NCBI RefSeq assembly: GCF_009914755.1
Contig: NC_060942.1
DNA: 64,000 nucleotides
Strand: one strand, 5' to 3'
Source of the DNA: the human T2T-CHM13v2.0 reference genome, Homo sapiens
The notes beneath the pieces are model-generated. The model was not told the origin of the DNA. It did not search any database and saw only the letters and a program-made list of their open reading frames with translations. A program made the position numbers and the translations under genes. Below are positions 1 to 64,000 of the stretch, in pieces; the first letter of the stretch is position 1, and every line of letters begins with the position of its first letter.

Positions 1-2179
1 AACTGTAGTTGTGGTAGCTGATAAATGGTCAGAAATACAGAAATTCTACTTCTGTTTCTGATTCTTATTTTGCCAGAGGCAAGCAAACATCTGTTGATAC
101 CTGTCAACACTGATATCAGTCATTTTGTTAATTTTTCCTTGTTTTCATATTCCCCAAAGTCATCACTGATCATATGATGTCCATTATAATTTGGTTCTCA
201 TGCCCTCTATGATGATCTTTTGTTTCATTTGTTCTCCTTTATTAGGGTCATTAGAATGTTGACATTGAGTTAGCATGTCACCAGGCATCTGGCCTGCTAG
301 TTCTTATCTGTCACAGTGTCACAATATAAACTTTTAACAATGCCCGAATAATGACCTCTACATAGTAGAAATAAACAAATTAGGCCACACAGTAAAAATA
401 AATTTTAAAGAACATTGAGAGAGAGAAAGAGAGAGCAGGAGAGAATTAGTCAGTTGTCCAAGGTGTATAGCAAGAAAATGAGTATAACTAAAAACTGCAA
501 CTCAAGTTTATTAAATGTTTACATCTATGATACTTGTTATCTATTCAAAATGTGCAGTTTCCAAAGTGTATGTTTTCTTCTACTTCTTCACAGCTATGGG
601 GGAAAAATTCATTTGTTTCAAATTTTTTACTTCTATAGAATGTTTAAGCATGTCTTCTGTTAAAGAATGTAAACTAATTTTGTTCAAAATTTGCTTTAGT
701 AAAATTATGATTATCATGTATTTGAATACAGATCAAACAAAATTAAAACTTAAAGTTTTCTGTTGAGTTTTCATATAGTCCATTACAATTTATAAAATGA
801 TTTAAAGCAAAAAATTAGCAAATCTATAAATGATACCTAAAGTCATGAGATGTCTGTAACTCTAAAACGTCATGAGACTTGTATTTTAACCTATTTCTAG
901 ATTTCAAAAAAAAAGTAACTTTTAAATTTGAATTGGGGATTTCTTCTTTCAGCCAATATAGAATAAAAGGAATCAGATTTAAATTGTATAAAATTATATC
1001 AAAAATGATTTTTTCATACATTAGACATCAGGCAAGACAGAACAGCGATCCTGATAGAGGGTGAACAAACAAGTTGAGCCTTACAATTTCTCAAGCTTTG
1101 TGCCCGGATAGAGTTATGAAGCTGACATGCAGGAGGAGGGAGAATGCCAACCCTGATGGCACCTCTCTGAGTTGCGGGAAAGGACTAGGGAGTCTGGAGA
1201 GTTCAGGAAGTTCTATTCCACAGAGCAGAGTGTAAAGAGAGGAGAGAAGCATGGAGCCAAACCTCTTGAAAAGGGCACAGAGTAGGCCGCCAGTTTTCAG
1301 CTTACAACTGATTAATGAAGGCATAACACAAAACATTGAAGCCAGAAAAGAAATAACAGAAAGAAGGACAGAGAGCAATACCAAGGATCAACAGGGCCAG
1401 GGAAAGTTCATGTTCCCACCAGTCAAAGTGGAAAAACTTATTCGCAGGGCATCACAAAGACTTCTTAAAAAGATATTGTCTCACCAGGGAGTCAAAATAG
1501 CCCTAGACTAAAAGTTGCTCAGTTTCCACAGAGCCTAAAAACAATACTTAAAAGAGTCGAACCATACTCAATCAAGTTAGCTTTATATCAGAACGAATTC
1601 AAGAACGTTTATAGGAATACACAATATCCACTAACGAAAAAGGGCAAAATCCACAGCATTTGGTTGCTAATCCAAAATTACCTGACATACAAAAAAGGCA
1701 AAATATGACACTTATATCATAAGCAGAAAAATCAATAACTTAGAAGAAAGTACACAAATAAGAGAAATAGTGAAGAAGATCATGAAAACAGTTATTATAA
1801 TTTTAAATTATATATTCAAGAAGGTAGAAATAAGATGAAGCATGTTAGGTGATGATGTAAAATATATTTCAAAAGACCAAAATCCAACTTCTAAAGTAGA
1901 AAAATACAATGTCTATGATAAAAAAATACACTAGATAGGATTGAAAGCAGACACTGCCAAAAGTAATTAAGAAAAATTCTGAACTTGATGACAAAGAACC
2001 TACCCAAAATAAAACACAAAGGAATAAACAGAAATAAAATTATATAAAATATTAGTAATCTCTGGGAAAGCCTCACAGGACCCCCTTTATATATCACTGG
2101 AGTTTCTGGAAAGTGGGTTACAAAAACATTTGAAGAAATAAACGATAGAAGTTTTCTATGTTTAATGGAAATTACAAAC

Positions 2180-2670
2180 TTTTGGGAAAAACAGTCGGAT
2201 GCATCTTGCTTGACTCTTGCATGCCTGTTTGAGTGTGTCTTGGGCTGGAACAACATGTTCTTATGTGAACATAGGAACTCTCATAGACAGCTGGACTTAC
2301 TGCATTTTTTGTGAATCTCTTTTCATAGTCTGGGCTTGATGTTACTTTATTCTGCTTAAAATGTGTGTGTCATGTGTTAACTGGCCAACCCCACTGCTAT
2401 ATCTGTTCCTGGTGGGGAGAAAACAGGGCCCTTCACCTGTAGCTCTAGAGGAGTGTGTGTGGAACTTGTCCTGTGTTGGCTGCAGGGCAAGACCTGCTGG
2501 CTATTGACGAATAACAGTCACTCTTGACACTGATCTTGCTATGTCTCTTCTCTGCATGAGTAAATCATTGATTCATCAGGTACTTGTAAGAGTCATGTCT
2601 CTTGGTGATCTTAATGCCTGCAAATAATGCAGTGACTGGACACCCTGAGACTATTGCTCCTTATAGCCAA
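2180..2670. mobile_element. Probable old LTR (ERVL-like) inserted in the L1
   Basis: About 500 bp with a compositional shift inside A-rich L1 sequence. Family not recognised. Confidence 0.35.
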
Positions 2671-2949
2671 CAGATGTCACCTGCTCAAGAAAACCCTACA
2701 GATACAAGATGTCCAATAATCCTTACTCAAATAAAAACAATGAAAGAAAGGCACATAATCACATTGCTTAAGATGACTGATAAAAAGAATATCTTCAAAA
2801 CAGCTGATGGAGGTCGGGGGAGGGGTGGATATTTTTAGTAAAACCAAAACAAGAGTGACAGCAGACTTTTTGATGTATGTATCCTGAAAGAGCATATCTT
2901 TTAAACTAAAAATCTATATCAAGCAAAATTGTTTTCTAAAAACAAGGTA

Positions 2950-3267
<318 letters not shown>

Positions 3268-3915
3268 CATAGGTAAAATAAACTTTCAACAAATATAAAA
3301 ATGTGAAAAAGTAGAATCAGTGACATGCCCTACAAAAAATGTTAAATAGTTTCTTAAGGACAAAGAAAAGATACCAGAGGTAGTGTGTAGTTCCTACAAT
3401 ACGCAGAGGTAAGACACATTTTTACAAATAGAGCAAAATACTAGAAGAGAGAAAATGAAAACATACTATTGTAAGATTTTTACAAAATATGTGAAAATGT
3501 ATTACCTGAAGATAAATCATGATAAATTACAGATGCATATTATAAATCCCAAAGCAAACACAGGCACACAAAAGTAAAGAGTAATAGATAATTAACCAAA
3601 ACAAAGAAGATAAGATAGAATCATAAAAAATTAAATTATTCAAAAAGGACCAATAACATATAAATAAATAGAAAACAGAAAGGTGACAGATTAAAAACCT
3701 TATTAATATTCATATTAAATAGAAATATCAAGAATTGAAAACTCGAGATTATGAGAGCAGATTAAAAAAACAAGAACCAGCAATATGGTAGCTTAACCAA
3801 CAACAATCATAGCAACAAAAAACTTTAAATTAATGAAAAAAAGCTTATAAAATAATAAAGTTAATACAGCTAGTAACACAAATCAAACGAAAGCTGAAGA
3901 AATTCTATTAGTATT

Positions 3916-4564
3916 TGTGGTTGACAACCCTTAGGGAAACCCCAGTAATCCCCACCACCTGGTGTTTATACCTTGTTTAATTTCCTTCCCTTAAATGTGA
4001 GCAAGAATTCTGACTTGCTTCAGAAAAGAGAGAATGCCAAAGAAAAAGAAAATTTTCAGATACAATTAATCATCAACATGCAATGAGTTGATTTTGAGAT
4101 AACCAAAAACATGATCTCCCTGAGTGAGTCTGACTCAGTAGGAGTAGGCCTCATTTGAGGAGACAGACTCTACTTGAGAGCTAGATGACATAAATGACCA
4201 TGTTGGAGAATCTCAGATGAAATATAAGCAGTCTCTAGAAACTGTGGCTAACCCCTGGGACCCAGGAACAGACTCCAGCTGACAATGAGCAAAATGCCAG
4301 AGCCTAAAAACAAATTGATACAAGGAAATGAGTTCTGCCAGCAACCTGAATGTACTTGAGAGTGTATTCTTCCCCAGTCAAGCTTCCAGATGATAACTCA
4401 TCCTTGCCAACACTTTAATTGCAGCCTTGTGAGACCCTGACCAGAGGATGCAGCTAAGTATTGCCCACACTTCTGTTACAAGGCAATTGTGAGACAATAA
4501 ATGGATGCTGTCTTACATCACTAAATCTGTGATAATTTTTATCCAGCATTAGAAAATTAATTCA
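3916..4564 (+). mobile_element. MaLR solo LTR (MLT1D/E-like)
   Basis: TG...CA ends. MLT1 motifs ttctgccagcaacctgaatg, gcagccttgtgagaccctga, gagacaataaatggatgctg and agcattagaaaattaattca. Confidence 0.8.
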
Positions 4565-6311
4565 ACTTCAGCCTAAATATATTTTAGAGCAAAGATATTA
4601 TCAGGAATAAAAAAGCTTATTTTACACTAAGAAAGGGGCAAGAACACATAAAAATTGTAACAATCTAACATTTCATAATAGAGTTTCAAAATACACCAGA
4701 GAAAAACTGATAGAACTGCAAATAGAAATTGAAAATTGCACAAAATTATAGTTGGAGATTTTATCCAAGACAAATTAAAACACATATTCACACAAAGACT
4801 TGCACATAAATGTTCATAACAACTTTTTACTTGTGACAATCCAAAGCTGGCAACAACTCCAACGTTCATAAATATGTGCATGAATGAACAGATACGGTTT
4901 ATTCCCATGATGGAAATCTGTTCAATAATAAAAAGAAATAAACTTTCAATACACCCACCAAGATAGAGAAATCTCAAAAAAAATTATTGTGAGTGAAAAA
5001 AAGGAAGAGAAAATGTACCTAAAATAAAATTTTATTAATCTAAATTATAAAAAATGCAAACTAATTTGTAGTTACAGAAAGTAGATCAGTAGTTGTTTGG
5101 CCTGAAGTAGAGTTATGAGGAGGGATGGAAGGGAGAGATCAGAAAGAGTTACAAGGAATTTTTTGGGAGGGTGATGAATATGTTCATTATCATGATTTTG
5201 TTGATAGATATACATCATTTCTCAAAATTTGTCACATGTAAAAATGTGTCAAAATTTTCCACATCATTTACTTTAAATATGTGCTGTTTACTGTACATAA
5301 ATTATACTCACATTAAGCCAAAAAAATTAAATTAGGATGAGTTTTATTGTAAAATCATCAACACATTACAAGTACACTTTGTACATTAGAGTGTACTTGT
5401 AAATAATTGATTTGTATTTTTTCCCTTGTTACTTTAACACACTTATAATTTGTCCACTATTTGTAGTTTGCAGGGGAAAAATTCAAAATGACGGAAATAG
5501 AACCTAAAGAAAAAAAAAATCTCCAAGCAGAGACAGGAACCACTTGAGAGAGATATTAAATACAGTTTCTTCTACAATATTCATTGAATGACAATTAGCT
5601 ATCAGGCACATTAGATTAAAGAGTATAGTAACCTTGTGATAATAGCGTTCAGTGAGCTTAAATCTGGAAAATAGATGTAATAGCCACTTTTCAATCTACC
5701 TTTTTTCTTCCTGCACTACTGTTACTTCACATAATATTGGGATAAATGAACAATGATTTTGTTGTTGATCTTTCTTGATGTTAATATTTTCATAATGTAA
5801 TGTCTTTTTCTTTTAGAAATTTTAAATATAAATTGAGAGTTCTCAATTTTAAATTTGCACATATTTGTTCTGATATGTAAATGAACATAGCAGTTGTCTT
5901 TGTCTTAATAACAATTGTATATTCTTATGTATTCATCTTGTCACTGTATTATCCTTTTTTCTGAATTCACGTTGAGATAAAATATTTTAAAATTGCTATT
6001 ATTTGGAGGGGAAACGACAGAAAAAAAAGTATTTTTCTTTGCAAGTGATGACAAATTTTAAAAATACCTAATAATGTTTAGCATTAGCACCATTTAAAAA
6101 ATAAATGTCATACTCTCAACAGTAAAAGAATGTAAGCAGAATCAACACATTGGTCAGTATGATAAACTTTTGTGCTTAAATGCAGAAGTCTTTGCCCCTT
6201 ATGATGCGCATTATGTATAAATTATCTATATAAAATTTTTAAATTGAAAGGCTTTTGTTATTTCACTCCTGTGACATCTGAATACTTAGTAGACACTATG
6301 TTTTAGCCAGT

Positions 6312-6856
6312 TATCCTCTGTCCAGAAGAAAGATTAAAATACATACCTTAAATTATTTGTTGCTAAATAGATAGGAGTATATGGTATCCATATTTATGGG
6401 CATACACTGAAATATTGACAAAGTCTTCTCCCTAAGTAATCATGACTCATGCTCCTGCAGCTCCTGTTTTTTTGTACTCGGCATACATTCAGTTGTGAAA
6501 ACAAGGCGTCCCTCCTCTAGCAGCTGTTCTATGAATCTGAGCTCACTCAAGAACCACAGAGCTAGTTCCCTTGGTTTCATATGAAACTTCCCAGTTTTAG
6601 AGTCAATTCACCATAGACAGGTTTCCCAGTAAATACTTTAAAACTTACAGCCAGTGGAAATAAGACCCTGTGATTTTAATGAAATAAAAATCATTGCATA
6701 AACATTGATATGTAAGAGTCTTGATTTTAGTACCTAAGGATCAGTTTGGGGATTTTTTTTTCAGAAAGGATACCAAGATCTGTAAACTTCTAGTGATGTC
6801 TCGTTTATATGACCACCTTTTTTGTGGGCACAAACTCATCTTAAAGAACTGTCTTC
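6312..6856 (+). repeat. Left arm of ~545-bp inverted duplication
   Basis: Reverse complement of 7871-8418, compared by eye. Differences: 3 substitutions, a 1-nt indel and a T9/A11 homopolymer, all in the inner ~105 bp. Confidence 0.97.
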
Positions 6857-7559
6857 CAGTTGATCACTTCTGTATTGATCACATAAAGAACTGTAGGCTC
6901 TTCTCAGTTACATCTCATGAAGCTGGATTCTTTTTCTCATTCTAGGTTGATGTGTTTTATAACCCACTCCTCCATCCTGTATATTTCTTCTAAAATAAGT
7001 ATATGAAATTTTTTCTATGATGCCTGTATGAATATTTGAGCAGTTAATTCCACTATTAAATTTAATTGTTTTGAGTATAAATTTCAGCAAATGAAAACCC
7101 AAGAGAAGTAGAGAAATATGTTCATAGTGTAATATAGCTAGATGTATTGCAGTATGTAGTTTCCCAAACATATTTCATAGCATATACAACATATATATTT
7201 CTGTATAACATATTCCTTTCTGCATATTAATTGTGCCTGTGGTTTGAAATATGTTAACTATGATCATGGAATCAAAACAAGTACATATATACATACATGT
7301 AAGTGAATGAGTCTGTTACTGTATAACTTGTTAAAATAATAAGCTAAAATAAATTTCTATGTCTATGTAAGATTTCTAGTGATGTAGATTAGTATGCATG
7401 TAGTTGGACATTCAAGAAAAAGTGCAATCAAACTATAATCGTAAAAGTTTCATTGAGGATATCTGTAATCTAGAATTGAATTTATCTTTCTTAACATTTT
7501 TCTGTTTACTCTGATTTCCACTAAAATTCCCTGAAAAAATATTTTGGGTTCCCCTCTTC

Positions 7560-7868
7560 CTGGTCTCTGTATACATTCTGCAATAAGGCTGTTGCCTTCC
7601 CACTCACACCTCCATCAAAATTTCTCTTAGCAAGAGCACAATGCCCTCCTCCTGGTGTCAAAATCCCGTGGCCAATTCTCGTCCCTAGCTATGGCATTTG
7701 AGTCAGCCACTCCCATTTCCATGATATACTTTCTTCTCTATCCTTGCAAGACAGTTTTGTCTCACTTGCTTGATCTGCCTCTTCTCCTAGACTTGTTCAT
7801 GTAGATGCTTGGTCCCTGACGTTAGTTCCTGTTGCTCCTGATGATCTTGTTCATAATTATGACATTTA
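7560..7868 (+). mobile_element. L2 fragment (continues at ~11540)
   Basis: L2-like motifs (caaaatcccgtggccaattctc, ggcatttgagtcagccactccc, gatgatcttgttc). Boundaries approximate. Confidence 0.6.
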
Positions 7869-7870
7869 TA

Positions 7871-8418
7871 GAAGACAGTTCTTTAAGATGAGTTTGTGCC
7901 CACAAAAAGAGGTGGTCACATAGACGAGACATCACTAGACGTTTACAGATCTTGGTATCCTTTCTGAAAAAAAAAAATCCCCAAACTGATCCTTAGGTAC
8001 TAAAATCAAGACTCTTACATATCAATGTTTATGCAATGATTTTTATTTCATTAAAATCACAGGGTCTTATTTCCACTGGCTGTAAGTTTTAAAGTATTTA
8101 CTGGGAAACCTGTCTATGGTGAATTGACTCTAAAACTGGGAAGTTTCATATGAAACCAAGGGAACTAGCTCTGTGGTTCTTGAGTGAGCTCAGATTCATA
8201 GAACAGCTGCTAGAGGAGGGACGCCTTGTTTTCACAACTGAATGTATGCCGAGTACAAAAAAACAGGAGCTGCAGGAGCATGAGTCATGATTACTTAGGG
8301 AGAAGACTTTGTCAATATTTCAGTGTATGCCCATAAATATGGATACCATATACTCCTATCTATTTAGCAACAAATAATTTAAGGTATGTATTTTAATCTT
8401 TCTTCTGGACAGAGGATA
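7871..8418 (-). repeat. Right arm of ~545-bp inverted duplication
   Basis: gaagacagttctttaag...tcttctggacagaggata is the reverse complement of 6312-6856. Confidence 0.97.
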
Positions 8419-11400
8419 TATATTTTTTTTAATTTTTATGGGTATAGTAGGTGTAGATGAGATATTTATGGGGTAGATGAGATATTTTGATACAGGCGTA
8501 CAATGCATAATAATCACATCAGGGTAAATGGGGTGTCCATCACCTTAAGCATTTATCCTTTGTGTTACAAACAATCCAATTGCACTACTTTAGTTATTTT
8601 TAAATAACTAGTAAATTATTTAAAATAAGTAAGTATAATTATAGTAAATTATGGCTAATTATTATTTGGCCATATTACTTGGCCAAATTTAATGGCCAAT
8701 TAAAATTATGGCCAAATATTATAGCCACCACAACATGGTGGCTATTTGACTATAGTAAAATACAGTTTCTCAGTATGATGCCACCATGTTGTGCCATCAA
8801 ATGCTAAATCTTATTCATTCTTTCTAAAAACTACGCCGTACCCATTAGCCATCCACACTTCCTCCCCATGACCTCACTATCCTTTCTAGCCCCTGGTAGC
8901 CATCACTGTATTCTCTATTTCCATGAGTTCAATTGTTTTAATGTTTACCTCCCATAAGTAAGTAAGAACATGAGAAGTTTGTCCTTCTGTGCCTGGCTTA
9001 ATTCACTTAACATAATAACCTCCAGTTCCATTCATGTTGTTGAAAATGACAGGATCTCATTCTTTCTTAGGGCTGATTAGTACTCCATTGTGTATATCTA
9101 ACACATTTTCTTTCTCTATTTTTCTGTTGGTGAACACAGAGGGTTGCTTCCAAGGCTTGTCTATTGTAAATAGTGCAGCCATAAACATGGGAGTGCAGAT
9201 ATCTCTTCAATGTACTGTTATCCTTTTTTTTTAAGTACATACCTGGCAGTGGGATTGCTGTATCATATATTAGGTCAATTTTTAGCTTTTTGAGTGACAT
9301 CCAAACTGTTCTCCACAGTGGTTGTGCTAATTTACATTTCTACGAACAGTGTATGAGGATTCCCTTTTCTCCACCTCCTCGCCAGTATTTGTTATTGCTT
9401 GTCTTTTGGATAAAACACATTTTAACTGGGGTGAGATGATATCAATATTAGCTTTAATTTGCATTTCTCTGATGATAATAATATCAAGCACTTTTTCATA
9501 CCTGTTTGCTATTTTTATGTCTTGTAATGACAAATGTCTGTTTAGATCTTTTGCCAATTTTTAGCTGGATTATTAGATTATTTCCTATTGAGTTGTTTGA
9601 GCTCCTAATATATTCTGGTTATTAATCTCTTCTCAGGTGAAGAGTTTGCAAATATTTTCTTCCATTCTGTGGGTTGTCTCTTCACTTTGTTACCTGTTTC
9701 CTTTGCTGTGCAGAAGCTTTTTAACTTCACGTGATCCCATTTGTCCACTTTTGCTTTGATTGCCTGTGTTGTGTGGTATTACTCAAGAAACTTTTGCTCA
9801 CTCCAGTGTCCTGGAGAGATTCCCCAATGTTTTCTTTTAGTAATTGAATAGTTTGATGTCTTGGATTTAAGTCTTTAATCCATTTTGGTTTGAGCGTTGT
9901 ATATGGCGAGACATACGGGTCTAGTTTCATTCTTCTGCACATGGATATTCAGTCTTCCCAGCATCATTTATCAAAGAGACTGTCCTTTCCCCAGTATATG
10001 TTCTTGGCACCTTTGTCATAAATGAGTTCATTGCAGATGTATGGATTTGTTCATGGGCTCTCTATATTGTTCCATTCGTCTATGTGTCTGGTTTTATGCC
10101 AGTACCATGCTGTTTTGGTACTGTTCATGTGATTCCTCCAGTTTTGTTCTTTTTGTTCAGAATAGCTTTGGCTCTTACGAGTCTTTCTAAAATAAAAAAA
10201 AAAGGACTGACAGTAGGATTGTTTTTCTATTTCTGTGAAGAATGTCATTGGTATTTTGAGAGGTGTTTTATTGAACTGTAGATTTCTTAGAATACTATGG
10301 ACATTTTAACAATATTGATTCTTCCACTCAATGAACATGGAATATCTTTCCATATTTTTGTGTCCTCTTCAATTTCCTTCATCAGTGTTTAATTGTAGAG
10401 ATATTTTACTTCTTTGGTTAACTCCTACATATTTCATTTTCTTTGTAGCTATTGTAAATGGGATTACTTTCTTGTTTTTCATATTATTTGTTGCTGGCAT
10501 ATAGAGATGCTATTAATTTTTATATGTCAATTTTCTATCCTGCAGCTTTTTTAAATGTATTTATCAGTTCTTACACTTTTTGATGGAGTCTTTAGGTTTT
10601 TCCAAATGTAAGATTATGTCAACTGCAAACAAGGATAATTTGACACCTTCCTTTTCAATTTGGGTGCCCTTTATTTCTTTCTTTTGTCTGATTGCTCTAG
10701 CTAGGGCTTCCAGCAATATGTTGAATAACAGTGGTGACAGTGGGCATCCTTTTCATGTTACAGATCTTAGGGGAAAGGCTTTCAGTTTTTTTCCCCATTC
10801 AGTATAATGCTAGTTGTGGGTGTGTCATATATGGCTTTTATTGTATTGATGAATATTCCTTATACAGTTTTTTAGGTTTTTTTAGGGTTTTTTTTAATCA
10901 TGAAGAGATGTTGAATTTTATCAAATTCTTTTTCAGCATCAATTGAAATGATCAGATGATTTTTATCCTTCATTCTTTTGATATGTATCACATTGATTGA
11001 TATGTGTATGTTAAACTATCCTTGTATCCTTGGGATGAATCCCACTTGGTCAGGATGAATAATCTTTTTAATATGTAGTTTAATTCAATTTGCTAGCATT
11101 TTGTTGAGGATTTTTGCATCGATGTTCATAAGGAATACTGGTCTGTAGTTTTCCTTTTTTGATGTGTATTTTTCTGATTTTGGTATTAGAGTAACACTGG
11201 CCTCATAGAATGAGTTTGGGAGGATTCCCTCCTCTTCTGTTTTTGGAATTGTTTAAGCAGGATTGATATTAGTTCTTCTTTAAGTGTTTGGTAAAATTCA
11301 GCAGTGAAGCCATCAGAACCTAGGCTTTTCTTTGCTAGGGGACTTTTTATTAAGACTTCAATCTTTTTACATGTTATTGGTCTGTTCTGGTTTTGGATTT

Positions 11401-11537
11401 CTTCATAGTTCAACCTTAGCAGGTTATATGCGTCTAGGAATTTATCCATTTCTTCTAGGTTTTCCAATTTATTAGCATATAGTTGCTCATACTAGCTGCT
11501 AATGATCCTTTTAATTTCTGTGGTCTCAGCTGTAATC
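8419..11537 (-). mobile_element. 5'-truncated L1 (L1MA1-3-like): 3' UTR plus 3' part of ORF2, decayed
   Basis: T-rich tail at ~8420. L1MA-type 3' UTR (gagatattttgatacaggc...tgtgttacaaacaatccaatt). ORF2-like peptides such as [15 protein letters not shown]...[12 protein letters not shown] and MKLDPYVSPYT, with stops and frameshifts. Confidence 0.93.
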
Positions 11538-11539
11538 AG

Positions 11540-12833
11540 GATAATTACTTTAAATAACATTTAAATCCTGACAACACCAAAAGTTTCATCTCTACCCCAG
11601 ATTCACATGCATTCAGAAACACTTATTTGACTTCTCCTCTTAAATGTTTAGAATACTTTCAAAATTGAACTTCTGATATTTCCCCTATAAACCTGTTCTA
11701 TCTGCAGTCTACTTACTCGTCTCAGTCAATGGCATTTTCAATCTTCTGGTAGTTCAGACCAAAAAACTTGGACTCATTTTTGATTCTTCTTTGGTTCTCA
11801 GACTATGCTGGCTCACCAAAAATCCTGTTGTTTTGAACTCCCTGTCACCTGGTCTGGAGCGTAGTGTGATTATCATGACTCACTGCAACTTTCACTTCCC
11901 TAGCTCAAGCAATCCTCCCACCTCAGCTTCTTGAGTAGCTGGGACTACAGGCACACACCACCACACCTGGCTAATTTTTGTATACTTTTTATAGAGACAG
12001 GGTCTGTCTCACCATGTTGCCCAGGCTGGTCTCAAACTCCTTAGCTCAAGCAATCTGCCCGCCTTGGCCTCCCAAAGTGCTGAGATTACAGCCAGGAGCC
12101 ATCATGCCCAGCTGAGCCACTGTTATTTCTAACCAAGTTATATGTCATCAGTTTCTAAGGTTATATCATTCCCTCTGTCTATTCTTGGCAAAGTCAAAGT
12201 TAAACTCTTAAAACAAAAGGTGAGTTATGTCACTCCTACCTTTCGAGCTCTGCAATGGCTTCCCCGTGAACTCGGAGGAAGTGCTTATGACAGCCTGCAT
12301 GCCTATCCTAATGACATACATCCCCACCTCCTCAATTATCTCTCTGATTTGTCATCTACTCTTATTCCCCTCACTTTCTCCATTTCACTGGCCACAGGCC
12401 TCCTCGATATGTTTAGAACAGACCAGACAACATTCTGCTAACATGTGTTTTTGCATTGGCTTTTACTTCTCCCCAGAATGCCTTCCCTCCCCTTGGCTAT
12501 CTAGGGTACCTCAACGGTTAACTTTTAACTTTTTTTTTAGTTCCTTACTCAAAAGTCACTTTAACAGTGAGGCCTACCTACCTTGAACACACTATTAAAA
12601 TTTAGCCCATGAATAGCACTTCTGATCTTTTGCTCACTCTATTTTATGTATTTAATTAGCACTTGTCACCTTCTTTTATACTATATAATTTTCTCATTTA
12701 GTAGGTTTATTATTGATTTCTGTCCCTCTCCATTACAATGTAGAAAAGAAAGAGTTGTCTGCTTTCTTCACTGATGTCACCTAACCCCCATAAGCACAAA
12801 CTAGGCACTTAATTAAATATTTGTTGTATTGAA
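11540..12833 (+). mobile_element. L2 3' portion with an inserted Alu
   Basis: L2 motifs (aaaattgaacttctgat, cagaccaaaaaacttggactcat, ctgcaatggcttccc) and tail taggcacttaattaaatatttgttg. Confidence 0.75.
11838..12112 (-). mobile_element. Alu (AluJ-like), tail missing
   Basis: gctcaagcaatcctcccacctcagc...cctcccaaagtgctgagattaca. Confidence 0.92.
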
Positions 12834-14935
12834 TAGACTCAGTTACATTACCAGGAATAACTTGAAACCATAGAGCAGACCCTTCCTGGGTCATTAACTA
12901 TCCTTCTGGAAGAGGGTTTTGGATAACACAAAAGTGAAACAAAGAAACCTACACAGAACTTATGAGCACCACCTTATACTTCCAGCCCTGTCCAGCAACT
13001 GTGGCTCCCTGAAAAACCATTTAAATTAGTTAAACCTTAGCTTCTATAGACAGTGTCATAGCTATTTTAATTACAATATAACAAAATGCTTAATAAAATT
13101 AGATTCAAATATGTGGAATGCACAGCATGGCCCTAGAAGTTAACTTGCAATTAATTAAAAAATAGCTTCTTTTCATTCTTTCCCCTTTCTATTCTCTTTC
13201 TTGTTTTCAATTTGCTCACCCTGGGGACCTGTGGCTTTAAAGATACATTTTTTAAATGTTTATTTGCTTTTTTAAAAGTATATTTATTACACATATTTGG
13301 TGTACATGTTATGCTATTATATTTTCATACTTACATGTGTCTGACAGGAATCTGAACTCTTAGGAGTAAAGTGTTTAAAAATAATACAAGCCCTTTCGAA
13401 GCAAATTAGAATTGGTTCCAATATCATTCTCTTACCACTATACTTTAGGAGGCAAATTGAGCTTTTTCACTGCTATAAGATTATGTTTCATTATTAATCA
13501 GACAAGAAAAATTTTAAAAGCAATTTAATGTAAATATCTTGAAGTATTCTACATTAATAAAAACAAACTTGGTCTTCTGAATGAGTGTTTTTGATAGAGA
13601 GGCATAATTTGTCTCAGTTTATAGATAGAAAAATTACAGTTACATGAGCTGTCTAGGTACAAAGCTCAATCAATCAACTAACATGGAAGTTAATCATGTT
13701 ATTGTCCCCACTTAACTCACTTCCCTCACACTCGGTAGGCACTAGTCCAAGAAGTAACATAACGATGCCATCAAGAACTCACAGGAGGATCCTGTATATT
13801 TCCACTGCCTTAAATAGAGCGTTTAAGCATCTTTGAGTTCACTTAACCTATCCATGAGTACTGTTAAAAGTGTTTCATGTAGAATACATTGAGAGTCCAT
13901 ATGATGAGAAATATTTAACATATACATATACATATATATATGTTTCTTTTTAATATTTTGAAGCCTTTGTGCAAAGGTGTCCCACTTGGCTATATAAAAA
14001 AGTATTCCTTTCCTGCTTTGAAAGTGTAAAACAGAGTAGATTAAACGTTCAGTTTTAAACAGAAGCATGATTGATGACTCTCTCCACCTCTCTTCCATCT
14101 AATTTTACCATGGACACTTTAAATATTAGAAGATGAAAGTGTATGCCATAGAAGTTAAGGATGCTTTCGATGAGAAAAAAGGTTATCTTCAATAACTTGG
14201 AAACACTGAAATATATTCCTTCCCTACTTTTCCCAGATCATAAAACTCAGCATTTTTTCTCCTGTGATGTTTTCTACTTTGTAACAATTTTGTTTTTCAA
14301 AAACAAGATAAACCAAGCAAGCAACAGAACAAAGAAAAAAAAATGAAACCCATCTAATCATACAGTGTACATTCTTAGGTAATGCTACTACATTGTGCCT
14401 AAGACTCTTACAACTGAGGAAGAGCGGAATTATTTTGCACTACTAGAGAATGAAGAACAATAAATCAAAGTGACAAGTGATCAACTTGTGACCTATAAGT
14501 AAATGTATGGATGAGACTAAATTGTTAACTCGTATGAGTTCCCCCTTGAGAGCTATTACATATTTAGTAATGAATGATTGGAAAAGCAAAGATGAAGAAA
14601 GGAAAGAACATAAAACTTTGTAGCACTTACTACTTTTCAGGCACTTGGCTATGAAGTTCTACATGCATTCTGATTTTTCTCAAGTAACTGTGTGGAGTAT
14701 AACTGGGCCCATTTTTTAAGGCTGAAATCTGAGCCGTAGCTAGGTTGAGTCTTATTAGACCTTGTTAACATTGCTAGAAACTGGCAAAACACTGAGCGGT
14801 GCACCAAAGGGAATGATGTCTGATAAACACTATACAATGGGAAGAGAGTGAGGTTGCATTCAGGGTCTGTGATTATTAATGGCTTTCAAAATATGGTTGC
14901 TAAGTCAGTAGGAATGTTATATATGTTATATATGA

Positions 14936-15273
<338 letters not shown>

Positions 15274-16289
15274 GAGGAAAGCTTTTAAAAACCTAACAAG
15301 GCAAGTGTTTGCCACAGACCAATAATTGGAACATTTGCCAAGCCAGATATATTGGCTTTTCTGTTTGGGGGGTGTTTGGTTTTTGTTCTTGATTTTTTCC
15401 CCATTGAGATTTTTATGCAAAATTATCTGATACAAAGATTGGGAAAAGGAAAAACAGGTGATTAAAACAGCTTAGATTCCACAAAAAAAAATGCTGATTG
15501 GTACAAGAGGTCTAACCAGATGGGTGACAAAAGTGCTTGGGGACCAATAATCTCTGCATGGTTGCTTCCCTTAGACAGGTGGCTGCAGAATTCTTACACT
15601 ATAAATTAAGGAAACAGTTGGAATTCACCTTTAAACATCAGCCTTCCTGTCAGAGCACTGACAAGGTGATCTGTGGTGCTGACTCACTTTCAGCAACTGT
15701 TCAAAAGCACATTTTTAATATCAGATGCTTACTTTAAACAAAATATGTTTCCATCAGCACTGAGTTGTAGCCTCTAGACTACGTCTTAGTTTGTAGCTGC
15801 TTTTACAAGTTGAACATCGATTTAGAAAAGGGGGTTATGTTTCATAAGTATTGCATCTTTTCTTAATTTTTAGGGAACTGAAACTTGCTATTATTTGTAC
15901 ATTTACGTGTGTTTTATATTTATACGTGCCATAAACTTTCCTAGTTTGTAAATCAATTTAATGTGTTTATTAAATATTTTTGGTAGTTCAAGTTCACTTG
16001 GGTCTTAGATTTTTATGTACCCTTAGAACTTAAAAACTTCAAGCATTTTAAGAACTGGTTCTGCCCTGGAGAGGCAGTATAACTTTGAAATACTATTTCC
16101 TCATCAGTACCGTGATAATAACACCTAACTCACAACAAATTGTTAAACTAGGTTGACATATGTAAACCCCACATATATGGAATCCCATTAACTAAACTTT
16201 ATATATAAAATATTTATATGTTACATATACAATATTTGCTGCATAAAATATTCAGAAAATGCTGCTATAATCCAACATCTAAGACTATT

Positions 16290-16470
16290 CTTTATATATA
16301 TATATAAATACATATACACACACAGGCATACACAACACACACACACACCAGTATATATGTATAATATTTATATATGTGTATATATACCAGTTTTATATAA
16401 ATTACTCTCTCTACATATAATGTAACTATATATTTAAATATATGTTATATTTATATTTATATAAAGAGAG
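16290..16470. repeat. (TA)n/(CA)n low-complexity tract
   Basis: Directly visible. Confidence 0.8.
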
Positions 16471-17249
16471 ATGATGTAAATACTCCTAACTAAAGGAAAT
16501 GATGCCTGAGAAGTATATTTAGCACAGTATCTTGCACATAGCAAATAATAGGGGTGATGATGATAGTGATGACTTTTATGTTTATGTCATCAGGCACTTA
16601 GTATCTAGTCAAATAAATACAGATGGCTCTTAAAATCATATAGTGGTTGTTTAAGTACGTGTTAGCTTGATTTTTCACTGAAACTTGGTTAAATTTGTGG
16701 TACAACTTTAAATGAGTGGGAACATGGGTAGAAGTAACAGAGAGTAAGTGGTAAAGTGTTTAATAAGCGAACCTTAGCAGGAACCGAAAATTGCAACTGA
16801 GTACCTGGAGGGAGGGGTTGGAGAGCTGTCAGCTTCAAGAGCCAAGTTGGAGAACCAGTCAGGTGAGAAAGGAAGATTACTTCCTCCTGATTAGAACAGA
16901 GAGCCATGGGAATTTGTTCTGCTGATGAGCAGATGTATAATGAAGATCTTTTTTCTTTTTGCTTCCGCCTGGAAAGAGAGAATCAGAAAAAGTCTTATAA
17001 CAAAAAGTAAGTGGAAATAGAGCAAGGACTTTCTAGATGATTAGGAAAACCAGGAAAGCAAAAAGGATAACCATCTCCCTAAAAGACTTAGCAGACTGAA
17101 TGGAGGAAAACCGCTAGCAGAAAACTCACTCACATTTTCTTTCATACCCAGTTGCCTTGGAATCCGCAAGTCACTGTTAGGTAAATGACCTGAAACGTTG
17201 TTTGGGTTTGAAGTTATCTCCTAGATAGAGTGATATTAGAGGACAAGAA

Positions 17250-17425
17250 ATAGCTTGGGATCCAGATAGGTCTGGCCTTCTACCATAGCCAGGTTCTATG
17301 TTAATAAATGTGTACAAATTATTTAACCTCTCTGAAGTCTACTTTCCTGTTTAGTGCAAAGTAGATATAAATAACATCCTAAAAGCATTATGGTAAGAAC
17401 AAAACAAATACAATTTACGTAAATT
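17250..17425 (+). mobile_element. MIR fragment
   Basis: Core-like aaattatttaacctctctgaagtctactttcctg. Confidence 0.55.
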
Positions 17426-17501
17426 TTTTTGCATAAAATACTCAGACAATGCTGATTATAATCCAACATCTAAGATTATTTTTCCTTTATCTTTTCTATG
17501 A

Positions 17502-17853
<352 letters not shown>

Positions 17854-18394
17854 TCTCCTTGCTTTTTTTTAAAAAGCAATACTTGTTCTTCTTAGTCAAT
17901 ACCAACTTGCCTTATGCCCTTACTAGTCAAATAAAGAATGATGCCTAGCTGTAGAGATTGTTTCCCAAACTCCAGATCTGCATTTTAACTCTAACTAAAT
18001 TGCTATCTCAACTTGTATCTTCTGCAGACATATTCAATTCAACATATCCCAAGTGACAACATCAGATCACCTCTTAACCTCATCTTTCCCCATCAATAGT
18101 ATCTAGCTCAATTAATGGCTTTATAACACATTGTTTTCAAGGCTGTAACCCAGAGGTTTGCTATCTTATTTATCACTTTTAGTTTGGTAAAAATCATGTT
18201 CTTCATAATATTTAGACACTAGACACATTTCCAATCTCTTAGTTTAAGTCCAAAGCATCATCACCTGGACTAATCTCTTAAAGAATCCCTTTGCCTCTAA
18301 ACTTGGCCATCTCTAATTATCACCACAATGTTTCCTGAGTTTTGTGGAAGCCAAATATTTTAAAAATAGGCACAATACCCTGAGAATGACACTG

Positions 18395-18435
18395 TAAAAT
18401 AAAATAAAATAAAATAAATAAAATAAAGTAAAATA
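18395..18435. repeat. (TAAAA)n microsatellite
   Basis: Directly visible. Confidence 0.85.
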
Positions 18436-19409
18436 CCAGGCACAATTAAGCTATACAATAAAAAATTAATCAAAGACTCTGGATGAACTGGAGCTAGAAA
18501 GAAATGTTATGTGATTATATTGGGTTGTATTGCAACTACTACTGTGTTGGTCTAAGTTCTCTTATCTCTCATCAAGTAAGAAGTACAATGATCTATAAAG
18601 CACTGGCACATATTGGAATAAATAGGAAATATTGAAGCTTTAACTGAAGACTGAAATTCCTGTCCCTTTATTCCCAGCTGATTACATTAACTTGTACTTC
18701 CCTGGAAAATTGATATCAGTAAATATGAACTTACTCATATTCCCTAGATTCTCTAACAAACTGCCAGGAGTATTTACCCACCATCTTCCCTTGCCTCTTT
18801 TCTATAGTTTCTCCTGTTATTGCTACAGTAAAATTGCAGCTTGAGTCTTATTGGGAGGAAGGCATGCTCAGGGGTATTTATAATCTGCACTGTGCAAATT
18901 ATAAGTTTAGCTTCTGTTATCCAGGGCATTAGTGTATAAATTTATGTCCTCCATAGTTAAACTTTTAACCTTTTTATATAAACTGCCCATTTTCTCATCT
19001 AGAGACTCATATTTTCTTCTCCAAACTACATAATATTTTCTTCTATAAATTAAAATAATATAATGTAACAACAAAAACAATAACAAAAAGTTCCATTGAG
19101 ACCGCTACTCCCTGGCACACCTTCTCACCTATTGATATGGAATGCCATGAGGGAGCAGCCAACTCATGTAGCTTGCACTTGCTCACTACTTTCTCCTTTT
19201 GCTCTGACTTCTACTTCCACAATTTGTTAGAAAAGTACTCTTTACTAAACACTGTATCTAACATTATTATTGATTTATAACTCATTGAATCAAGTCATCT
19301 TTTATCAATTCTCATCTTTGCTTTTCTGCAGCATTGGGAATTTTATGACATTTCTTAAACGTGGAAAATCATACTTCTACCTTATGTTTTAAGTTACTCT
19401 TTTTTTCCT

Positions 19410-19825
19410 ATTTTTTTCTTGTGATCAAATATACCTAATGTTTATGATTTTAATCATTTGTAAATATATAATTCAGTGGCATTAAATACATTCACAATGC
19501 TGTGTACTCATCACCATTATTATGCCATAAATGTTTTTATCATTCCAAACATAAACTCTACCCATCAAAATAGGATTATTCCTTTCCTCTCCCTGTATCC
19601 CTGGTGACTTCTATTCTGCTTTCTATCTCTATGAATTTGTCTATTCTAGGTACCTCATATAAGTTGAACCATATAATTTCTGTCCTCCTCGTTTATTTCT
19701 TTTTATTTTATTTTTCTAAATTAAAAAATAAAAGTTGTGTATATTTATCTTGTACAATATGATATTTTGAAATATCAATACATTGTGGAATGACTAAATC
19801 AAGTTAATTAACATATGCATTTAAA
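19410..19825 (-). mobile_element. L1M 3'-end fragments (L1MB-like, then L1MA-like)
   Basis: aattcagtggcattaaatacattcacaatg; ctctatgaatttgtctattctaggtacctcatataag; cattgtggaatgactaaatcaag. Confidence 0.7.
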
Positions 19826-20715
19826 TTATTCTTCAAGTTCGGGTTCTAGGTGACGTTGAAATGCTCAAATTACCAACCCTGTATGCTATCAGTTGAGGTA
19901 ACAGACTTATTTATTGCGAAGAAAATTGGAGTTATAGTTTCACTTATTCATAGCAAAACATATCATAACTTTTAAAATAAGCTCTTATGTTCTCTCTTCT
20001 GCCCAATTATTGAATTGTTAAATTATGTTGTTTCTTTTCATTGTATATTTTGTCCCCAGTGGCCAAACTAGAAATCTTGGAGTAAATCTTGGCTTTTACC
20101 CTTCCTGTATCCTGGACATCATGTATCATGCTGCACAAGTCAATCTAGTGTTGCGTCCTAAATGGTCATATCCAAAAATATAATCTGTAAAGTTAGGAGT
20201 CAATCTTTTGCACATGCTGAAATTACAGAAAATCTCCTAGGTACACAAATTATTTTAGTTATGTTCATCTCTACCCCAGCCTGTATTGGGCTTCCAGTCT
20301 GATCTTGTATTATGTCTAACATAATACTTTATCTACAGTTTCTCTTCATTTCCAGCCATTTGACTACAGCAGTGTTAGTGGAAATAGAGTAAATGAGATA
20401 ATGCTGAGCATCAGTTAGATGACAGGGACTTACATTACAAACTCTTCCTGTATCTGTTGGTTCCAGCAAACAGCTCCAGAGCAGTGTCTCTTGCTGCTGT
20501 GACTCCTCCCAAACATTTCTGTCTGTGACAAAAATAAAAATATTTTAACTTTTCTTGTGTGGCTGTTTGCCTTTCTGGTTATATCGTGGGTTTCTAAAAG
20601 GTAGGTACCATTTCCTACCTTTAGATTGCATTATTTATAACACTGGTGTCCACGTCACACACCAATTTAATAATCTGAATATTGAATAGTAATGAAGAAC
20701 TGGGAACAAAATATA

Positions 20716-21235
20716 TGTATTAGCTTCTTATTGCTGAGTAACAAAGTGCCACGAATTTAGTAGCTCATGACAAAAACATTTATAATGTCACCACAACAAA
20801 ACCATTTATAATGTCGCATTTTCTGTATAGCAGAAGCCCAGCCTATTGTGACTGGATTCTCTACTAAGGTTCTCACTGAACTAAAATCAATTATCGGCAA
20901 AGGATGCTGCTCTCACATGGGACTCTGGGTCTTCATTCAGGCACAAGGGTTTTGGTCAGAGTGTATTCCCTCCCACATCTTCTATGTGGTTCTCTCTGTC
21001 TTCAAGCACATCAAATCTTTCTCTCGCTTCAAATCTCACCAGTTTTCTCTCCTGTGTTTAAGGGCTCATGTGATTGCATTGAGCCCACCAGGATAGTAAG
21101 ATAATCCCCCTATTTTGTAAGCCTGCTGGTTAATGACCACAGTTAACATTTGTACCGTTTCTATTGTCAGGTAATATATTCACAGACATAACACAAGGGA
21201 CAAAATTCATGGGGGACAAGATTCTGTCAACCACA
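20716..21235 (-). mobile_element. MaLR solo LTR (MLT1-like)
   Basis: tgtattag...ttctgtcaaccaca with a 5-bp TSD ATATA on both sides. Confidence 0.85.
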
Positions 21236-21959
21236 ATATACCTAAGCTACATATTAATCAAGTAGAAAATAATACAAAATATATATTACACTATGATTGC
21301 AAGTATGCAAAAAACTGTAGGTGAGCAGAGTCAGGAAAAAATATTCCAAATATTAAGATTTATATAAATTATTATTTTCTATTTAGAAATGATATTTGGT
21401 CTTATTTATGAGATAAAATAGAAAACATATAAATACCAACATACAATTTTAAGGTTAAAAATATAATTAAAATTTTTTTAGTAACAAGGCATAAATTTCT
21501 AATTTTATTATCAGTGGCTGGAATTTTTCCTTACCTTAGAAAAGTTTTACTGGGTTATTTAATTTTATTTATTTTGTATTATTGAGTAATGATAATGTTC
21601 TGTCAGGATCATTTAATAAATCAAATACATAATTTGATTAGGTAGGTGAGGCAGTAAAATAAATAAAACATTGTTACATTGTTAACATAATAACAACATA
21701 CGACTGCTAAGAAATGCAATCATATATTAACTCCACATACGTACTGAAAATGGGAGATACCATGACATGTTCAAAGTTTTCTGTAAATAACGGTTGACTT
21801 TCATTCTCAGTTTACCATCATTCATGAAGCAGGTTTTAAAACTTAGAAGCATTATATTAAGTAAAAGGTATTTGTGACAACTATTATGTAAAGATATTGA
21901 TTTATTTGTATCAGCCTTCCTCTCTAAATTATTTAAAATGTTAGTCCTGTTAGCTATTA

Positions 21960-22310
<351 letters not shown>

Positions 22311-23707
22311 CTAGAAATCTTCAAAATGAAACTTTTTTTTTTAGAAATTATTTAAAATATTACAACAAAGCAAGGTAAAATACTAAATTGTTTTCAACAC
22401 AAGTCAATACTTCAAGTACACTTGAAGTACTACTTTGATTTCCACTGCTAACTCATGAATTATTTTGAGACATTAATTTAATTTAGATCACAGTCAGTGA
22501 AAATGTTACCTGTTTTTACACTGAAACTACACATGAATAAGCAAATAGCCCTTGGGATGTGTGTAACAGCATGCATGTGAACAGATTTTTAATCAACTTA
22601 TTTTTTAAATAAGCTTAAATATTTTCAACATTTCATTCTCCTCTCCTCCCTACCTCCCTATATTCAAATATATTCCAAGGTCTTGCGTGAAAATAATCCA
22701 ATGCCTTCCAAGTGGCTCAGTATGAAAAAAACTGCATTGGATCATGATGGATGGAATTTATTTCCTAAATTATTTGGACCTGTGAGGTGATCTGAGGGAG
22801 ATCACAAGGGTTAATATTTTGTAAAATAACAGGAAATAATCAAGATTTTTTTACTCATTATTTACATATTGCTCCTATGAATCCAATGGCACTCAAGAGA
22901 GTCCATCTGTTTTATAGCAATCTAGTTCTCTGATTCTGCAAGTGAAGTTGAAACCAATATATTTCTACATAATCTAACAGAATTTTTTTAGAAGTTACAT
23001 TTTTTATTTTTAATGTATCATGATTTAAAGCATTATAGAACACTATTTGTATTTTTAATTATAAAAATAGTATTTCTGAATGTGTCACTTTCTCTTCCAC
23101 ATAATATATTTGCATTGTTTATATTTATAAAATATTATTTATGCTTATATTGTTTTATGTTAAACATAGATAAAAATAGAAAAAAAAGAAACATAAAATT
23201 AATTTCAGTCAGTATTTAAGATTTTTAAAATTTATATTTACTCAATTTTTGTCTACCAACTAAATCCTTTCCTATTTTAAAACTCCAATTAAAAGGTTGG
23301 CAATAAGAAAAGCTAACACTCATGCTAAGAAGGTACTGTTGAGAGTTTGCTTGAAGAAACAGTGAGAAAAAAGAAAGCAAATGTAAAGAAAAAAATATCA
23401 CTTTCTTAGGCAACAATGTGATTAAATATTGGAATGATGAGCTGCAATTGAAAAAATATTAAAATCTTATAATGAGATAAAACAAAAGGTAATAATGCAG
23501 CCCTGTAGATGAGTTAAGGAAACATTTTCACCAAATAACAGTTATGATTGCCTTTGTTGATATTTATTATGGCTATCCCTCTTTAAATTTTGATATTTCC
23601 TTTAATGCATAAGCAATTTATAAAATGAGAGTATATTATAAATTGAGTCAATTCTTTACTTTCCCTTTTCATATATATGTGCATACATACATACAAATTA
23701 ACATATA

Positions 23708-24027
23708 CAGACGATCCCTGATTTAGAATGTTTTAACTTAATTTTTTTTTTTTTATGGTGATGCAAAAGGGATACGCGTTCAGTAGAGACCATTCTTCGG
23801 GGACCCGTATGACCATTCTGTTTTTCACTTTCACTGCAGTATTCAATAAATTATATGAGATATTCAACACGTTATTATAAAATAGGCTTTGTGCTAAGCG
23901 ATTTTGTTCAACTATGGGCTATTGTGAGTATTCTGAGCATGTTTAAGGTAGGCAGGGTATTAAATGATTTTTTAACTTATGATTGGTGTATCAGGACATG
24001 ATCTCATTAGAAGTTGAGGAGCATCTG
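23708..24027 (-). mobile_element. MER47A-like TcMar-Tigger non-autonomous DNA transposon
   Basis: Ends cagacgatccc... and ...gaggagcatctg with TA TSDs. Internal ttcaataaattatatgagatattcaacac...aaaataggctttgtg. Confidence 0.85.
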
Positions 24028-24558
24028 TATTAAAAAACCTTCCCTTAAAACCTTCCCTATGCTAGGTTCTGGGAATAAAGAGATCTAGACCCTAGTGACA
24101 AAATTGAAATATGGAGTCAAACTATTATACAAACATGCAGAGCACTATAAAATGTCGACAGTAAAGACAACATATTGCGATGTTTATAAGCTTGGAAGGG
24201 GCATTAAATGATAAGTGTCATTATTAACATGACTAAAAAGTGGACAGATAATGAAAATGTCACACATTAAACATTTTTTTATGAGGGAAAGCATTATTTG
24301 AAGTGTCTACAAAAGGTTGAGTCCTATTCATCTGGAAAAAAGAATAACAGTATTGTTATTCATATTTTGGGTCTCAAATAAATATAAGCTGCTCTGTCTA
24401 GATGTAGAAAATAATTTAAGGTAGTTTAAATAATGAAGTAAAATGATTAAATAAAAATAATGTATTACTTGCCAAAATATGTAATTAAAACACTAATGAA
24501 TGTCTTGAATCTTACCACTTCCTCAACTTGTATTGTTACATTATTAAGAAGTGATAGT

Positions 24559-24852
<294 letters not shown>

Positions 24853-26799
24853 TTAAATCTACCTTCTTCAAATACAGATAGTAATATCCACAGGTTTTAA
24901 CATATTTAAGGTTTTAGTTAACACTTTAAAAATAAAATCTAAATAAATCATAAATCCTAGAGTAATTATAGATAAGTTATGCTGAGTTTCTTTTATAACA
25001 TTCTGGAAATAGCAAGTTTAGAGAAGCATAGCTAAGGGGTGGGTGGGGAACATAAGAATGGTGAAGGCTGCTTGGATCCCTATGAGTAGCGCCAGAAAGC
25101 TACAATAAATAATAAATGGGCTTGTAATAAGGGAAGTGAACAATTAAGCACCAAGTAAGTGTAAAAGCAAAGTAAAATGTTCTGGCAAAATGTATGTCAA
25201 GTGTCTAGCAACTATGTTTCTGGACTGTGGCAAGACAATTAATGAGGGAGGCAGGAAAGTCAGCAAGTAATGCATTATAATTATCAATCAATAAGTGTAA
25301 TGAATACATTGATCAAAGTCTAAATATCTCCTAAGTAAGAGGCATAATGGAGCTATAATTACTAGTATTGGTGGGATCCCAGAACAATTTCTTCAAGGAC
25401 AATCATAAAATTAAAATGTGAAAATGTTGGGCAAATAGCCTAATTAGAGACATTTGTAAGTTTGAGGTGAGGTTGCTGAAAGCAGATGAGTCAGTAAAAG
25501 ATAAGAAGAATTTTCCATGCTTGGTAATTACTGAAGTTCTGATTAGCTAATGTTTGTAGGTGGGATTAAAACATAACTACGCAGCAAAAAGAAAAACATT
25601 ATTTAAAGTAAAAAAAGCAAAACATAACTTGAAGTAAAAAAAAAAAGGCCGTAAAAGAATACTCTTATTTATCAAGGTAAAACTGTATGTTATATTGTAA
25701 TAATACTTATGTATTAATAATACGTATTATTGTATGTATAATATGTGTTATGTACATAATAATGTGTGTTATACTATAATACATGTACACATACAAAGAC
25801 ACACATATATATTAGTAGAGAAATATATATATATATATATATACACATGCAGATATTCAGGAATGCATATATATATAATTCAATCTTAAGCCAATTATCT
25901 CTCAAGTGGAAACAACAGCAAAATAGCGGTTTTTCTGTAACTGGAGAGAACATTAAACTACATAAATATTGCTTTAAATTTTAGTTCTCAGGAGCTTAAA
26001 AGGGAAAAAACCTGACATTTTAAAACTTATATTATTCCTCATTTTTAAAATTGCTCCTACGTACCTCTCTTTGGTGTGTCAGTATTATTGATTAGATTAG
26101 ATTTGGTTTCCTGCAGGATGCCTCAAACCAATTTAGTTGGGTAGCCTTAAGTGTTCTTGCTGACAGATCACTCTTATTCATGTCAGTTAAAGGGAATTGC
26201 AATGATTTTTTTGAACTCCGTAAAAAGTGTCATTAAGGATTTCCTCCATGCTAGGCATGACTATTGCCTTCAACCCTGCTTTGACATTTCATTTATCCAA
26301 GGGTGTCCTTGCTTCCTTTCCCTCACCTAAACTCAATAATTATGGTGCCACACTATTTAGCCTTAGAGATAAATTTCCAAAACAATTCCAGATAGTCCAA
26401 AACTCAGTAATTTGTCAATTCATTTGCTCCAACAATGATAAAAGCATTTGAGTTTTAAAAAGAACTGTATGGTGTTATGAGGTAGTACATGTTCAAAAAC
26501 AGTATTTTACCAAAAATTTAAAATAACCTCTTCTCTCTTTTCACAAACTTCTAAGTTGCTGTCAGTGATGTTGTTCTTAAACTTTTTCTGTCAATATTTA
26601 TTTAAAAATCCATTTAAAATGGGTCATATGAACGAGAATTTTAATGCTGCATTGATACTAACAAATTAAGCAATACTCGTAAGTATTAAATATGAAATAA
26701 CAGATATATCTTAAACATTTCCAATCCTCCCTTCTCCAAACACTAGAGATATTTTTGAAGCTCATGACCTAGTTTGCACACTACTATTTTCATTCATTA

Positions 26800-29270
26800 C
26801 TTTTAGCTACCAATCAACTGATTACTTCCTTATTTATTGAATAACTAGATTCCCCTTCACCACTTTTGCCATCATTCCTAATAACTTCAGCAAACTTGTA
26901 TGATCTATTCAACATGTTGTGTAGTTCCATTTCATCCTCATCTCTAAAATGTTTTTTCTCTACTTTCTTCAATTACCTACTCCCATGAGTTTGACCTAGA
27001 TCTTCATAACCAATACCTTCATCCCCAATTCAAACGTATAATCAAAAGTATAATTTTCTAGCTCACCAACTCAATTACTCACACTTCACCACTCCAGAGC
27101 TCCAGAGAAACTTTCTAATCCTTGATCTTACCAATTTTCACGTAAGCCAAATTCTCATGTATAATCTCTTTATATATAGAAAAAATATATAAAGACACTC
27201 TGTATATGTGTCTATATATACACACACATATATATATCTTACAAAATTACATGTTTAATTCATAAAATTAAATATATAGAGAGATTAAAAGGGAAGGAGG
27301 AAGGGGGTAGATCATAAAACAAAATTATAAAACATTCTTTAATACACAATTTTAAATATTTAAAAGCTAGAAATGGTAATTATTTTACTAAGTTTACTAA
27401 TGTGAAGGTAGGTAAAAGACTAGAGAGAAATGTACTTGGGGAGGAAAATGAAACAGCCATCTTTTGGCATGCTAGGTTTAAGCAATTAATCAAATATCCA
27501 AATGAAAATATCAAGTAACCATTGTATATTGTTACATTTATTTATATAGTACTATATATACACATTTATATATGTAAATACATATAAATATATAAATACT
27601 ATATACATATTGTACATACAAATACATATAAGTATATAGACATACTATATATAGTATTTATATATACAATGTATACATAAATACAATGTATTTACGTATA
27701 CAATGTAAAATATATATAAATACAATGTGTACATATACATTTATATACAAATATATAAATTATAAGTGTATATATATTATATATAAAATATAGATTTATG
27801 CATAATAAAATTTATATATAAAATTATAAATATAAATTTATATATATTATAAAATTTCTCTTAGTTTTAGATTTTACTCTAGATTTCATTCATTTTCTTT
27901 GTTTCTCTTTATAGCAAAACTCCTCACAGGCTGTGAGCATTTGCTGATTATACTTCCTTACTTTCTTTAGTCTTCTTAATCCATGCTGGGCTGGAGTGGT
28001 CTCCATGAGCCCATAATAGTCAGTCTTAAAAAATCCATAACCTGCCTCCTCTCAATTCCTATTTCCACTTCCCTGTCCTGGGCAAGTCAGACCCACAGAA
28101 GCACTCCTTCCTATTACTGCTTCTACCTGCGCACACTATTGTCCCTTGGTTTCCATGTGATATGTTCTCATGATTCTCCTCCTACCTCAGTAACTGCTCC
28201 TTCTAGGTCTCCTTGTAGTTGCTTTACTCTTTGACTCCTAGTTGCTTTACTACTTGCTCCTCCTAATTGCTTTACTCTTTGATTCCTAAATGCTAGAATG
28301 ATCCAGAGCTCAGATTTTGGCCTCACATTCTGTCTGTCTCTAGGAGCAATATCTCTCAGAGATTGTATGTAATCGCATTACTTTATAGACCATTCACTAC
28401 CAAATCAACAGCTTGATACCTGGAAATTCCCTGAAATTTAGATGATATAGTGCAATAGTGACTTGCTAACTTTATTGGATGTTTTCTATGCAGCTACAAC
28501 CTAGCATATCAAAATACGACTCTTTCCCAAATCATTAGTCTTAGTAAATATACTATAATTCACTAGTTATTAAAATTTATTAAAATGCCCCAACAATGAC
28601 ACCCAAGCAAAATTCTCATGTATAATCTCTTTCTTTTGCATTCCATAGCAAAGTCTGTGAACTCTTTATTTTTATCCATTCCCACGGTCATGACACTAGT
28701 TTTATCATTCAACTTCCACTGTTCTTATACTGAACCAAAATGGCCTTCTAAAATATATCTTAGGTCATATTACTCCACTGCATAAAACCTTCTGGTTATC
28801 TCTTAAGCCTTCAGAATTAAATTCAATCTCCTTTCCATGGCTTTCAAGCCTTCCACGAGGTGGTCTTTCTTACTACAACTACCTTATTCCCATCCTCCAA
28901 ATACAATCCAGGCACTTGAGACTTCTTTCTGTTCCTTGTTCTAGCCATAATTTGGAAGACTCTGTCACTACAGGATCCCACAGCTAGATCTTTCCCAGCA
29001 CTTTGGTCTTAATCCAAATGGCAGTGAAATCAGGTAAATATTTAGAAAGTGACTGGAGAGATATATATGCTAAACTAATCAAGGACTGCCTCATACCACT
29101 TCCCAATTTCATTGTGTCCATAGAACTTACCATGTTCTAAAGTTATCTTGCCTATTAATTTCCTTTGTTTCTATCTCTTGCTTCCCAACTGAAATATATG
29201 ATTCAGGACGAGAAGGCCATTGTCAAGACTGCCGATTGTTGAAACCTCAACACCTAGAACACGTAAACAT
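26800..29270 (+). mobile_element. Long fragmented L2 with an internal TA-rich tract
   Basis: L2 motifs (tatagcaaaactcctc, ggtcatattactccactgcataaaaccttctgg, cacctagaac). Tail resumes after the LTR12. Boundaries approximate. Confidence 0.6.
27520..27860. repeat. TA-rich low-complexity tract
   Basis: About 340 bp of tata/tatg/taca-type units. Confidence 0.9.
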
Positions 29271-29272
29271 AT

Positions 29273-30719
29273 TGAGAGGTGACAGCGTGCTGGCAGTCCT
29301 CACAGCCCTCTCTCGCTCTCGGCGCCTCCTCTGCCTGGGCTCCCACTTTGGCGGCACTTGAGGAACCCTTCAGCCCACCGCTGCACTATGGGACCCCCTT
29401 TCTGGGCTGGCCAAGGCCGGAGCTCGCTCCCTCAGCTTGCAGGGAGGTGTGGAGGGAGAGGCGCGAGCGGGAACCGGGGCTGCGAGCGGCGCTTGCGGGC
29501 CAGCTGGAGTTCCGGGTGGGCGTGGGCTTGGCGGGCCCTGCACTCGGAGCAGCCGGCCGGCCCTGCCGGCCCCGGGGAATGAGGGGCTTAGCACCCGGGC
29601 CAGCGGCTGCGGAGGGTGTACTGGGTCCCCCAGCAGTGCCCGCCCACCCGCGCTGCGCTCGATTTCTCACCGGGCCTTAGCTGCCTTCCCGCGGGGCAGG
29701 GCTCGGGACCTGCAGCCCGCCATGCCTGAACCTCCCACCACCTCCGTGGGCTCCTGTGCCGCCCGAGCCTCCTCGAGGAGCGCCACCCCCGCTCCACGGC
29801 GCCCAGTCCCATCGACCACCCAAGGGCTGAGGAGTGTGGGCGCAGGGCGTGGGACTGGCAGGCAGCTCCATCTGCAGCCCCGGTGCGGGATCCACTGGGT
29901 GAAGCCCCCTGGGCCCCTGAGTCTGGTGGGAGAACCTTTGTGTCTAGCTCAGGGATTGTAAATACACCAATCGGCACTCTGTATCTAGCTCAAGGTTTGT
30001 AAACACACCAATCAGCACCCTGTGTCTAGCTCAGGGTTTGTGAATGCACCAATCAACACTCTGTATCCAGCTACTCTGGTGGGGCCTTGGAGAACCTTTG
30101 TGTGGACACTCTGTATCTAGCTAATCTGGTGGGGAGGTGGAGAACCTTTGTGTCTAGCTCAGGGATTGTAAACGCACCAATTAGTGCCCTGTCAAAACAG
30201 ACCACTGGGCTCTACCAATCAGCAGGATGTGGGTGGGGCCAGATAAGAGAATAAAAGCAGGCTGCTGGAGCCAGCAGTTGCAACCCGCTGGCGTCCCCTT
30301 CCACACCGTGGAAGGTTTGTTCTTTCGCTCTTTTCAATAAATCTTGCTACCGCTCACTCTTTGGGTCCAGACTGCCTTCATGAACTGTAACACTCACCTC
30401 CAAGGTCTGCAGCTTCACTCCTGAAGCCAGTGAGACCACGAGCCCACCAGGAGGAACGAACAACTCCAGACGCGCCGCCTTAAGAGCTGTAACACTCACT
30501 GCTAAGGTCTACAGCTTCATTCCTGAGCCAGCGAGACCACGAACCCACCAGAAGGAAGAAACTCTGAACACATCCAAACATCAGAAGGAATAAACTCCGG
30601 ACATGCCGCCTTTAAGAACTGTAACACTCACCGTGTTAAGAACTGTAACACTCACCGTGAGGGTCTGCGGCATCATTCTTGAAGTCAGTGAGACCAAGAA
30701 CCCATCAATTCCAGACGCA
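29273..30719 (+). mobile_element. Solo ERV9 LTR (LTR12C-like)
   Basis: Starts tgagaggtgacagcgtgctggcag and ends ccagacgca, with a 4-bp TSD ATAT. GC/CpG-rich 5' part, repeated CCAAT units, gataagagaataaaagc, and 3' tandem ctgtaacactcac repeats. Confidence 0.96.
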
Positions 30720-30839
30720 ATATGATGCACTTAATAAGTAAAGAATAAATCAATTAATTGAACATTCTTTGGAATGTTTTCTCACTCTAGAATCAAGTTA
30801 AAGTTTTGTTCTGAAATTTCAAGGCCTTTCACACCAATT

Positions 30840-31209
30840 TGATACGGTTTGGATTTGTGTCCCTGCTGGAATGTAAAGTTGAACTGTAATCCCGGATGCT
30901 GGATGAGGGACCTGCTGGGAGGTGATTGCATCATGGGGGCATATTTCCCCCTTGCTGTTCTCATGATGGTGAGTTCTCACAAGATCTAGTTGTTTAAAGG
31001 TTGTGTGCAGCACCTCCCTCTTCATTCTCTTCCTCCTGCTCCAGCCACATAAGATGTGTTTGCTTCCTCTTCTCCCATGACTGAATGTTTCCTGAGGCCT
31101 CCCCAGTCATGCTTCCGGTACAGCCTGTGAAACCATGAGCCAGTGAAACCTCTTCTCTTTATAAATTACTCTGATGTTTCTTTGTAGCAGTCTAAGAATG
31201 ACTAATACA
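30840..31209 (+). mobile_element. MaLR solo LTR (MSTA-like)
   Basis: tgatacggtttggatttgtgtcc...ggaggtgattgcatcatggggg...agaatgactaataca. Confidence 0.88.
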
Positions 31210-31667
31210 ATTCTTTTTTTTTAATTTGATAACCTCAAGTAGGAGTAAGTAAATAGATCTAATGATTTCTAACATTTCATAAAATGTCAACAAAGCAAAT
31301 GATGGGATAATATTCATGGCTTCTAAGTCCAGCAGCATTCTCATCTCTATCAACTTCAAAAGACAGTGTTTCCAGAATGTCTTAACAGCAGTGTATCTTT
31401 TCCCTTCTTAAGATACCCTCAGGCCTTATATCTCCACTCCTATTGGCAGCAGTAGCTGCCTATAACTGCTGCCATCAGTGACAGCTCTTATTCTGTGAAT
31501 AACTTCTGGCTTACATTCTCTTATCAAAACTCCTATAAGCTGCTTCTCTTATAAGCGGCTCTTGGTATCAGGACTCCCAGGAGTGCTCAGACAATGCTCA
31601 CAGAATCCCTGTGACTTCCTCTCAGTTCATTCAGTCTGTAGCTACTCTATCATCTTTGCACTCACAC

Positions 31668-31891
31668 TAGTGCTTGCTTTCAAGCTTAGCACCACTAACA
31701 TTTGGGGTGGATGTTCATTGTAGGAGGCTTTTCTTTGCGTTACGAGATATTCAGCAGCATCCCTGGCCTCTCCCCACTAAACGCGAGGAGCACCCTCCCT
31801 AGTCGTAGCTACAAAAGATGCTTCAAGACACTGCCAGATTTCTTCTCTAGAGGGTAAAATCACCACTCCCTTTCTATGTTGAGAACAACTC
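31668..31891 (+). mobile_element. MER20 (hAT-Charlie)
   Basis: agcagcatccctggcctctccccacta...agacactgccaga...gttgagaac. Confidence 0.8.
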
Positions 31892-33522
31892 TAGTGGAAA
31901 ATTCACAGGAAAAGAATTTTTAGAAAATATTATCTTTCCTGATTTGCATGGAGAGATTCTCTCCTGTGCTATATCTACCTGTCTGTCTGCTTCTTCTTTA
32001 TTTTCTAAGGCAAAAGATGGCATTCTTTAAGATTAAATTATGTTTTGTTTCATTTTCTTTTCTTTTTACTCTATATACATCCTGAGTAATATGGTCACCC
32101 ATGGCTTCAGTATTAACTGAACTTCTGTTTTCTGAGGAAAACCTCCCCATACTCCTAGTATAGGTCATAGGGTTTGTTACACATTCTCATAAGCCTGTTG
32201 CTTTGTTTCAGAGCACTTACTTCGGGCTGTAAGCCTTATGTAACACATTCATGATTATGATACTGTTTTTATTAATATCTATCTCCCGCACAAGGCAGTA
32301 AGTTCTCTGAGAGCTGGACATACATTTTGTACAACCGCATATTTCAATAGAGCTCAGAGACACTAAATCCAGGCCCAGGAAAAACTCGGATTTCCCCAGG
32401 CTACACATAAAACATACTCTCTGAATAGCCGTCCTAAGATTATTTCTGACGATACTCACTTAGTTATTTTCAAAAAAACCCAGTAAGTCCCAATTCTGTA
32501 GACTCAGTCTTCTCCCAGTTGCAAGATTTATCTTGACTTAAAGCATTGAGTACTTTATCAATACCTTCACTCAAGAAAATGTGGCTCCTGTCTCTGCTAG
32601 GCTTAACCAGGATATATGAACTGCTGCTCATTTGTTTCATTTTTGTTCCCCAGGATATAGCACTTTTTCGATACTTGCATATAGATTTATAATTTTTATA
32701 CTAGATTCTCCTTTACTCTCTATTCTTAGAATCTGATTTAATTTGATCCAGTTGTCCTCATTTGAGTCTGCAACTCTTGTCCATAATCTGTTGCCTGTGG
32801 ACAGACATTCTAGTACGCTAATGGTCTTGCATTGTGAGTATGACTCACAACCTGACAAAATGTTTACCTACTAAGATACTCATTTTCTTTATCATGGTTC
32901 AAGCTTTATGACTAGGACTTTTGCCCTGTCTTAACATACACTGAAGGTCAGCACACCACAGCCTCCAAATGACCTTATGAGACAGGCAAGTCTAAAGAAT
33001 AGTTCTGAGTCTTCCCTAATGTCTCCTTATTGTAAAGAAATAAATTTGCTTCAAATATAATTTCAAAATATGGCAATTATATTCACATATAGTGCATAAT
33101 TAGATATTCACATTTACCAGCAAACACAAGGAACAATAGAAATTAAAAATAAACTGAGCATAAAAGTTATTTTATCCATGTAACAAATGTTAATTAATTG
33201 CTCATTGTTTACTTGCCACACACTACTCTAGGCTTTGGGATACAACAATGAACAAAATACAATATAATAATAATTATTATTATTATAAATACCTGATCTC
33301 AAGGATTGGTTCCACCAGTAACTCACTATAGAGTTGTAGATAAATTAATTTTTTTTTTAGATTCAGTTTCTTCACTTGTAAAATGGAGATTATCTAATTT
33401 GCATTGTTATTGGAAGGCTTAAATGAAACAATATATATGAAGCAACTAGTGTAGTGCTTAGAATAAGAAAAAGTCAGCAAATAGTCTTTTTTTTCAGTTT
33501 AAAAAAAGTTTTAGAAGATTCC

Positions 33523-33877
<355 letters not shown>

Positions 33878-34334
33878 TTAAACATGAGAAAATAATATAA
33901 TCCTAATTCTCTTAGTAGCATAAATAAATTTAGATGTAAAATATGGAGGTCTCCTCAGAAAATTTGACGTGATTATAATTTTATGCAAACCTGATACAAA
34001 CTGACTAAAGTAATAATCATTTTACAACTAAAACTTCTGAAAGTTATTTTTTCTTTTAAACAACAGGAAGAATTAATATTCACTTGTAGAGATTACTGTA
34101 CTTCTGGTATAGAAGAATAAGCTCCTAAAAAATGATCCTGTCATGACTAGATAACAAGTTCCTCCCTCTCAAGGGGGTCCTCCCCATTAGAGTCTTATAA
34201 GTACAGGATCTGCACCTGAGAAAATCGAGTGCTTCCATAATTGTTGTGGGCTCATGTACATTGCCTACCTCATCCACTTTAAATAGTTCTAGTCAATTTG
34301 ATGCTGAAAACCTTGACTCTTTCAAGGAAGAGGA

Positions 34335-35100
34335 ACAAAAGAAAGAAAGATTGAAAAGGAAGAGTAAAACTGTCTTTATTTGCAGACAACATCCTTGTGT
34401 TTGTAGAGAATCCTGAAAAATTATTAGCAATAAAAAATAAATGGATAATATTGCTGATTGCATGATCAACAAAATAAGTGTGCATCTATCTGATGGTAAT
34501 AAGCACATAAAAAATATAATAAATATATTATTTACACTAGCCTCAAAATATATACAATGTGTAACATACATGGTAGATACATGGAAAACTAAGAAATATT
34601 GTTAAAAGAATTAAAGAAGGCAAATAAATGAAAACATATTATCGTTACGATTGATGACTTAATGTTGTTAGATTAACTATACTTTCCAAATTAATTAGTT
34701 TCAACGCAAATCCAATCAAAATCCCAGTGGGCATTTTTGTTTTAAGAAATTGATAAGCATATTACAAAACAGAGAAAAGAAAAGGACCTAGAAAAGTACA
34801 AACAACCTTTAAAAAGGTGAACAAATTCAGAGCATGGCGCGTGTCTATCATCCCAGCTACTTGGGAGGCTGTACTGGGAGAATTCGCTTGAGCCCAGGAG
34901 TTCCAGGACAGCCTGAGCAACACAGAAAGATCTCGTCTCTAAAAAGCAAAACAAAACAAAAAAATAGAAAACAAAGAAAAGAAAAATAGAGGAGTGAATG
35001 TGAAGAAATTTGCTACCTGATTTTAAGACTTTCTCAAAAAGTAGAGAAATCTGGAGACTGTGATATTGATACAGAAATAGACAATGAGATTTATAGCTCA
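34335..35100 (+). mobile_element. Old L1M ORF2 fragment
   Basis: aaactgtctttatttgcagacaac...tagagaatcct; caatcaaaatcccagtggg. Confidence 0.7.
34828..34988 (+). mobile_element. Alu monomer (FLAM-like)
   Basis: Single arm tcccagctacttgggaggctg...cttgagcccaggagttccaggacagcctgagcaaca with an A-rich tail. Confidence 0.8.
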
Positions 35101-35143
35101 GTAAAAAACAAAAAAGGAATGTTAAAAATAGAAAAAAAAAATC

Positions 35144-35789
35144 TGTTAAAGACAAAAGCAAATTTAAAAGGGGGCTTAATTCTCTCTGTTGAATGTAAAG
35201 AAAGGGATTTCTTCCCCCTCCCTTCTTTAGAGCATTTACTTTAGAAAACTTGTAATTCTGTTATTTCCCTGTCTCTTTGAAAGGTATGCAAATCTTTTTA
35301 AATGCTAAATAAGCCTCTTGTCAGTTAAGCAAACCAGGAAAGTCTTTCTTAAAGCCCTTGAGGACCTCTGTCTCTTTGAAAGGAAAAGACCCCTCAGGGA
35401 AGACAGCGCCTCTCTCTCTTGTTTATGTGGTAGGATCAGAGCCTAACGGGCTGAGGCCTTGCTCCAAAACTACCGCCTGTCATAAAGATATGAGAAGTCT
35501 ATTTTTCCTTTGGATAAGCCAATTAGATACCATAGATGGTAACCCTAATTACCTAATAAATTTAGGAAAAGCTATGAGTGATAAATGGTGCTGTCAAATC
35601 CCTTTATTTGAGGACTAGTTTATCATGAGAACATGTATGTAATGGTTTGTATCTGCTTGGCTATATAAAAGGGTGATATTTTCTCTCTGCAATCTTTTAA
35701 CAGATTGCCTACGCGGGGAAAGTTTTCTACTTTGTGGAGAGGTTTTCTGGGTTTGGAAAATATTCGTTTCCTATTGTAATTTCCTAACA
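35144..35789 (+). mobile_element. ERV1-type solo LTR (MER34/MER39-like)
   Basis: tgtt...taaca ends, agagcatttactttagaaaacttgtaa, cctgtcataaagatatgagaag, TATA ggctatataaaagg. Confidence 0.7.
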
Positions 35790-35799
35790 GTACACACCA

Positions 35800-36340
35800 G
35801 GTCCTGCCACTCCAATGGCTGAAACTTAACTGTGGCTTCCAATGTCTCTTTGGTAAAGTCTTAAAGTTTTGCACTGACCTATAAGGCCATGAATAACATG
35901 GCTTTTCTTCCTTGGACAGTCACAGATCAAACTGATTTTTCCTTCATCCTCTATGCTCTACTCACATCTTCTATCTTGCACATTTTTCTAGAGAACCATG
36001 CTCTCTCTCACCTCTGCACTATTGCATGTAAACTTAGTTCTGTCTTGAACACTTGCCCCATAAGGAAATTATCACCAAACTAATATCTACCTATCCTTCA
36101 AAGCCCATAAATCTCAAATCCTATAAATATAATTTATCTGAGAAGCATTCCTTCCCCAGAAGAATTAGGTTTCCTTGCTTATGACCCTGTTGTATAACTT
36201 CTCCCATGTAGCATGTCTCAGTACATATTAATGTCTACTGTGCCTGCCAGACTATGAGAAGGTAAGGATCAAATCAGCTGCCTCCTCAGCATCTACCTGA
36301 GTGATATGCATTTGGCAACCTCTCGTGGAAGTTTGTTGAA
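35800..36340 (+). mobile_element. L2 3' fragment
   Basis: Motifs ctatccttcaaagccc and gactatgag, with tail gtttgttgaatg. Confidence 0.5.
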
Positions 36341-37499
36341 TGCAGACATGAATAACCTCATGAATAACCCCGTGGAGTAAATGAGATTGTTTGGAGTAAC
36401 CTGCTAGTCAGAAGTGCTGTTTTCATGCTCATAAAAGTCACTACAAACACATCCAGAGAACAAACATCTAAATTTCACAATATTTATTTTTCAAAATTCC
36501 CTCAATATTATCACTCACACCAGGTAATATGGCTAAGAATATTTGTTATTTGTAATAAATATGTAAAACAATCTAATGTCATGTTGGTATGTTCTGGCAA
36601 TACTTAAATATCAATATTCATAGACTTTCAACTATGCAGAAACTATTTGGTATCAGAGATGTGGTGAACATCTCTGTACCCATCATCACGTAACATTAAT
36701 ATTCAGAAAATTGCCACATTTTCTCAATGTGCTGGAAATTTTAGTGTGGTATAAGCACAGTCTCAATGATGTAGCCTGTGATTTCAATGGAAAAAGTAGA
36801 ATGTATATGTTCAAAGGAAATACTGATTATGATTCACAGCATCTTCTGCAGGGAGAATTTCTTCATGTTTGTATTTTGATTGTGGATCTGTAAGAGGATA
36901 ATTTTATAATTCATATTTTATTTACTTGGTCCTCATGATAAGAATGTCTCCAAAATGATGGTATTTCTACTTCATTCTGCTTGTTTGGTGAGTTTGGTGC
37001 GCAGAACTTGAAGGTAAAAGTAGGTACTGTAAATATTACTTGAACCCAACTATTTAAAAAGCTTAAAATATAAGTTAAAAAAAAACTCTTAAGCACTTTC
37101 TCCTAAAACATATTATATAGAAATATATAAAAGAACGTTCTGCCAAAGTAAACCAAATAACTCAGAATGAGGCATACAGAACAAGTATCATACCTTTATT
37201 CATTATATTTTTGGATATGTGCCAAGTCACTAGAACAGATTATAGGAGTAGCAAAATTCAGAAGTAGCCTTGGGACACTTTCTCACAGCTTTAACCTTAG
37301 TTTCTTTCCCCTGAGAAATGGATATATTAGTTTAGCTAATCAGCTAATAAATGTTTTGCTTTTCTATGTCAAATCCAGTTATAGGTGCTAAGTTCAGAAT
37401 ATACCAAGGGTTAATATGTTCTCCTGACTTGAACCATAAGGGTAAACTTTGATTCCAGAAAATATTAACTTGTTATATTCATTGAGGTCTAATTGAAAA

Positions 37500-37690
37500 G
37501 AAAGCAAGAAAGGGAAGACAGGGAGGAGGGAAGGAAGAAGGGAGGAAGGGAAGGAAGAAGAAAGGAAGGAAGGGAGGAGGGAAGGAGAAAAGGGGGAAGG
37601 AAGGAGGGAGTGAAGGAAGAAAGAGAAAGGAGAAAGAAAAAAAGGGGAAAAGAGAGAGGGAAGAAATAAGGAAGGGAGGGAAAGCAATGA
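37500..37690. repeat. Polypurine (GGAA/GA-rich) low-complexity tract
   Basis: About 190 bp almost entirely A/G. Confidence 0.92.
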
Positions 37691-38079
37691 AAACAATGCA
37701 AGAAAAAAGGTGAATTACATTTATAATTACTTTTATAAGGTTTATGATTATGGCTTAAAAATGAGTGTAAACTACAACATACTTAGTTCGTCTATGTGTT
37801 GTAATTGAAGAATTTAAAACTTCCTTTAAAATCCCAGCTGTACTAACCTTCACCCTTTCTGAGGTAAATTAATTATAGAGTAGAGTATGTGAGGGTCTTT
37901 GAGGTGAGACCGTAAAAACCAAGGTCTTGTCTGGTATGTGTGGGTATTAAACATCCCCTGGCACTCTCTCACAGAGCTAGAGCTAATCCTGGTGTGACCT
38001 TGATTAAACTTGTTTCTCTTCCATCTATGAATTGTAGCAGCCTCTGATGGCAGATTAGTTAACTCTGTATTGTGCATCT

Positions 38080-38272
38080 CATATGTATATATATATATAG
38101 GAAGTTTATACATATATTTATATATTAACTACACAGTATGAAATTATATATACAAGTATATATATGTGTGTGTGTATATATACAAGTGTATACATATATG
38201 TGTGTGTATATACAAGTGTATACATATATATATATATATATACATGTGTATATATTTGTATGCATATATATT
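38080..38272. repeat. (TA)n/(TG)n compound repeat
   Basis: Repeated tatacaagtgtatacatat units. Confidence 0.88.
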
Positions 38273-39729
38273 AACGTTGCAGGTTAACTGGAGAGCTACG
38301 TAGCACATCCAATACCAGCTTACCCGTAAGTCAACTTTAGATCGTCCCATAAATGGACATTGTTTGTCCTATAGCTTTATATTAAGAAAATTAACAGCTA
38401 CACAGATTTGATTTTTTTCAAAACATAAGATTCATGCATATAATCTATCAAGAATAATATCCCCATATTTTTAACAAAGATTAAATCCTGGTTTTTAGAG
38501 TAATCAAATACCTTATTTTCGAGGAATATTGAATAGTTTGAAGATTAAATAATCGAGGATCAGTGAATCTATGATTTTAGGCACTAGGTAAATTTAGTTT
38601 TGCCAAATTGAGAAAAATAGTGAGGCTATCTGCTTAAAATTTAAAAAAAGTTAAATCTCAATAATTAGGCCTGTGACTCATGAAAGACTATATTCTTTCA
38701 AGCTATACGTGGTTTAGTGCCCAGTAAATCAGTAAAGTTCAAGGAGTTCATCCATACATCTGTCAAATCCTATTAAATTTTTACTTAATTTAGTAGACAT
38801 GGTACTGTGAATAATTACAAATATTATCCATAAAGGAGAAAAAATACAACCCTTACAAAATATCACTGAAAAATGTTTCTTAGTCAATTTTTATTTGGCA
38901 CTTTCATTAGAAATTGAGACTTTGCAAATACCTGATTAAAATAATATGACTTTCCCACAGATTTATTTCATTAGTGGTGATTCTACAATATTTATATTCT
39001 TTTTGTTTGTTTGTTTTTAAAAAAGTTAACTTGATTAAGAAATGTAAATATCCTGATGTTGATCGAATGTTCTTCCAGTATAGATAATAAATCATGGATT
39101 CAGTAGAGTTAACGTTTTCTTATTTGAAATATGATTATTCATCATTCTTAATTGCCTTATACTATCTTTACTCTTACTACTCTTCCAAAAAGGTGTGCAA
39201 AAGAACTTTATAGATGAGTTATAGATGTCTACTGGCAACTTTACAAGGACCTTTTCAAATGGTAGTATAGTGTAGACTCAAACTTTATTGTAATCTCTAT
39301 AAGTTATATTAAAGGTCAAATTGAAACTATTTTGTGTTGAATAAGTAGTATATTAAATGACATATGGTCAGAGGCAAAAATCCTCTGGTTCAATATTTAT
39401 GGTATGCTGAAGTGCCATATAATTATATTCTCGAATTTGGGATTAGGTAGAAAAAAAACAAAGGTGAGTCATGGCTATTTGCTTCCCATTGCTTAATGCA
39501 CTCAGGCATTTCAGAAAGTTTGCAGGACCTAAATCTATGTTTTATGCCTATTTCATAGAGACCTTATTTGTGCTTTATTAACTAATCTGCCAGAAAAAAG
39601 GCCCTCAGCAAGAATTAAATATATTGGCACCTTAGTCTTGGAGGTCCCAGCCTTCAGGGCTGCGAGAAAATAAATATTGTATAAGCCAATCTATCTACAG
39701 TACTTTTTATAGCATCTCAAGCGAACTAA

Positions 39730-40410
39730 TGAAGTATAATATCTATTTCTGCATTATTTAACATATTTGAATCTTTATATTTAAATTGAATATCTTGTAG
39801 AGAACATATAGGTGGGTCTTATTTATTTTGATCCACGCTAGTAATCTTTTTTAATTGGCGTATTTAGACCCTTAACACTAAATTATTTATATAGGTGGAC
39901 TAATATCTACCATTGTTTGCAAATATTTTTTAGTCATTGCAATTTTTTTATCAGTTTTTTCTCTATTCTGGTTATCTCTTGTTTTCATTGAGCATTTCAT
40001 AAGATGCCTTTATAACTCTTTTTTTAGCACATCAATTTTACTTTAAAAAATTTATCAGAGTTCCTAGAGTTTAAAGTTTACATTTTAAACTTCTCTGACT
40101 CTACATTCAAATAACACTCTACTGCTTTATATGCAGTGCAGGTAGCTTATATTCCCAATTCCTCCCGCCCATTCCTTATGGCTTTGCTGTTATTCATTTC
40201 ACTTATTCATGTGTTATAATCATCTGATGCTATAATATTGTTAATATCATGACTTTCAACAAACTAAATTTTAAATCAATATAGAATAAAAAAATCTAAA
40301 AGATTTTATTTTAGCTTGATTAATTCCTTCTCTAATGCAGTTATATTATTTGATTCAAGTTTCTTACCTATATCATTTTCCTTTTCAATGAAAAACTTTA
40401 AACTTTTAAC
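39730..40410 (-). mobile_element. Old L1M fragment (continues at ~44850-45205)
   Basis: tcttgtagagaacatataggtgggtctt, ttaattggcgtatttagacc. Confidence 0.6.
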
Positions 40411-40415
40411 TTTTG

Positions 40416-44820
<4,405 letters not shown>

Positions 44821-47800
44821 GGCACAGAACCACAGGTCTCTGTTCAGTGTATTAAATATATTAAATATTAAATATATGAATATTAAGTCCACTCTTTTCT
44901 CACCTGTAAGTTTTCTGATGAGGAATCCAATGTATTTCTCAATATATTTCTCACATTTCTTACAAGGTAAAATTACTTTCCTCCTCTGGATTCACCTAAG
45001 ATTTTTTTCATTGTGTTTGGTTTTCTGCAGTCTGTCTATGACATACTTAGGTATGCATAGTTTGTTTTTTATTATGTTTGGTGTGTTTTTCTTGTGACCT
45101 CAGTGCTCTGATGGGCTCAAAAAGAGTTGTTTTTTTCTGCTTTTTTCTCGTTGTAAGCATAAGAATGACAACTCACAAGCTATGTACATGTCATAGTTTA
45201 AAACTTTTTCAAAAATGTCCCTGAGAATGGTAGTACTATGTTCAGATTTCACATATCCCAGAAAGAGAGAATTCACTGTGCTCATTCATAGGAATGAGCA
45301 GTTCATCATGAGACAAGTTTTACAACATAGACTTAAGTTGTAACTAAGTCCTTGCAACTTATGTATATTCTTACATAATTAAGAAACACTACATTAAATA
45401 ATGTTTCATTACAGTATACTAAAGTATTTAAACAAACTTTTATGGTTGTAGTCAGAAGTTTTTTTCATAAAAAATAAAAATATTATACTGATATAACAAT
45501 TTTGTAGATACAGTAGAAATTCTATAAAAATGTTTTAAAACCAGAAATATATATCTAAACACTGAGAAAATAATAATATTTAGTTATGTACTACTTATGT
45601 GTCCTTCCATGTGATAGAGTTTATGGCTTGGTGAATATACATACAGTTATAATTTATTTCATGCTCAAAGAAATTTAGTATCATAAAACTAATTGATTAA
45701 TATTCTACCATGTATCAGACACTGCACTAGACACAGGCGACTCAAAGTAGTGCGCCAAACACACCCCTTGTGCTAAAAGTGTTTGTAAGTCAGCAGATAC
45801 ATAAATAAGAAAATAAATATATAATTAAAAACAAAAACAAAAATTCCTCTGCAGTCCCTCTGCCTCCATATAGGCCACATTTGATAAATATTTGCCAGAG
45901 AGATATTTGATAATACTGATATCACTGATTCAAATCATCTGAATATTAAACAAGTTTTTCCACCTCTTTATTATTTAGAAAGGTCATCTTACTGGCTAAA
46001 TGTACCCTAATAGGCATTTAAATTTACCAAGAAACTTTCAAGCTACATGTATCCACGTGGTGGACTGTCATGAACCATGACATGGAGCACTGCAAATGCA
46101 CCAGGGCATTGAGAATGTATTATGCTTTGTTCAAGCCCTAGACTTACACACATTGTGAACACATAGTTTGAAATGCAATTTAGTAAACATTCACTGGAAA
46201 ACAACAATTTTACTCTGAAATGTTTGTCTATTGTTTTATTTAAACATTTAGGTTTTTACTATGAAATATTAGAAACATGTTTAGGTGGGCAAATAGGATC
46301 TTCTATTGCATCACTGATGTAACTAAATTATTCCCTGCCTGCCTCTTAAAGTACACACTCACATAGACGTAGATAGACACATTTTTACCCTATGTGTGTT
46401 TGCATACTCTGTTCTGTTTCGTATACTGTAATGTAAACCTTTACTTGGATACTTATTTTGTAAAATGGTGCATTGCAAAAACTGGAAAGTGAAGATAGAA
46501 TAAGAAATCACATCAATGTTCTTTCCAAAATTGTATTGACAAAATCTTAACAAAATATTGAAAATAAAGTTTCTCTGAATGGTAGTTTTATCTAGGTAAG
46601 ATAATCAGATTTTACTTAATTAAAAAATATCTGAGTGTTAATTTGGTGTTTCTGTTTCTTCACTGAATGAAACGAAGCTTTAATTTTCAGTTTGTTCACC
46701 AACATGTTCAGTGCTAGACGAAATTTCAAACCAAAGAATTTTTCAAGTGTTAAAACCGTTTTACCATTTGTAACTCTAATCTGATTTGGAAGTGTGCAGT
46801 TTAAAATGTTAACACTGTGAAGCACATACTGTGTTTGCTATTTAGAGCAAGACTGCAAGCTGAAAATGACCCAAACCAACAATATGTGTTGTTGTTGTTG
46901 TTTGGCATACTCAAGGGAGTTTGTGCTTTTTATTCCAGCAAATGGCAGTTTATTTTATTTCATAACCATTTGAGAGGTGAAATAAATCTTGCCACGTTTC
47001 TCTCTACCACATATCTGCTATATGAAAAAAACTGGTTATATACTTTACTTATTTTCTTCTCTGGAATAGGAGGAATGTCTTTCTTCAGTGCCAAAATTAA
47101 TAACACCACCTCATTTACTCACATTAAAAAGGAGATGTTCTTAATGCTTAAGAGAAAGAAAGCAGTATTAAAATATATTTCAGTGCTTTCGCAATTTTTT
47201 AGTAACGTTTCCAGATATTTTATCAGAATTTTCTTCTTTAGGAGAACCAGGAAAGACTGAAAGGAACAGAAAATCTGTGAATGCTGGTGTTGTATGTGTG
47301 GGTCACCACCTTCCCTAACAGAGAACTCGAGATTTCTCTTAGGCTTCAGTTTTTATCATTTTGATGAGTTATGGAATTTGGTAGCTTATTATTAGCTATA
47401 AGCCACTTCAAAGTGGAAAAGAATCTGCCATTGACAGGAACAACACCTCAGACAGCTTGTGAAAGAGGAAGAGATGTCTTCGGCAATGTAAAATGGGTGC
47501 TTAAGAGCAAAGAGCTCTGTGATGGCTGAACTTTATTGAGAAGATTGGAGAAAATAAAGATGATCCCATGTATTTTTGTAGTGTACAGAGATAGTTTGTT
47601 CTAACATTGGCATTAAAAAGATTAATATATTGACTCAATTTTACATGTATTTTTTCTTATTAGGGCAGAGATGTTAGGAGGTATATGGGTAATTGTGTTA
47701 TAGATTAATATTCTGACATCAAATGGTAATATATTTATGATTTTTCAATTATATGGGGCCCAAAGTATTTACTGATGTAAAAGCAACAGATCTTTCTTCT

Positions 47801-49699
47801 AAATGACTTTTCAATTATTTTATTTTCTGCCTTAATAGAACTGAAGGAGTTAATAATAAGTCAAAACTTACACTAAGGCATGACTTGAAATATGGATTTA
47901 CGCTTGTCTGAATGGTCCTATATAGACTAGTAGGATGTGAGTTTTAAGGCTGGAGATTTTCTGTCTAAGGAATGTGTTTAGACAAGGGAAGCCACCATCA
48001 ATCAAGCTTCCTGTGGATCACGACAGCTTGGTGGATGCCCGGACTCAGCAAGAATGCCTGGAAGTCCGACTGCCCCACCACACGCTGCCATTTGTGTTAT
48101 TTCAGAGGGACACTGTGTGTGATGCTCTTGGTACTGTAAAGCCTAACAGAAATTTATCACAGGGCTTGGCAGCTCGGCCACACTTTTTGTCAAATGTTAG
48201 CTCTACCAGTAAGCACTGAAGTGTTAAGGTGGGATTGAATTGCTTGACACAGAGTGAAACACATCCAAGTGAAACTCTAGAAATGAGAAAAGAATACATT
48301 CTTCTGTTCTTTTGCTTAGGTTCCCAACACAGTTGTGTGGGAAGCATGTATTCTTTCTGGTCTATCGTCTTCTAATATCTGAAGACCCAGTAACTTCCAT
48401 ACGCACAAATTAGACAACGTGGGGGAATATAAAGATACTGTCAGATGCAGAGTGACAGAGACTAAATAATTCAGAAGCTAGCTCCTTTTCTTTAGTCTGC
48501 TTATAAAGTGCTTTTGGCATGTGATTGATAGATATTGTCTTAAATCTGGGGGAAAAGTTCCAGTAAAAAAGTTCCATGTAAATTCTCATCTTTTTCTTCA
48601 TACTCAAAACATACACACAAAGAGAAGCAAATTAAGTCTCAAGGTTGTATTTGTTCAGCATGCTAAAAGACAGAATTCGTTTCCTATAAGGTGCATATAC
48701 TTTAAACCCAATTCAAACACATTCATTATTTGGAGGCCTAGAAGGAGCCAAAACGCTTTTTCATCTATAAACTGCTGTAAGGCCTCTGTAGAAATACGTA
48801 GGCGTTCGAGTTGAGTTTAGTTTTGTATTTAAAATTTTAAGTAATTTGTATTTTACCCATGAACATTTCATTTTGTTTAATTGGGATCTGATTGCAGTTG
48901 CCAAGATTAGAAATATTGCATCATTTGTGCTCAACGGCATATTGCATGAGCTTTCAAGTAGTTTCTATACATGTATTAAACCTTCACCTTAAACATTTTA
49001 AGGCGTTCTCTGTCACATAAAGTCACATACTGGATATATTCAGTAAATAATAGTAATTAATTATTTAATTTCTATTTTAGAATGAAAGTATTATTCTTAT
49101 TTGTATATTCTGCTTTATTAGACACCATTGTTATAATGAGTAGGAAAATGTTGGCAGATACAGACTCTAAATGCTATTTTTCTATTATCTGAAGTCCCTA
49201 AGTCTGAGAACAAAGATGATATCCTGCAGATAATTCACATTAATTATTTTTACAAGTTTCATATTGTTATCTTGCATATTATATTACACGAAATAATAGT
49301 TATAAAAACTACTACGTGTTCACTCCAAATAGTGGCTGAACCAGCACTGTTGGCAAGCTGTGATGTACAAACAATGGGTCTTGCTGGGTATTAGTACAAA
49401 TGCACAGATTAAGTTACTAACCATTCTCTACCTTTGTCTTTTACCTACATGTGTTATAGTCTTTCCAGTCATTTTTCTTTCTGCTATATATTTTTTTACC
49501 CCAAATAACCCTTATTTATGTGCTTGTCATTGTCCTTTTGCTCGCCTCTGTCCTTATATAGAAGTTGCCTCCTAATATTTGATGGCCATTAAGTACTAAA
49601 TTAATGACCAATAATTAATTTTATAATGTGTGTAATATTTCCTGTAAGACTTTAATTTGAATAAAAACTTAAGTAAATTCATAAATGTGTATGTAAGGG

Positions 49700-50161
49700 T
49701 TCTAGCTCATGCACATCATAGCTCAGTGCATTGCCGGTTTGTGGCTGAAGCCTGTATTACCAGGGTCTTTAGTACCAGACTCTGGTACCTCCATCCCTGC
49801 TCCACATCCATACCTCACCTTCCACCCTGTGTCCCGTGTTTCTGCTGATGCTCTATACTGCCACTGTCCTTACTCAGTGAACTTACACCAGGAGCAAGAC
49901 ATGTTGGATGAATTCTTCTGCTCTCTCATCTTGCTCACAAGCCATGGTTCAGAGATGCAGTAATTTTTTTTCAGGCTCTCTGAAGACATCCATTTAGGTT
50001 GGAAATTTTAATGTTTCATGAAACTTGGTCATACATTTTCATGTATTCTCTTTCTTCCTTGATTGCCTCAGATGACTTCCCCTAGGATCCCACTCCCTAA
50101 TAAAGTGTTGGCTCATAAATTTTCACATCCAGTCTTCTTTTCTAAGGTAGTCAAATTAAGA
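49700..50161 (+). mobile_element. Probable ERVL-class LTR (LTR16/33-like) upstream of the ERVL internal region
   Basis: aataaag followed by an LTR-end-like stretch that abuts internal-like sequence. Weak similarity. Confidence 0.4.
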
Positions 50162-50412
50162 AGTTGAGTAGCTAGAGCTACTCTGGAAAGCATATGATCA
50201 GATGGGCTTTTGGAGTTTGCCAAGAAATCTGAAGTCAGTATGAACTTCGTTTCTAGCATCATCATTATTAAAACTTCACCTACGATTAACTGTGATAAGG
50301 TACAAGTGAGTGGTAATCTGCAGAGGAGCAAGGATATTGCTTTTAGGCCAATAACCAGAGTCTAGGTATGGCTAGGCACTTGTGGTGAAGCTGAATTCTT
50401 GCTTTGGAATTA

Positions 50413-50415
<3 letters not shown>

Positions 50416-50451
<36 letters not shown>

Positions 50452-50560
50452 GTATATATTGATAATTATACATTAGTATAATATATATGTTTAGTATATG
50501 TATAATTAGTCTTTGTGTATATATATGTGTGTATATATATATATACACATACATATACTG
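50416..50560. repeat. (TA)n-rich microsatellite
   Basis: Directly visible. Confidence 0.9.
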
Positions 50561-52354
50561 TGTGTCAGTAAGAGTCAGAAAGCTTATAGGGATGTTAATA
50601 AATTTACTATATGTATTAATAGATTTACTACATGTACATTTATTATATGCATTAATAAATTTACTATAAGACCTGAGATCTCACCCTTGTTTCTCAGGAG
50701 GTCCTAGAATCCATCCTTTCACTAAGGCAGTGTAAAATTTCCTAATGAGGATGTTATCAAAATGTTTGAGAAGCTCAATGGTTGGTGTCCTTGGAAAAGA
50801 GCATTGAGAGTTAGAGACCCTGTTGTAGACCTGCCCCATATCAATGTGAATAATAAGAATCTGGAATGTTAGAGGCCAGTGGCAATACTTATTGTCAGAA
50901 GCAAAGAATGCAAATAACTTAATGGGTATAGTAAAGTGACAATAAAGATGTCTGAATCTCCTACCACAATTAAAGTGGCTGTACTGAGCACAAGGGATAT
51001 GACAGTCAAGCAGAGGTTTCCACAATTTGTATAAGAAATGAAAATAAGTGAGACTTTGCAAGCTTTCATCCACTACAATGCAAAATATATATCCTTATCT
51101 CAATTTCCAGATCTCAAATTAGTTCACGTGACCATAACATACTGACTGACAGGAAGACAAGGTCATCTCGAGGAAAGATCCTTCAATACCATAAATATAT
51201 GGTCAAAAATACTTTGATCATGCCTCAAAGGACCTGCAGCCACTTCTTCAGGGAGCTGTGCACTGAGGAAATGGGGAAATACGACATTTTGAAGAACTTT
51301 TTGTATAATGTATGAGCTGAAACCAGAGTCCTAAGATGCCATCAGGGTTCTCAAGTTAAAGGGGGATAATGGAGGTCAAGGAATGAATGAGGAGGTGACC
51401 CAAGTCCATCTCACTGTAGACACAGTGCATCCATGGACTCAAGCTATACTTATAAGTACTAATATGCTTCCTGATTAGTTTATTTGGGTTGAATATATTT
51501 ACCAGCTGGCAGAACTTTCATGTTGTTTCTCTGACCTGTAAAGTAAGAGCCGTTATTGTAGAAGGGTAAAAGTGAAAGCCAAGGCAACAGCCCACCCCAC
51601 ATTCCCATCCAGGAGTTTATATTGGGAGCAATATCTCATCTGAGGAGGAAGTTCATGTATTAATGCCACCATCAAATATTTGAAAAATTTAATGATAATA
51701 GTCTCCAGTATTTCCTCTTTCAATCTTTCAGTTCACCAGTCTAATCTCAGTTAAGAACAAACACCAAAAGATGGATCATTGTAATTCATAGTGGACCACT
51801 CTTAATTAGCCTCATTTGCAGCTTCTGCCTGCTATTAGCACAACTTCTGAAATTGGTATAAGGCTTTGGATTTGTTAAGGACATTTCTCTCAATCCTCTT
51901 AGCACGAAGGGCTCAAATCAGGTCATTTTTACCTGTTAAGGACAACATTCCCCCCTGCCTTTTTTTGCCACAGGGATAAATTAACTCTCTTGTCCTTTAT
52001 TGTCAGATAGTCTGTAAGGATCATGACCATTTTGACCTTCCTGATAGCATCACCGTATTTTACTATATCAAGGAAAATTGGCCTAATTAGACAAGGTGAA
52101 CAGGAGGTGGCCAGAACTTTAGGTTCTCTAATAAGATACACACGTGGCGAACTTGATAGATAAACAACAAAAGGACTCAGGAGCCTACAACACTAGTACA
52201 TCTTAAGGAATCCAGTGATTTGGAATACTCCCGAGCATCTCCTCTAAGCTAGAGGACAAATGTTTCTCTGTGCATCCCCTACCTGAGAAAGAAGTACAGC
52301 ACCGGGTGGGCCATTTTTATTTCAGAAGTAAAACGAAAATACTGCTTCAATGTA

Positions 52355-52430
52355 TCTTAATATAGACCACACTCAAAATGACTGTGAACTGATATGTTCA
52401 CAGTCATTTTGAGTGTGGTCTAGATTAAGA
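52355..52430. repeat. Near-perfect palindrome: 35-bp arms, 6-nt loop
   Basis: tcttaatatagaccacactcaaaatgactgtgaac-tgatat-gttcacagtcattttgagtgtggtctagattaaga, one mismatch. Confidence 0.97.
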
Positions 52431-52627
52431 GGGGACTTTACAGCAGGCCTGGGCTGTAGTGTGAGCTTCCCTACCTCTTTGGCCATATAACGAAACAGAT
52501 CAAAATAATGCTAGAAATATACAAATTGGTAAAAATGCTGTGCAGATTCTTTAACAAGCTCCCTAAGAAAGCTGCAGTACAGACATTTATGGCCATATCA
52601 TTCTGTGTCAGAGAACTAGTCCCCTTT

Positions 52628-52657
52628 TCTCTCTCTCTCTCTATTTCTCTCTCTCTA

Positions 52658-52701
<44 letters not shown>

Positions 52702-52705
52702 ACAC
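52628..52705. repeat. (CT)n(CA)n compound microsatellite
   Basis: Directly visible. Confidence 0.93.
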
Positions 52706-53474
52706 TGTTAGTGTGCTACTTGGCTCAAATAGAGGCCGAGTGATAGTTACTGCAAGTAATTGTTTGTTATGAGTTGTGCATTACAGATCCATCAAGGACA
52801 ATGACAAGCAAGCACACCAGCATTTTACTGTCAAATGTAAATAGTTATTTGAAATGGGCCTAGGAAAAATGAGAAAGAAGAGGTAAATCACATGAGCAGG
52901 TAGCTCAGGTACCTATCCCTTCTGTCATCACTTCTATTGCACTGATGTTCCTCCTTCAACTCACACCTCTGGCCAACTGACAGAATACGAGATAACTCAG
53001 GCCAGCTTCACAAAGTGGTTGATGTGATATGTTGATGGTGGTTAAAATTGGACCCCCATCAATTGCAGCCCTCACTGTAGTGGCTGACCATTCTGAATGG
53101 GAATTCTGGTGAGAAGAGCTGCAAGTAGTACATGAGGTTGTCCATTTCATACCAAGGAAAAGTTAGTCAACTTATGGATGCACATTAATTACTGAGCAGT
53201 AGTGAATAGCTTGGCTGCTTGGTCAAGGGGCTGGGAGAAACATCTGGAAGATTAAAAAACTCTTGGAAAATGCCCTCTGGATGTACTTGTGGGAATGGGC
53301 ATTAAGTGAATAGAGCTTACATTAATGCCAGCCAGAGGGCATCCACCTAAGAGGAGGCTCTCAACTAGCAGATGGATGGATGACCTGACCTTGGATGTCA
53401 GCTGTCACCAGGCCGAAGCCAATTCAGCTCAGCTAAGGTGCCACCTCTTGGAAAATGTCTTCTGGATTGAGGAT

Positions 53475-53990
53475 GCTATTACTATGAACTGAATTTTGTG
53501 CCCCCAAAATTCATATTTTGAAACCTCAAATCCTTAATGTGACTATATTTGGAAAAGGGCCTTTAAAAAAGCAATTAAGGTTAAATGAGGTCATAATGAT
53601 AGGGTTTTAATCTGATAGGGTTAGAATCTTTGTAAAAAAATACACAAGAGAGCTCATCCTCTTGCTGTGAGGACACACCAAGAAGGTGGCCATCTGCAAG
53701 CCAAGAAGGGAACAGACAACTTGACAGCCAATTCTGTTCCTCACTAGGAAAAGAAATGTGATGTCAGACTAGGTTATGGCCTCACCTATTTCAATAAGCT
53801 TGAATAACATCTTTGGCTCACTAGGAACAGAATTGACAGCCAGTTCTGTTCCTCACTAGGAAGAAAATTGGCTATCAGGTTTATATGACTTTAGACTTCC
53901 CAGCTTCTAGAACTATAAGAAATAAGTTTCTGCTCCATAAGCACCCAGGCTATAGTATTTAGCTATGGTAGCCTGATAATATGAATATAC
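53475..53990 (+). mobile_element. MaLR LTR (MLT1A-like) with an internal insertion
   Basis: gaactgaattttgtgcccccaaaattcata, aattaaggttaaatgaggtcataa, gccatctgcaagccaag, cttcccagcttctagaactataagaaataag. Confidence 0.8.
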
Positions 53991-54006
53991 TATTCTCCAT
54001 GAGGTT

Positions 54007-54629
54007 TGTAGGGGCCAAGGCTGTTGGCCTCCTGGAGGTTCACTGAAGTTCACTGACATGAGACAGATTGACTAATAAGAGAAAAGGCATATTAATTTGT
54101 TTGAAGCATATACAGGAAAGCCTTCAGAATTGAGACCCAAAGATATAGGGGAAATTGCCCATTTTTATGCTTAGGTTCAACAAAGTATGAACAGCTATGT
54201 AGAAATATGATTGGATAAGAGCACATGTTCTAATGTTAATAGACTGAGTGGGGAAACCCTGTAAGGCCTGTCTGTTTAGATTCTTCTTGGTCTCTCTGAG
54301 CATGCATTCTTTCCTTCTCAGTGTGGCACAGGGACCTTCCTGGAATGAGGGTCTTATGTTCATCTGCAATCAAATAAGGTAGATCAGAGAGTTTATTTAT
54401 AGCCAGTTTTTACTCAAAATATTTTTAGGTTCTGTGGCTGTTTTTCAGGAAAAGGAGTTCTGGTTTCTATGACCCACCTTGGGGAAGAGGGATTCCAGTT
54501 TCTATAGCCAGCTTCAGCGGAGAATGGGACTGAGAAACAGGAGAACAGGAGAAGGTCAGAGAAAAACTTTTGCTTCTCCGGCTGCTGCTGAGGCCTTTAA
54601 TTTGGGGTACTGTTTTCTGAACCCCAGCG
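54007..54629 (-). mobile_element. ERV1 LTR (MER4D-like)
   Basis: tgtagggg...; gcttaggttcaacaaagtatg; ggaatgagggtcttatg; ...ttttctgaacccca. Confidence 0.7.
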
Positions 54630-56639
54630 GTTTATATGCAATGACCCAAATGGATGATATTAAGTATGGTGTTCCCGATACCTAGAATATGTAGGTCAGG
54701 AACAAAAGAGTGACAGCATATCTGGGTCCTATCACTACCCATCTGGGAACTCAATTATGAACTTTTGTTTCTCAGTCCACAATCTTAAACCGTACCAGTT
54801 AAAGGTTCTGGTTTACAGGTCGAGAAAGCGTCTATTAGATTAGGTTAACTGAAAGCTATGAGTGACATCTGATCATTTTAGTATTCTCTTGCTGGTGTAC
54901 TGGGGGCCAACGGAAGGAGTAACAAATCTGGCAGGGATAATCGACTTTGACTACCACAAGTGCCTAGGGTTGCTGCCACACAGGAGCAGAGCAGTATGCC
55001 TGGAATCAAATGAATTCACTTGGATATATCTTTGTGTTTTTGTGCTCAGTGATAGCCATTAATAGTTCATTGCAGCAACCACAACCCAACACAGACAAGA
55101 CAACTAAGGACTCCAAACTCTTGAAGTAATAGTAATAGTTAATAGTAAAATGTTAATATAGTCACCTTTTGACCTATGGGTAAGAAGCAGACAGATCTAA
55201 CCTCTTTTCTAAAGTGCAAATATTTTTTAAAGAAAAAAGATGTAAAATATGCATTTTTTAAAAATGCAACTTTGAATAGAAAAATAAATTAACTGCTATT
55301 GAATGTCCAACATTTTATAGCATTAGCTTCACAAATGAAATGTTATGTATTATTTTTAAAAGTCTTGGTAAACATTATATAATATGATTCATATGTCCTC
55401 TAAACTGAATATCTATTTTCTTATCAAATTTGGGCTTTTATTCCTTCTATATCCTCATAAACAGAATAAAGACATATTTGGGCATTAGTAGCTTCTTGAA
55501 TCAGTACATTTAAATTATCTTCAATATGTGAAGAGAAAGGTTGAGTTTTTTCTGTCAAACATCAAAAGAAAGATTTTTAAAATAGTTGTCATGTCTCCAA
55601 TTATTTAAACAGCTTGAAATTTGTACAGTCAAGATTACCTCTTCCTATGAAACAAGGCACGTCATTTTGGATAGATCATATTATAGATATATTCCTCAAA
55701 AAAATACTTTCCCTCTAGCATAACAGCAAACATTGGCTAATGTATTTTGTTACAGTTATTCAGAATGCTTATAAAAATAATATTTAATTCTTTTTTAAAT
55801 TATTCATCTAAATCTAATCTTCAATAAAGGTACACAGTGGCTCTCTTGACTGACCGTCTTCTTAACCTGTATTATTCCCACCAAAATTCCGTTAGGAAGC
55901 ATAAAATATGAGAAATTACAGATTTTTTTGAGGTTTTAAACATTATTTATACTAGCTAAACTGGCTAAACTGCTGCTGTAAATCTACATTTGCCTGCATA
56001 CTGTATAATGGATTCCCCCACATAAGCTTCCTGCCCTGGCACTCTTACTTGATAGAAATCCCAATCTCTACAATGTCAGTGAGTTGTTAATATTTTCTCA
56101 GAAAAGTCTTAAGTGAATGTGACAGTTGGTAGTAATTATTAACCTTGCATTGAACCAGTAATTAAATGATGCAGCTTGAATGGGGAGGGGGTATGCTGCA
56201 AACTTGCCTACCCTTGCTCAGTGATCCTTCTGATTCTTCCTGCCCTAATCCGACATTATTAAAGCTCATTATTTCTTGACAGAGCTAAAGATTTAAATCA
56301 TTACATGGAATATGTTTTAGATTCTGTACACCCATTTTTAAGCAACATTTTTATACATACTTCAATTCTATTTTTTAAAAAAGAAGAGTAAAACACAACA
56401 ACAACAGCAACAAAAAAACATTAAATTTAAATTTCAGCTACCTTTCTGAAGAGTGGTTTGGCTAATTCCCTAAATAGATTTGAAATGTACAGTAATACAT
56501 GTTCTTTGCTTCTGAAGTAGTCCCTAAATTTTAGAGCCTTTCTATTTTCACCGTCAACATACTTTGTCTTAGCTAATTTAAAATACATACGTGATACAGA
56601 GATAAAAAGAGCTTAAGGGAAGATTCATTAACTGCCTTT

Positions 56640-56770
56640 TAAGTGCCAAGTATGTTTCTTACTGTTTGCTCATTGACCCATTTAATCCTCACATCAACCC
56701 TATTCTCCCTGTCACTTTGATGAAAAAATAACTGAGGCTCAAAGTGTTTATGTTGTTTGCTCACAATTAC
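56640..56770 (-). mobile_element. MIR fragment
   Basis: catttaatcctcacatcaaccct...aactgaggctca. Confidence 0.65.
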
Positions 56771-57088
56771 CAAGCTTTCCTTTTTACAATTTTGTCTCTC
56801 AGATAACTTTGAAAGAAGTTGCTTTCTGTACTGGATAGTGAGTGATAATGCTGGGATTTGCTGAATGAAGAGAAATTGGACACAAATTAAAATTTCACTC
56901 AGAATAGTTTCTGTCAGCTCTTTGAAGAGCAAAACCTGCCTAAAAGTATGGAACGTGAATCTTTCTAAATGGTCCCGAGTTATTAAGCAACTAAGAAATA
57001 TTGCATTCCTGATTACATAATTCATTTCTTCTGAGAACCTACAAGAATAAAAATTACTATCACTCATGGATCCAATGAATATTTTTGG

Positions 57089-57258
57089 ACAAATTCACTA
57101 CTAGATTGTGTTTGTGTTTTTTCTTTGCTTCTCCACCCTATCATTTTTAGTTGGTACATGCAAGCTAAGTTTATCAATACTTCAAACAATCCTCTAACTG
57201 GGAAGTCAGATCAACACAAGGTAAGTTGTAAGACTGCAATTTATCTTGCAGCTAGTTA
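57089..57258 (+). repeat. Left arm of ~170-bp diverged inverted duplication
   Basis: Reverse complement of 59507-59680, roughly 85-90% identical by eye. Confidence 0.93.
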
Positions 57259-57307
57259 GGACAGACACTGACCTAGGAACAGGGAAATGTATTATGCTTC
57301 TCAGAAG

Positions 57308-57496
57308 TAAGGTTGCCAAATTTAGCAAAGAAAAATACAGAATGCACAATTAAAATCCAGATTAAAAAAGTAAATAATTTTTAGTATACATATGTCTCCT
57401 GCAATATTTGGGACATTCTTACACTAAAAAAATTATTCGTGCATTATCTGAAGTGCAAATTTAACTAAGCATCCTGCATTTTATCTGGCAACCCTA
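57308..57496 (+). mobile_element. MER53 palindromic DNA element
   Basis: Termini ta(a/g)ggttgcca...tggcaacccta, internal symmetry, ~190 bp. Confidence 0.88.
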
Positions 57497-57563
57497 CTCA
57501 TGGGACCTAAGGTGGGATATTTTTTCTCTAAAAATAGGAAGCAATGAAATAAATGTAAAATCT

Positions 57564-58275
57564 AAAACAGGAAACAACAGATGCTGGCAAAGCTGTGGAG
57601 AAATAGGAGTGCTTTTACAATGTTGGTGGGAGTGTAAATTAGTTCAACCATTGTGGAAGACAGTGTGGTGATTCCTCAGGGACCTAGAACAAGAAATACC
57701 ATTTGACTCAGGAATCCCATCACTAGGTATATACCCAAAGGATTATAAATCATTCTACTATAAAGACACATGCACATGTGTGTATATTGTAGTATCATTT
57801 ATAATAGGAAAGACTTGGAACCAACCCAAATGTCCATCAATGATAGACTGGATAAAGAAAATGTGGCACATCTACACCATGGAATACTATGCATCCATAA
57901 AATAGAATGAGTTTATGTCCTTTGCAGAGACATGGATGAAGCTGGAAGCCATCATTCTCAGCAAACTAACCCAGGAACAGAAAACCAAATACCACATGTT
58001 CTCACTCATAAGTGGGAGTTGAACACTGAGAACACGTGGACACAGGGAGGGGAACATCACACAGTGGGGCCTGTTGCAGGGTGGGGGGAAAGGGGAGTGA
58101 GAGCATTAGGACAAATACCTAATGCATGAGGGGCTAAATAAAAAAAGTAATAACTAGATGACAGGTTGATAGGTGCAGCAAACGACCATGGCACATGTAT
58201 ATCTGTGTAAGAAACCTGCACGTTCTGCACAGTATCCCAGAACTTAAATAAAGTAAAATAAAATAAAATAAAAGT
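57564..58275 (+). mobile_element. L1PA 3' end (L1PA7/8-like)
   Basis: ORF2 C-terminal region and 3' UTR (gttctcactcataagtgggag, aatacctaatgcatg, ggtgcagcaaac), (TAAAA)n tail. Confidence 0.93.
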
Positions 58276-58465
58276 TACATAAGCAAAGAGGAAAAAGAAG
58301 GGCTTCTCAGGAAAAGATGAAAATATGAACGACACAGTGGCAGAAAGCTTGGAGAACAGCAGGGACTGAAAGAGTGCCAAAGGCAGGTGTGGAGAGAGTA
58401 TGGGGAGGTATATTTTAAGGGCACAGAGGAGAATTGCGGCCTGAAGTGGAGGTTCATGATGGGCA

Positions 58466-58906
58466 GTGTGAAAGGAAGCCTCTAAGAGGCTGCCAACGGT
58501 TCCTGCCACCTGGTCATTCACGCCATTGAGTCTGGGCTCATGATCCAATTGTAAGATTATAAAAGTGATATCAAGTCATTTAGAAGATTAGGTTACAAAA
58601 ACTGTGATTTCCATTTTATTCTGTCCCTGTCACTTTGTCACAAGCCAACTGCTATGTATCAAGGAACTGATATCTCTATTCAAAAGCCATTTAGAACTTG
58701 AAGACTGACAACAGCCACATGCTCGAAGTTGGAAGCAACTTCTCCCCTGTAAAGCCTTAAGAAGACCTAAGTGCTGGCCAAAACATTGATAGCAGTTACA
58801 GACCTTGAGCCACATTTCTGGCTCACAGAAACTGTAGGAAATGAATGAGTGTTGTTTTAAGCTTCTGGGTATTGAGGAAATTCATTACACTAAAATAACT
58901 AATACA
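58466..58906 (+). mobile_element. MaLR LTR (MLT1-like)
   Basis: ctgccacctggtcattcacgcc...ctcacagaaactgt...aactaataca. Confidence 0.72.
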
Positions 58907-58919
58907 GAGGATTTGAATT

Positions 58920-59280
58920 TTATACTAATAAGAGTGAGAAGCTATTTAAGAGTTTTAAAGAAGATCAGTAACCAAGTCATGATTTATGTTTAAACTTTAG
59001 CTGCAGTGCAAAGATGGATGGGGAAAGGGGAATTGCAAAAATAGATAGAGATGCACGTTAGGAGGCAATCATAGTAGCCAAGATGAAAAATGAACCTGAC
59101 CGAGGGAAGTGGTGATGTTAAAGATAGAAAAAGTAGAAAAAAATCAAGACACATTTAGCAGATAAAATAATCAGGAGCTGATGATGGAAGAGTGATGAAG
59201 AAATCAAGGACTGGTGTCCTTTTGTCCAGCTCATAACAGTGTCCCTTACTGAGATAAAGAACCCCAGGAAAGAACCAGAT
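58920..59280 (-). mobile_element. L2 fragment
   Basis: gttaggaggcaatcatagtagcc, gaagaaatcaagga. Confidence 0.5.
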
Positions 59281-59506
59281 TTATCCTTCCTGCTTACTTC
59301 TTGTTCTGACGTTTCTGGCAGTGACTTAAGCCACTTGAATGGGGCTGTGATATAGATATTCTTTCCTCTCATCCCCTGCGGAGCCCACCCAGCCAACACC
59401 TGGGTTCAGCTAGCACTGCATTCTCTACAACAGCTCTCTTTTCAGGGAGAATTGCTCTTGGCTGCCATGTCCACAACAGAATTCAGAATCACTTCAGAGA
59501 TACATG

Positions 59507-59680
59507 TAACTAGCTGCAAGATAAATTGTAGTCTTACAACTTATCTTGTGTAGATCTTACTTCCTAGTTAGACGATTGTTAGAACTATTGATAAAATTAG
59601 CTTGCATATACCACCTAAAAATGAGAAGTAGGGTGGGGGAATAAGGAAGAGACACAAACACAATCCAGTAGCCAATTTGT
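59507..59680 (-). repeat. Right arm of ~170-bp diverged inverted duplication
   Basis: taactagctgcaagataaattg...gccaatttgt matches the reverse complement of 57089-57258. Confidence 0.93.
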
Positions 59681-60151
59681 ATTTTGCCACTTATGATCTA
59701 TAGATGTGTTTCTCGTGCCTTTTTTTTTTTCATTATCACTCTTCTAAGTATTTTTTAAAGATTTTTTCCCCTAATTACCCTTTCCCCTAAAATGTGTTAC
59801 CCACAGATATATTGTATATGAAATATCATTTGGGGACCCACACATTGTTGTAATGTCTAAGTTTTTTTTTTTTCTTGTTCCCATGAGAACCAATTTTTAC
59901 TCCACTGAAGAAAAGATCACCCCCATTGAGAATGCATAATACCACATACAGAATGGTAATTCACATTCAATAAAAATAAAGGCAGGTGACTTTCAGCAAA
60001 TTCACACTCTTTACTATAGAAAAATTTTCATTTTGCTGTACATGTATTTAACAAATCATATTGATGGTGGCAGGAATAAAGTTAAAAATCTGTCAATTGT
60101 GCTTTAAATTCTCAGATGTGTTTTCTATAGTACTGCTCCATGAAAGGGCCA

Positions 60152-60563
60152 TATATGCAAAGTGACCCCCAAATGCTGAAGGAGCCACACCAAAGAAGGA
60201 GGCAGACAAACCTAGTTTGTCAGTATTGGGTGATTTATTAAGAGAACTTAACGATGGAAGTGTGGTCTTGGGCAGCCACAAGACAAGCAGATCTCTGCCC
60301 GGTGACTCCCTAGACTCAAGACTTACCTACCATAGAGAAGAGGCATACGTGCTCCAGCAAGACAACCAAAGGTATCCTCCAGAACAGACAAGAATGCTAT
60401 GTGTGTCATAGCCTATAATTTGTGTGATAACATCAAGGTTGCTTTGTTTTTACACAAAGGACAAGAACTAATGTAGAAACCAGGGGGCATTCATGAGACT
60501 GGGGCTGATCAGAAGTCAGCATGGCAGATTAGCATCCAAGATGGAATCATTTTTGTCTCCACT
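60152..60563 (-). mobile_element. LTR47-like ERVL solo LTR
   Basis: Reverse complement begins gtggagacaaaaatgattccatcttggatgctaatc and contains aaccttgatgttatcacacaaattataggctatgac. Confidence 0.8.
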
Positions 60564-61319
60564 GATACAAACCCATAGCTGTGACCCAGGAGATTGTCAT
60601 AATATGATGAATGGTTCCATGGAGGTGTTTGCTATGTTTGCTAAGGAGAATGAGATTGTATTTTATACATTATGCCAATCAGACCTTTCCTTGCAGTAAG
60701 GGAAGGTCAATCTCACCTAAACTATAAGATTGGTATAAAGACCAAGAGATGAAATAGACTTTAGAAGGCAAGCAACAATGCCTGATTCAATAATGTACTT
60801 GTTATGAATATTTAGCAATGTATTCATTATTAATATTATTGTTACTGCAATGGCATATTTACTATGTCTGTTCTCAACAATGCAACAATGCCCTCTTGAT
60901 GCTGCCGGGAAATAGAAGGGTCTCCTTTGGGACATGTGGTCACAGGGAGTCTCTGAGTTTGTTGATAAAGGGATTCACCAGGAAAATCATCTTCCAACCT
61001 GGGCCACTTCTTAATGAAGACACCCCTTGCTGCCTGAGTCCTGAGTCCACACAGTGGATCAGCTGGTACCACAGGCAAGCTGGATGCTGAGCTGGAATCA
61101 CAAACAGAAATTAACAACAAAAAATTAAAACCTACCTAAAATAATGATTTAACACTGAAAACTCGACTCTTTAGTCAAAAAGCTCAACTTTAGAAGAAGC
61201 CCATATATATTTAAAGTAAACAGTATATCTAAGGAAACCATATACTGTCACCAGGTAAAGTCACCTGGACAAGTCAATATAAACCATAGATTGTCATCAG
61301 GTAATGCCCATTTTGTACA

Positions 61320-61500
61320 CATTCATTCATTCGTTCAACAAATATTTATTGGCTGACTTCTGATTGCTAAGAACACTGTTGGGCACAAAGCCTACAAAAA
61401 ATGGAAATAAACTGATTGGCCTCAATGAGCTCATAGACCAAGGGAAGCACAGACAAGCAGTCATGTGCAAAACTGTTCCACAAAAGATTATTCCTCGTGT
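61320..61500 (-). mobile_element. L2 3' tail
   Basis: cattcattcattcgttcaacaaatatttatt. Confidence 0.65.
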
Positions 61501-62879
61501 CAAGGATAACGTCTGGGCCTGCCTGTCAGACAAGATGCAACAAAGGAAGTAGCAGAAAAGCTAAATCTTAAAGCAAAGTCATGCTAGAAAGAGTCCTGCA
61601 TATGCCAAAATATCTTCCATGGAGGGTAAGATCCTCAAGTTTTATCCATTTTTTTTGAGTAATGCGTTTGAAAAAGTATCTCATAAATTTAAAATGTTAA
61701 GCTGTTATTGCTGTGATTTAAATCTATTGATCAGATTAGTTATTCAACCACATTATATTATAGATCCCAGGAGGGATAAGGAACGAGGTAAACTAGCTTT
61801 TAAATCTGGAAGGCAACTGGTCTTGGGAGATTACCCAGGATAGAAGACCAAGATAGTCACCCAAACTGGCAAACTAGTGCATTATAATTATAGGGAGAAC
61901 TTAATGAGGATTTAGTGTATCAGAGAAACACTGCTTCTTTCATTACTTTATTTTAAACTTGCTCTGATTTTTTGTTCTTCGGGTGAAAAAGATTTCAGTG
62001 CTTTTGTTGATGATGTAGCTTTTGCTTAGATGTTTTCTCTTTCTTTGCTAATCTTCCCTCAGTTTTCTCTCACAAAACAGGATGATGAATACCTACCAAT
62101 TTAAGCTTTAAGCCAAAATTGTCCTCATATGTAGAGAATCTTTTAACCCTCCTAGATATAGGTGCTCACAATTTGCTTCATTCTTCCACGATAGCATGTG
62201 AGGTCTTCTGCCACAGCAATTTTCATTCACGCATCTGTTCATTCATTCATTCCACAAAATATTTATTGAGTATTGTTTAGTACAATAAATGTTTTCATAA
62301 GAGGCCATTAGACTAAACGAATGAAAAAGACAAGCTTGATTTCTGTTGTCATGGAGCTTATACCTTCAAATGAGACTTAGAGGCTTTCTTGCGTTTCCCT
62401 AAAATGTTGCAAGTTCTTTACAAGAAAGATTCATGAATTATTCAATTTAGTATCTCAGAATTTAACATAGTTACTGACACTGGCTGTAAACAATAAATAA
62501 GCAAGGTTTTTAATGATATGCAATGAAAAACAGGGTTTTTTTTTTGTTTGTTTGCCTGTTTTAAAAGATAGAGACATTGTCATATTTAACACAATGTAAA
62601 TTCTACTATGGAAGAAGGAACAAATGGATTAAAATTTTTGCCACAGACAAGTATTATCATTTCTATTTTAAATAACATGATTGATTGAGTGCTCAGAGAT
62701 GTTAAGTAATTTTTCAAAGGTCACAGAAGTTTCACTGCTAAGATTCAAGCACAAGCTGACTCTAAAGTGTCTGCTTTTAACCAAATCTGCAGTCCAGGAG
62801 GTTTATTCTCCAGTATCTGCTTTATAATGTCTTGGCCATTGTGGCTGTTAATCAACATTACTTCCATATTACTTTTAAA

Positions 62880-63850
62880 TAAACTTTTTATGGAGCTAAA
62901 CACATGCATGCATACATGCAGGAAAGTGCACAAGCAATAAATATTAATAAAATGAAAGCAAACATGATAGATACACAGACCAAGAAATAGAATATTATCT
63001 GTGCCTCAGAACTCCAACTTTTACCCCTCCTCATAATTAAGCCCTACACAAAAAAATAATTATCTTGACTTCTAACACTAGATATTTGTCGTTTGTCTTT
63101 TTGTTATTTTTTTCTATAAAGACAGTTGTTCAATATATATGTGTGTCTATCTTCATCCATTCAACATTGTGTTTGTAAGATTGAAACTTGTGAGTACAGC
63201 AATTGTTCATTCATTCTCATGATTTTTTTTGTAATGTATTTCTCTGTTCAAATGTTGATGAATATTTGTTGGGAGTTTTTGTTTATTATGAATAACATTG
63301 CTATAAACATCTTTGTACGTATCATTTGTTAAACTATTCTGATGGGTATTTGCCTAACAATGGAATTTGTTGTATGAGTATATGACAAAGATTCCGAAAG
63401 TGCTATGGATGAGAGTAACAAGCATTGTTTGAGCATTCCAATTGCTCCATGTCCTTAACACTGTTCAGTCTTCATTGTCAGTCTTTTTCCTTTCTTTATT
63501 GTAGTAGTCATCTTATTAGTAGTATCAAGTTGAGATATTGGTTTGGATTTTCCTAACTACTAATAAGGTCAAGCAGCTTTCACATAAATTTACTGACCAT
63601 ATGTATGCTCTCTTTTGTAAACAGACACTCAGGGTTTTGCCCATTTTAAAAACTTGATCATTCTGTCATTTTTATTGATTTGTGGAAAATTCTCTATTCT
63701 TAACACTGGTTCTTAATCAGACATAAAAATGGCAAATATTCCTCTCTACTCTATGACTTATTTGCATAATTGTAACGGTGTGGCTTTTAATGAACAGAAA
63801 TTCTTTGTTTTAACACAGTCCAGTTGTTCTATGTTATCCTTTACATTAGA
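62880..63850 (-). mobile_element. Old L1ME-like 3' region
   Basis: ttatgaataacattgctataaacatc, ccaattgctccatgtcc, ttttaatgaacagaaattctt. Confidence 0.65.
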
Positions 63851-63868
63851 CCAGTATGAAAGCAATCG

Positions 63869-64000
63869 GGCCAGGCGAGGTGGCTCACGCCTGTAATCCC
63901 AGCACTTTGGGAGGCCGAGGCTGGCGGATCATGAGGCCAGGAGGTCGACACTATCCTGGCTAACACGGTGAAACCCCGTCTCTACTAAAAATACAAAAAA
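63869..64000 (+). mobile_element. AluY-like left arm (runs off window end)
   Basis: ggccaggcgaggtggctcacgcctgtaatccc...cctggctaacacggtgaaaccccgtctc. Confidence 0.93.

What the first reader, a model, noticed from the sequence alone, without database searches (positions are those of the whole stretch)
6312..8418. Near-identical 545-bp inverted duplication around a 1-kb spacer: candidate recurrent inversion
Seen: 6312-6856 and 7871-8418 are reverse complements, and the arms match no repeat family I recognise. The outer ~440 bp are identical. All differences (3 substitutions, a 1-nt indel, T9 vs A11) lie in the inner ~105 bp. The spacer is 1014 bp. Established: close, highly identical inverted repeats mediate NAHR inversions and arm-to-arm gene conversion. 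Inference: the identity gradient looks like a conversion or exchange tract, so the spacer may flip between haplotypes.
Basis: partly seen in the sequence, partly recalled or inferred. Interest (0 to 1): 0.8.

Follow-up and report, generated by a model that had tools for sequence, protein, structure and literature searches.

The report
Small unique inverted duplication, chromosome 18
Two nearly identical 545-base copies of a sequence found nowhere else in the genome face each other across 1 kb of a human chromosome 18 gene desert; this is a real but ordinary kind of structure, and the inversion call sets I could read list no flip of the middle piece.

Summary
Arms 6312-6856 and 7871-8418 are reverse complements around a 1,014-bp spacer. 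The outer 450 nt are identical. All differences (3 substitutions, a T9/T11 run, a 1-nt indel) lie in the inner 95 nt.

The arms and spacer have no other copy in T2T-CHM13, so this is a local inverted duplication of unique sequence, not a repeat family. At under 1 kb it falls below the segmental-duplication threshold.

The clustering of differences is non-random (substitutions P=0.005). That fits arm-to-arm gene conversion over an older duplication. It fits a young duplication made by error-prone replicative copying almost as well. Ape orthologues, which I could not reach, would decide.

The "recurrent inversion" reading has no support:
- No inversion ID on chr18 at 60-70 Mb in the HGSVC3 CHM13-based (276) or GRCh38-based (298) call sets from 65 people.
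- No chr18 row at the estimated hg38 position among 612 candidate inverted-repeat inversions.
- Only 6 of 319 uncatalogued inverted duplicate pairs were polymorphic in 54 people.

No gene, RNA family or protein domain is present. It is a new member of a known kind, of low interest.

The parts
6312..6856 (+). Left arm of the inverted duplication (545 nt)
   Evidence: Only two copies exist in the whole assembly, namely the two arms.
6857..7870 (.). Spacer (1,014 nt), unique sequence with no internal symmetry
   Evidence: Whole-genome search finds only itself. Left half against the reverse complement of the right half scores like shuffles.
7871..8418 (-). Right arm (548 nt), reverse complement of the left arm
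6312..6761 (+). Outer block, 450 nt, 100% identical to 7969-8418
   Evidence: pair I1.
6753..6818 (+). Patch holding every difference between the arms: T9 vs T11 run, substitutions at 6788, 6805 and 6809, and a 1-nt indel after 6818. The partner patch is 7909-7977.
   Evidence: Substitutions: 0 of 450 outer against 3 of 95 inner positions, Fisher P=0.005. Three substitutions within 21 nt, permutation P=0.004.
6819..6856 (+). Innermost 38 nt, identical again to 7871-7908
   Evidence: pair I3.
8419..11536 (-). Old high-copy interspersed repeat abutting the right arm. From memory of the sequence it is a 5'-truncated L1 on the minus strand, with T-run 8423-8430 as its poly(A) tail. No tool named it.
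   Evidence: 3,061 first-look candidates, 39 non-self scored matches at 83-88%; seven other copies share the same terminus at the T-run; 14,280 candidates, most matches end at query 837, which is window 11536; 12120-14950 is unique.
6308..6311 (+). CAGT just before the left arm, repeated at 6857-6860 just after it. Likewise TATA at 7867-7870 and 8419-8422 around the right arm. These are 4-nt direct repeats flanking each arm.
   Evidence: Read. This is a post hoc observation and its significance was not established.

Best explanation
This is a single-locus inverted duplication of unique, non-coding sequence, a miniature palindrome with a 1-kb spacer, in the gene desert upstream of CDH7. One local event copied about 545 bp in reverse orientation 1 kb away. 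The most likely route is a replicative template switch or break repair (inferred; which arm is the parent could not be settled). Since then the arms have exchanged sequence by arm-to-arm gene conversion. That erased differences over the outer 450 nt and left an unconverted patch near the spacer (inferred from the pattern of identity). The structure has no detectable function. It is a potential substrate for non-allelic homologous recombination, but the spacer does not appear to flip at appreciable frequency in present-day humans.
For: Shown:
- Anatomy and identity pattern.
- Arms, spacer and the left junction are unique in the 3.1-Gb assembly. There is no further copy in the window at word size 7.
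- Arm edges are sharp.
- No Pfam domain reaches its cut-off in five of the 20 reading frames of 40 aa or more. No Rfam family matches at E<=1. The supplied table annotates no gene.
- Differences cluster non-randomly: 0 of 450 against 3 of 95 substitutions, P=0.005.
- No inversion at this locus in the HGSVC3 call sets or the 612-region catalogue.
- Low base rate for uncatalogued inverted pairs: 6 of 319.

From the literature:
- Mammalian conversion tracts are usually a few hundred bp and rarely over 1 kb, and near-identical blocks occur inside more diverged inverted duplicates, for example a 782-bp 99.9% block in 94% duplicates at HsInv0209 (PMC3961182, passages).
- Large sex-chromosome palindromes keep over 99% arm identity by conversion (PMC8981503, abstract in search listing).

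Inference, using a recalled mutation rate of about 1.2e-8 per site per generation:
- Zero differences in 450 nt bounds the last homogenisation or origin at roughly 280,000 generations or fewer (95%).
- Three substitutions in 95 nt point to about 1.3 million generations, with a wide Poisson interval.
Against: The unconverted patch is only 95 nt with 3 substitutions, so the 'old' age rests on very few events. Its confidence interval nearly touches the upper bound for the identical block.

The identity runs to the very last base of the outer edge. Conversion should be least efficient at arm edges, so only the inner edge behaves as expected.

No ape or other human haplotype could be examined, so concerted evolution is not demonstrated.

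No PRDM9-like 13-mer (motif recalled from memory) lies in 6312-8418 at up to 1 mismatch.

The test of which arm is parental, using the target-site duplication of the flanking L1-type repeat, was inconclusive. The right-arm end matched 8 of 10 (empirical P=0.027), but the spacer end matched 11 of 17, at about the 95th percentile of the null.
Confidence: 0.5

Rival explanations
1. This is a young, possibly human-lineage duplication made by a replicative mechanism (fork stalling and template switching, or microhomology-mediated break-induced replication). The low-fidelity synthesis left a patch of errors near one junction. There has been no later gene conversion and no inversion.
For: All differences sit in one 66-nt patch, 38-104 nt from the inner junction. 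Two of the five are length changes in T runs, the typical slippage error of break-induced replication.

At all three substitutions and the 1-nt indel the left arm carries A/T or a gap where the right arm carries G/C. That is what one-sided change on one arm would give.

Zero differences in 450 nt is compatible with an age of up to a few million years (inference from a recalled mutation rate).

BIR and MMBIR are described as error-prone, with point mutations and single-base insertions acquired with the rearrangement (PMC4352052, passages, citing Carvalho 2013 and Deem 2011, which I did not read).

Four-nt direct repeats flank each arm, as a return template switch would leave.
Against: Four or five errors within about 70 nt is more than the one or two changes per junction described in the passages I read.

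Junction microhomology is weak. I find none at the inner junction and at most 3 nt (ATA) at the outer one under the 'right arm is the copy' model (read).

No nearby template explains the patch as a short template switch: the best local matches are 6-8 nt.

Polarity of the changes is unknown without an outgroup.
Confidence: 0.3
2. This is the first reader's reading: the inverted repeat drives recurrent non-allelic homologous recombination, so the 1-kb spacer exists in both orientations among human haplotypes.
For: A 450-nt perfect inverted match only 1 kb apart exceeds the few hundred bp of identity that I recall homologous exchange needs. Inverted repeats as short as 140 bp flank validated polymorphic inversions (PMC13629690, section 4 and Table S1 part 1). 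In that first part of Table S1, 8 of 18 rows with both repeats under 1 kb were polymorphic.
Against: No inversion ID on chr18 at 60-70 Mb appears in either HGSVC3 call set from 65 samples, although calls of 842 and 861 bp are present.

There is no chr18 row at the estimated hg38 position in the 612-region catalogue, which merges five large studies and paired-end predictions.

Only 6 of 319 unpredicted inverted pairs were polymorphic.

In Table S1 part 1, all 8 polymorphic sub-kb cases have transposon-derived repeats. The four with unique-sequence repeats (types IR or SD: HsInv0032, 0062, 0064, 0066) are all marked not polymorphic. HsInv0062 has nearly the same architecture as this locus: 668/669-bp arms and 1,015 bp between them.

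A crossover alone swaps arm halves and does not make arms identical.
Confidence: 0.1
3. This is a DNA transposon, or a foldback-type element, with 545-bp terminal inverted repeats inserted at a TA site.
For: The unit is bounded by TA on both sides. Because TA is its own reverse complement, a TA target duplication would look like part of the repeat.
Against: Arms and spacer occur once each in the genome apart from the partner arm. No transposase or other domain was found in the five frames scanned. From my own knowledge, no DNA transposon has been active in the human lineage recently enough to keep 450 nt identical.
Confidence: 0.02
4. This is an assembly artefact: a false inverted join or a duplicated arm in T2T-CHM13.
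For: None from the calls.
Against: The whole unit is 2.1 kb, far shorter than the long reads used for this assembly (my knowledge). The arms differ at five places, so they are distinguishable. No inversion or misorientation against GRCh38 is listed at the locus in the GRCh38-based or CHM13-based call sets. Read-level data could not be examined.
Confidence: 0.02

Closest known systems
Candidate inverted-repeat-mediated inversion regions of the InvFEST / Caceres-laboratory catalogue (e.g. HsInv0062: 668/669-bp 'IR' arms, 1,015 bp between; HsInv0064: 520-bp arms)
   Same: It has sub-kilobase, unique-sequence, near-identical inverted arms a kilobase or so apart on an autosome. It has the same predicted behaviour as a substrate for non-allelic homologous recombination.
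   Different: This locus is not in that catalogue at the position I estimated. The comparable unique-sequence entries were themselves found not polymorphic in 54 people.
Sex-chromosome palindromes (human Y P1-P8, X palindromes) maintained by arm-to-arm gene conversion
   Same: It has two inverted arms around a unique spacer and very high arm identity, and conversion is the proposed cause of that identity (abstracts of PMC8600007 and PMC8981503 in the search listing).
   Different: The arms here are 0.5 kb rather than 9 kb to 1.4 Mb (sizes recalled). The locus is autosomal and has no genes. Conversion is inferred from one haplotype only.
Inverted duplications made by replicative template switching (FoSTeS / MMBIR), including DUP-TRP/INV-DUP
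   Same: An inverted copy lies close to its parent. A patch of small mutations near a junction matches the error-prone synthesis described for these mechanisms (PMC4352052).
   Different: Those are mostly large, pathogenic, de novo events with demonstrable junction microhomology. Here the event is small and of unknown age, and microhomology is at most 3-4 nt.
Segmental duplications (as annotated: over 1 kb and over 90% identity; definition quoted in PMC12350169 and PMC13629690)
   Same: It is duplicated non-transposon sequence at about 99% identity.
   Different: The arms are 545/548 bp, below the 1-kb threshold. Screens that start from annotated inverted segmental duplications, such as the 319 pairs, cannot contain it.

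Membership tests
Polymorphic inversion mediated by inverted repeats (NAHR) | Highly identical inverted repeats at both ends of the segment | tested here: met
   545/548-nt arms, 450 nt at 100%.
Polymorphic inversion mediated by inverted repeats (NAHR) | Both orientations of the intervening segment observed among individuals | tested here: not met
   Tested only through published call sets. There is no chr18 60-70 Mb inversion ID among the 276 CHM13-based or 298 GRCh38-based HGSVC3 inversions. There is no chr18 row at the estimated hg38 position among 612 candidate regions. Haplotype sequences themselves were not available.
Polymorphic inversion mediated by inverted repeats (NAHR) | Recurrence: the same inversion on several haplotype backgrounds or in several species | not testable with these tools
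   No other human haplotype or primate genome is held (one search states that the genome has no relatives here).
Palindrome maintained by arm-to-arm gene conversion (concerted evolution) | Arm identity higher than expected from the age of the duplication | tested here: inconclusive
   Identity is uneven: 0 of 450 against 3 of 95 substitutions, P=0.005. The age of the duplication is unknown.
Palindrome maintained by arm-to-arm gene conversion (concerted evolution) | Paralogous arms group within species rather than by position across species | not testable with these tools
   No orthologous ape sequence is available.
Interspersed repeat / transposable element with terminal inverted repeats | Multiple dispersed copies in the genome | tested here: not met
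   The arm matches only the two arms and the spacer only itself in 3.1 Gb. The same tool finds thousands of candidates for the neighbouring repeat and an 84% match for part of the left flank, so copies at about 80% identity or more would have been seen. Older copies near 70% could be missed.
Interspersed repeat / transposable element with terminal inverted repeats | Transposase or other element-encoded protein, or its remnant | tested here: not met
   Five of the 20 stop-to-stop frames of 40 aa or more were scanned against Pfam. No match reached its curated cut-off; the best was E=0.0089 at 16.9 bits against a cut-off of 24.9.
Segmental duplication (annotation class) | Length over 1 kb with over 90% identity | tested here: not met
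   Identity is about 99% but the length is 545/548 nt. The definition is quoted.
Replicative (FoSTeS/MMBIR) inverted duplication | Microhomology at the breakpoint junctions | tested here: inconclusive
Four-nt direct repeats flank each arm (CAGT, TATA), with at most 3 nt of junction microhomology under one model (read).
Replicative (FoSTeS/MMBIR) inverted duplication | Small mutations clustered near a junction and all derived on the new copy | tested here: inconclusive
   Clustering is met. Polarity is not testable without an outgroup.

The most novel reading that the evidence does not exclude
This is a sub-kilobase autosomal palindrome of unique sequence, tens of millions of years old. It would have been kept almost identical by repeated arm-to-arm gene conversion, with occasional NAHR flips of the spacer that standard structural-variant callers miss. 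That would be the behaviour known from the megabase sex-chromosome palindromes, operating at a scale below every segmental-duplication catalogue.
Probability: 0.15. Interest if true: 0.45.

Novelty: new member of a known kind. Interest (0 to 1): 0.22.

Why it matters
The locus itself matters little. It lies in a gene desert, encodes nothing detectable, and no orientation polymorphism is recorded for it.

Its modest value is as an example of a class that annotation misses. Inverted duplicates under 1 kb are excluded by the segmental-duplication definition, so they are also excluded from screens that start from annotated inverted duplications.

If ape orthologues showed both arms with species-specific homogenisation, it would be a clean, small and easily sequenced model for measuring conversion tract ends in an autosomal inverted repeat. 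If instead it is human-specific, the patch of five changes would be a natural example of error-prone replicative duplication fixed in the population.

Tried and rejected
- **Repeat family or transposon.** Rejected on copy number and the absence of domains.
- **Known RNA family in 5500-9500.** No match at E<=1.
- **Tandem repeats.** Only short AT-rich arrays, all outside the arms.
- **Weaker homology beyond the arm edges (a larger, decayed palindrome).** None found.
- **Short local template switch as the source of the difference patch.** The best local matches are 6-8 nt.
- **Dating and polarising the duplication through the target-site duplication of the flanking L1-type repeat.** Inconclusive, because both candidate left-hand sites score near or above the 95th percentile of the null.
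- **Mapping that repeat by translating 8419-17000.** Stopped by stop codons. I mapped it by genome searches instead.
- **PRDM9-like hotspot motif inside the unit.** None at up to 1 mismatch. The motif was recalled from memory.
- **Another human haplotype as contamination in bacterial assemblies.** 0 matches to a 38-nt arm sequence.
- **Literature.**
  - Giner-Delgado 2019 (PMC6748972): no chr18 in the text or in the 12 of 18 supplementary files searched.
  - Aguado 2014 (PMC3961182): no chr18 in the text.
  - Porubsky 2022 Cell (PMC9563103) and the id I recalled for Ebert 2021 are not held.
  - The Porubsky preprint text has no chr18, and its supplements are closed.
  - PMC12229492 tables list only gene-overlapping inversions.
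  - A search for CDH7, 18q22 and inversion polymorphism found nothing relevant.
  - No search turned up a description of this locus. Supplements I could not see may list it: the Porubsky 2022 and Ebert 2021 tables, and the full HGSVC and HPRC variant files.

Full report
**Observation.** The inverted repeat is exactly as described.
- The repeat finder reports 6312-6761 against 7969-8418 as 450 nt at 100% complementarity. Inward of that come a 71-nt stretch at 94% and a final 38 nt at 100%.
- Alignment of the left arm with the reverse complement of the right arm gives 545 against 548 nt.
- The differences are a T9 versus T11 run, three substitutions (6788, 6805, 6809 against 7940, 7923, 7919) and one single-base indel (7909).
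- The spacer is 6857-7870, 1,014 nt.
- Homology ends abruptly at all four edges. Sequence beyond the edges aligns no better than shuffles.
- In the whole 64-kb window this is by far the strongest inverted pair. The others are 82-287 nt at 73-92%; from memory of the sequence most of them look like Alu elements.

**What the arms are.** The window's own genome (T2T-CHM13, 3.1 Gb) can be searched.
- The arm finds only the two arms.
- The spacer finds only itself.
- A query across the left outer junction finds only itself and the partner arm.
- The same tool finds an 84% match on another chromosome for part of the left flank, and thousands of candidates for the repeat to the right. Copies down to roughly 80% identity would therefore have been seen.
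- A word-7 blastn of the 2,107-bp unit against the window finds nothing else.
- Of the 20 stop-to-stop frames of 40 aa or more, I scanned five against Pfam. None reached a curated cut-off.
- Rfam has no match at E<=1, and the supplied table annotates no gene.

So this is a local inverted duplication of unique, apparently non-functional sequence. It is not a transposon with long terminal repeats. It is also not an annotated segmental duplication, because the arms are shorter than the 1-kb threshold quoted.

**Surroundings.** The right arm ends four bases before a T-run (8423-8430).
- From 8419 onward the sequence is a high-copy repeat: 3,061 first-look candidates, with scored copies at 83-88%.
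- Seven other copies all begin their mutual homology at the same T-run.
- The repeat runs to 11536, where most of the matches stop. Beyond an Alu-like stretch, 12120-14950 is unique.
- From memory of the sequence I read this as a 5'-truncated, old L1 on the minus strand whose poly(A) tail abuts the right arm. No tool named it.
- I tried to use its target-site duplication to learn whether the right arm was already there when the L1 inserted. The right-arm end plus TATA (8413-8422) matches the sequence just beyond the L1 (11538-11547) at 8 of 10, empirical P=0.027. However, the end of the spacer matches the same sequence at 11 of 17, about the 95th percentile of the null. The test does not decide which arm is parental.
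- Each arm is flanked by a 4-nt direct repeat: CAGT around the left arm and TATA around the right. I noticed this after the fact and cannot explain why both arms show it.

**The identity pattern.**
- All three substitutions lie in the inner 95 nt and none in the outer 450 (Fisher P=0.005).
- They span only 21 nt (permutation P=0.004).
- With the two length changes, all five events lie in the last 95 positions (P about 1e-4), although homopolymer runs are hypermutable and should be discounted.
- Using a recalled mutation rate of about 1.2e-8 per site per generation, zero differences in 450 nt puts the last homogenisation, or the origin, within roughly 280,000 generations (95% bound). Three substitutions in 95 nt suggest around 1.3 million generations, with a Poisson interval that reaches down almost to that bound.

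Two explanations fit.
- (a) An older duplication whose outer 450 nt were recently homogenised by arm-to-arm gene conversion. Conversion tracts of a few hundred bp, and near-identical blocks inside more diverged inverted duplicates, are described in PMC3961182 (passages).
- (b) A young duplication made by an error-prone replicative mechanism that left a patch of mistakes near one junction. BIR and MMBIR are described as low-fidelity, with point changes acquired with the rearrangement, in PMC4352052 (passages).

In favour of (b):
- Two of the five changes are slippage in T runs.
- At all four other sites the left arm carries A/T or a gap where the right arm carries G/C.

Against (b):
- The number of changes is high.
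- Junction microhomology is weak.

A short local template switch does not explain the patch. I put (a) at about 0.5 and (b) at about 0.3. Only outgroup sequence can separate them, and none is available here (one search states that the genome has no relatives in the collection).

**Does the spacer flip?** I could not look at other haplotypes, so I used published call sets.
[quoted passage not shown] Its supplementary tables 37 and 38 are held and use IDs such as chr1-21030957-INV-861, so sub-kilobase inversions are included. Across the whole held file there are seven IDs beginning chr18-6, all in an unrelated linkage table. No coordinate beginning 65787-65790 belongs to chromosome 18. The file is marked as cut when stored, but both tables lie well inside the held part.
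- *The 612-region catalogue (PMC13629690).* This merges candidate inverted-repeat inversions from five large studies, paired-end predictions and annotated inverted segmental duplications (sections 4 and 13). Its Table S1 has no chromosome 18 row with hg38 coordinates beginning 6550 to 6562, nor 6540, 6545, 6565, 6570 or 6575.
  - The hg38 position (about 65.5-65.6 Mb) is my estimate from remembered assembly offsets, not a liftover.
  - In that study both orientations were seen for 155 of 612 regions, but for only 6 of 319 inverted duplicate pairs that no earlier study had predicted (section 7).
  - In the first part of Table S1, 18 rows have both repeats under 1 kb and 8 of them are polymorphic, all with transposon-derived repeats. 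The four with unique-sequence repeats are all marked not polymorphic. One of these is HsInv0062, whose architecture (668/669-bp arms, 1,015 bp between) is almost the same as here.
- *Other sources.* Giner-Delgado 2019 and Aguado 2014 do not mention chromosome 18 in what I searched. Porubsky 2022 and Ebert 2021 were not held.

Absence from call sets is not proof of a single orientation, because callers can miss small inversions inside repeats. It does remove any positive support for a common or recurrent inversion, which I put at about 0.1.

**Comparison with known kinds.**
- In mechanism the locus resembles the small inverted-repeat candidates of the InvFEST line of work.
- It also resembles, in miniature, the sex-chromosome palindromes that keep their arms alike by conversion (abstracts).
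- In origin it resembles replicative inverted duplications.
- It meets the structural criterion for an NAHR inversion substrate. It does not meet the criterion that makes something a polymorphic inversion, which is that both orientations have been observed.
- It fails the defining criteria of a transposable element (copy number, encoded protein) and of an annotated segmental duplication (length).

**Verdict.** The feature is real and correctly measured, and of a well-known kind. As far as my searches show, it has not been described individually. It is ordinary in consequence: no gene, no recorded polymorphism. The one open question is whether the identity pattern comes from conversion or from error-prone duplication. 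Aligning the ape orthologues and genotyping orientation in existing long-read assemblies would settle it. Interest is low.

Noticed in passing
window 57141-57258 and 59507-59624: A second, much weaker inverted pair: 118 nt at 91% complementarity with 2,248 nt between the arms. It lies next to stretches the hub lists as masked repeats (57515-57713, 57801-58329), so it is probably two fragments of one repeat family.
   Followed up: no
window 5524-5866: Part of the left flank has a single 84% match on another chromosome (G000:C4:101420745-101421087) and nowhere else. It is either a low-copy repeat or an old dispersed duplicate.
   Followed up: no
window 8594-8740: Inside the L1-type repeat to the right of the arms there is an AT-rich stretch with short tandem units of periods 10-21 and repeated 'TGGCCAA' motifs. 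It interrupts the homology to other copies, which resumes further right.
   Followed up: partly
window 6308-6311 / 6857-6860 and 7867-7870 / 8419-8422: Each arm of the inverted duplication is bracketed by a 4-nt direct repeat (CAGT...CAGT and TATA...TATA). A single insertion event would be expected to mark only the copied arm. No model I considered produces both, and TATA may be chance in a TA-rich context.
   Followed up: partly
whole window: The degenerate 13-mer CCNCCNTNNCCNC (recalled hotspot motif) occurs 41 times at up to 1 mismatch, against 11.4 expected. Many hits fall in stretches listed as masked repeats (for example 12059, 15220, 17799, 22015, 24600), so the excess probably reflects Alu content rather than anything local.
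   Followed up: no
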